Source: Oopsacas minuta (lineage: Eukaryota; Animalia; Porifera). Taken from it: a stretch of DNA of 64,000 bases. The notes under the pieces were generated by a model, which saw only the letters and a list, made by a program, of their open reading frames with translations, was not told the DNA's origin and did no database searches. Location: assembly GCA_024704765.1 (NCBI GenBank), contig JAKMXF010000351.1:62001-126000 (forward strand), read 5' to 3'. Every line of letters starts with the position of its first letter. Positions within the stretch are counted from its first letter, which is position 1. A program made the translations under genes and the position numbers. This document shows positions 1 to 64,000 of the stretch, piece by piece.

Positions 1-442
1 TTGAATTACATTGTGTATATTTAGTGGTAATTACGTAATGAAAGTGTATGGAAATCGAAAAACTCAAATGCCAGAGAAGATTACTTTAGGGACAAAATCC
101 TATGACAATAATACATTATATGCGGGTCAAAATCCTACGATAATAATATATTATATGCGGGTCCAAATCCTACGACAATAATATATTACATGCGGGTCAA
201 AATCCTACAACAATAATACATTATATGCGGGTCAAAATCCTACGACAATAATATATTATATGCAGGTCAGAATCCTACGACAATAATACATTATATGCGG
301 GTCAAAATTCTACGGCTGTAATTAGTGTAATACATTTTGATGCAGGTCAAAATCCTACACATATATTACATCGTAGGATTTTGACCCGCACCATGGATAT
401 GCTATTAGGATTTTGTACTGCTGGTCAAAATCCTACGCAACA
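1..442 (+). mobile_element. Terminus of a second Ginger-family element copy (cut off by the window start)
   Basis: 1-442 is a near-identical reverse complement of 13046-14087 apart from a shorter repeat array, and it ends in the same TIR (...AAAATCCTACGCAACA) followed by GCTC. Confidence 0.9.
90..318 (+). repeat. 35-bp subterminal tandem array (6 full units plus a partial one)
   Basis: Unit GCGGGTCAAAATCCTACGACAATAATATATTATAT with scattered substitutions; the same unit, inverted, forms 13174-13995. Confidence 0.92.
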
Positions 443-3207
443 GCTCTATCTAATAATGTTATTTTTGAAATTCCAAAAAGTTGAGAATGACATCAAAATT
501 CTGTCATAAGTGTCAATTTTATTACAAGTCTATAATTTCCTGAGCCAAGGCCAAAATCAGCCTGGGGTCTTCAAGTTTCTTCAATCAATCCCGAACATAC
601 AATAGATATATACTCGAATACACAGATACATGCCGATTAATCACGTTTTAATAGTTTAGATGTGTATACAGCATAGTTGTCAAGTCTCATGGATCTGAAG
701 TGAGTTTTCACAAATTGTAACCGAATGCCACTTTAACTTTTGCGTGAATCAATACTGCATAGGGAACTTAAAAAGTAGCAAACGAATAAGTTTTCAAATA
801 TATGGCCATGCAACTGAGACACCCTTATGTACATTGGTATTTTCGTAATCGATTGAAAGAACCCCTAGGGCAATATTTCCCAATAAAGGGGTATTTTCGG
901 CCTTTGCGTCAAGTTCGAGTCTTGTACGAAAATACACAGCAATGACGAAATTATGACGTAAGTGTCGTATTTTAGATTTTGGAAGAATCACAGTATTAAC
1001 CGCTGCTCAGATATTACGTATGATAGAAGATTGAAAATGGATCACAGGCACTATTCGATATGCGAAATACCCTTGAAGGCATGATTTTGAAAATTGCAAG
1101 CTCATCATGGAATCATTACGTCACCATGACTGAACCAAATATCGCAAATTGGTAAATTCCCAAAGTTTGATAATTTCGAATTATCAGAGTTTGGAAGCAC
1201 GCGAAAAGTGCCTGCTACTAAAAATACATGTTTGCAAGCAGAGCAGCTCAAGTATGCTCAGGGGACCGAAGTTTGAATGTATCATATGTTATTATAAGTA
1301 CAAACGGCAGAAGCAAGAATAGATTGGCCGTTTAAGGGAGGAGATTTCGGCCTAGAGATACTCCGTGTCTACTGCCTATGTGGGCCTAATATATACAAAG
1401 GTAAAATGAAAGACACGGTAGCTTCCATTTCTTCAGACTGTCTCATCAAATGTATAAATGTCTAAAAGTACTTAAGTAGAGAATCTCTAACTGAGTATCT
1501 TAACCTGTGGTTATATTCCCAAACATGACCACAGTATGCTTACAGAGATTTGTATATGGATTTTGGGTCAAGTTGAAGCTCAATGACCAATTTGACCAAA
1601 CGGGGCCAAATATGACCTAACATGGCAAATTTGACCAAACCTGTCGATCTGGGTGTAGTCATGGTAAAATGTTCTAAACAATGCTACCATATCTCGTGAG
1701 AGTTTGAGCACACCCTGATCTAGAAGAATATGAATACACTGACCAAAATTATTACTTAAACATCACTAAAAATACAATTGCTTAACCTGGCTATATAGAG
1801 ATTATGTAAATATACATACAATACCTAAGAGAACTATTTGACTAGGGTAGGTAATATTGTTCGTGCTAAATCTATGAATATTATCAAATTGGATATTTTC
1901 TAGAGAGATTCAGCTCCTTAAATGTATAATGAACTTATTAATTTTTCAATTGCTAATTGCACAAATTTCAAATTAGATGGAACAATTCTGATGGTAATTC
2001 GGACACATCGTTTGTCGGTTGGACATTTCTTGGGGGATAATTCGTCGCTGAACATTTCGCAAACAAAATGTTTTTATATAGTGTCGGCAGCAGGATTGGA
2101 TGTGGTTTGTGATCTTTTAAGTTGGGCCTTGAGTTGTTTGAACGGCATTTCATTTATATTAGTGAAACCCCTTTTGATGTTGTTTTGGTCCTATTGATAA
2201 GAGCCAAGGTGGTGACATAGGAGTTTGTTTTTCCCGTTCTCAGCGCTCTAAGAAGAAGCTTTCGGTTATCAACAACGGCACATAAACATTTAACACCCTA
2301 AATGGTGTTATAATGTTGACTGTAAAAGTGTAGAAATGTAGATGTTTCAACTGGTGTTTGAAAATTCTTTTGCATTGCTATGACTGTGTGTAATATATAT
2401 AAAGTCAGGAGGTTGCGCATCTTCCACATAGTAATAGCATTCAAAACAAAATTTCAAATAGCAGTTAAAACATCCACATACACTAACTGAACACTTTACT
2501 TGAACAAGGCAGAATACTTTAATTTTACTTGTTATACAGCGAATATTAGAATTCGATAATACACATAAAAGAACTATTAGAGTATGTTCCTTAACATTGG
2601 CCTGACTAAATTTATGAAGAATTTTCCAATTAGATATTTTCTAGACAGACTTTGCTCAGTGAATAGATAATAACAAAATTAATTTTCCAATTCTAAATTG
2701 CTACAAAATTCAAATGAGATGGAACAATTTTGGCCAAAAATCTGGAACGAAAGTGTCCCAATTAATGAAGTTAAATTGATTTCTATTTACTTCTTTGATA
2801 AACACGATAAATACATAGTAATGCGACAATTTATGCCCTACATCCTTTCCTTGACAATGGGCAAACAAAATACAGACCAACTAACAATAATTGAGATGTA
2901 ATAGTATAGATATATGGACGTTCTCAAATCCAGTTGTATTTTCGAAAATTATAAAATACTTTATATTTTACATGGCCACGAAAAAGAATATGAGGCTCGG
3001 CACATATTCAGGGAATACTGTCTTTATGTACAGATTAAGTATTCATTTACACCAATTCATCCGAATGGTGCATGCTTTTCATTGAAACTCTCCTTGCATA
3101 ATTGTAACACAATTTTACAGTAGAGTTATGTCCACCGTATTCCTTCCAGACACCTGAAAAACTTAAAATGTATATTTAGAGTTAAATCTTGTTCAATAAA
3201 CCTTCTC

Positions 3208-4227
3208 ATGACTAATACTCCATTGGGGAATACCATTACTATTAAATACACTGGGTTTGGAATTGTCATTCCTAATTTCAAAGATTTGGAATTTTTGTAT
3301 TTGTCAGGTTGTTTTGGAAAAGGAACTTTCTCCCGATGCAGGCCATCTTATGCAGAATCGCCAGTGCATACACACTCTGCTAATTCTAATTCTCGGCAAT
3401 TTCTTGGCCTTCTAAGATTGAAGTCTGATTCTTGGTTCAACAGAATTGAACAACGGAAAGTAATCAAATCGGATATTTTGAAAGTAAATTTGACAACTAA
3501 GGATATTTTAAATTCAGAATGTAGAGATTATAGCAATAGAATAGCCTGGAAATTGTATAGTTTGAGATATTCCAATATATGTAGAAAAGAAAGCAAATAT
3601 GTTTTAATCGACAGAGATCTATCAGCATTAAGTCACTCTCTTATCGATGATTCTTTTTCGCTCCTTATTGGTTATCTTGTGCGAAATTTCACTGAAGCAC
3701 ATCATATATATGAGTTAAATGAATTTCTCCACCTAACCAATGAAGAAGCATCTTACTTAGTTTGTGAGAAAAGTTATCATATTTTGGATATTGATCATTT
3801 GGATCCTATTGAAACATATTCCATATGGGAGGCATTCACTAAGGTAAATGCTAATTTTCTTTCCTATTTTGCTGCTTACGTCTTTTTTAGGGAAAATGGG
3901 TGGATACCAAAATGTGGTTCTAAGTTTGGGGTTGACTTTTTGCTATACAGAGGAGGACCTGATCTAGCACATTCAGAGTACGGAGTAATTTTGTTACTAT
4001 TTGATAATGAAAAGCATAATTGGCGAAGGTCCGCCCAATGTTTCCGTTGGGTAGATTTCACAAGAATTAATCGCTTGTTAGAATCTGTAGTGAAGAGAAC
4101 ATTGTTGTGCTATATCAGACAAATTCACAAACAGAGCCCCAATGTTAACAATGTATATAACGAAGTACGAAAATCCTTTGAATTTTCACTGTATGTTATA
4201 AAGCGGTGGAAACATTGTTCATACTAA
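3208..4227 (+). CDS. TSEN2: tRNA-splicing endonuclease catalytic subunit Sen2
   Basis: 339-aa ORF. N-terminal LYLSGCFGKGTFSRCRP is Sen2-typical; LHLTNEEASYL; catalytic domain AYVFFRENGWIPKCGSKFGVDFLLYRGGPDLAHSEY with Tyr and His, plus the Lys in SVVKRTL. Confidence 0.9.
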   Translation: MTNTPLGNTITIKYTGFGIVIPNFKDLEFLYLSGCFGKGTFSRCRPSYAESPVHTHSANSNSRQFLGLLRLKSDSWFNRIEQRKVIKSDILKVNLTTKDILNSECRDYSNRIAWKLYSLRYSNICRKESKYVLIDRDLSALSHSLIDDSFSLLIGYLVRNFTEAHHIYELNEFLHLTNEEASYLVCEKSYHILDIDHLDPIETYSIWEAFTKVNANFLSYFAAYVFFRENGWIPKCGSKFGVDFLLYRGGPDLAHSEYGVILLLFDNEKHNWRRSAQCFRWVDFTRINRLLESVVKRTLLCYIRQIHKQSPNVNNVYNEVRKSFEFSLYVIKRWKHCSY

Positions 4228-4334
4228 GCGAGTGAACCTTGGCTGAACTTCTTGATTGATTTATATTTCAATGATTGCATTTTCTGTTCGATTGATTAAA
4301 CAAGGAAACGTTAATTTTATATTGTACTTAACTA

Positions 4335-5257
4335 CAGCCGAACCTCTGAAATCCAGACCTCTAAGATCCTGGCATATTTTTCCACAAAATTTAGAGATTC
4401 ATTCGAATATTTTCAGCTAATTTTCCTTATAATAGAGTTATCTTTAGTTGGGCAGTAAAACCTGCATAAACCGACACCCGTATAATACAGAGGATCTCTA
4501 TAATCCGACAATGTTTCTGATCTCAAATAGCTAGTGAAATATTAATTCACCTCCATAATCCGATAATTTGTTCAACCGGCATAAGATTTTACAAGCAGCT
4601 GGAAAGACTTTGAAAACTATCTTCATATATATATATATATTGATTTATGTAATATAGTACAGTGCCAGGACCGTGCGAGCCTATTTTATCTGTCCCGGTC
4701 CCTAATTAGATTATCAGTGCCCCCCATAATCCACAGGACTTTTCTGTTAGATATATTTTGAGGAAGCGCTAGTCTAAAGATTATTGTTGCATTAATATGA
4801 TAAGTGTATGTTTTGTGTATTCTTTTTAAGATGATATTACATTATTCTTGTAACATTTTCATCATAAATCTGGTACTGGAAGCAAGTAGGGGTCCCAATT
4901 CCGGTATCGCGGTCCATTTCACCCGGGATCTATATCTTTCCCCGAAATTAACAAAATGATTTTGAAGTCAAATTTGTCATTTCGCCTAATACATAAACAT
5001 ATTTTTACATTAATTTACTAAGGTTTCTAATTATTAGTCGAATTGATTAGGTTAAGTGTAAAGAAAATAATCACTATTAGTATATCAAAAGATAACTTGA
5101 AACATTGATGGAATACACATAGAATGAGAGTGATATTGATCTTAAATTATCTCGGATGGATATTATGGAATTCTTCATAAGTTTTAAAGAATAACAATAT
5201 TTGTTACAATTTGTAGAATTCAAATTTGTGAAAATTCGGATTAACGGTGTTTGACTG
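4335..5257. mobile_element. pogo/Tigger-like non-autonomous element
   Basis: TA|CAGCCGAACCTCTG... and ...GGTGTTTGACTG|TA ends, with recurring TAATCCG(A) subterminal motifs and no ORF. Confidence 0.55.
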
Positions 5258-5417
5258 TATCTTCATTCTATTTAAATACATTCGACTCGCCTTAAGGACT
5301 GGCAATGTAGCGTAAATAAAGTTTCTTTTAGGAATGAGTAGTTTTTGTTTGCTTCTAGGTGTTGCCTTTCAATTTAATGAATATTTATTTATATATAGAG
5401 TTAATTTTACTATTACT

Positions 5418-5580
5418 GGGGGCGCTGCATTAGGTCGAATATAATATGTATGTATTAAGTCGAATTATAGTGTTGTCATTAGGTCGGATTTCGTGTGTTG
5501 GGATTAGGTCGAATTTGGATGTTGTGATAGATCGAATATATTTTAGCTATATTGTCGATAGATCGATATAGAAAATGGAT
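5418..5580 (+). mobile_element. Solo MULE-like terminus
   Basis: GGGGGCGCTGCATTAGGTCGAAT followed by repeated TAG(G/A)TCGA motifs closely resembles the left TIR of the MULE at 31427; no matching right end identified. Confidence 0.45.
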
Positions 5581-6739
5581 TTATAGAAACGAGGACGTGA
5601 TAGGACATTTTATTGTACTAATTAAAAACCCGTACCATTGGAAGGGGATTAGGGATTTCATCCACTACCTTATCAGTCTGGGAGTTTCGATTTGTACCCG
5701 TTATACAGCTACCTAGGGACGGAGATGTGGAGCCCATGCTAATTTTGTGTTTGGATGGACTTTTGTTGGATTAATTACTAGAAAAGTATGCAAAATGGCA
5801 GATCGCTGGATTATTTTATATAGTTGTGCAGGGTTTAGGAATTAAGGAAGCATTCACTGTTTCTCACAATATGAATTGGCCTTAAATTAGCGATATCCAC
5901 AGCTAAAACAATCGCTCTACCAACAACATACCTATAATAGAATTCGATTTATTATAAACAATGAAATTCGAGGAGTTATAACAGTTTGGATGGTGTCTTG
6001 AATCGAACTGATAAATAATGAATAATTCGAGACGTATATAAATATATTGTATAACGTGTGTATTATTAAATCCGAAATGATTAAGCTACTCGAAGTTGTC
6101 GGTCCGTATCATTCTCCAAACATCTTCATTAAAGTAATTACACAGTTTGGATTGCCTCTATACTCGAATCGATAGATAAGGAATACTTCGAGATGTATTT
6201 TAACCATTACTAGACGAAAATTGCCCTTCATGCACCGCTTCTGCTAGCTCCTGGGGAACGCTTTTTCAAGGTGTCTTCAGGCCCTTACAAAATTATCATT
6301 GACTGGTAGAAGTTAGCGCAAGCGTTTGCTCTATGCGACCTGCGAACACTTCGTGTCCGTTGATCTTCTGAAATTGTTTGTAATCATATTTATCTTCTGT
6401 TTACACCTTTAGATATTAAGACACCATATTTGGTATATATACTCGTAGTGAGATCTAGTCATCATCTGGTAATCACAAAATTATAAAAAGGATATCGTCA
6501 ACCGTGGGTAGGAGTAGTGATCGAAATAGTTTACCGCTGATTATTTTGCCCGGTTATTCTACCAACCGAAAAATGAAAAAAGATTCGATAACAGCTAAAC
6601 CACTAATACTTAAGAAATAATTTAGCTCAAACAACGTCCGGGACAACTATTCGATTCCTGTTGAATGCCGATAATCGGAAATATTCAGTTTGTCGATCAC
6701 TAGTGGGTAGATTTAAAAGTTAGTGATCATACCTTTCAA

Positions 6740-8620
6740 GAACTCGTATCACAGTAAAAAGAGGCTTTATACACGGTTTGAAAGTCTACGTCAGCACAAT
6801 AGTTCTGAACCCATCCAGAGTAGTTGTCACATTATACCCAATCGGATTGATTCTTTCCAAGTTTCCTCTTTGTAACAGGTTCTGGTTTTTTCTTGTGGCA
6901 TATACTATACAGGGTATCCGCTCGTTAGAGCTGCTGATGGAGCTAGAATATCGTCTGGAAAAGGAGAAACGCCACGCTCCTTCGCATTTCTCTTCACTCC
7001 AGTACCTCCTCTACCTGATATACCGATCCGTCCTCGAGCCCTGACACACTTATTCTTTGGGAATTCTTAGCCCCAAACTGATTCCTACTATAGGTTTTTC
7101 CGCTTTCTGCTTTCAACAGGGAACTTTCTCTTCGTTGCTTGAATAGTCTTGCTCTTCTTCTTCGTCTTTGATAATTCGACTTCTTCTGAGCTCATCGAGA
7201 ATAATCTGACCAGTATTCTAGTTTCAGAATTGTACAATAAGTCCGCCAAGAGGGAGACAGGCCAAGGTCAGTAAGGATTCCGAATAGTTAAAGTCAACTT
7301 CGTTAAAGGTTAGATCAGCTAAAGCAGTGCTAGAACTAAATAGATTGAGGTGATAAGTACTTACTTTTGTGACAGACTCTATATAGTGTTGTGAAAGGAT
7401 TCATTAGCATTTTGAGCCATTCATAAAGTCAGATGGCTACAGAATTCTTCTGTCTCATAAGTATTGAATGCTTCTTTCACTTTTTCTATGTTAATTGGTT
7501 TGAAGGTTGTCAGAGCCATAGGTGTTGAAGAACCTGATGGGTTTCTCCACCGACATCATGACTCCGGTAGGGCAGTCCGAATGATCCCCTGCCACATGAA
7601 CAACTAGTATATGTAGAGCAGAACACAGCTTGATTGATGCTAAACCACGGTGTTGATAGAAGACAGTAGAGTAATTTGCGGCGGGATAATCAGCTTTCCA
7701 TTCAGGTAATGTGTGTTGTACAAATTATAATTGTCGTACTTCTCTTCTTCTTCAGACGCTTGACTACATGTGTTTTTACATTCCTCTTTTCGAATCTTCA
7801 CAAGATTGTATGGATTTAGTTCTTCCACCTGCTGAAAACCTCTTAAATCTCCATATCTGACCAAAACCGGGTAAACCAGGTGATTCTTCTCTAAGGAATG
7901 TCCCCAAATCCTGTTGGCTATTTCTGACTCGATACCCTGAGGAGATCCAGTCTACTTTCGATTGCAATTAGATTTTGACGTTCTAACCACTTCTCGTACC
8001 CTGCTGATAGATCCTACCTTTTCTCCTTCGTCCACATAGAGCACTTCTCACAGAGACGGCTAGTGATTTTGTATCCCAGTACCTTCTTGGTGCCGGTAGA
8101 GATACAGCACCGAAACTTATGTTGGAATTGAATCCTCTGGTCCCAGGAGCTATCGAAGCTGAGGGTTATGTTAGTAGCGTTAGAATCAGGTGATACCTCA
8201 CAGTCTGAATTATGGCGTAGCTGTTTAGCGGGATCAGACATCTAGTCCCTACTGCAACTTTTGTGACAGCTTCCAGACGGTTCAGATATAGAGATGGCAT
8301 GCTCTGAACAGTTGGGGGCATATCAAAATATTGTAGAGAATTTGGGAAAATTATGTCACGAAATACCAGAGAGTGGACAGCCATAGTACTCTACTGGTAT
8401 GTATGAATTCATGAATCCATTTTCTTCGTAAAGGAGAGACTCCCAACACATTCGCTCCAATAAAACGTAGAGAATACCTCTGCTAGGATGCCGACATCAA
8501 GAATTCCCATGTCAGTTGGTCTGAGTATTTCAGTTTCTCATAAACCTGAAAGTAGTAATACAGGTTTGGAATACGAAATTTAGCAATGAAGCCTCTAGTG
8601 TGAGTACCTTTAGGCATTTG
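6740..8620 (-). pseudogene. Kolobok-like DDE transposase remnant with a decayed C-terminal PHD finger
   Basis: Fragments across stops and frameshifts: ITLSFDSSWDQR, TKKVLGYKITSRLCEKC, HVAGDHSDCP, QNANESFHN, and C-terminal ICHKKKPE...SDWV*CDNYSGWVQNYC...FYCD. Confidence 0.6.
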
Positions 8621-8689
8621 CGATTCTTTGCTTTAGGAGGTTTCAGGCAAAGCGGTATTTTCATGTCTTGCACATCTGTAAGAGATGGT

Positions 8690-9240
8690 GCACAAGTTGT
8701 ATACATATTTCCATAGCAACGACGCTTTCAAGGGCGTCCCATGCTTTTATCAACTGAAAACAATCTTGTTCTTGAGATTTTGTAGGAGACAGTCCAAGTT
8801 AGTTGAATGCTTGAGAAATCCCTGGATAAATTGGACTAACTGCTGTCTGAGATGTAGATTCAGATTGAGGGGCACATAAAAGCAAGGTGGTATCCAGAGG
8901 AGGTAGAGGAAGAGATGAAATATAGGAGATATCCTCTGAAACTGAAAATTGTGATGATTCTGAGAAATTACCCTGCTCTTTGAGGATGTGCTCTTCATAA
9001 CTCGAACTTGATTCATTTGACGTCATCTGAGACAATGTAAATTATCTAAATTGATATAGTTGAATAGGTGTAAGGTGTCTCAATAGTATGCGAGCTTCTA
9101 ACCGAACCATCATGACCCCCCAGCGCCTCATACCTACACGCTTCAGAAAGTTCAGATTGACACAAGAGCGGCAAGACTAGACACAAAGAATGAGGTGTTG
9201 GCGCCGAAACAAATCGAGCACATAATCCTGAAAGTCTTAT
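8690..9240 (-). repeat. 5' region of the Kolobok-like element, with diverged paralogues at 10085-10925 and 53270-53460
   Basis: Direct sequence similarity, e.g. GCTT(G)AGAAATCCCTGGA...TGGACTAAC at ~8810, ~10205 and ~53400, and CCTACACGCTTCAGAAA...GCAAGACTAGACAC at ~9133 and ~10830. The minus strand reads as Cys-rich and Ser-rich fragments. Confidence 0.6.
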
Positions 9241-9689
9241 CAAAAAGTACGATGAGCAACCAACGACCTCCACGCATGTAGAGTAGCTATAGGTAGTCCC
9301 TACTTCTGTATTGGTGTTTGGTAATTAGCAACCCTGCAGAGCGTTCGTCAATGCGGTAACAGCTACACCATATATAATAATATCAATTAGCAATCACTAT
9401 ATATACTTCCGAAAACACGAGAAATATTACTAGCGGGTGGATAAGAATGAGTCATTTTCGCAAATACGCCGATATTAGTAAATTGAAGAACATGTAAATA
9501 CACAAATCTACGGACCTTTGCCTCGCCGCTTCGCGATGAACTCGTCACATTGCGCCCCTAGTTATCCATTATTCTCTATATTGTGCGGCACCTTTGAGTA
9601 TTATAATACAGATATATTTTTAACAATGTAATTCACATATATGCTTTTATTGCTTATATGTTAATGAATTATTTTGTTAGATCAACTCC

Positions 9690-9970
9690 TTTGTAGCCGT
9701 TGAGTGCTAGCATCTACGTAAATTTTGAGATGTTGCTAAAAATTGCTTCCTGTGTATTCATAAAAACAACAGTGAATTTACATTTTAATAATCTATATCA
9801 TGAAATCTCAATTGTTGTTTGTTTGTCCATTGTCAATGAAAGCATTTACGGTATGCAGTAATAAAATTGTCGCATAACTTATATTTATCGCGTTTATCAA
9901 GGGAGTAAATAGAATCCGATAATCTTTACCAAATATATCCAACATGCTGAATCCGATTTTCAAGCTATCG
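9690..9970. mobile_element. Helitron-like non-autonomous fragments in opposite orientations
   Basis: 9790-9970 matches the reverse complement of 39870-40050 (TCTATA...TTGTTTGTTTGT start), while 9690-9780 matches 39745-39850 directly. Confidence 0.4.
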
Positions 9971-12900
9971 ATTAATCATAGGTAAATTAATATGTTGTTT
10001 TTATGACTATTACAGCAAACAAATGGTTGACATCTTAAAATTATGTAGATACCTGCTCGGGTGTTCCACATCAAAAGAGAATGTGTACAAGTTGTATATT
10101 GTATTTCCATAGAATAACGCTTTCGAGGGCGTCCCATTCATTTATCAACTCGAAGACGATCTTTTTCTTGAGATGTTGTAGAAGACAATCCAAGTGAGGT
10201 GAATGCTTGGGAAATCCCTGGAGAAGCTGGACTAACTGTTGTCAGAATTTTCTCTCTCTCTCTCTCTCTACCAAATACAAGTCATCTGTTTCTTTATTCA
10301 ATACAAACCTTAATGCGAGTTTTCAGAAATTATACTTATTTCATACCTGTAGAGTGCAAATATTTTTATCAGATCCCAGTATGGAGCTCATTTCCTCTTT
10401 ACATTGGCCTTAATCGTGTACACTTACAAAATATTTCCCCCCTCGTTGCATTTGCGAGCTCAGATAGTTAATGTACACTTGAATAATTTGGGAAGGAGAA
10501 AACATGTAATTATATAGATTGTACATGGAATCCCTCTACACTTGAATAAGAACTGTTGATTTACACCTCATAATGTACATACTTTAGGAGTTTAGGTTAC
10601 TGGACTCATAATCAGTCAGTGTCTCAACTAAAATTCAAGCATAAATCTACTAAATCCCTGTACGTCTGTACAGAGCAACAAATAGGCAAAATCAGGTACA
10701 GTTAGCCATTAGCAATACCAGTAACTTCCAGGTTTGTGAATCTAATTGTAAGACTCAATATTATTGTGAAATATAACGAGGGCCAGGATACAAACTTAAC
10801 CCAGGCCCGTTCTGGCTATCGACGGCCCTGCCTACACGCTTCAGAAAATCGGGTTGACGCAAGACCGGGCAAGACTAGACACTAAGAATAATGTGAAGTT
10901 GACACCAATGCAAATCCAGCACACTTTAACATATTATTTTTGATAATTTTCTCTTCTACAAATATGCCAAACTTAATTTCTGCCAAACAGAATAGATATT
11001 GAAATATACAAACACTCTGTTTATTAGTCAACCTTGTTAGGTATCCCAGGGCTATTTTTCTGAATCTGCACGCATGACCACCTTAATATACGGCTGAATT
11101 CATTCCAACTAGGCTTCAATACAATAAGGCCGACAGGAAGTGTTTTTTATTACATACCTCGAGAAATATATATGATAGAGCTTAGGTTGCATTGATGACA
11201 TATAGGTAAAGGATTAGTTGATCGTGTTAAACAACATCGCGATCCCGATCCCGATCTTAGCTGAAATTATGATCGTCGATCCCGATCTCGATCATTTTCC
11301 CAATCGTTTGTGTAATATTCAAGATATAAATTTTTGATAGTTGTTACATCATTTCTTATGCTAAAAGAAAAATAGGTATATTATTGTCAGGATCGCTCAT
11401 TACGAACTCCAAGGGTGCAAAATTTCGGTTTATAAAAAATATTTCATATCAAGCGATTTCAAGTGATTGCAAAGTCTGATATTGGGTACAGAGGGTTTGT
11501 TGAAATTACTTGAAAAATTAAAGGTTGTAGTATGCACGAATGCATCGTATCTAGACATATACATAGTAGTTTATATACTATTTCGCATTAAACTAACAAA
11601 GAATAATACGCTAATAATTGTATGAATTCATTTTCAGTAGTAGAACCATTTCGAAGTTAGTCTCATGAAGGGAATGCCTGTTATTTGCAAATATATCCCA
11701 CATATGGCTGAATAAACTTTCAACAGCAGCAGAAGATGGCAATGTAGTATTTTATCTTCGAAAAGCTTTCTCAATCAGAGGATAATTCTTTTAAATATTT
11801 CAATTATTTTTTTGTCTTGAGGATAGATATTCGCCGATAGCATCTGCATTTGGTTCATGGTGATAATTGACGGATGAGAAAGGTCCATCCTCAGAACTTT
11901 TTTCTGAATCATTGCTCGACTGCTTATTGTCAAACTCACCTTGAGCAAGTACTTTAATCTCTTCTTTTAGTATCGATACATCATTGTTGAGACCTCCTTC
12001 ATCTTCTATCCATGCAGTTTTAAATTGAGGAATTGTAAGTGAAGCCAAGATAATCCTCCTGTCAAAAAATTGATGGTTAAATCTTATATCAATTCTTTGA
12101 GCATTGATTCTCCGAGTGGTTCACAATATCTCAGATTTTCCATTACCGTTCGTAATTGATTCTTTAATACAGTTAAAGTGGGAAGTACTTTTGACCTTCT
12201 AGAATAGTGAGGGCTGTCGAAATCGGGGACATCACTATACAGTATTCTTCAATGAAGACTAAGTCAGCTTGATTGAATCGTTTCTTAATTCCTAGTGCGT
12301 CGATAATTCCAGATAGATTACCACCGTTTCTCTCGATCATAGTTCTCATCTAGTCCATAGCGTGAAACGTTGAGTTTCATCGAGTAGGAACGGGAGTAAC
12401 AAATAGGGAATCGATTGTCTCTCGTATAATATCAGTGGCTGAAGTGCTTCTAAACTGTTTGTACCGGATGACTTAACAAATAGAGAAGGAAGAACGTACT
12501 ACCTTTTTTAACTAGAGTTCTCATAACAGTTTTTCGTATCTTAGGTTACAACTAAATTATGCGTGTGTGCGGCACATCTAATTGTGGAGGAAGATGATAC
12601 ATATTATCTGAATTATCTCCTTCAAGTGTAATGTAATCGGTGATCTCAACAAATGACAAATTATCTTCAAATAATATCGTAATCGTTTTCTTCGATAGTT
12701 TCTCCACTTTCAGAACTAAATGATGTGAAAGTTTTAACAAAATTACTTCCGTTATCTCTACTAACGGAACTAGTTTTATTATGAATACAAAATTCAACCA
12801 AAATATCAACAATCTTTCCCGTAATGACGTTGTAAGTATGACTTCCAATAATTTGACGACATGCTAAAGCAACTGACTTTCTCTTCAATTGTGAATCGAT

Positions 12901-13173
12901 CCAGTGAGCAGTAACTCCGAGAAATGATTTTGTACCACGAGACCATCCATCCGCAGTTATTGAACTAAATTTTGTTTCGGAGAAGGATTCTTTTATGTTC
13001 CCCTCCATTATTTCAAAAGAAATATCCATATTGCTCCTTAAGGTCTGTTGCGTAGGATTTTGACCCGCAATACAAAATCCTAATAGCATATCCATGGTGC
13101 GGGTCAAAATCCTACGATGTAATATATGCGTAGGATTTTGACCCGCATCAAAATGTATTACACTAATTACAGC

Positions 13174-13995
13174 CGTAGGATTTTGACCCGCATATAATAT
13201 ATTATTGTCGTAGGATTTTGACCCGCATATAATATATTATTATCGTAGGATTTTGACCCGCATATAATATATTATTATCGTAGGATTTTGACCCGCATAT
13301 AATATATTATTATCGTAGGATTTTGACCCGCATATAATATATTATTGTCGTAGGATTTTGATCCGCATATAATATATTATTATCGTAGGATTTTGACCCG
13401 CATATAATATATTATTGTCGTAGGATTTTGACCCGCATATAATATATTATTGTCGTAGGATTTTGACCCGCATATAATATATTATTGTCGTAGGATTTTG
13501 ATCCGCATATAATATATTATTGTCGTAGGATTTTGACCCGCATATAATATATTATTATCGTAGGATTTTGACCCGCATATAATATATTATTATCGTAGGA
13601 TTTTGACCCGCATATAATATATTATTGTCGTAGGATTTTGATCCGCATATAATATATTATTATCGTAGGATTTTGACCCGCATATAATATATTATTGTCG
13701 TAGGATTTTGACCCGCATATAATATATTATTGTCGTAGGATTTTGACCCGCATATAATATATTATTGTCGTAGGATTTTGATCCGCATATAATATATTAT
13801 TGTCGTAGGATTTTGACCCGCATATAATATATTATTGTCGTAGGATTTTGACCCGTATATAATATATTATTGTCGTAGGATTTTGACCCGCATATAATAT
13901 ATTATTGTCGTAGGATTTTGACCCGCATATAATATATTATTATCGTAGGATTTTGACCCGCATATAATATATTATTGTCGTACGATTTTGACTCT
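13174..13995 (-). repeat. 35-bp subterminal tandem array (23 full units plus a partial one)
   Basis: Near-identical unit CGTAGGATTTTGACCCGCATATAATATATTATT(G/A)T at strict 35-bp period. Each unit holds the TIR core and the palindrome ATAATATATTAT. Confidence 0.95.
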
Positions 13996-14932
13996 AAAGT
14001 AATCTTACTTCTCTTTCATTTGACTTTTTCGAATTCCATACACTTTCATTACGTAATTACCACTAAATGTACGTAATGTAATTCAACTTTAGACTAGCTA
14101 TACTTATACGTAACTGAATAAATAAGTCAATTTAGAGTTGGATTCTAGAAAATAGTGAATTTGTTAGATAACATGTAAACTATGTTCCCACTACATATTA
14201 CAAATTTACAATATGTATAATTATCCAAAATGCCAAAAATGGACAGTATACGTATATAAATATTATATATTAATATTACTTGGACAGGAGGTGGTAGGTA
14301 TTTGATAATTGTGTTCAGTAACTCATAATAAATAATAGAATTTAACATGTCAATCTATATATTGCAATATATTCTATCAAATAACAAAAATTTTACAAGC
14401 ATTAGCATGATAATGAATATTCGGAATATCTTAAGTACGAATTGTAGGCGATTTCATCTTTACCCATTTCTCTATACTTCCTAACAAGCTTTAAGGAATA
14501 TACCACTGAGATATGTTCATCTATTGGACAAGCGTAGACTATGCATTTGTTACGGGAGTCTTGGTATAATGTTGATACACATATAGAGTTGAGGTGAAAA
14601 CCGCGAGCCTCTGGCACGCTGCATACTCCTGGAAAACACTAGATTTCTATAAACAAAACAAGTCAGCTGCGGTGGCCTCCTCCTTCCCCTTACAGCCACC
14701 CCCTAACGCTAAACGTCTAACGTTAACCTCACCTTGTTAATTTGTGCAGTGTTGGAGCGAGTTTGATGTGATTGCGATCACACCAAATTCGATTCTAAGC
14801 TGCAACATACACGAATACGTACAATAAATCGTAATTTAACAGACACACGAGGAGCTAACGGACCCCGAACGGCCACAGACAAGGAGACATTAAATAATAA
14901 AAAATAGATAAGAAACTCGCTTGTATCTGATT

Positions 14933-15000
14933 CCATGCTGTATTTCGTCTCGGCGTAGACTCGTCAGTTGCACTGCCTTTCTCGCAATATACTTAGATGG
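14933..15000 (-). ncRNA. Type III hammerhead ribozyme
   Basis: Minus strand reads GUAU-A-UUGC[GAGAAAGGCAGU]GCAA-CUGACGA-GUCU[ACGCCG]AGAC-GAA-AUAC. All core nucleotides and three fully paired stems are present; stem III extends through CCAU/AUGG. Predicted cleavage 3' of AUA, between 14988 and 14987. Confidence 0.85.
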
Positions 15001-15180
15001 TAGAGTGATGATATTCGTCACTGGGGATGTGCTGTTGCAGGTCGCGTTTCCATTATCTGGGCTCACCATGATAGGGATTGCGTTGCCTGAATAACCTCGG
15101 GCAGAGGTCCCCACAAGGTTCGATCTACCTTGCCTTTGAGCGCTTTCGAATGATGGAAAAGAGTCGTGAATCGCTAAGAA

Positions 15181-18100
15181 TTAGTCAGAAGAGTGCAAGA
15201 GGTAGAATACAGTATTGAGTGATCCGATGAAAGTGTCACAGTCCCAAAGTTGGATAATTGGTTCTCTCATTCCGTCATATTTATAGAATTGCCCGTTTTG
15301 GTAAAGGATTGAATAGAAGTGTCTATTACTCAATATGCTAAAGCCAGCAAGTTGGTAGTGAAGTGTCCGTTGGTTGTGACTGATGGTAAAGTGTTTGTCA
15401 ATATCGCTTACAAAAATGTCTGGCAATTCGCGTAGATGTCCGATTTCAATTGTTAGCATGACAGGTATTGACTTGAATTGACCAGATATCCTCTCTAAGA
15501 CAGCAGTAGTTGATCCACAAGACTTGCATTTAATAGGAACGAGACGTCGATTAACGGATGATTCCAGGTTTGTAATAACGCCTCCTATATTACTAATCAT
15601 GGATTGTGTCTCAAAGATATTGGTGCATTGGTGGCATTGGAAGATAGTGAAATATTTGTCGTTACACAAATCTTCTGTTCGTAAATATTTGATGATGTTA
15701 CCCTCTGATCCAAAGAAATCATAAGACCGTATCAATCCTGAGGAATCATAAATAACTTCAAGCCCAATTTTAGTAGCAACATATACTCGAAGTTTCTCAA
15801 ATTCACAATTAGCAGCCAATTGGAATATGTAATGGAATTCAGCTTCAGTATGTGTACTTCCGATTAACTTCAGTGAGTCTATGATGGTTGCTTTATTCGA
15901 ACTAAGAATAGCCAATATATTGTCGATAGAACAGGTGTTAGATTGCACGATGTTGTTATACTCTCCTCCCCATTTAGGATATGGGATAAGATCTGATGCA
16001 TTTTGTATAGATTGTTCTGGTATTTCAATGATCTCATGAACTTGCTCAGTTGGGAATATTAACTCAATTATTACTGGTAATAGAACAGCAATTGGATAGT
16101 CAAGATCTCTTCGTGTCTCTTCAGGTATTTCAGTAGGATAGGAGGAACGATATTCTGCGTACCAATTACCGGCTGATACAGCAAGTTTCTCCTTAATCTC
16201 AAAATTTAGTTCGTTGGGTGGATGGTAAGAATATAGTAAATTCAATGAAGTTAGAGATGCAGCTTTTGTAGCGAGTTTCTCATGTAGTTGGGTTAAGTAT
16301 GTGTTATTGACAAGAGCTGATAGTATTCGAGGTTTCAATTGAAGTAGCTCAGAGTCGATATTTTCATAGATTGAGTGTTGTTGCGGTGTTTCAAATGTTT
16401 CTTCCATGGTATCCAGGTTCAATATATCATCCAAAGAATCTAAATACATAATAAATATGTGAAATGTAGGATTGCTATTACGTATTAATCGAATCAATAC
16501 AGAACACAGCTAGTTTATATGTACTTAATCATGGGCTGAGTCAATTAGTTATAGTTCAGTACAATATTGTCTTGCTAATATATTTACCGCTAGAAGGGAA
16601 TTTGCAAGATCTTTTGGGCTTCTTTGATTTGCCTGTCTTCGTTCGAACCTGCCGTTTTTCGCTCATGCGAGAATGATATTTTCTTGATAGATGGATAGGT
16701 AATTTTGTTGTTTTGCTATCTGGGTCTTTGCGAGCAACTAGGTCGCTTGGTTTAACTTCCTCTATCATATATGGTCCCAAATATTTCATTGCATCTTTTG
16801 TTCCTGGGAGTCGCTTGGCTTTCTTTATATTATGTACAAGTACCTCATCTCCTTCCACAAATTCTGATCTAAAGTTTACACAATGATTATACAAAGAATT
16901 ATAATGTGCCAATTACGTACAGTTTGTAATGATGATAATTATATAACTAAAAGTAAGTGTTTTGGAATTTAAGAATTCATATAATTGAGGAAACAATAAA
17001 TTAGTTCCGATTCAAGACTATTTCATATTTACCTGATTATACAACAGTCAGTGAATTTAATTTAATTTTAGTAAGAGATGATGTATGAAATTCCAACATG
17101 TTACATCACAAAAGAATGTGTTCCGTTATTTCATACCTGTTGTGTTTAACTTTGCCGTTATATGTTCTCTTTTGAACTTTCTGGCCTGCCTTGATGTTTT
17201 CAATAGCATTCATTCTGTCAGCTTTACGTGTGGAAGAAAGATTCTCTATCCATTCGTTATCAGTTATAGGCAAGTCAAATGGGCGTGGTTCGTTTGCATC
17301 CATTTGAATATTCTCATCTTCTGATACTTCTGCCTCTGAGACATCAGCTTCGGTTAGTAATCCGGGGTTAGTTGGAGAAGTGATAAGATTGAGAAGGTTA
17401 GATGAATCAGAGTCTCTCCCAAACATGAGATAAAAGGGTGTGTAGCTTGTAGAGATTTTGGTTTGAGTATTTACTGCTAGTACTGCTGTCTGTAATTTCT
17501 CTGTCCATTCAGTGTCCCCTTCAGATTGCATCTTGTTGATTTTTCTATTTGTAAAAGTGTTAAATTGATTCAAAGCTATCTAATTATAAACGACGTGTAT
17601 TAAACGTATGTAAGGCTTTGAATAGATATATATTTATATTTAGCATCAATACTTACGTTTTCAATATTTTGTTGTGTGACTCAACAAGTCCGTTACTTTG
17701 TAGGTGGTATGATGTGGTTCTTCTGGTGTTGATATTTATCTTCTTGTGAAATTCCTGAAATTGCTATTTTGAAAGTAAATAAGAGAACAATGACAATCTA
17801 CTACGCGCATGTATTTAGTCTTGTACAACAATAGTAAGAAAGATAAAACGATTAATAAGGTAAATTTTCCTCCCGAAGTTAGTAGCATTAATTCGTAAAT
17901 TCTTATTTATTAGTATTTAACATAAATTATAATCCAATTTTCCACACGGTTTCTTAAATATAGCGATCAGGACGCATAATTTCCTACCAGGGTATATATT
18001 GAAGCAATGCGTTGACAATTGACAATGCAACTTGTTACGTACGTATATCCAATATAGTAAGTTGCATTGTGTATCAGGAATAATTCTTTGGTGTATTTAC

Positions 18101-19492
18101 AATTACTAATCTCGAGTATGTAAAAATATGAGTTACCTTGCTTGAGAATTCTGTTCCCTGATCATGTTGGAGGATGTTAGGCACACCGAATGAGAGATAA
18201 ATTTCCTGTAAACAATCCAATATTTCTTTAGATGTTTTAGTCTTGAGTGGTCGGGCAATTACAAATTTACTCAGGTAGCACACGATGACAAGAATGTGCT
18301 GAAATCCAAGTACAGTGCGAGACATATTACATATGAGATCAATTCCACAATGACACCATGGTTCTTCAGGAGGAGGAATAGGTTGAAGCTCTCGTTGTGG
18401 CTGAGGAGGTAGAGCAGCAGAGGTTTGACAGTCATGGCAAGTTCGGATCTAGGACGGGAAATGATTTAATTGTCAGTTTGCAGTCCTGTCTTAATGTAAT
18501 TTGCTACGTCCCAGATGTCCCACTAAATTAGCATTCCGTCCCGCTTTTTCTTCACTCAGGTTGGCAAATATGTTTATGTGAAATACTCCCACTACCTATC
18601 CCAATTACTAACTACCGCAAGGATCATTAGTTGTTAGATACATGATTGGTTGGTTGTACCGCACAAATAGATTTCCATATGATAAAATTGTATACCGGTA
18701 TACTAAATATCATCAGATCGCACAAATAATGGTGTATACAGTAGAATAATTACAAGGTGAATAACCTCAAACTATAAAATACATCCTGTTCTCAGACTTA
18801 CCAACCCCTTTTGCAAATTTCCCTGGATTTTATCGTTGCTAAATCCCTGGATTTCAAAATTTGTAATCCAGGTATCCCTGGAGGGTTGGTAAGTCTGTGT
18901 TCTCAGCCACATTTTCTTGGAAATCATATATGAAAGAAATACGTAATTTAGTAACTCACGTAGGATCCAACATCATTGTATATACCATTCCAATCATATT
19001 TGTTTCGGATTCCATCGATGGTAGTGTTGATTCCAGGATGAGTGACATTGTGATAGAATCCGATAATGTTGTTAATTTCTGAGACTAGTGGAATCTCCAA
19101 GTATTTCACACAGCCATTCTTCTTTCTGAAAATCTACAAGAAACTTATTCTAGTTAAACGCTGAGGTTATAGGTAGCATTGAGGGGCAGAGGAGCCCCCT
19201 AGCGTTTTCGCCCTTCTCATCTCCCCATTGTACGCAAATTTAATGAGGCAACTACATATCTGCCTCCTCGCAGGTATGTAGTTACCTCAAGATTTCTAAT
19301 TATGTCTTGGAAATATGTATAAATCAAAAATATCATTCAGGAATATACCTTCATTAGCTTATTCTCTTGAAAGTAAATCCCCTTGCACTTTCTGACAAAA
19401 TTCTTCTTTCTGTAGCGATCACTCTTGATTTCTGGTGGGATAATATTCGTCTGGAGGTATCCACGAATTGCTTCATGCTCTGTCGCATCCAT
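15181..19492 (-). CDS. Spliced Ginger transposase: integrase (H2C2-DDE-GPY/F) fused to a USP-like cysteine protease, ~894 aa
   Basis: Exons 19492-19349, 19133-18960, 18448-18137, 17763-17657, 17544-17137, 16868-16588 and 16439-15181 join through GT-AG introns with matching phases (2,685 nt, no internal stop found). Motifs: YHNVTHPG...W...DV..YIRTCHDC; GIDL, HDQGTEF, SNGLVE with D-35-E spacing; TPFYLMFGR; FVEGDEVL...YLGPY; NTCSIDN and HFYS...YDG. Confidence 0.85.
18793..18897. mobile_element. 105-bp MITE in intron 2 of the Ginger gene
   Basis: TIR CAGACTTACCAACCC / GGGTTGGTAAGTCTG flanked by the direct repeat TGTTCT on both sides. Confidence 0.7.
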
Positions 19493-21372
19493 AATGAAAA
19501 ATGCCAAAAGTAAATATAAGTGTTTGATATTGAAATCTAGAAACAAAGTAAAATGTTAGTGTGTGCATTTAGGACGTCACACATGTATAAATACGAATAC
19601 TATGTGACTAGGGATGAAATATTGATATTACTTGATTTGCAATTGCTACTTGCGGATCAAAATCCTACGCGGGTCAAAATCCTACGCAACAGGTCTCGTG
19701 GCACAGAATGTGACATTTTGGAGCTAGACGTAGGATAAGATTACGAAATGACTTAGATCGTACAAGCGCAAGAGGTTCACAATCATCAATAATATGTTTC
19801 ATGTTTACTGTATCCAATTCTTTCTGACATATGAAAGGTTTTACAAGTATCAGAATCTATAAACGGGTCTATTTTCGACTGCTTTGCACGCAGTTCATCT
19901 TGGATGAATATCCTCATGCTTTGAAAGCTTAAACATGCTCTCAATATAACCTCACTTCGATAGTGACATCAATAATGAAGATTAGGTAAATTCATACAAG
20001 ATAAACCTTGCACAATACAATAATAATGACTCAGAATGTTTTCGCAAAGAATCCGTTACTCCAACCGAACTGTAATGCCCATATCTATGGTTGTTTATTA
20101 AACAGAAATGTAGAATCAATGCATTCTACGAATGAATGTTACAAAATGTTGAACACAAATTTGGAACAATTATCTAAGCATAAAAAGGGTACAATTATAG
20201 AATGTTACACCCCTAACTTTTGCAAGATGGTAAAAATCGCTATATGAGCCGTATAGAGCATGTCGAGAGATGAAAAGTGTGCTAGAGATTTCGAAAATCT
20301 TGTCAAGAAACAAAATAGTTACAGCAATTCTAGCTTATAAGCCAAAGTCTATGGGGAAAATTGCAACTTCATTGAAGCCAAATATATTACAATAATAGTG
20401 TTGCAAATAGCATAGTAGTGTGCATACAATACTACAACATACCTAATTAACATTTCAATGTCTAAGTAATTTGTGTTACCTATTAATCATTCTCTTAATC
20501 TCCAAATAAATAGACATATTCAATAAACATACAATCTGCAATAATGATATTCTGTTAATTAACTACATATCAAGAGATTATTTAGTATCTACTTGAACTT
20601 AAATGGAGACAGTTGTTAGTTCTATTCCTCGGGTATCACATCTTCTAATAATCTCCAGCGATTCTTTTTCGTTTGATTAATGTAAAGCCCACTATACACA
20701 ATGCAACTATGTTGTACCGTGTATTATGGGATGGCATGCACAAAATTTTTGCATCGTGTGTATTGATCGTTGCATGCCAAAATGTTGCACATAAATATTG
20801 TTGCATGCGTAAGGGGGCTTAAAACAAAGCTTTCAATGAAATTTTAGAAATTTATCAAATCATACTATACCACAGGACACCTTTTACACTTGCATGAAAC
20901 TTCTATTGCAACCGATTTGCCTGAAACTGTATTTCATGGTATGCATATTTTTGGTTGTTTGTCTGGAATTGATTGAGAACTTATAAGAACTAATGACTTT
21001 ATTTTGCATGGGGTTGTGGGATACTCTATCTAGCAACTTTTGGGATAACTAATGCAAGAGTTTCTTTGTGAATCAATTCAAATTGTATTAGTAAATACAG
21101 TATTGGGTTCACTGATTAAGGCCCAAAATTCGAGCAAATTCCCATATAAGGAAACTGGAATTAGGACGAAAATTATTCATTACTCCAGTAACAAACAGCC
21201 TTATAACAAAGTCTGTTAAAGCCTCTGCATCTTACAGTTCAGGGGGCTGCTTGCTACAGGACCCCAGAATTGTAGGACAAGGAGACTTTCACGTACTTGG
21301 TTATATGGCTGTTTGCTATTAAAGTAATGAATAATTGTCGGACTTAGTCATGTTTCAAAATAAAGAGGAATA

Positions 21373-22707
21373 TCGGGGCGTTCAATAAGTCTTTCGGGTC
21401 ATGATAAATCTTAGGAATTAGTCAAGTACGATATCTAACTTTCATATATTATAAGTCCATATAGTTAAACTCTATATACTGAAAGTTTCATGCATATTCA
21501 ATACAAATTATGAATTTTTGAAATAGTTACATGTAGTCAATTTATACCCACTGTTGAATTTATGGCTTCAAAGGATGATAGTTTCAACCTCAAATGACGA
21601 GCAACATAGAGTTTCCCACAATACTCAAGGTTCAGCCAGTACAGATCTTCAGCGAGTTGCAAGAGATATTGTGCGTGGATTGTCCTTCTAGATCTACTCT
21701 AGAGCGATGGGCTGCCCGTTTAAGATCTAGTGATGCTGATGTCACAGATTTGCCTCGATCTGTAAGACCGGTATCCGCCACTAATTCAGAGAATATCGCT
21801 CTGAATGGAAGTATGGTTAGGGAAGACAAGTGCATCACTGTCAATCAGTTAGAACAAATAACGGAGATTTCATCGGGAGCTATTCATACAATTCTGACGA
21901 CTGAGCTTGGCTACCGATCGATTTGTGGGAAATTGGTCTCGCATAAGCTCAGTGAGAATCACAGGTTGGCACGACTGAATATTGCCAAGAAACTCTTGGA
22001 AACTTATGAGAACTGCGATTCTAGATGCCTAACAGAGATTATTACTGGTGACGAGACATGGATGTACTATTCAACACCATATAGCAAGTATAAGAAGCGA
22101 TCATGGGTGAGAGGCGACAAACACCCGGCGAAAATTCCTAGACTCGACTTCAGAAAACCTAAGATTATGCAAACCATCTTAGTCAGTAGTCATGGAATTG
22201 TCTTTCAATTAACTTGTAAGAGTGGCAAGGTTGTTACTGCTACTTTCTTTACAGAGCAAGTGCTTTTTCCAAATTTAATAAAAAATATAGAAAAGTACCG
22301 CCCGAAAACCGGAACTCGAGGAATGAAGATTTTAATTGATAACGCCAGTTTCCATACAGCTAAGCTTACCAAAAATTTCTTGGATGTAGAAGGGTTAGAA
22401 TTACTTCCCTATTCACTATACTCACCAAACCTAGCTCTGTGTGATTTTTGGCTATTCCCAAGCTTAAAATCTATCTTCAAGGCAAAGATCTTAACTCATT
22501 ACAAGCCCTCGGAACGGGCCTGTTACAGTACTTCAAATCCATCCCCGAAGAAGAGTACAGGAATGTGTTTCCAAGTGGGTGGAAAGGTTAAAACTTTGTG
22601 TATCTGGAGGAGGGGATTACTTTGAATAAATAATATAGTGAATTAGTGTGTATAGTGTTTGTATCATATTCTATGATATCACCCGCAAGACTTATTGAAC
22701 GCCCTAG
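21373..22707 (+). mobile_element. mariner (DD34D) element with a frameshifted transposase (ORF 21594-22625)
   Basis: TA-flanked TIRs containing GGGCGTTCAATAAGTCTT; motifs ITGDETW, IDNASFH and YSPNLALCD with 34 residues between the last two Asp. The normal C-terminus KWVERLKLCVSGGGDYFE lies in another frame. Confidence 0.9.
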
Positions 22708-23183
22708 TACAAATGGTTAAATTCAATATTATAATCTATAGGAATGACAAAGAACCTACATGAATGAGTGAATATACCCTTCAGTGAATTATAATAAATA
22801 TAAATGAACCGCTTTTAACGTATTCTAAGTATTACTTTACAAGTTAGAGATGGTCATCTGCCATGCGTGTTGGAACAAACTCATAACATCATAAAAACAA
22901 TGAAATATAATGGGTTGTTGATGAATTATATCGTTCATCATGCGAATTATTTGCATTTGTATAGTTTTAACATTTTTTAAATGGAGTGTTTATCTTTTTC
23001 TTGCACGTTAATGTAGTATGGCTTTTTCATGGTTGAAAAAGTAACAATTGATTTTTCTATCTGAGTGATAAAAAGCAAATCGATAGTGTGGATCATCTCC
23101 AAGTAGACAGATCTAAGCAATCTCTATAAATATTAACAATATATTTCGATATCAGAAATACAACTGCATATCATTTCAAACTT

Positions 23184-25490
23184 ATGTTTTTCCCGATTGT
23201 CGCAATTTTCATGGCTACTCCCGTATTTAGACCTGTAACGATGCCTACATCATTTCCGTTCGTCGATGAGATTAGGTTGGAGGAATTATTCTTAAGGTTA
23301 ACCATCAATCGTGACAATTGTATCGATTGGTTGAGGGTTCATGGATTATTAGCAAGTGGTATGAGATGTAAATGTGGGGCAAACATGTCGGAAGGCGTAT
23401 TTTCTAAGGCGCACGAAGGGAGAGGTTGGAGATGTCCTGAAAAGGGTTGCAAGAAATTTGCATCCCTACGAGTAGGATCATTCTTTGAGGGATCCAATAT
23501 TCCTCTTATTCAGTTGGTGGAATTTTTGTATTTTTGGGCAGAAGGACTACAAAGTACAAATTTCTTAATCCTGAATCTTAAGTGGTCTCCAAACACCATC
23601 ACGGATTGGAAAAATTTGTTGAGTGATATCTGTTTGGAGAAGTACCTCTCTAATCACGAACTAATCGGGGGGCATGGGCACATCGTTGAGATCGATGAAA
23701 GCAAATTTGGGAAAGAAAGTACCATTGAGGAAGGCAACTATCAGGAAAATGGGTGTTTGGTGGGATTGATAGAGTTACCAAAGACGCTTTCATGGTCACA
23801 GTTGAAGGTAGATCAGCTTCTACTTTGATTCCCATTAAAGAACAATATATCAAACCGGGTACTATTCTAAGCGATGAATGGGCTTCATACGATCTTATTC
23901 AACCTGCTACGTTAACCCATTTGACTGTTAATCACAGTATCCAGTTTGTGGTCCCTGGAACAGACATTCACACACAAACAATAGAGAGCACTTAGGGTCA
24001 AGCCAAGAAAATGATGAGAAATTTCATGACCATAACCCCGAGCTCCTGGATACTTGCCTCGCTGAATACAGTGCCGGTCAAAAAGAATTGTTCAAAATGA
24101 ATGTATAAAATAAGGTAAATGTCAAATTGTATACACTGACCAGATAGTTGAATACTTGCGAAACCATACTCAGCCATATGTATTTTGACAAGTACCACAC
24201 CAACACAGTTAATCTACTCATTATATTTGTACAAGTTACAGATTTCATTTTGCATTATTTTTTTCCAATTTATCCGTTTTTATCGAATTTCCTTTGCCTT
24301 CTAAACCCCGAATTTCCATTGAAAATCGAGCCAACCTGATACTACTTTCAGAAAGTGGACATACTCAGAGGGAGGTAGCTAAAATGGTTGAGTGTAGCCA
24401 AAAAGTGTAGTCGAGATCCTCAAGAAACACAGGCTGACTGGCTTGGTTAGGGACCTCGCTATTCCGCGTAGGCCTCGTCACAACCAAAAGGCAAGACAAT
24501 TTGTTGGTCAGAAAATGCAAAAAGGATCGATTTAAGACTGCTACTCAGATCAAAGCTAGAGTATTGTCAGAATATTCGTTACAACCTTCCACTTCAACAA
24601 TCCTGAGAAGGTTACGATGGGCTGGACTTTTCGGACGAAAAACCACGAAGGAAGCCCCGCCTTACTACCAAGCACAAAAGAAACCGACTTTCCTTCACAA
24701 GATCGCACAAGAATTGGAATACTGAAGAATGGGCAAGAGTTGTGTTCAGTGACGGATCGAGGTTCCTTCTATATACTAATGACGGGAGAGCCTACGTGAG
24801 GAAGATGAAAGGGGAGGAGTTCTCAGAGAGGTGTCTTCATAAAACTTGCAAGCTTGGTGGAGGTGGCATCATGGTTTCGGGATGCTTTTGATGGATGAGG
24901 GAGGACTCTTGTGGAAAGTATCTGGGAACCTCAAGACAAATTCCTACATTGATATATTGGAAAATGCACTAATCCCAAGCGTTGATTTGCGTTCTCTACA
25001 TTCTGGATGGACCTTTCAGCAAGACAACGCCCCATGCCATAGGTCAAAGGGTACTAAGCAATGGTTTGGTGAGCAAAAATAGAGGTTATGAATTGGCTTG
25101 TTCAGTCACCTGATCTAAATCCGATTGAAGATCTTTGGGATCACATTTCCCTCAGAATTCAAAAGAAAAGTCCATCCAACCACTCAGAGTTGTGGAATGC
25201 CACATAAGCACTTGGGATAGCATCGACATTAACAGGTTCCATACTCTAATTGAGAGTATGCTGTAAAGATGTAAAGCCGTAATTCAAGCAAGAGGAGGTT
25301 CTACTAAATACCACCAATTTACTTAATTACAATAAAGCATTATTGTTAAATTCAGTCATAGAGATAAGAATTTGGGGTAAATTTATTCTGAGCAATTCTT
25401 TTTGGCCTGCACTGTATTGCTGGAAAAAGAAATATGGCGACAATCCATTTCACAACTTGATAATAGAAATTATAAACCAATATACTGTTA
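23184..25490 (+). pseudogene. Merlin transposase pseudogene interrupted by Tc1
   Basis: CKC...WRC zinc ribbon, VEIDESKFG, WVFGGIDR, TILSDEW, HLTVNHS and HTQTIES. The C-terminus resumes after the Tc1 as YCWKKKYGDNPF. Confidence 0.85.
24069..25414 (+). mobile_element. Tc1-like element with a decayed transposase
   Basis: TA|CAGTGCCGGTCAAAAAGAATTG and CAATTCTTTTTGGCCTGCACTG|TA ends; fragments VFSDGSRF, FQQDNAPCH and SPDLNPIEDLW with several stops. Confidence 0.88.
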
Positions 25491-27181
25491 CTTAGATACA
25501 ATCTCTTGTTAGCTAATTACTAGTTTTTCATAGTTGCTGAATATTTACGTGAGAATCAAATAGTTCTTGTTCTTCAAACATTGGAACCAGTCATGGGCTC
25601 AAACCATTTAAAAAGTAGTATATTTGACAATACTATACACAGATATTATTTATATTGTTCAAAATTTGTTCCGTTGATAGCGGGAAGAATGCCATTGTTT
25701 GCTGTATATCACACAATAGAGACCCTTTTGTTATAATTATTAAATATAAAAATATTGTATATTGTATGTTTACTAAATATGTCTATTTTCTTGGAGATGT
25801 TAAGAGATTGATAAATACGTAGCAAAAATTACTTATGCATTGGAATGCTAATTAGGTATGTTGTAGTATTGTATGCAAACTACTATACTATTTGCGACAC
25901 TATTATTGTAATATATTTGGTTTCAATGAAGTTGCAAATTCTCCAAAGACTTTGGCTTATAAGCTAGAATTGCTGTAACTATTTTGTTTCTTGACAAGAT
26001 TTTAGAAATCTCTAGCCCAATCTTCATCTCTCAACATGCTCTATAACGGCTCTTATAGCGATTTTTACAATCTTACGAAAGTTGTAGGTGTAACATTCTA
26101 TAATTTTACCCATAAAAATGCTGAAGATAGCCGCATCTAAAGTATACAAAGATGATTGAACAAATGATTGGAATTTTTTGTGCAAAATTGTGTCGTGATC
26201 TCACATCCGATCCTTAAAAAAACAATGATCGCCTATCGTCGCCCGATCTTCAAAAAAGTATCGCGATCAATGGTCGTACGATCCAAACGCCCTAATAACA
26301 GGGGATAGAGGTATTTATGAAGAAAAATTATGTACATCCATAACCTTAAAAATGTAATTATTCATCATCTGGATTATGGATAAGAATATATAAAATGGAA
26401 CTGAACTAATACTTCGAAGCTAAGTTTAAGAATTTACTACTGTGGAATATATTTCGAAAAGACCATGCAATATGTAGACTAGTATGAGTCTAAAATGTTA
26501 CAAAATTCTTGATATTTTTGCCCTTTTGGAGGTCATGTCGTATTACCTCTCTTAGAATGAAAATTTGTAATGTAAAGCGAAAACAACTACTATTTACTAT
26601 TTGTTCATTCATTAGTATAGAGTTACATCCAAGGATTCTTCATGCATACTAATATTGTTATCAGGAAAGTCTTCAAAAATATTTCTATAAATGTTATAGG
26701 CACTTGAATTTGGATTTATTAAGATTATGATTTGTTCTTTGATGACCATTGAAAACTACTTGTATAATTCTTATATTCGTGACTTCGTTTAATTAGACAT
26801 CAAAGGATTAATATGTGGTTAGTAATAGTCAATGGTGATGCGTTTTATAACTTTCTTAAGAGCTAATAATAGATTGTCATTACGTCACTTTTATTAGAAT
26901 CCTTAAATATATTCAACATGCTAAATCCATTTTCACACTTTTGGATAAATACTATGTAATTGTATTGTTGGTTTTATGAATAAAGTTAAAGTAGTTGAAA
27001 TCTCGAAATATACTTAGAGAATCGCTCTCAACAGATAATAAGGGGTAATTAAGTATACTGAACCCGAATATGATATTTTGAATATTTCTTGCTATTTAGG
27101 TGTATAAAGTAAATAATTTTCTAATTAATCCCAGAAACTTGCTTACAACAGTTATACTGGGGTAATCGGGTACGCTGGTTA

Positions 27182-29400
27182 CACTGTCCAACAATTTTTC
27201 ATCATTTTTTGCTCCTGGAATACACGATAGTGTTTCTTATTTATTCAAGTACCCTGATTCCAAATATCCAATCAGTTTTTCTCTATCAGGAGAGATTTTG
27301 TAAAATTCGGAAATTTCCAAAATCATGTTTCATAGATCTCTATAGAATGTATAATTGTATACGTATTAATACCTTCCGTATATATTATCTAAGAATTCAA
27401 TTTTTCTTAAAATATATAGAATATTATTTGCTCTTTCAAGAGGAGATTATCTGATTGTATTTGTATTTATTTCTTTTCAATAATGTCTCGTCGATGTCCA
27501 AACCCAACCGATTCTTTCTGTGATTTTTGTGGAGAATTTATTACAAAATTTCAGCTGAGAGACATGTCTCCCCTTGTACACAAGGGATATGAGCAATATT
27601 TCGGTTGCAAGATTGGTGATCAAGATAAGCCTTGGGTACCTTATTTTTGTTGCTCAAAATGTGCAATAGGACTTAGTAAATGGCTAAATGGCTCACGTAC
27701 TTCAATGTAATTTGATATTCCCATGATATGGAGGGAACCAAGAGATCATTATACTGATTGTTATTTCTGTTTGACTGATATAAAAGGAATCACTTCTAAG
27801 ACCAAAAAGAATATATGTTATCCCAATCTTCAATCTGCGATTCGTCCTGTTGAGCATTCTACAGAATTCGAAGTACCTAAGCCTAAGAAAGTTTCCTTTG
27901 ATGACGATACTGTTGAAAATGCTATGTTAGATCAAGATGATGAGGAATTTATACCTCCGCTTATGCCACCTGATAAAACAAGACTTCCCCACATCATTAA
28001 TCAAAGTAAGCTGAATAATTTGGTTAGAGACTTAAATTTGACAAAAGATCAAAGTGAATTGCTTGGGTCAAGATTGAAAGGTTGGAACTTATTGGATGAG
28101 GAAACTAAAGTTTCATTTTTCAGGACTCGTCAAAGTGATTTCTCTGTACATTTTGAAATGCAGGGGTCTCTTTGTTATTGTAACAATGTGGATCGTGTGA
28201 TGGAGTTATTAGGTGTTCAACACGAACCATCAGAGTGGCGCCTCTTCATTAATTCTTCTAAGTACAGCCTCAAGGCAGTCTTACTTCACAAAGGTAATGT
28301 ATTACCATCCATACCGATAGGTCATTTAGTACACATGAAGGAGTCTCATGAGAATATGGATATCTTATTGAACCTATCAGATATGACTCCTACAATTGGT
28401 ACATCTGTGATGATCTGAAGGTAATTGGACTTTTGTTGGGTATGCAACCTGGATAACGAAATATTGTTGCTTCCTCTGTGAGTGGGAGAGTAGAGCAAGG
28501 CAATCCCACCATATAGTTAAGGAGTGGCCTGTACGACATCAATTAACTGCTGGTATAAAGAGTAAGTTGTCGGTCCTTAGTAAATCTTGAGAAAATTCTA
28601 TTACCACCTCTACGTACGCATAAATCTGGGTTTGATGAAAAACTTTGTAAAGGCGATAGTAAAATACAATAAAGAAGGAGAAGTTTTCAAATACCTCAAG
28701 GACAAATTTCCAAAGCTCAACGATGCTAAAATCAAGGAAGTGCATTTATAGGTCCCCAAATTAGAGACTATTAAGGATCTGAACTTCGAAGCATCTCTAA
28801 ATTCTGTCGAGAAAGTAGCATGGAATTCATTTAAATCTTTAAATGAGAACCTTTTAGGAACTAACAAATCACCAATTTATGAAGAAATTGTTGTGACACT
28901 ACTTGATGCATTCAGTACAATGGGATGCAACATGTCTCTAAAAATACACTTTCTTCACTCACATTTGCAATTATTTCCGGAAAATCTAGGTGCTGTGAGT
29001 GATGAACATGGTGAAAGATTTCATCAAGATATAAGCACAATGGAAAGTTCTCTCCAAACATGATGGCTGATTATTGTTGGTCACTAAAAAGAGATGTTCT
29101 TGATGCCACATACAAAAGAAAATCACATTCCAAGCATTTCTAAATTAGTATAATAAATGCTAAACCAATTGACAATTTTCATTGTAATTAACTCATAAGT
29201 ATGCATTCGATGGACCAAACTAAAGAGATATATTTATAGGAATACACTGGGGCAATGATAAAACCAAAATATTGAATTTTTCGAAATCCTTGCCTGATAG
29301 AGAAAAATTGATTAGATATTTGGAATCAGGGTGCTTGAATACATGAGAAACACTACAGTGTATTCCCGAAGCAAAAATGCTAAAAATTTGTTGGACAGTG
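27182..29400 (+). mobile_element. Chapaev3-type element, transposase pseudogene ~27483-29143
   Basis: ~130-bp TIRs starting CACTGTCCAACAA and a TTA TSD on both sides. Chapa-type motifs FCDFCGEF, YFGCKIGDQDKPW and WREPRDHYTDCYFC, plus SLKAVLLHKGN and DEHGERFHQD; several stops and frameshifts. Confidence 0.85.
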
Positions 29401-30399
29401 TTATAAATATGAATATATTACCAACGTATTGTGAATATGTTACCACTTGATACTCTGCTTAATTCGAGGCACGGAGTCCTGTGCCCCATAGGAACACAAA
29501 GTGTTCGCATGCCGTGCAGAGCGGGCAAGCAAATCACGATAATATAAATTTTAGACCACTTGTATAGATGACTGTAGATTGCCAGCTTGGATCGATTGTG
29601 TTTCCTTGATATTTCCTAATCCGTTAATGCTACACTACCAAAATGTTTTATTGTTAGATAGGGAGTCGATTGGGTAATATTGACTTATCCGAGTTATGTT
29701 GTTCTCACAACTTTTCGTATTATGTTAATAATGTCATAATATAGCTTGAATTTGAGATAGACATGAGAAATATGTATTTTAACACAGTGAGTCGAATTGA
29801 AATGAATTGTCAGTGAGTCGAATGTAAATGATCATACGCACACATGTCCGTGGAGTATATCAAGGAAATTTCTGAACAACCCTATGAAAAGCGTCGTAGA
29901 ATGGAGTAATACTCAAATATTCTCATTAATTGCAGAAATTTTCATTCGGCACCCCATCGATCGCTCCAAATCTTCAGACCAGCTAATTCAATTTTATCAA
30001 CTCCTTTGCAAAACGTAGTGTTAAACTCGAAATAAAGAGTTCGAACATTTATAACAGATGTACCTCTGTTAGATAGGAAGCAATATACATTATTACATAA
30101 TTTCCCTAGATGATTCCTAATTCTTGGAACAGATAATGTACCTACTTTTCATACCTCTAACCCAATTTGCGTTGTGAACATAGTGTATATTTAACAGCCA
30201 TGTTATATATAGATTATATATTCCTGAAAATTTGCCTGATGTAACTAATGACTAGTCAGTACGCCTACTGACAAACCTTCTGACCAGTACACGTATGAAG
30301 GTATTTGTAATGTTTTCACCTTTCCGATTATAGTATAGTATAGTATAGTGGCTCCGTATGAAAAGGCTGCCTTAGCTTTGCGTAATGTGCCGACTACTA

Positions 30400-30800
30400 G
30401 GTAATGAGCCAGAGGGTCAGTCAGATAGCTAGGACAGTTGGGGAAGATGCTAGGGACTGCGTACTTCTTAAGAGCAACTTTCTTCCTCTCCGTCTTTATC
30501 ATCTTCATTCCATCAAAGAATTGTATGGTCTTTTCGACGTCCCCTTCATGGAAATGATGTATACAGACCTTGAAGAAATAAAATCCGATAACTATTGAAT
30601 ATGGTGTTAATCAAAAGTATGATCACAAGTTCACAACGTACCCTCAATCGTTTATTCATCTCATAGTCCTCTCTCGGCTGAGGTATAGCTCAGAATCACT
30701 TCTCACGAGTCTCTTTGTCAGTAGGGACGGAGAAGACAGGTACATATTCATCTTTATCGTAGTATTTGACTTACATCCAGGTACAAGACAGGCCATGTTG
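30400..30800 (-). pseudogene. THAP-domain remnant (P-element/THAP transposase-like N-terminus)
   Basis: Frameshifted MACLVPGCKSN...FSVPTDKETREK...HFHEGDV...LKKYAVPSIFPNCPSYL. Confidence 0.65.
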
Positions 30801-31426
30801 AAGATTGTAGATGTAGAATTGAGTCAAGATGTGAATTTGGAGTGTGACAATATTTTGAAACCTTTTTGAAACATCGTAAAAAATTGTTTTTGTTAATTAT
30901 GGGTGATCAAAATGCGGTTACTAAATTTTGATCTGGCCTATGTGTATTTGATAGGATATAACAAATTATAGTATTTTCACATGCATATATTGATGTAAAT
31001 ACACTAGTGGATATATTTCTAGAACATGCGGTTGAAATAACCACTTTCATAGCATTGTAGGCGATGAATTTTGATAGTTTTCAGTCAAATATTGATAATC
31101 CAAATATCTCAGAAAATGAAGTTTATCATTTTCGTAAAATTCTTCCAAAATATATTGTAAGTATGCAAAGAGTATATTAAATAATCATATTAACTCATAT
31201 AATCATGAATTACTGTAACTCATCGAGATATCGTTTCGACAATTCCCAGGGTAATTGCCATCCATGGTCCAGAAATTGAATAGAGTGCCGTTGCCTTAGT
31301 GTATAGAATGCTTCAGTCCATCTAAATTCCATTTAATGGCCTTCAGCGGTACTTGAAATCGTACATGCCTTTAGGTTAGTAATCTGGGCACTCAGTGTCT
31401 CAAATAATATGAAATTGTCTAAATAT

Positions 31427-33522
31427 GGAGGCGCTGCATTAGCTCGAATTGTCATGTTGTCGATAGCTCGACTCAGTATTTAGTATGTTGTTAATACCTT
31501 CCCCATGTGTCATGCATAATTGTTTATTCTTCTACTGTTGTTTATTGAATAAGTATATTGTATTAGTGAGCATGAGAAATATTTAATTACTATGATATCA
31601 AAAGATTGTGTGAATGAATGAAAAAGTGGATAAACAAGTGTATAACCACTAAGTATAAATTTGGAATCGACTGATAATTGGAGCACGGCACACAGGACAT
31701 GTCTAATTCAATTCCTTTATTCTCTCACTGCATGCTGCACAACAATTATCGTACATACAAAGTAGGAATGCCCAAGTTGTTGTCCGCGGCATCAAACATA
31801 TAACACAAATATTCCCTACTACTGGATTCTCGCTTTCATTGTCTGAAGTGTCTGACTCATCAGTATTAGAGAATTCAATTTCAGTAGAGGTACAACCAAT
31901 AGTGTTGCTCATTGAATTTAGATACTACCAAAGAATCAACTCGCCAAATATGAACTTTTCCTTAATAACCTCGCGTTGTTGATCCTTTAGAACATGCTTT
32001 GATTTCCACGACCTAGAAATGCTATGACCTAGTCTCAATCTCCCCATTTCATTATCTATATCTTCTATGATATTGTTGAGAGTTTTCAGAAAATTCCATA
32101 CTCTTGGATGAGGAGTTTTAATGATGGATTTTAGCTTTGCGTGATAGCTTTCCGCAGCATTATTGGTCGTAATTTCAGCTTCATAGATAGAAAGCTCCTC
32201 TGGATTTATTTGAGTAATCCAGCTTTTCTTGAAGCATTTACGAAGTTGCTCCAATTTGCCTGATTCTAGATTTGTTAAATCCGGTACTTGGAGGAATGTA
32301 TAGGTTAGACGAATTAAACTTGCCGGGAGAAATGGCATTGCTATGAGATTTCTTATGAAATTGGCAGTTTCAGGATTGCCATGAAAACTCTGAACTAGCC
32401 CGAGCTTCTGAGTTTTGGCCCAGATACGTTGGGTAAAGTGGAACCAACATCCCTGACTTTAATGGTGGGATACGTTTCTTTAAAACAATTTCGCTGTGCT
32501 GGTCCCCAGTTAGAAATAGAGATTTCGGTTTAAAATCTGGAATGAGAGAATGGATCTTGGCTATTATTACAGTATAGAGTAATTGATCTTTTACGTCATT
32601 ACACAATGTATGCCTGGGAGTGCACGTCGATCAATTACCACAAAAACCGTCCATAATTGGGAGAATTGGGTTGGCACTGTATAAAATGTCCTATCTGACT
32701 GAATTTTTGAAATTTCTGATAGGTAATATTTCATGTGTGAGAATAAAAAACAACAGCAGTATGGTTATTAGTTGTGACAGTAAATTTGTGGTGAGTCGCA
32801 AAAGTAGATTCGGGTAACATAACTGAGAATTCTATAGCTGTAGGGGGATCTTGGGTTGCAATCTTCTCCTAGAACGGACATAGAAGACTCACACTCTTGG
32901 AAAGAAATTTCACTTGCGAAAAGACTCGTTCTTGTTTTATCATCGAAAATCTTCCTTAAATTGTCTTGAGAAGTTTGAGCCCTTTCTTGCATATGGTCTT
33001 CAATTCATAAACTCCTGATTTATACTCATTATTACCATAGTTATGAATTGAACTGGGATATATCAAATTATTTTCTAACTTTAATTTAGTTGTCCCTTTA
33101 CACTCGTTTTTTGATAAAACACATCTGAGGTATGTTGTATTTTCTTTCACTTTATATTTAGAATACTTAAACCCATCGGTTGTTGTAAGAATGTTTCCAT
33201 TACTACGCCTATAGCTGTCTGATATGTATTCCATTTTCGAAGATGTAAATAATACTATAATATCCAGAGACCAAAAAGCTTCTTATACCAGTGAAGCAAG
33301 TTGTTTATAATTGCCATGAAATGTGACTTTTCAAAAGAAATCTATCCAGCAATTATTTCCCATTGACAACAGCCATACAATTGAATGAGTCGAGCTATCG
33401 ACAACACAGTCAATAACGAGTCGAACTATCGAAAACATAGTTAAAAACTGAGTCGAGCTATCGACGACATACTAAATTCGAGTTATCCACAACATGACAA
33501 TTCGAGTTACTGCATGCGCCCC
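31427..33522 (-). mobile_element. MULE (Mutator-like) element; decayed transposase with N-terminal FLYWCH and C-terminal RING
   Basis: TIRs GG(A/G)GGCGC...CTCGAATTGTCATGTTGT with subterminal AGCTCGACTC repeats. Fragments: DGFKYSK...YLRC...C (FLYWCH), WFHFTQRIW, TTNNAAESYHAKL, and CVIC...C...CAAC...CPVCR. Confidence 0.8.
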
Positions 33523-34042
33523 GAAAATATCGAAATTTTGAGAATTCAGCCCTGGTCCTCCAGTTTCTTCAATCAATTCTGGAAATACAAACATGTACTT
33601 TTGTATTTCCAGAATTGAAATAACCACGTAGTAGCTTCAGCATCACCACAGAAGGTCATTAAATGGAAATTGGATGGACTATGGGTTATAAAAATTCATA
33701 TTTTGCCCAAAAATTTAAAATCCTTGGTCCAAATCTTTAGTGACGACAATTGCCTTAGTGCAACGGTTCCCAACCCTTTTCATCCGTGACCACCAAGGGG
33801 TCCATAGATCCCAGGTTGGGAACCTTTCCATATATATAGAATGCAATGGTATATAGTATAGGTGCACACACTAAAATAAGAGGTTTCATATAATATTGAA
33901 TACTTAAGAAAATCGTGAATGACTTCATAACTAAAACTCTAATTGCTAGACTAAAGTAGCATATGTACATATTAAGGCGTAAATGATTATCTGGGAGACA
34001 TTTAGTACGAATTCCCTCAATTTCATTAAAGTATGTTTTCCT

Positions 34043-37000
34043 TCAAGCACATGTTATTTTCATACCTCTAGAATATCTACTATTACAAGGTTTTTCGAAA
34101 AACAGATACATTAATTCATATTTTTCTCTATCAGAGCGAGAAAGAGAAGGATGAGGGATTGTTAGATTCCCAATTTGACTTACAATAAATTTATCTTGGG
34201 TTAATGGAGATCTTCGTAAACTCGAATTCAAGTTTGCATGCTTGTAACTCGCAATTAATGAATTTATGTCAGCATGAGAGAAGCCAGACGTAAGTTCAGC
34301 GATAGCCATAACGTCATTAGACTGAATAGTATCAATATGAGATTCTTTCATGAGATATTCTATCATATTTTTTCGCTCTTCAAGACTGGGGAGATTACAT
34401 TTAATATGCATACCAATCCTTCCAGGTCTAAGAAGTGCAGTATCTATCAATTCAGGATGGCATGTCGTAGCAATGATACTTACTCCATCTAATTCTTGTA
34501 CGCCGTCTAATTCTGTAAGAAGCTGATTTACAACACGATCCAAGACTCCCATATGTTGTGAACCCCTACAACGTGCAATAGAATCAAACTCATCGAAGAA
34601 AATGAGGCTAGGGGTAGAAGCTCGTGCTAAAGCGAAAATCTCTCTAATTTTGTCCTCACTTGCCCCGATATATTTATCCAGAACTTCTGGCCCTCGAATC
34701 TTTAAGACATTTAGACTATTTTCTTTCGCTAAAGAATCAACGAAATAGGTTTTCCCAGTACCAGGCATACCATACAGAAGAATTCCAACTTTGTTCCTGA
34801 GAGGTAATTTACTAATTAGCCTTGGGAACTTAAGGTGCAGACTCAGGGTATCTACAATTGGTTTACGAACACTGTCAAGTAATGGTACTGTATAAGGAAG
34901 CCGTTTGGTAAGAAAATTCGACAAACCTAAATAGTTATGAGACGCATAATACGAGAAGAATGTCCTCAAAATCTCTTGAATTGTCTTCCTATTACCCTCT
35001 AGTACAGAGTATTGTATTGATCGCAAAATAATTTTCAGATATTTTCGTGGATGTACATTAGGAAATTCTGAAATCAATAAATTACAATCAATTTCATAAT
35101 TAGATAAAGGAAAATAATTTTGGATATTATTCTCTAAAATATACAATCGATCTTGATACGTCGGCTGTTTAATCACTAGCCTATGTTGAAATAGATGCTT
35201 TCCCTGAGGGCAAATGAGGGGCTCAAGATCAAAATCTTTACTCTTGGTAGTAGCTATGAAAATAAGTTTGTTTTTGAAGCGCCTCCTTCTATAAGTTATT
35301 GAAAAGAGGAATTGATAAATTGTTGAAGCATGTCGATTGAATCTGTGCTCACCAAATGTTTCTGGAAATAAACATTCGAAATTATACAAGATAATTATCG
35401 AATTTGATTCTTGGCCAAATATTGCAGTTAAAGATTTTATGATAATATTTAAATTTTTACCGAGTAAAGACATACAATTGAGAGTCTCTATATGCATTAT
35501 AAAATTCAAGTCAGATACGATGGCTAGCATAAACATTACAAACGATTTCGTTCCATTCTGTGATGCAACATTCTCACCAGTCACAAGCATAGTAAGATTG
35601 GTATTAATATGGTTGAGTGGGGAAAGAAATGATTTCAGTATACGCTTCGAATGAGATTTGAGGTGATTATATCCAAAGAATTGAGGATTCGAAGGAAACC
35701 GACTACATTGATGATGATGCAACCTATCTGTCATTTTGGGAGTTTGTAAGTCCGATTGTATAATAACATCGATGGGAATACATTCTAAGAGACTAAGGTA
35801 TAAAAAAGAATGAGTTTCTTTATTAAGGCAGTCCATTTGCATGACGACAAATACTGTAATACCTTCAATATCAATCAAAAACTCTTGAATATTCCTTACC
35901 GGAAATATTGATATTTTGGATAATACTGCGATGAGTTTCTTAAATGCATCAATAATCTTGGATTCCGAAAACAGGTCGTGTGTAACTTGCGATATTAAGA
36001 GAGTGATCTTGGTAGGCTTCTTCCCAGAATACGCACTGGGTCTCAGTAAAATACCAAGCGAGTCAGATATGCAAATATTAGGAAAACAAAACAAATACTT
36101 AGAAACATAATTTGGATAGGAATCTGGAGAATGTAAAATGGGATAAAAATTGAGATGAGATGAACAAGAATGGACATCGGTAAAATTTTTGAGGAGATAA
36201 GTCGATACAATAACAGGAGAATTTGAATTGGTTATGAAAACTTGAAAAGTATCAAGGGGAAATATATAGCGAGATGGTTTAAGAAATATGAAGTAACCAT
36301 CTGTCCTAAAATTGGATATATTTAAGGTAAAACCAAATAATCTTTTAGTAATAAAAGGCATATATTTCACAGAGTCATGAAGATCAATTAATGGATAATT
36401 GCACATGTTATGTTCATCCAAAGTACAATTATCATTTTTTCTGCTGGAATAGATAAATTTTCTTTCGAAAAAAATTAAAAAATTATATATTAAATTTGAT
36501 TTAATTATTTCACTAAATACTTGGCTGGGGTAAAAGTTATCAATTGATTCACACTTTATGGGAGAATTATTTTGACATCGGATTTCTGTAAAGGACAATG
36601 CAGACTGAGTAAATTGAAGCATGTCAGTAAATATATTAATTTCAGTATTAGGTTGAAGAATAGCAAATTCTGAATAAGGGTCAATTTTAACAATACGTAA
36701 ATGAATACAAACATTTGTATGCAACCAAAATGGGATAATATAGCTTTCCGAAACTATCCGCTGTTGCTCCAACAATTTGGCGGATAATCTATGTGTTTCT
36801 GGAACTAAATCATTCCAATCATCTTTGCTGTTAGGTATAATTACTAACCGTATACATTGAGGTAAATAAAGTTGAGGAAAGCTAATGAAGAGTTTACTTT
36901 GCTCTAACAAACCAAGAGATCTTGAAAAGCCATAGTCCAATCGACATATATCAGCTTCCGGCAGAATAAGAAATAATGCCCATAAATATACTCTCCCACT

Positions 37001-37117
37001 ATTCCACTCGACCAATGTGACGGCATGATCAAAAATATTATGACTGAAGTGTAGAGGTAATTCAATAAAACAGTGGTGAAAATTGCAAAATCTCGGTGAT
37101 AAACAGTAAGAATTCAT
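34043..37117 (-). CDS. PEX1: Peroxisomal AAA+ ATPase PEX1
   Basis: 1024-aa ORF. N-terminal CFIELP and PNSKDDW...KLLEQQRIV match the PEX1 N domains. D2 has GILLYGMPGTGKT, GPEVLDKYIGASE, LIFFDEFDSIA, DRVVNQLLTELDG and LLRPGR; D1 is degenerate. Confidence 0.88.
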   Translation of the reverse strand: MNSYCLSPRFCNFHHCFIELPLHFSHNIFDHAVTLVEWNSGRVYLWALFLILPEADICRLDYGFSRSLGLLEQSKLFISFPQLYLPQCIRLVIIPNSKDDWNDLVPETHRLSAKLLEQQRIVSESYIIPFWLHTNVCIHLRIVKIDPYSEFAILQPNTEINIFTDMLQFTQSALSFTEIRCQNNSPIKCESIDNFYPSQVFSEIIKSNLIYNFLIFFERKFIYSSRKNDNCTLDEHNMCNYPLIDLHDSVKYMPFITKRLFGFTLNISNFRTDGYFIFLKPSRYIFPLDTFQVFITNSNSPVIVSTYLLKNFTDVHSCSSHLNFYPILHSPDSYPNYVSKYLFCFPNICISDSLGILLRPSAYSGKKPTKITLLISQVTHDLFSESKIIDAFKKLIAVLSKISIFPVRNIQEFLIDIEGITVFVVMQMDCLNKETHSFLYLSLLECIPIDVIIQSDLQTPKMTDRLHHHQCSRFPSNPQFFGYNHLKSHSKRILKSFLSPLNHINTNLTMLVTGENVASQNGTKSFVMFMLAIVSDLNFIMHIETLNCMSLLGKNLNIIIKSLTAIFGQESNSIIILYNFECLFPETFGEHRFNRHASTIYQFLFSITYRRRRFKNKLIFIATTKSKDFDLEPLICPQGKHLFQHRLVIKQPTYQDRLYILENNIQNYFPLSNYEIDCNLLISEFPNVHPRKYLKIILRSIQYSVLEGNRKTIQEILRTFFSYYASHNYLGLSNFLTKRLPYTVPLLDSVRKPIVDTLSLHLKFPRLISKLPLRNKVGILLYGMPGTGKTYFVDSLAKENSLNVLKIRGPEVLDKYIGASEDKIREIFALARASTPSLIFFDEFDSIARCRGSQHMGVLDRVVNQLLTELDGVQELDGVSIIATTCHPELIDTALLRPGRIGMHIKCNLPSLEERKNMIEYLMKESHIDTIQSNDVMAIAELTSGFSHADINSLIASYKHANLNSSLRRSPLTQDKFIVSQIGNLTIPHPSLSRSDREKYELMYLFFEKPCNSRYSRGMKITCA

Positions 37118-37284
37118 CTAAAAACAGAAAATAGAGAACATCCTGGGCCAGTAAAGTAAACTGCCAAAGTTAAATTGGGTTTGGTTTTCTTGGACCAGTG
37201 GTTCCCAACAAGAGTTCCGCGCGATCTTTTAATAAGAGGATGTAACGTCCTATTACAACCACCAGCACAATTACAATTAGCATA

Positions 37285-37686
37285 CAGTAGATGTCGGATA
37301 TAAGAATATCGGTTATAAGAACCACAAACTCGAATTGCGGAATCTTTAGTATTCTGCTTCATGGAATTTTACCAGTTATAAGAACATTCCATGCCGGATA
37401 TAAGAACATCATAATAGAAAACGGTTACTATATACCCCTGTATAATTATGCCGGTTATAAGAACACTCTTAGTGTAGTAGTAAAATTGATTCTCATTACC
37501 AGTATGTTTGTAGAATTCGGCATAAATTATAGAGTAGATATGAGAAGACTTTTCTTAAATATGGTTCTACATCCAAATGTGTTTAAATGGAGTGTTTTCA
37601 TAACCGGCATCTACTATATACTATATACCAGCTATAAGAACATTATGTCCAGTTCCCGACGATGTTCTTATAACCAGGATTCACAG
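37285..37686. mobile_element. pogo-like MITE upstream of PEX1
   Basis: TA-flanked imperfect TIRs built on (G)GTTATAAGAAC, with several internal copies of that motif. ORF 37291-37779 is a by-product. Confidence 0.6.
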
Positions 37687-39756
37687 TATTATATATTTGT
37701 TACTCCAGCACATAGACTATGGAATAGTAGTATGAATAAAATTTTTGGGTTTACATCTATCGATTCAAATCACTTTTGAGAATGAACTCTAAAATAGTTA
37801 AAGGCATTAAACTTTGATTAGAATTTCGGACGACATATCTATATGAACTGAAAAGTGATTGGTATTGTTCGTTGAAATGTATGGGTGGGAATCACAGATA
37901 AGTGAGAGGTAAGGGTTTCGAGAGCTGCCACAGTAGGTTCAATAATACATTTGATATGATATCTCAACTCACTATGTCGTAATTTGAATATAACAATACA
38001 TGGGTATAAATTGTCTACGTCATAGCGAGATAAATCATATCAAAATGTATCATTATGAAATCGGAAGTCGGGTATATCCTCAGTATTGGACTCAAGTATT
38101 TGGCAAAAAAACATTTTCATAATAATTCAATATAACATTTTGAGTTGTAATGAATTATTATGAAAATGCCATCAAAGTTACCGCAGGAATTTGCAAAATT
38201 TATCATGGCAAATTTTAGTATTTGTATACATATATCATTAGATCATTGAATGTGAATTATAAAATCTTATTTATAGTATGTATCGTTCCACGGAGTATAA
38301 AAGATGGACACATTTAGGCCCAATAATGCATACTAAGCATATATTTCGACAAAAATTATGCATTTTGGAAATGATGAAATATATTTCCATAAATAGCCGA
38401 TACATTTACTCGGAAAATAACGTACCACTTTTCAAATATAGCACATATTCTGATGGACCCAAATTTCTTCAACTGAGTTCGAGCGCAGAGTTTATGCATA
38501 GACCAATAAATTCAATAAATGATATATGGAAATCGGCTTTAGATCCAGCCAAAATTATTCTTACTAAAGTCTAAATAATTATTTTCACCTTCATTGGGGA
38601 AAATGAGAAGGACATACATTATAGAATGACACTTTAGTTCTAATATTTTGGCGTGGTACCGATTTTAAGAGTCAAATTATGAAATCCTATGCATTTTGAA
38701 GAGGTTAGAATCTTATCAAAGGTTTTACCGTAAATCAATTTACATTGAGTTAATATCCTATAATATTGATGGTGATTATGACGTGAAATTTCTTGTGAAA
38801 CTGGGAAAATGACGTGACTGGGGAGTAAGTGGGTTTATTAGTGACGTAAGCATGAAAATTCTATAATATTACCTTCCAGTGGCCCCAACTGACCTTTGTT
38901 GCAAATTCCAGTTGGCTGGAAGGTCAGAGGTTTGAACTATCAGACTTAGGTTACTAATACATAGGGCGTTAGGATTTTCGATCGAAGATAGTGCGATCGG
39001 ATCTAGATCCTCTTAAGGATCGGAAGAGGATTATTGATCAATTTGGAAATGTAGGATAGTGATAAGAATAGAATCGATTATTTCTGGAAAGATCCCATCC
39101 TTTCAACTCTCAACTAATATATCCACAAGTGATAGTGCTATTTTCTAAATTAAAGACTGACTAACGAGCATAAGTTGCTACTAATTCGAAACTTTCAATT
39201 GAATCCATGCTACCATAAATTAGACCAATGATACGGAATCCAAAGGAAGATTATAATAATAACACAGCCGAAACCCTTTTTTCATACTAATCAGTTAATT
39301 TAACTATATGTATTTCCCAGGTTGTAAATAATGTGGGATTTACATATATTTCCATTGTTTACTCTATCTACAGTTACCTGCAAACAACTGTTAGGAAAAC
39401 CGGTTGGGCTTTATGTAGAATCAGAGTTGTCACTATATAAATGTGGTTTCCAACCATTTAACCACAGTAACCCCTGATTGGGACACAGTTTTCTGGGCAA
39501 CTGTGCCGCTATATTTGTGGATCAATACCACAATGATTGGATATCTATACTGTAAGAATATTCCCTATCATAAACATGTGTACTTACATAACGAGCCTTT
39601 GGCTGGTCTCTTCGCGATGAACCCGGCGGATTGCGCCTCGAGGTATCCAATTTTCTCCAAATTGACGTCCCCTTTGAGTATTATAATATAGATATATTTA
39701 GAAAAAGGTCATTCGCAAATATACATATATGGTATATATATTATTGAATTATTTTG

Positions 39757-40050
39757 CAAGATCAACCCGTATGTAGCCGTTGAAAGCAAGTATCTACATG
39801 TATTTGAGATTTAGCTGATTTGTTTATTTCACATTTATGTAAACAACAAAAAATTTAGATATGCTTAATCCAAAAGTTTGAAAATCGGATTCAGCATGTT
39901 CGGTATATTTAGTGAAGTTATTTTGAATTCTATTTAGCTCCTTGATAAACACGATAAATACATAATTATCCGACAATGTCAAAATTGCATATCGTATATC
40001 CTTTCCTTGACAATGAACAAACAAACAAAATTGAGATTTAATAATATAGA
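39757..40050 (-). mobile_element. Short Helitron-like non-autonomous element
   Basis: Minus strand starts TCTATATT...TTGTTTGTTTG and ends ...CGGGTTGATCTTG (CTRR-like). Related fragments at ~2790-2880 and 9690-9970. Confidence 0.4.
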
Positions 40051-40224
40051 TTAGCATCACTTCATAAATAATTATATGATGAAGTCTAAGTATATAAGCA
40101 CAGGGTTGGTCCCAGGATTTTGCATGCTCGGTGTAAGGCCGGGGGCCAAAATTTCAAACCCGGGGCTAATCAATTTATATAATGGGCATGTGGGCAGTGG
40201 TGGTCTGAGGTTTTGTCAAACCAG

Positions 40225-42600
40225 GGGCCGGGCCATGTGATTAGATGGGTCAATTGGTGAATTGGTCATTCAATGATGACTAGATGGATAGAATTATCAA
40301 TGGGTGAATTATGTTGTCATTGAATTCGTCGATAGTTCAATGGTTAACTATTGGGTCAATGGGTAACTCAATGGGTCAATTATGGGTTAAGGAATAAATT
40401 GATGGGTTTTGGCTAACTCGATATATCGATGGGCGGCTAGAATATTCAAAGGTTCGATTGGTAACTTGATGGGTCAATTGTTGCCACGATGGATGAATTG
40501 GTAACTCTATAGTTCAAAAGGTCGATTGGTAACTCAATTCGAAATGGGTAAATCGGTGGCTCAAGTGATGACTCGATGGCTCAATGGGTAACATTATGGA
40601 GCAATGAGTGCTAAATTGTTCAATGAGTAAGTAAATTGGTCAATCTATAACTCGAAGCCTCAAATGATTTACTGCAAGTTTCAATGGATTTTTCGATGGG
40701 TAATTGGAAACTAGAAGGGTCAAAAGGTATACAGGGTGTCTAATAAGTTCTGTTATACATTTTCGCGCCTTAGACAGTAGCTCTTAATATACTTATAAGT
40801 AATCTTCTAGATTTTCTTGTACCATTTTTGGCGCTCTTTCGAATTATACCAAGTATATATCATTCAAGTTGATGATTTACCAGAAAATCATGTTAGAAGA
40901 AATTCGTCCAAAAATTGTCACTTTTCACGAATCTGGGTTTAGCAACAGTGAAATTCTAAAAAGGCTAAAAAATGATAAAGTCAATCCCATTCTGATCTAT
41001 CGCACAATAAAACGCTATATAGAGACTGGGAGTGTGTCTGACAGGAAACGAGTTGGTCGTCCAAGATCCGCTCACACACCAGCCCTGAAGAATAGTGTTA
41101 GATGTCGAATCCTGAGAAATCCCTGGCGTTCAATGCGAAAAATGTCTCGTGAATTCTGTGTCAATCACAAAATGATGCGGAAATTGGTTGTAGAGGACCT
41201 AGGAATGAAGTCCTATAAGATGAAAAACGTACACCATCTTAACGACTCCATACGTCGTAAGCGACTCGAAAGATGCATACAACTAAAAGCCTGATTCGCT
41301 CCTGGGACTGAAGATCAGATTTTCTTCTCAGATGAGAAGCTGTTCACGGTTGAGGAGGCAAGCAATCGTCAAAACGACCGTATACTTGCTTCTCGAAGTC
41401 AGGATATCCCAGATAGTATCAAGTACATTGATAGAGTCTAGAAGCCTCTTTCTCTGATGGTATGGGCGGGTGTGTCGGCAGACTCACGGACAAACCTGAT
41501 TTTTGTCCCCCAAGGAGTGAAAATAAACTCCCAGACGTACAGAGAGCTGGTCTTGGAGCCTGATATTGCGTCTGCGGGTGAGAAGCTCTTTCAAAACCAT
41601 CCTTAGACTTACCAACAAGACTCTGCGCCTGCACATGCTTCAAAAATATCCCAGGGTTGGTTCCGAGAGCAAAATATCGATTTCATAAGTAAGGATGAAT
41701 GGCCACCATCAAGCCCAGATTTAAACCTACTCGACTATTCTGTTTGAGCAAACTTGGAGAGCAGGGCCTGTGCGAAATCTCACAAGAGTTTGGAGTCCCT
41801 CAAAGTTAGTTTGTTGAGTGAATGGCAGAAAATCCCACAGGAGGAGCTGCGAAAAGCTGTCCATCAGTTTCGGGGCAGACTAACTTCCGTAATTCATAAA
41901 AAGAGAGGCTATATTGAATGATATTTGTAATGTGTAATTAGGAACATAAGTCCTAAGAAAATAGAAGGTTTCATGGCTTTACAATGGATAAATTTGAAAT
42001 CTTTGAGGAATTGATATATAACAGAACTTATTAGACACCCTGTATGCGTATCTAGATGCGTCATTGGTTAACTTGATGGGTCGATGGGTCAATGCGTGAC
42101 TCAATGCTTCAGTGTGTCAATATATGACTCCAAGGGTATTTTCTGATTCGATGAGCCAATGGGTAAATCAATGTGTCAATTGGTGACTCGAGGTTTTAAT
42201 GAGTGATTCGATGGGTTAATAAGTAACTTGATGGTTCAATTGGTTATTCGAATGTTCATATGATCATGGAGGACTCAATGGGTCTATTATTAACTTGATG
42301 GGTCAATGGTAACTCGATATTTCAATTCGTGCCTCGATGGGTCAATGTGTGACTGTATCCTGATCAATGTGTACTAGAAGGGTCAATGGGTAAATTGATA
42401 TTACACTGAGTGACTCGATGTTTCAATGAGTGACTCGATGGATGAAATGGTCAACGGTTGACTCGATGGATCAATAGTTTACTCGATGGGTCAATGGGTA
42501 ACTAGATGGGTCGATGGGTTACTTGATGGGCCAATACGTAAGTTGATGGCTAAGTGAGTCCCTCGATGGATAAACTGGTGACTCGATGCAACAATGAGCA
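40225..42600. repeat. Degenerate short-period satellite-like tract interrupted by the maT element
   Basis: Dozens of diverged GATGGGTCAAT(G/T)GGTAACTC-like units on both sides of 40732-42042. Confidence 0.7.
40732..42042 (+). mobile_element. maT / DD37D Tc1-mariner element with a decayed transposase
   Basis: TA|CAGGGTGTCTAATAAGTTCTGTTATA TIRs; FSDEKLF and QQDSAPAH...SPDLNLLD with 37 residues between the last two Asp; in-frame stops. Confidence 0.9.
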
Positions 42601-43928
42601 AATAGATCCCCATTTTCCCTGAGACACTTTTTCAAATGATTATGATATGATATATTTATTGCTTATTAAGTTTCTGATATTTGGAAACCTAATATCCATG
42701 GATATTAATACATATTGAGGAATTTTTCTATACCTAAGGCCTGAAGAGTAGGCCAATATGCTCGAGTCACTGCTGTAGGTTTCCTACTCGACTCACTATG
42801 TTCAGTCTGTCATTTTCAATGTGTAATTTCGAGGGTACATTGGTTTAAGGGACCTATTTGGTATGGTGAGATTACTCAGTTAGTAGTACATGCATTCAAA
42901 AGTTACATGAAATGAAATAGTAATTATTATGGTGCTAATTATTGCATGAAAGCTCTTTACTATGTGAAATAGTTAATACAGCTTTGAAATGGAATACAAT
43001 TGATATCCATGGAATATCGATTTCCATTGCAAGCCTGATGTTTAAATAACCTGGATTTAAATTTCAGGCAACGGAATAAGGAAGTAATATTAAACCTAAC
43101 ATTACGCATTGTCGCCCAACCCGGTGGGCAGGTTGACAAGCCTCAGCACACTCAAATCGTTAATTTGTTAGAAATTTCGACGCCTGTATTATTCACCATT
43201 AAATATAATTGCGCAATAGAATTTAACGCATGTGAGTTAATTCTGTTTGAATGAATGTAAATGTTAATTTATCATGTGAATTAATTTTATAAGGTGTAAC
43301 TAGAAAATATATGATGTGCAGTTGTAAAAAATTCATATGCATTGATAGACTCAATGGAGTTTACAATAAACGTAAATACTAACATGACAAAGCTTTTAGA
43401 ATTTTCAAATTATCAAATAGCTAGTGTTGTTACTTTGTAATGGTTATCAAACAATACTAAAATTTTGCAAAAGATTTAATAACGTAAAAATGTAAGTGGA
43501 ATTATACATTCTACAGAATCAGGGGCCTTATTAATTAAAACTCTCAGAATTATTCTTAACTTAATTCTAAGTGTATTTCTAAGAATAATTCTAAGAATTC
43601 ATGAAATATTCTTAGCTTTCGTTAAGAATTCTTAACTTGGCTATAATTAACGGATTCTAAGAATAATTCTTAGAATAATTCTTAGAATTAAGCAATTTAA
43701 AGAAAAATTCTTAGAATTGGTAATTCTACTTGAATGATTCTTGCTATTGATTAATAAAATTTATGCCAATTAATTCGACTTCAATCGCTTTAGGAGAAGA
43801 TAAGTACATAGTAGAAAATAACATCCTCACAATTGTATACTTCATTTATCATCAATGAGATAAATTGCCCCACCCAATAGAAAAGGATATTCATTGCATT
43901 TCCCATTTGTGTATCATTGTATAAACTC

Positions 43929-46900
43929 ATGACCTCGCTTTTTGTTCTTTGGGAGCTGTAAATAGGCAGTTTACGACGCCAGAGAATATTTCGTGACTGG
44001 TTAAACCCTATTGATGCGTACACAGATGCAGAGTTTATTTCTCGTTATAGAATCAGAAGAGAAATGTTCTTAGAATGCATGATAAAATTGAGACTTTCAT
44101 GTGTCGATCTACAAGCAGATCTCATTCACTTTCGGTGACAACTCAATTAGCGGTCACTCTTCAGTTTCTAGCTATGGGTAGTTTCCAAACTGTGGTTGCA
44201 TCAGCTCATGAAATTTCCCAGCCCTCTGTGTCCAACTGTGTTAGAGATGTAACAGATGCATTGTGCTCAGGGTGACCAGATCTCACATGCCAAAAAGAAG
44301 GACATTTTCAAAGTCAAACCATTCGTGTTCGATTATAATATTTTATTGTATGTTTATCAAGAGATACAAAGTAACTAACACTGAAATACATAATTTAGGT
44401 AATCCAAATTTCGTGATACATGTTTGTGGTATCAAAAAATAAATTTAGTTTGTGTATTTGGCATTGGGACAGATTTTCTTCAATACAACTTGGTTATTGG
44501 GGTTAATTTTTGATGCATTTCCCTGCAACTCATTTCAAAATTCACTATTACTTTAAGTAGTGCACCAACAGTGGAAATGTCTAGTTTGTTTCTGTTGTCG
44601 CTCCATTGTACCTTTGATAAACTGAACACTCTTTCACACACCGCGTTAGATGCAGGGATAGCAAAATAGAAGATACTAATTTTCTTATGCAGGGAATAAT
44701 TTCTTATGTAATGATATCCCAACACTGGCCCAGGCTTAAATCCGAGGTCATTGACAAACTTGGAAAGTTCCGTTGAAGACAGCATACTTCCTCAAACAAG
44801 TCATCAATCTGAGCAATTTCTGGGCATAATAATTCAGCACATCCCTTCAATAATTTATAGTCAATTAATTCAACATCTTTCAATAATAACCAATCTAAAC
44901 TATCCAAATGTAGCCATTTATCCAAGGTAGTCGAATGAAATCTGATAGAATGTCATACATTCGTACTTGAATATCTGTATTTGAATAACGTTGTCAATTT
45001 TAGAAAGTTCCATTTCAGTAATAGCTTCTAAAAATCCACCAATATACTGATCCAACAAAGATTGCTGTAATTTTCTTAATTCACGAATCATCTCGGGCAA
45101 TGAGAGATTGTTTCTCTGGAGAATTAAACTTGTGTTATTGAACAATATAAAGGCACTATGCATGAAGAGGAAGTAGCACTGACTAAGATTAGATTCAAAA
45201 TATGTTTCCAACATTCTAGGACATATCTTGTTCGAGAGAAATAAGATTTCAACTCTTCTCACAGTTTTGGAATCCGTTCTATCAAGGGGAATAAAGTCAA
45301 CCACCTAGTTTTGCCATGATTGGGAAAATTTAAGTAGTGCAGTTCTAGAAAATCACAAAATTCGATAAACCTTTGGTGACGCTGAAGTACCCCACTCTTT
45401 TCTCCAGAAAAGAAGGAAGAAATCTTTGCAACAATCGATTCAATATCAACTGATAGAGCTCGTTCACCAGCGATCTGAGCTGATTTATGTATCAAATGTG
45501 ATGGACAACCACAACAGGAATTAATTTGGATTTAATCTGTTTCAACTTGGTAAAAACATTGTCACCTTCTGCTCTATTAATACCACCAAAATTTACTGGA
45601 GCATTATCAGCACAAAACGCAATCATTTTTTCTGGGTTCAATCCATACTTAGTAATTACATCTAGAAGCATTTCTGCAACTTGTTTTGATTTTTCATCTT
45701 GTAAATGAACGAAATCTAGGAGCTTCTTCTGCACGCCACTACTGGTGAAGTATCGAATAATTATAGGAAATGTCTTTAGCTCAGCGTGATTCGATGCATC
45801 AGTTGATAAAGAGAAGGCAATTCCAGTTTGTAGCTCACTTAATACTTCCTCAATGCTCATCGGTGCTAGAACACCAGTAATTATTGCTTCAGTTTTAGTG
45901 CGAGCAGAATGGAAATTCTTTGCTACATCAGAATCAGAAAAACACACATACTGAAAGCAGGTTAGACGTACAGTCCATTGTTCTAAAAGAATGATGATGT
46001 TTTACTGTATGAAATGCAAATGTCCCCTCAGCAGCAGAAATTTTTAAACTAATAGGAGAATATCTCTCTTTGATGAGTAATCCCAAAGATTGAGTTGAAG
46101 TTATCATTTGTTGGGACGAAGAGTGCTTGATCGTATCGATGTGTTTCTTGACTGAAGAAATTCCAGCACTGGCTAAATTAATGTCCACATTGCAGATAGT
46201 GCAATAGGTGAAATTATTACCTTTATTACTTGATTTTATGAAAGAAAACTCTTGACCCAATTCGAAGCAGAATGAATATTTTCTCTTCGCATATTTATAG
46301 GTTTAGCTAATATAATAAAGTAAACAAGGACAAATAAGGACAATAAGGAAAAAAGAAGGAAAAAGAAGGACAGAATGAAAAGAAGATAACTAGTCTAAAA
46401 AGGAGGACTGTCCTTCCAAAAGAAGGTTATCTGGTCACTCTGATTGTGCTCAATTGCGAAAGACTATATACAGTTTCCAACTGCTGCTAGACAGATGTGT
46501 ATGCAGCATGGATTTATGGAAAATTCGGATTTCCTAAAGTATTAGGTTGCATAGACGGCACACATATCCCAATTGTTGCACCTAGCACCAACGAAGCAAT
46601 TTATGCTAATCGTAAAAGTTTTTATCCAATTAACGTCCAAGCGATGTGTGACGATGTATTCAAGTTTATTGATGTAGTTGTGAAGTGGCCAGGCAGCACA
46701 CATGCTGCGTTCATATGGCGGCAATCAGGAATCAATCTTAAGATCGCCAGTAGAGAAATTCCAATTCTTGAAGGGTGGTTCCTCGGCGATAGTAGTTATC
46801 CGTTGTGCACAAATTTAATGACTCCATTACTATCTCCTGTTACAGCTCGCGAAAGAAGGTATAATCGTGCTTTCCTGAAAACTCGAAAGACAATTGAATG

Positions 46901-47154
46901 TACCTTTGGAATATCGAAGAGCAGATGGAAATCAATGGACAAGCCTGGTGGCAGTTTGTGCTATAGCCCAGAAAGGGTTTGCAAACCAAATCTTATCCTC
47001 CATGATACTTCATAATTTTTGTGTTGATTACGGCCTTCAAATTGATATTGAAAACTTGGAAAGTGACATGCCCTACACCGAAACAGAAGACACTGAACAT
47101 TCAGATAATGGGATTTTAGTTAGAGAAAATATAATTATAAACTATTTCCCATGA
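43929..47154 (+). pseudogene. Harbinger transposase split by a hAT insertion
   Basis: RRQRIFRD, LAVTLQFLAMGSFQ, SQPSVSNCV | GFPKVLGCIDGTHI, NRKSFYPINVQ, WPGSTH, FLGDSSY and IECTFG. Contains stops and a frameshift. Confidence 0.85.
44268..46442 (-). mobile_element. hAT element (Blackjack-like TIR) with a decayed transposase
   Basis: TIRs CAGGGTGACCAGA / TCTGGTCACTCTG and a perfect 8-bp TSD ATTGTGCT. Fragments CTIC...KKH, FSLSTDASN, FCADNA, KTRWLT and IPASNAVCERVFS. Confidence 0.9.
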
Positions 47155-47399
47155 TATAGGAAGTTTAATTAATTAACTGAGCACATGAATGAATTAGGCT
47201 CTGATTTACTTATAACATAATACTCTTAATTAAGGATTCCTAATCTTGACTTTGAAAGTAATGAGGCTGAAGACAAAGTAGAAGTAGGAAATGAAGGTGG
47301 CAATGTTTAAAAATGCGGCCAAGGAAGCCTAGTTTGAGCCATCAGAAGAGAAAGTTTCTTTGATTGGTCCGCTGCTGTATGTTGCAAAATCTGGATCAC

Positions 47400-48016
47400 T
47401 CAAATGAATTTACTCTCAAGCCGATCTAGCTTAGAATCAATGTTAGTCAAAATCTCCAATTTCTTATCTTCTTTCTCTAAAATTGCACGTTTGGTCGATT
47501 CCAATTCGTCATTTTCCAAACGATGACGTTTTCTTGGGGCTGGTTGGAAAAACTTTATTTGTTCAATATCTTCAGAGGGAACTGGGCTTATCAGCATCCT
47601 TTCAGTTTCCTCATTTGCACATTGAGATTCAAGAGAGAGATCGATACCCGATTCAATGCCTTCAAAAGCTTCCTTTCCTTTCATGCTACTGATTTTAGCT
47701 TCTATTTCATCTAAATCAGCATCTGCAGGACCTCCAGTTTTTCTTGCTGATGCTAACTTATCTGCAATACGAGGCTTATGTTTTGTTAGTATATTATACC
47801 ATGTTTTCATGACATCATCTCTTGTTCTTACATTCCCATGTAATTCAGACAGTCTCCCTGAAATTTCTTCCCAGATTTTGTTCTTATCATCTATAGTCAG
47901 AGTTGATGTTAGAGCTCCGAACAATTTCGATTTTTGATCATGAATGGGATTCACGAGTGACATTATCTCCTCCAGAGTAAAATTCTTTGAACGGGTTTTC
48001 GATTTTCAGTGGTCAT
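47400..48016 (-). CDS. Harbinger Myb/SANT-like DNA-binding protein (1-bp frameshift near the start)
   Basis: RSKNFTLEEIMSLV...KNKIWEEISGRL...RTRDDVMKTWYNI, followed by an acidic linker and a coiled C-terminus. Confidence 0.75.
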
Positions 48017-50058
48017 AATGCGAACGATTGTTAAGATATTATCATAATTAATTGACATTTTATTTTTATTTATACTTATCACTAAAGATGAAGAATATAC
48101 GTAAATGAATAAAATTGCATAGATTGCGTATATTTTACAGGACGTCACTCAAATAACATTGACTTTATTTACCTTAGTTTAGATACAACACTATTATGTT
48201 TCAAAATATTTGGGATATAAATACATAAATACATTTATTGATGTCATAATGCAATTCAGAGTGACATCAAGAAATTGTATCTGAATATAGTTGGTATGAA
48301 ATTCGACTATAGTTCTATGCTGCGGGTATTACAACATGTGGATGTGATAATCAAACATATTGTCTTATGCGATAAACAATCTTCTTTGTAAAAAATGCAT
48401 ATTTATTATAATTTCATAGAAAAGTAGAATAAATTATAAGTTAAGTGTCCTCTTTACCTCACTAAATATTTTTCTTAGAATTGTTCGAATTCTTAGAATT
48501 ATTCTAAGAATTGAGTCGTATTCTAAGAATTTCACTTAAATTAAGCAAAATTCTAAGAATTCGACTTAAGAATTTTAGTTAATACCACTTTTATAAATTC
48601 TAAGAATAAGACTTAAGTGTTGGGAAATTCTAAGAATTAGTCTAATTCTAAGAATTTGGTTTAAGAATTTTAGTTAATAAGGCCCCTGGTCGTGATGCTG
48701 CTGCTTGTCAGTATGCTTCACAGGTCAAACTGATGTATCAGGCCCTGAAGTTGTAACAACAGGCTTTGAGCATAATTGCACGTCGCGAAGCGATCGAAGA
48801 TACTATCGTAGAGCTAACTTCTGATGGAAAGGAATTTGCCGCTTATACTTTCCGACAAAGAGCTGGAATCTCTCATGAAGCTATAAGTTCAACAGTAGTC
48901 TTTCCTATTGCACACATACACTTATACTTACGTATGCTTGATTGGTTCCTGAATATTTTATCTGATAGCAGCAGGAAGACGTGACTGGGCTGATCATGTA
49001 AATATTTGGATAAGCCATAAACTGATTTCACAACGGATTATAGAATTTACGAATATTCATTTTGAGGAGCCTTGAGGAAGTGGGAACACTAGCACTGGTA
49101 TCCTGTTCGTTTGTTCTTTTCTGATAATCTCCATTTTCAAATAGTACTCGCCTTTTTACCTCGAGAAGACATTGAAAATCTTCTGCTCTTCTTCGTGTAA
49201 CTAATTCCTCTCAGAACTTCACTGTTACTAACCTCAAGGCACTATGAGAAGAAATATATTTCTTCCCGTTAGATCATTACCCCTGGGTTTCAATAACCAC
49301 AGTGCATAAATCTCTAGCACATACCTATTAATTTATAGAACTGAATGATAATCGTGCCCTTAAAAGATTCTCTGAAGAATGTTTGGAACAGGCACCCATA
49401 AGCTAAATACGCAGGTTTAGTGAGTATCCATCGCGAAAATCAAATTTTCTTCAAGAAATGAAAGACATATTCCCCCGAATATACGTAGTAGGACAAACAG
49501 TACTCAATGAGAAGTTTCCTAAGTGTCTCAAATGTGAGAAAATTGGAGAGTTGTGACATCAACGAGGTTGTAAAGCGAAGATAAGCTGCGACAGTTCAGA
49601 TATTGATTCTATTGTCAAACACTTGCTGGAATTTATTGATAATGTTTAAAAATATAGTAACATTATAATAAGTTAGAGTGTATTTTGTGAGTCATGTAAA
49701 TATTAGACGATTTATAAATTACATCAAATAGTAACATTTTAGCTTGACACCCATAGTAACTAAAAGTATAGAATGGAAAGTTATATATTTTCGCATTATT
49801 CACATTATATAACCCATAATTATGCTATATCATCACAAATTTAGAACATAGAAAATTAATTAAATTTCACAAAAATTTGTTTTTAATGATAAAAGTAGCA
49901 TTAGAACTACGCCCAGTATAAGTTTGATAGTATTTTGAATGATGAAATTATATTGATAGGAATTTATATTGGGTGAACAAACAAGATTTCAAAAGGCCCG
50001 AAAATTCACATAATTTGGAGTGTCTATGGGATATTACACACTCGGATGTACCATTAAC

Positions 50059-50193
50059 TTGGCAAATGAATTCAATTATTTTGGCAACTGAACTGAAAAT
50101 TCAACTATTCTGGCAAATGAATTCAATTATTTTGGCAACTGAACTGAAGATTCAATTATTTTGGCAAACGAATTCAATTAATTTGGCAAATGT
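50059..50193. repeat. 51-bp tandem repeat, ~2.5 units
   Basis: TGGCAAATGAATTCAATTATTTTGGCAACTGAACTGAA(A/G)ATTCAA(C/T)TATT repeated; the repetitive ORF 49973-50197 is a by-product. Confidence 0.8.
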
Positions 50194-50394
50194 TTAAAAT
50201 TATACGCTCTTTATATTGGTATCATTTCAACATTTCCCTTTGTAGAGTGTGGATTCATATACTCAGACCAGAATGTTAAAAAATGTATAGAAACATTATT
50301 AACATTAGTAACTTCTAGGTTGGGTTCTAAACAGTTAATAGTTACTAGGAAGTAATTCTAAAATAGAAAATATGATTAATTACTAGATATTGTT

Positions 50395-50691
50395 CTACAT
50401 TAATGAATAACAAGTCCCTCTTTTGGGCCTGCCTGGATTTTTCTTCGCTGATTTTACGAAAGTGGTTACATTTGGGTGGGCGTCCATTTTCTTATTCAAT
50501 AATCCATAAGCGATAACACGAGAACATGCTTTGTAGTGCATATAGCTGGGACAAGTGCAGGAATACTGAACTTTGTATCCACAAGATTCATCTAAGGATT
50601 CTGTAATGACATAGAAACCTTCTCTTTCTAAAATAAAGGAATCAAGATCTGTATATTGATCCACATGTAGAGACGCAGATTTATATTTCAA
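50395..50691 (-). pseudogene. SWIM zinc finger plus AT-hook, likely a MULE transposase C-terminal remnant
   Basis: YSCTCPSYMHYKACSRVIAY (CxCxnCxH with the His lost) and NPGRPKR. Confidence 0.6.
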
Positions 50692-51646
50692 AAATAAGTC
50701 GGTAACTTCTTGTATATATTCTTCCGAAGAAAAGTATAAAAGTTGTAACCTTCTACATGGGATGACAAATTGCTTTCGAGAGGTACCATAACTTAATTGT
50801 CACCCTGTACTACTATATCGATGCCATAGTTACAAGTTGTAGTCAAAATAGAATAAACGCAATCTGAACCCAGGAATATTAGATTGGAGACTGTTAGTAA
50901 GATTAAATAAAGATTTTCTCCTGTCAGAACCCAGAAATATAGTTTGGACTGCATCCACTATATTTATTACAACTTGGTTCCTGTGAGAACCAACGGGATT
51001 AGTTGGGAAGCTGCTAGTTAGGGAAATTTTTTTGACACTTGACAGGTCCCAGGGATGTTAGCTTCGAGTAAATTAACTGATTGAATAGTACCTGTTTTCG
51101 TTAGTACCAACTAATCTTAGTGCTATAAGTGTTCCTTATTGAAACATAGAATTTGTCCATTAAATGTTGATCCAGGAGGAGTAGACTGATTCAGGAATAT
51201 CCATGCCAAGTAAAATCATAATTTCAATCTAATATATTTCTTCTTTCTCTTTTTAAATGTTCGGGTGAAAATACAGGATACTCCTACTAAAAGGCCCCTC
51301 ATAACACCTAAGAGACTATATAATATCGTGGTATTTCAATCAATATCCACAGCAATTGTTTTGGACTTCAGTCACTTGGATTGATGAATATATCAATCAA
51401 ATACCAACAAGGTATACGAAACGTTTGAAAGAAGAGAGAGATGTATAATTTTTGTGTATGTCTAAGATACAGCAGTCCGGAATAGACAGAACCGATCGGG
51501 TTCAGGTCGGTCTTGTGAGGTTGTCAAGTGTGGTCTGGACGGTCCAAATTCACAAACTAACGGTCTGGACAGTTCCAGACGTCCAGAAAACTATAGGACG
51601 GCCCTTTCCGATCCATGAAATTGCAGGACACGCTGCACTATAGGTG

Positions 51647-51705
51647 CATGTGTCTGTGTCTGTGTCTGTGTATGTGTATGTGTGTGTATGTGTAAGTGTG
51701 TGTTT
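51647..51705. repeat. (TG)/(TGTGTC)/(TATGTG) microsatellite
   Basis: Visible simple repeat. Confidence 0.85.
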
Positions 51706-51949
51706 CTAAAATTTGTGTAACATAATATTTGAACATTTTAGGGGATTTTCCCCTGCCAAAAAGATAATTCAAACATACGCAATATAATCAAATATTAGCT
51801 CTTACAAAACTAAGTGCAAATAAATGGGAACAAACGTGAGAAAACATGTACTTATTGCTTAGTATTACGTATATATAAATCTGACGAATTTGGAAATACA
51901 CAATATTTCATATTGAAATCAAAATATGAATTTTCGAGTCTAGTATATT

Positions 51950-53560
51950 GATCCCATGCCTGGAGGGTTTCGGAAGCAGTTTACTGCAAACATGTGCTGA
52001 AAACATGTTATAACTTGAGAGATATTTTATAATATATACCATATTTCCTTGAAAAGTAACCAGGTGAATATTAATTCCATTTGCCACATTCATTACCCAT
52101 TTGATGTCGAAATAATTCATTTATAGAATTTTTCCCGAACGGGGACCCAGCGAATATCTGCAAGTGACCTCAATCCTTTTGCCACTGTGGAGAATATCGA
52201 CATGATAATGAAGATCTTGGTGGGTTTGTCCAGATCTGATCCATGTTGCAAATAGAATCTATAAATATAAGGTTGGGAGTGAAGACAAGCATTTTGAATA
52301 TGCGATTTCGCGCTCATATAATGAATTGAGGAAAACTCTAAAAATAATAAATAAATTGCATTTCAAAAATATTACCCCTTGTCGACGAAGAGTGACAATC
52401 AAATTCTTTAACATCTTCAATCGGTCGCGTTCACTCCCTAGTATATTGTATCACTTAATTCGTCTATACTATAACTTGACTTATTATCAACCCATAGAAG
52501 AACACCAGAGAAATACCTGTATATATTACAAGTTGAGAAATTTGCATTGTAATAATATAGTGTTAATTATAGATTGGTTGCAAAAGCTATGTTTGAATAG
52601 AAACCTCTGGTCTTCAATGAACTATCGAAGCTGATAGTAATGTTGATTGCGTTGGTTCATGGGATGACTCACAGTCTACTCGTTGTTGTAGCTGTTTGAC
52701 TGCATCAGACATAGCGGTTGAAATACAAAAGTGGTAACAACTTCTAGACGGTTTAAATGCCAAAGAGGGCATGCATTGAAGTAATGGAGGCACTCGACGA
52801 CATACCAGTTTAGAGTACAGCAGTTATAGATCTCATAGTAACTTCATTCATATCTCTTGGTGTAAAAGGCACATTGACACAGGTATTGTGGTTAGTATGA
52901 CGAGAGAGGTTGAGGAAGGGAAGGTAGCATGTTCTTTATGACATCTATCGCATTTGACTCTGAAGAAATTCTGCCAGCTACGAGTCCGACTTTCTTCATA
53001 TTGGGTAAGACTGCTAATACAGTCATTGTAACGGAACGAAGAGAATACCTCGGCTAGGATGCCCACACCAATGACTCTCATGCCAGTTGGTATGTGTGCA
53101 TCTCTCTCTGATTCTCCTTGAGCTGAACGTAGTAACATAGGTTTAGAACGGGTCTTTGGTGGCATCCTGAGTTTAGCAGTGTAGCATCTGAATGGGAGAA
53201 TCTTTCTATTTCTTTAGGACGCTTCGGATAGAGTGCTGTTATCGAATCCTGTGCAGCTGTAGGGCTAGGTTTGCGATCCGTAACGTTTTACCTTGGAAAA
53301 ATTGCTGCTTCTTTCGAGGAGAGGAGCTGGGACCTTTGGAAATATGAAGTCAGATTGTTCAGATGTTACTTCATGAGACAATCCAAGAGAGAAGAACGCT
53401 TGACAAATCCATGGAGAGGTTGGACTAACCGCTGTTTAGAGTGTTATAGGTTTTGGTAGAGGGGAACATCTAGGAGAAATTGTATCCAGGGGAGGCACAG
53501 GAGGTAAGAAAATACTAAACAAATCCTCTAAATCGCTCGAATCTGTCGAATCTGATATGG
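51950..53560 (-). pseudogene. Second Kolobok-like transposase remnant
   Basis: ORF 52848-53165 (TGMRVIGVGILAEVFSS...FFRVKCDRC...FPSS) is similar at the DNA level to 8300-8530, and 53270-53460 to 8730-8850. Confidence 0.55.
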
Positions 53561-56474
53561 GTGTGTCCAGTGGCATCCTGCTGTGGGAGCGGATGGGAGC
53601 ACCGCTCCCATACTTGTTTTAACTAATCAAATTGGCAAGTCAGAAATACTTCACATGTTACTGAATTTGTGTACCTAATATCTACAGTAGCATAAAATCA
53701 ATATTTGAAATAAATTGAAATTTGTTCCAAATATAATTAAGTCGAGTTGAGAGAGCAAATGTTTACTTTATAGCGTCGTGAATATATTGTACTTGTTTGA
53801 AGAACAATGGGAAGTTTTACCTCAACTACGTATTATTTTATCCGAATCTAGCCGTTAATCGTAAACAAATATCTATTTCAACTGATTCTTTTAATTGAGT
53901 AATAATTAAGTTATAAGCAACGTGTTCTGGAATGTAGGATGTATAAAGTGATTAGTTATAATATCCTGAGCCCCATAAACAAGAAGAAATTTGGAAGTAT
54001 TATTAGTTTAATAATTTTGGATACTCAATCACTTATTAGAACTCTATTTTCAGATTTACTACTAAACCTTTGATATTATTCATACTTATCATATTAATTC
54101 AATTCAGCTATATTGTTTGAATTTTGATTAGAAAATAGGATATATTCAATTGAATTTGAAATTTGAAATACCACTCCCATGCTTAAAATTAGAGCAGGAC
54201 ATCCTGGGTGTGTCACCAGCCTATCTGAAAATATGTTCTTCATAAGTTGAATCGCTTGAGTCATCTGAGACATTGCTAATTATCAAATAATTTACTGTAC
54301 TGACAGGGAAAATTTATTAGGAACATAATCGGGAGAAAGTTCCAATAATTGTAATCACATACTTGCCACCTGTCTTGAATTTATCTGGACTTCCGGTCTT
54401 AGTCCAATGTCCCGCCAAAATTAGGAATTGTCCGAATCTGTTGATCAGTCTAATGAAAACATACTACTTCCCGATAATTCCCTCTAAGGGGCAGTTCAAC
54501 ATCATTTTACGCAAAATTTGCTTTTTGACCGTTTTGTAATATAAAATGAATGGGGATGTTACACTCTGCTGTGGATACCACCCTCTCCTTAACAGAGTTA
54601 CTTAAACGTTTGAACAAGTCCACATTCTTATAATCTTCTGTCCACTCTTCTCTTAGCTCATTTTACAAATAAGTAGTATGCGATAATTGGGTGTTCATTA
54701 TTTAATTACTTAAGTTGTGCACATATTTCACTGCTAGTATTCTTTGCTGACTTAACTCTTGCCTAAAAATTTAAAAATTGAGCGTGTATATAAATCCGTA
54801 AATTTTTAGTTCTGAAAATAAGTATGAATATTTTGCGGAACCATTCCGCTAAATTCCGTAATAGGAAAACCCAGATTCCTTGAATGATTATGTTCCGTTC
54901 AGTAAACTACCTATATCTGAACAGAGAACTTTAGACACTAAATCGGAAAAATTTGACAAAGTTGCGATCATTTTACTATATACGTCGAAGTCTATGGGAA
55001 TATATTGCAATACTGAATGAAGCCAAATTATTTTCCATGTATTTACGATGCAAATGCATACCCCTCTCACACGTTCAACATTTCTATGAGTTTGTATTTT
55101 ATGTTTCACAGAAATTAAATCTTATGGTTTACTGTTTGCATTATAAGAAATACTCGACCGAGTCCAGTAGTATTTGTTCGAAAATGAAGTGGGGGACGCT
55201 CCTAAACATATTAATAGGCCTGGGCATCCTGCATGGACTCCCAGTACACCCCTGATACTAAACTACGTCCATGACTAATCACTATATTTAAGGGAAGTAC
55301 AACATTTCGCTCCAGAGCATATCTTAAGCACACTGTTCCCTCTAATTTTCTTGGGAAATATGATGGGGATACAGTCAAATTCCAGGGGTACAACCAAAAA
55401 TCCGGTGATACAGACTAAAATATTATACATTTCAGGCAATTTTCCTGGTGATCAAACATATTCAAGCGAAAATTCCGGAATAGTAAGGTGTAAAAATGGG
55501 AACACTGCGGGTTACCTGTCAAGCTTTAACTGGTCTGCACGGACCAGTTATGGATGCTGCAACCGTAGGCGGAGTAATATTCCTATTACAATGTTGGTTA
55601 TCATACACTAGTTTGTAATACTATTGGATAGTTGAGGTATTTAGAATATTAGTCTTCATACGTGTCCTAAAAGTGGCTCCATTAATCATAACTTAGTTTA
55701 GTTAGTTTCATGACCTCTCTTTGTAAAACAGTATAGGAAATAACATAAAATAAAAGCTCGTAGAAATACTGAACGTGTGTGCGTAGTAGGCATAAGCAAA
55801 GTGAATACAGCTAATTTGGCTTCATTCAGTTATTGCAATATATACCATAAACTTTGGCTTATATAGTAAAATGATTGCAACCTTGTCAAATTATGGCCGA
55901 TTTTAGTGTACTAAAGTTCTTTGTTCATTATTCCACGGCTCTATGACTTCAAAATAACCCCTAGCGTCGATTAAAAAGGAGTCACCTTCCGGTACAAGAC
56001 ACTAGTTATACTACCACATTTGATATTTAGCACTTAAATAGCCCCAAATAATTTATTTTCCCAATATTGGCAAATTTCTAGGAAAGCCTTTTGATTTTGA
56101 CTTCCCAGACTAATTTCCACTGTTATTCTGTGCGCAAATATATCCCTCCAAAAATGTTATTGAAAAGGTTGACCTACATACTCCATCAGATTTGGACGTA
56201 CAGGTACAAACTTTGGTTCTATCGAGAGCACTGATTATTCGCCTCAACTCGTAAAACGAATTAGCAAGGCAATCGCTTATGAATGCCTTATTATATTTTC
56301 GGCATAAGCCTTACTCTTCCACATTTCATAATAGGCATATTGTTAATAATTCCTATCCCATAATCCGTGTGAGTCCGATTTTTGACAGTTGATATAGGCA
56401 GCAATTATCTCTTCTTTTGCATTAGATCTAATTTATAATTTTCCGCAACGAATTTTTCTAAGTCTTTTGATGAT

Positions 56475-57815
56475 ATGAGCATTACATCTCAGTTTTTATT
56501 TACTGATGAACCAGCACCATATGGTACCCGATTCCGTTATGTGAGTGAGGGAACCTGCCATGGTCCCATTCTTGGACAATCATCAATTCAAGGGAATAGA
56601 ACTCATCCGAATGTAACTTGTATCGGGAATTTTCAGGATGGCCTAAAGGCAATTTTGCTAGTTTCACTTGTATCAGATGTTTCAAGAGATCCCTTAACAT
56701 ATGGCATGCACGGACATACATTTTTTGGAAAAAATGTGTATAATGGCCAATATATTGCACAGCTTACTGCATCTGATTCAAAATTTAATCACCAACTACA
56801 AGGTGTTACTGTCATACACACTAAAAGTTCTGACAAGAATAGCATACTATCAGGGAAGTATATCCAAGACATTATTCTTAGTCGACGAGGTATCTGTGAC
56901 TACTCTAGATTAATGAAACTTCACAATAGTACTTGTACAACCATGCAGCTAAATTTACAATGGTTACAGACGGAATACCCAGAATTTGTATCGGATTCAA
57001 AAATTGCAGCTTCAAATGTTCAATATCTTGCCAACCAGGTCCGACTAAAATTTGATTTGTTTATTCAGGATGAATACACTGGCTTGTATACTAATCCCCC
57101 TAAAACAATTTTATCGCAAGTTGTCCACAATACTAGGGACAAAGAACATAAACCATTACATATTCAGAGGTCTAGCCGTAGTTCAGGTTCTACGATGGGT
57201 GGAGAAGAGATATTTCTATTTTGTGATGAATTTATTCCAAGAGACTTAGAAGTAGTCTTTTATAGTGAAGAATATCCTGGTCAAATTATTGGATATGGGA
57301 AATTTTCTCCTGCTGATATTCATAATAAATGTGGAATTGTTTTTAAAACTCCCCCTTTGTTACATTCTATCAATATTCCATTGCGTACGAATTTTTGTTT
57401 GAAACGTGGGGAAATGTCAAGTAATTGTTTTAATTTTCTTTTTAATCCGTTAATCCAACATAATGTTCCATTTCAAGATTTTGGATCTTTATATTCTGAA
57501 CCAATTTTTTCCCCATTGAAAACTCTACCATGGAAATCTGACTCTCCTGGTAAAATTCATCCGCAAGAAATGCCGATGGAGAGTTTCCCATCTGCTCAAT
57601 TAATCAATACACACGAGTATCAAAATTACGATCATTATTCTCAAGATATTAATCCTAACAATAGTAGCCATTATTCCCCGTTCTTGTCCAAAATAAGTCA
57701 AGTATCTGGCTTGGAAAATCAGTCTAATCCTTTCATTTCAAATTTCGAAAATCTGCCAGTATCTAATAATCTACAGCTTTATCCCGATCCTAACTTGTAT
57801 AATAATCCCCTTTGA
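56475..57815 (+). CDS. NF-kB/Rel-homology-domain transcription factor lacking ankyrin repeats
   Basis: 446-aa ORF. RHD recognition loop PAPYGTRFRYVSEGTCHGPILG and IPT domain SGSTMGGEEIFLFCD...IHNKCGIVFKTPP, followed by a P/S/N/Q-rich tail. Confidence 0.88.
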   Translation: MSITSQFLFTDEPAPYGTRFRYVSEGTCHGPILGQSSIQGNRTHPNVTCIGNFQDGLKAILLVSLVSDVSRDPLTYGMHGHTFFGKNVYNGQYIAQLTASDSKFNHQLQGVTVIHTKSSDKNSILSGKYIQDIILSRRGICDYSRLMKLHNSTCTTMQLNLQWLQTEYPEFVSDSKIAASNVQYLANQVRLKFDLFIQDEYTGLYTNPPKTILSQVVHNTRDKEHKPLHIQRSSRSSGSTMGGEEIFLFCDEFIPRDLEVVFYSEEYPGQIIGYGKFSPADIHNKCGIVFKTPPLLHSINIPLRTNFCLKRGEMSSNCFNFLFNPLIQHNVPFQDFGSLYSEPIFSPLKTLPWKSDSPGKIHPQEMPMESFPSAQLINTHEYQNYDHYSQDINPNNSSHYSPFLSKISQVSGLENQSNPFISNFENLPVSNNLQLYPDPNLYNNPL

Positions 57816-59789
57816 AATTATTTATTCCATGCAGTTACATTGAATTAATTTACCATTGCAAGGGTATTCTATCTTGTTATAATACGATATTTACTGATTT
57901 TTCCATTTACATATTCTCAAGCGAATCAAGCTTTACGTTGAAGATGATGTTTAGAATTCTACATATTATTATAGGAAGCCTGTAAGAATGTGGATTTTAT
58001 GTTGTTTGTTTGTCATATTTGACAATTTTTTTACTTTTCATTTATTCAGTATTTTGCTTCAATCAATTTATATACAACTATCGCCCTTCGCTTGATAGGT
58101 CTTTGCGCGAGATGCAGTCATATACTCAGCACTTCATTCTTCAAGAGTTAGTCTAAGTCGTGACCTACGTCAGATAGGGCCCAGGCATTATATCAACAAT
58201 TGTAACCAGGGTAATGCAGGGCCGGACTAAGGTAGTTTTGGGGCCCTATGCTAATTTCTGATGGGCGCAATTCACAAAATTATTCATAAATAATCGGAAG
58301 TATGGAAACCGTTTAATTTGCAGGTGGTCGATCTTTAATCTTTACTACTACATAGTTGTAAACTTTAGCAAATATTTATCAGTGAGATTTCCTTAGGAAC
58401 AGTTGGATTTCTGAAGTTTTTGATATGAAATGGATGGCTGATAGGAATTTTACCCCTCATAATAGCGTATTAGTTTATTTGGTTATGGACCACTCTTATA
58501 ACTACGAATTCTCCAAAACAATCTAAAGTGAGATCAATATGAAAGCGAAATTGTGCGCAAATCCGTGAGACTTGGCAACTATGCCACTATCATAATTATT
58601 TTTACCATTGTATGTATTATTGTATTCAACAAACAGTCCACTCTTATAATTGGTTCATGTTTTGAATTAAATATCTATTAGAACTTAGCATATGGCTTCC
58701 CACAGAGATAAAAAGAGATAATATTCTAATATTAGACATATACCACTTTCTTTGCACCTCTTTCAAGGATATTAGATTAGATACTTATACAACCTGTGTA
58801 TGTTCAACTAATATAGTATTAAATAAATCACTGCACAAGGTCTTGCTTATAGGAGGTAACAAGTTATTGAATTTTCAAATGCCAAACATTAAATAACCTC
58901 ATGCCAGATCCTACGGAAAAATAATTATTCGCTCGATTATGTAAATTTTAGTGAAGGATTTAGATCATACTCTAGTAATTATCTTCAAAGTTTTTCAAAC
59001 AAAATCCAGCATTTAGCAAGTAAGGTTCATGCACTTCCAAACATCTTTATATGAACATTGAGGTATATCTTTGGGAAAATGCTATTTTTCCTCAAGGCGA
59101 CTATAACAAATGTCATATAGTGAGACTATTTTGGTTGGAGATAAAATATTCCAAATGGATGTATACTCAATTAAATGTGCACGATTATAGCATCAAACTA
59201 AGGTTCTGTATTTGAATGGAAATATACCAAGAATTCATCTTATTGATCTTTAGTAATCCGTAAAAATAATAGAACCAATAGAGGAATGGTAAAACTGACA
59301 TTTTCGAATTTACAGTCATATTAAAAACAAGTACATCTAGTGAACATGGGCACATTAGAGGGTGTACTTTGAGGAGACCAGGATAACAATTATCACATAC
59401 TTTCCAATCATCCAAGTGAACCCTGGATAATCTCGGGGATTTGACTTATGATCCAGGAGAAAAATTTGTAAATCCAGTGAATATATTGATTATTTATGGG
59501 ATTTTTTTCTCATCGAGTGGTATTTTTGTACAATATATTTAAGTTCAGATTGATTATGTTGACATGTTCCTGAGTTTTGAGTGGACCAAATATAGCACAT
59601 TTACATCCGCCAATAAACTTTCAACCTCTCATGATATGGCCAAATTACTTAGCCAATATGCTGTACATACCGGACTTACCGAACCCTTACATCCACTCAG
59701 AGATGTAGCGGTCCAGTCCATCCGCTTTTCCTCAAGTGCGGTCTGGACCAGTAACGAGTTCAATTCATGAATGGAATTGAGATTTTTGT

Positions 59790-60030
59790 TTCAAGTTCCA
59801 TTTCCATTCAGAATGGGAATGGGAATTAAAGTGCTGAGAATGGGAAATAATTCTCATCCCAAGGAATGGGAATAGGAATTAAGTCATTAATTCCCAGTAG
59901 TAAAGGACTGCAAATGGGATTAATTCCAATTCTAAAGGATTTTGATGGGACTTAATTGAATAATTAAGAGAATCAAAGGGCTGTAAACGAGAATTGAGCA
60001 CTTTTGAAGAATAGAAAATGGGAATTTAGG
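59790..60030. repeat. GAATGGGAAT-rich dispersed repeat, second copy at ~62115-62300
   Basis: Shared blocks CTGAGAATGGG, CAAGGAATGGGAAT and AATTAAGTC(A/T)TT in the same order at both loci; probably MITE-derived. Confidence 0.6.
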
Positions 60031-62536
60031 CCATATAAAATAATATACTTGTTTATCATCCCCGCCTGCCCCATTTAATCTCCCTCCTCAGCAATTTTTT
60101 TAATTTTACTAAATATCTTTATTTAATACTTGTATTCGCAGATGAACGTCTTCGAAACGAGCTATTATTTAACACAGCGCCCTTCGCTTGCTAGGTCGCT
60201 GAGCAGTGTGGCTAATTATGTGATTTTTCGAAAATCCAAAAAGGTGGCAATGACATCATAATTTCGTCAGATGTGAATTTCGTCCAAGACTCAAACCTGT
60301 CCGAGTCAGGCCCTAATACCCCTCCCTGTATGGCAAAAATCAGCCATGGGGTGTGCACTAAATTTTTATTGGTATTCTTTAAATTGTACTATAATTCAGA
60401 TTATAGAGAGGAAGTGAATATTAGTTTTCCCATATACTGTGTAAGCTTAATATGAACACCAACGGACCGTACGGTTAAAATGTATTCGCCTTTCCGGAGT
60501 TTATAAACCGTGTAATATCCATTGAAGTACGGTTGTAGGGACCTGATTATGTACGAATATTGTTCGTCTTATCAGAAATTCGTGTTAACGAGATAGTTTA
60601 AATAAATTAGTAAAATTACGCTTAGCAAAAATAAAAACAAAGCCGCGCCCCGCCCTATTTCGCAGAAAAAAATGGATGAGAAACAAGTAATTTATTTTAC
60701 ATGGCCTTATCCCTAAATTTTTGGAGTTCATGGGCTGTAATGATAATGAATTCCCAATGTGTTATATAACCAGGGGTGAATCTAGCCATATATTTGGGGG
60801 AGTGCAAGTTTGGGATGGTTATAGTAGTGATTAAGTATCTAAGAGGCTAAGGCGATAAGATATCGTTCAAGTCCCTAATATCCTCAAGGTTCACGAGAGA
60901 CTCTAATTTTACATAAAAATCTACATGGCGAAAGGCAATCCAATGCTAGAAATCTTACTAATTCATTACAAACTGATACAAATCTTTTGCCACACTTTAA
61001 TTACACTATACAGACAGTTCAATGATGCCAAAATATATCTGATAAACTACAATATCGAGGTGAACTTTAGAATTAACGTATATCCTGTAGCCAAATAATA
61101 CTCATAATCTGATGGACAGAGAACTAATTACCAATTATATATGCTACACTTCGCTTGATAGGATTCTGCGCCACAGCTTTGTACCTCAGGTTTAACTTAG
61201 TATGAAACAACTAAATATATTAGTAATTTTAGTTGCTACGCGACAGGATATACTGAAGCACTTCACTAAGTACGTCAAATTCGCAAAATGATCCAAAAAT
61301 TCAATCATGAGTTAGCATTTCGCAAAAATCATGAAGTTAGGACATTGACATATTGATATTGAGGTATATCTGGCCAACCTATCTCATGTACATTAGAATT
61401 CAGGGTTGTCGTGAGAATGGGAATCAATATCCCAGGGCAACTGAGAATTAAATACTGACAATGTTAATTTACAATTATACTAATCGTTTAACCGCAATCA
61501 TTCATGCATCGTTATCGCTAGTCATTCACTAATCATTTGATTGGAATTTCTTACAATAAATACTATCTTTATTTACAAAGTCTTTGACAAATGTACCAAC
61601 CATTCATTCTAATAGAGAAATTTTCAGTGAAAAAGAACACGGATTATCGATGCTCTACTGGATTTATTTATACATACCGTAGTAATTAATAAGGATCCTG
61701 TTCGCTGAATTTTTAGTTTTATAAGTTTGTGCTTTTCTGAGTACGTACAGTCAATACTCTCGTTATATCAAACACCTATACACCCGCCAATATCGAAGTC
61801 TGAAAATATGCAAATATTTACCAGGCCGTCAAAGTAACATAAATTTCATCCGCTATATCGAACTGTTAAAATCGAAATAATTATCGCGGACCCATGAGCT
61901 GCAATATCACTGGAGTTGATGGAAGATGTTTGTTAAATATTGTTTGTTCATTACGAATTAACAGAGTGATAATATATCACAGTCTATTTTTATTAGCTCT
62001 ACAAAGATAAAACGTTGGTTAAACTGGAAAAAGTTAGAATAGTATTTTATACAGATGAAATCATATTGGTAAAAAGATGCGGCAAACTCACTTGTAGTAC
62101 TGCCTAAGAATTAATCCCTATCTAGAATGGGAATGAGAATTTATCCTTTAATTCCTGGAATTAATGGTCTGAGAATGGGGATTAATGTCATTTCAAGGAA
62201 TGGGAATGAAAATTAAGTCTTTATTTCCCGAAAGTAAAGGGCTGAAAATGGGAATAGGAATTAAGCCCTTGATTCCTGGAATTAAAGGAGTGAGAATGGG
62301 CCAGAAATGATTGGCAAATGACTATTCCATCTAGTATATATATTAAATTATTAATAAATAAATTAACTATAAGATAGTGTAACCCTGACAACTAAATTTA
62401 AGATCCTCAAAATTCCCCAAAGCGAACCGTAATGAATCTTGTGTATGTTGAATAATGCTATCATGAAGAGCTTTAACAGAGATTTCCTCTTCCTTAGATT
62501 CAAGATTTAAACGCTGTGATGTTTGACCAGTTGTAT

Positions 62537-62848
62537 TCAAATATAATTTGCCGGATTGGAAAATATCAGCACTACTTTCGGACGATAAATTGGTCTAATG
62601 CGTGATATTTCGGAGTAGCTACCATCAGCTTGGAGTGCCTGTCCAACGCGGATAAGATCTTCCTCCCGAAAATGGTGTATGCAAATGACTATTTCGTCCT
62701 CTGGAAAGTTTTCGGCAAGATCAGCATGAAGAGCTCTAATCCACTTCTCCTTCAAGTATTTCGATCCTTTCGGTAAACTGAAAACAGTGCCAGTGAGGTG
62801 ACCTCTGTAATCGGTTTTGCACCTAAATACAGAACATGTATTTGGCAT
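62537..62848 (-). pseudogene. THAP domain, truncated transposase-like N-terminus
   Basis: MPNTCSVFRC...VFSLP...EKWIRAL...VICIHHF follows the C2CH THAP pattern; the AVPTIF end is degraded. Confidence 0.7.
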
Positions 62849-63249
62849 TAAGATGTGTCTAATATATGTGAGAATAAAAGAAAAAGGTAAAATAAAGAAG
62901 GAGGAAATGTATAAAGACAAAAATCAGGGCATTTCGATCACCAGAAGTTCTCGGTAAATTATGGCACAGAATATTCAAAAATAGTACTAGCTAGTATTCA
63001 TTGAATAAAATATATTAATGATATAATCTTATTGTGGTTTATTGTTACGAGTTTTAATAATACTTTATTTAAATGACTTATATCTCAAGCCTGGTCCAAT
63101 TTCAAAGTCGATTCCCAATTACAATTGGTAAATTTATCGGTTAAAGTTCATAACTAATACTAAATAGCAAAAACATGAATGCACCTGTAGTTCATTCATG
63201 GTCCAGTTTTATATTACTGTTTCCAGGCTTTATTACTTAGTTCACTGGT

Positions 63250-64000
63250 TATGCTATCTGTCAGGACCGTCCATCGTTTTGGGGCCTTATTCACTCAACT
63301 ATTAACTTAACTTAAAATAAGTACGAACTTGAATTAGCTGATTTGCCTTAGAGCTGTTCCTCTTCCTGGTACTTGAGTTAGTTCCTCCAAAGCTCCCACT
63401 TCTGACTTCAAATAATTTCTTACATACCAATATCGCAGCATGTCTATCAACTCATCTTGTAGCCCCAATATTTTACAGTCGCTGGCGTTTCGATTTGGGG
63501 AGTAATACTTGAATTGCCTTGACTAATCTCTCCTCGCGCGAACAGGATATTAATGAAAGATTATTGAAGTGAGATTAGAAATATGTTACTAAGCACAACA
63601 GTATTAACTTCCCAATGGCAAAATTTCGAATATGTGATGAACAATGAGTATAGTGGACCATTGGATACTTTTCACGTATGCAGGTTTGAATTTTCCAGAC
63701 ATTACACTAGCACCATCCAATACAAGTCCAACCAAATATCTCAAAGCAAGACCAGAAAATGGACAGTATGACTCAATTGAACTTGCAAATACTTCTCGGA
63801 TTAAGTCAGTTACGGTTACAGTTACACAACCAAGAAAACAACTGTTCTGTGCTGAAACAACTGCTGACTTGTGAGCAAAATAGAAAAGTGGACACTTTCA
63901 TCTTCTTCAGAAACAATCTTTTTAAAATCATTGATCCACAAATATTAATGGTTTCGTTTGGATCTTTGGGCAAATATTTGGCATCTGTACCACTAGACAT
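63250..64000 (-). pseudogene. hAT (ZMYM1/Tip100-like) transposase remnant running out of the window
   Basis: YL...NETINIC, frameshifted FSIL...STEQL, GLVLDGASVMSGK, and YPMVHYTHCSSH. Confidence 0.65.

Follow-up and report, generated by a model that had tools for sequence, protein, structure and literature searches.

A probable type III hammerhead ribozyme in the transposase-gene 3' UTR of a Ginger-like DNA transposon from the glass sponge Oopsacas minuta

Described hammerhead ribozymes and Ginger transposons

Hammerhead ribozymes of eukaryotes are carried by retroelements (Penelope-like elements and retrozymes), by satellites, by a few introns and by one 3' UTR. The rodent Clec2 hammerhead is a discontinuous ribozyme located in the 3' UTR of a protein-coding host mRNA. 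Type III hammerheads (Rfam RF00008) occur in viroid and satellite RNAs, in plant LTR retrozymes and in the amniote intronic ribozymes HH9 and HH10. Ginger1 elements encode a C-terminal OTU or ULP1 domain, and to our knowledge no ribozyme has been described for Ginger. A literature search for hammerheads together with Ginger, DNA transposon, transposase or Porifera found no such association, in agreement with an earlier note on this DNA, the author of which knew of no hammerhead described in Ginger or any other cut-and-paste element.

The hammerheads of animals are mostly of type I and are tied to Penelope-like elements and non-LTR retrozymes, and those of type III belong to plant LTR retrozymes (bioRxiv 10.64898/2026.07.22.740005). 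The ribozymes of Penelope-like elements and retrozymes are located in terminal or tandem repeats, are usually of type I, and process the RNA intermediate of transposition (PMC6431247; bioRxiv 10.64898/2026.07.22.740005). Ginger1 and Ginger2 are DNA transposons (Bao, Kapitonov and Jurka 2010, cited by PMC6431247).

The present analysis concerns 64,000 nucleotides of an Oopsacas minuta contig (JAKMXF010000351.1, positions 62,001 to 126,000), referred to as the window. On the minus strand of the window, a Ginger-like element carries a motif that is probably a true type III hammerhead preserved by evolution. The motif is located in the 3' UTR of the transposase gene, where it forms a module with a conserved block of 136 nt, and it would be expected to cleave itself. 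For an early-branching animal to carry a constrained ribozyme in the 3' UTR of DNA transposons would add to the roles in which self-cleaving RNA is known.

The element and its hammerhead motif

The motif is carried by an element of 6.6 kb (window 13046-19691), the gene of which is on the minus strand, with ORFs running from 18325 to 15181. The features of the element are listed below in window coordinates.

13042-13045, with its partner at 19692-19695, no strand: target-site duplication GGTC (4 bp)
13046-13068, no strand: 3' terminal inverted repeat TGTTGCGTAGGATTTTGACCCGC; the homology of a neighbouring copy stops here (13045/13046)
13174-13992, no strand: subterminal array, 23 copies of a 35-bp unit containing a motif like the terminal inverted repeat
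14374-14932, minus: transcribed tail 3' of the hammerhead, not conserved between families (RNA-like depth; 35% identity just after the hammerhead)
14933-15000, minus: type III hammerhead (sequence, Rfam alignment, custom model R1, covariation)
15001-15013, minus: variable spacer from block to hammerhead, 13 to about 60 nt in other families
15014-15149, minus: 136-nt conserved block between stop codon and hammerhead (family alignments; 87% mean pairwise identity)
15181-16439, minus: last coding exon, C-terminal domain, ORF D (ORF; splice joint 16439|16588 with GT..AG)
16588-16868, minus: internal coding exon (ORF; joints 16439|16588 and 16868|17137 in run X2)
17137-17544, minus: internal coding exon (ORF; joints 16868|17137 and 17544|17657)
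18077-18325, minus: ORF piece with a match to the integrase core, rve (Pfam PF00665, E 2.2e-7)
19669-19691, no strand: 5' terminal inverted repeat ...GCGTAGG..CGCAACA

The terminal repeats are 23 bp long, have TGT..ACA ends and are inverted, not direct; LTRs are not present. Close protein homologues belong to Oopsacas minuta, and the gene model P0004 carries both PF00665 (rve) and PF17921 (H2C2). The inverted repeats, the TGT..ACA ends, the GGTC duplication and the rve and H2C2 domains together fit a Ginger-like cut-and-paste DNA transposon. Ginger1 and Ginger2 likewise have an rve and H2C2 transposase, TGT..ACA inverted ends, a 4-bp target duplication and a C-terminal cysteine-protease-like domain. 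The C-terminal domain of the sponge element differs in its predicted USP-like fold, which is not OTU or ULP1. A scan for reverse transcriptase, which covered the four ORFs of 80 aa or more, gave no match.

ORF D (438 aa; ORF at 15184-16497, minus) has no Pfam match, and a profile search with it against PDB sequences returned nothing; only the fold search gave a match. With its predicted structure (pLDDT 71), Foldseek matched solely the ubiquitin-specific proteases USP46, USP18 and USP12 (E about 1e-7, TM 0.35-0.48), which points to a USP-like cysteine-protease fold. Two motifs were noted in the same ORF: NTC..D, which is invariant, and KCKxCG, which is like a zinc ribbon. Window positions 1-443 hold the 3' end of a second copy of the element in opposite orientation, including part of the 35-bp array, and the body of that copy is located just before the window (C351:60795-61394). 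A pair of 360-bp inverted repeats, 89% identical (20187-20543 and 25753-26111), is found just outside the element.

The minus strand from 15000 to 14933, read from the window, is CCAUCUAAGUAUA/UUGCGAGAAAGGCAGUGCAACUGACGAGUCUACGCCGAGACGAAAUACAGCAUGG, and the hammerhead core and stems span 14940-14992. Stem I is formed by UUGC(G) at 14987-14983 with (U)GCAA at 14972-14968, stem II by GUCU at 14960-14957 with AGAC at 14950-14947, and stem III by GUAU at 14992-14989 with AUAC at 14943-14940; the outer CCAU/AUGG is at 15000-14997 and 14936-14933. The core stretches are CUGACGA (14967-14961) and GAAA (14946-14943). Every invariant hammerhead base is present in the window copy (C3 U4 G5 A6 N7 G8 A9, G12 A13 A14, A15.1-U16.1, and H17, not G), with A17 at 14988 and U16.1 at 14989 pairing with A15.1 at 14943. 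Helix III is open and helices I and II are closed by loops, which is the type III topology. Cleavage is predicted 3' of A14988, i.e. at 14988|14987, at an AUA site about 193 nt beyond the stop codon of the last ORF (15183-15181), and the whole motif is within the inverted ends of the element (13046 and 19691). The description given in the earlier note (core, stems I to III, outer CCAU/AUGG, AUA and the place of the predicted cut, 14988|14987) was confirmed in the sequence. Its assignment to type III is borne out by the open helix III, the full core and comparative pairing, and its placement on the sense strand, some 190 nt past the stop codon and inside the terminal inverted repeats, was also correct.

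Like the described type III hammerheads, the sponge motif has the core CUGANGA and GAAA, a UH cleavage site, three helices with helix III open, and loops 1 and 2 placed such that a contact is possible. It differs from them in scoring under the Rfam threshold, in its short stems (5, 4 and 4-7 bp), and in being present once per element in an animal DNA transposon, not in a circular RNA or an LTR. At the Rfam gathering thresholds there was no match in the whole window. A search with Rfam Hammerhead_3 (RF00008), suggested earlier as a check, did align the family to the site under relaxed settings, at 16.9 bits (E=1), which is below the gathering score of 48.5 bits. Taken alone, the sequence gives no thermodynamic signal (z=0.08). 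In most copies another fold is predicted to be more stable than the hammerhead, by 1-5 kcal/mol, and in the window copy, too, the minimum-energy fold is not the hammerhead. A descriptor scan, which required the core and three 4-bp stems with G-U allowed, identified the motif as the only site in the window, and 30 Mb of random sequence matched in composition yielded no site; the motif is therefore not explained by composition chance. Function is not demonstrable from a single sequence, and it is the comparison of copies and families that decides the case.

Conservation among copies, families and genomes

More than 40 places in the 61-Mb genome match the 600 nt around the motif. The motif was present in all 30 fetched copies of the window family (93-100% identical), with scattered private changes. 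At 14972 all 30 read C in place of the U of the window, so that helix I of the family consists of five Watson-Crick pairs; this private C>U change leaves the window with G-U as the fifth pair of stem I, where every other copy has G-C. The window copy thus appears to be a slightly weakened member of its family, with a G-U at the end of stem I and a stem III of just 4 bp. Older copies (79-87% identical) have core changes, e.g. U4 to A or G12 to A, as well as changes in helix II. Such core changes are expected from decay and carry little weight either way. A search of the whole genome with RF00008 identified better hammerheads elsewhere, the best with 36.9 bits (E 5.9e-5), still under threshold. 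The custom covariance model R1 scores the window site at 76.8 bits (C351:76928-77002), and the custom covariance model built from the alignment identified at least 106 sites genome-wide.

Other families were read within 6-kb loci. Family A (L042-44, L053) is Ginger-like, with homologues of rve and of two more ORFs (B/C) upstream on the same strand. Its end is ...CGCAACA, as in the element of the window, and the block and hammerhead follow its last ORF. This last ORF is unrelated to the USP-like ORF of the window, yet the same module follows it, which indicates that the C-terminal domain was swapped and the RNA module kept. The last ORF of family A (L043:2322-2795) may resemble OTU proteases. 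Three regular-expression matches in L044 had the appearance of tandem hammerheads; two were chance matches in the flanking repeat, and there is no retrozyme-like arrangement. Family B (L041, L046, L047, L049-52) is a repeat of about 1.8 kb without a long ORF, in which both the block and the hammerhead are present at 78-83% identity. Its ends are CACAGTGGCTT.../...AAGCCACTGTG (CACAGTG), with 5-bp duplications TGGAG and CATGA, so by its ends family B is not Ginger. One family B copy (L041:2446-4247) is inserted in a Tc1/mariner transposase gene, with an HTH_Tnp_Tc3_2 match in the flank. The hammerhead of family C (L040:1524-3068) has GUC as its cleavage site, differs in helix I (UUAAG/CUUGA) and is not accompanied by the 136-nt block; it is located about 200 nt after a Mutator-like transposase ORF (PF20700, 2e-14) and a PHD-finger ORF on the same strand. 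Three other copies of family C (L045, L048, L056) are degraded.

Homologues of the last ORF, 47-62% identical, were identified in ENA assemblies, and eight contigs from five assemblies were fetched. The module is found directly after the homologous ORF, 8-140 nt past the stop codon, in seven of the eight contigs, and about 2 kb downstream in the eighth (L073). The hammerhead core is intact in six of the eight, with one core change each in L060 and L072. In the flanks of L057 and L059, which come from two assemblies, O. minuta matches only diverged repeats (66-77% over the longer matches) and none that are near-identical, and at least those two assemblies therefore represent other organisms. 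The contig of the most distant homologue (P0021, 35% identity) is 1.6 kb long and ends 34 nt past the stop codon, and it is uninformative on the motif.

Mean pairwise identity between family representatives is 86% in the hammerhead, and between families it is 87% in the 136-nt block, 60% in the last 900 nt of coding sequence and 35% in the 12 nt after the hammerhead. The constraint on the hammerhead therefore exceeds that on the transposase coding sequence. One idea in the earlier note was that the hammerhead is a relic of the retroelement ancestry of Ginger integrases. Two results speak against it: a related hammerhead also follows the Mutator-like transposase gene, which has no such ancestry, and the hammerhead is under present constraint, 86% against 60% for coding DNA.

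The covariation alignment of the hammerhead comprised 21 sequences. Its three helices are 83.6% paired, compared with 21-46% when the partners are slid, and helices I, II and III are paired at 90.5%, 95.2% and 71.9%, respectively. The core columns are invariant or nearly so. Changes on both sides were found in six pairs, and the changes in stems II, III and I are compensatory or wobble-compatible. For example, pair 10.4/11.4 is CG (n=10), UA (n=6) or UG (n=3), and pair 16.2/15.2 is GC (n=18) or AU (n=2), the AU being a double change in the family of the window. Helix I pairs are replaced in the variant of the Mutator-like family C. The covariation score was 0.180 against 0.03-0.07 for slid partners and was reached by 5 of 500 shuffles. 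Covariation across copies and relatives, which the earlier note had put forward as a check, was thus found in the form of compensatory stem changes around this core. The contact between loop 1 (GGC) and loop 2 (GCC) proposed in that note received modest comparative support, being 85.7% paired with three double changes, a level that 3 of 500 shuffles reach; its middle pair is broken in seven sequences, and it is retained as a candidate tertiary contact.

The 136-nt block, which the earlier note did not include, starts about 30 nt past the stop codon and, with the hammerhead, forms a module of fixed order after that codon. Variation in the block is concentrated in two hairpin loops, and several of the changes in its stems replace C by U across from G, so that the pair survives only on the sense strand. 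RNAalifold gave a weak consensus (-14.7 kcal/mol). A hand-drawn fold with several hairpins is 94% paired; this fold was derived from the consensus, has just two compensatory changes and is not distinct from shuffles, for which reasons it is a candidate only. The block matched no Rfam family. A tRNA was considered, as there is a T-loop-like GGTTCGAT on the opposite strand, and was rejected when ARAGORN gave no tRNA. A coding function was also rejected: frame 1 is stopped by a TGA, indels are not multiples of three, and the most variable positions are second codon positions in a proposed hairpin loop. A 22-mer of the block had eight matches in JGI metagenome contigs, all in one unrelated gene without flanking similarity, and these were regarded as chance. 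From its pattern of conservation the block appears to be an RNA-level element that may fold into several hairpins, and it is a candidate new RNA element that is directly testable.

These comparisons bear on the reading that the conservation acts at the level of DNA, e.g. as a transposase-binding or enhancer site with an incidental likeness to a hammerhead, or that the motif is an inactive chance match. Rfam scores under threshold, the missing thermodynamic signal and the little covariation in the block would agree with it. It is nevertheless very unlikely, as the random sequence held no descriptor match, none of the 11 invariant core bases differs between families, whereas the stems vary by paired substitutions, and substitutions are G-U-compatible on the sense strand only.

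It was also considered whether the block and hammerhead are a passenger cassette, such as a relic of a ribozyme-bearing RNA element, which was copied between transposon families, so that their similarity reflects recent exchange and not function. Such a cassette would account for the same module in the ORF-less 1.8-kb element with CACAGTG ends and a 5-bp duplication, for the Mutator-like element that has the hammerhead without the block, for the sharp borders of homology at the start of the block and the end of the hammerhead, and for the unrelated last ORF before the module in family A. Several observations make this unlikely. First, the position and orientation after the stop codon are constant, in different genomes, though the coding DNA is only about 60-70% identical. 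Secondly, the changes are compensatory or confined to loops. Lastly, each element has a single hammerhead, and the motif is not flanked by a duplication of its own or by a terminal repeat. Its retention in 30 of 30 copies and in other families, without its own duplication, also upholds the earlier view that it is part of the element and not a nested insertion.

Similarity to the ribozymes of Penelope-like elements and retrozymes is limited to this being a mobile-element hammerhead that is kept across families. Those systems are retroelements, whereas the sponge element has inverted ends, an integrase-type transposase and one 3'-UTR ribozyme, with no reverse transcriptase match in the scanned ORFs. 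Ribozymes in flanking terminal or tandem repeats, in a retroelement context, were not found. The comparative data instead place the hammerhead as an integral, conserved part of the 3' region of the transposase gene in Ginger-like elements, on the sense strand and, L073 apart, some 200 nt past the stop codon.

Transcripts and the proposed role

The region was covered by four runs from one study (X1-X4), and depth and joints were read from contigs, over a stretch without the 35-bp array. Run X2 contains GT..AG joints on the minus strand at 16439|16588, 16868|17137 and 17544|17657. Depth falls about 4- to 100-fold over the introns in X1 and X2 and is flat in X3 and X4. These joints and dips mark X1 and X2 as RNA-like and show that the gene is expressed and spliced. 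RNA-like contigs extend about 600 nt past the hammerhead, with exon-like or higher depth, to about 14374, although contigs conceal the RNA ends; beyond about 14374 the depth in X2 drops about 30-fold. In both X1 and X2, exon depth is at its lowest in the bin with the hammerhead. Downstream depth is as high as upstream depth, so any cleavage in vivo is partial or the 3' fragment is stable. Also, transcripts run about 600 nt past the site, and a simple picture in which the ribozyme defines the 3' end is thus not evident.

The high downstream depth bears on whether the ribozyme serves the downstream part: it might release or limit the 3' tail, as a barrier to read-through into the array and inverted end (avoiding double-stranded RNA), or make a separate RNA with a 5'-OH. 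The 3' product would keep nearly the whole ribozyme, RNA-like depth over the 600 nt past the site equals or exceeds that of the exons, and the repeats are in inverted orientation at the two ends of the element, all of which would suit this role. The sequence past the hammerhead is only 35% identical between families, while the block before it is conserved, and RNA depth ends near 14374, ahead of the array at 13992, which indicates that transcripts seem to stop unaided. A role in the downstream part is, on balance, quite unlikely.

The maintained hammerhead and block are better accommodated by an action on the transposase mRNA itself. In the transcript, the hammerhead would cut itself at 14988|14987. 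The cut would split the ORF and the block, with a new 3' end bearing a 2',3'-cyclic phosphate, from the non-conserved tail of about 600 nt, and the tail fragment would carry nearly the whole ribozyme. A transposase mRNA without its normal tail would result. The block, staying on this mRNA, may serve as a 3'-end element in stability, export or translation; alternatively, the cut may merely lower transposase output. The rodent Clec2 hammerhead is alike in its 3'-UTR location, where cleavage would detach the coding part from the tail. The sponge ribozyme differs from it in being compact, in belonging to a transposase gene and in being coupled to a conserved upstream block. The sponge system is well suited to asking what becomes of an mRNA after ribozyme cleavage.

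A broader proposal, offered tentatively and itself doubtful, is that DNA transposons of at least two unrelated superfamilies in glass sponges (Ginger-like and Mutator-like) routinely form the 3' ends of their transposase mRNAs by ribozyme, and that in the Ginger lineage the 136-nt structured RNA stands in for the poly(A) tail in mRNA stability or translation. If true, cut-and-paste elements would possess a ribozyme-based module for expression, of a kind not known in eukaryotes.

In run X1, summed contig depth over the whole element is greatest in the stretch of the tail at 14536-14697 (minus). A stable 3' fragment, 3' bias or additional copies of that part could each account for this peak.
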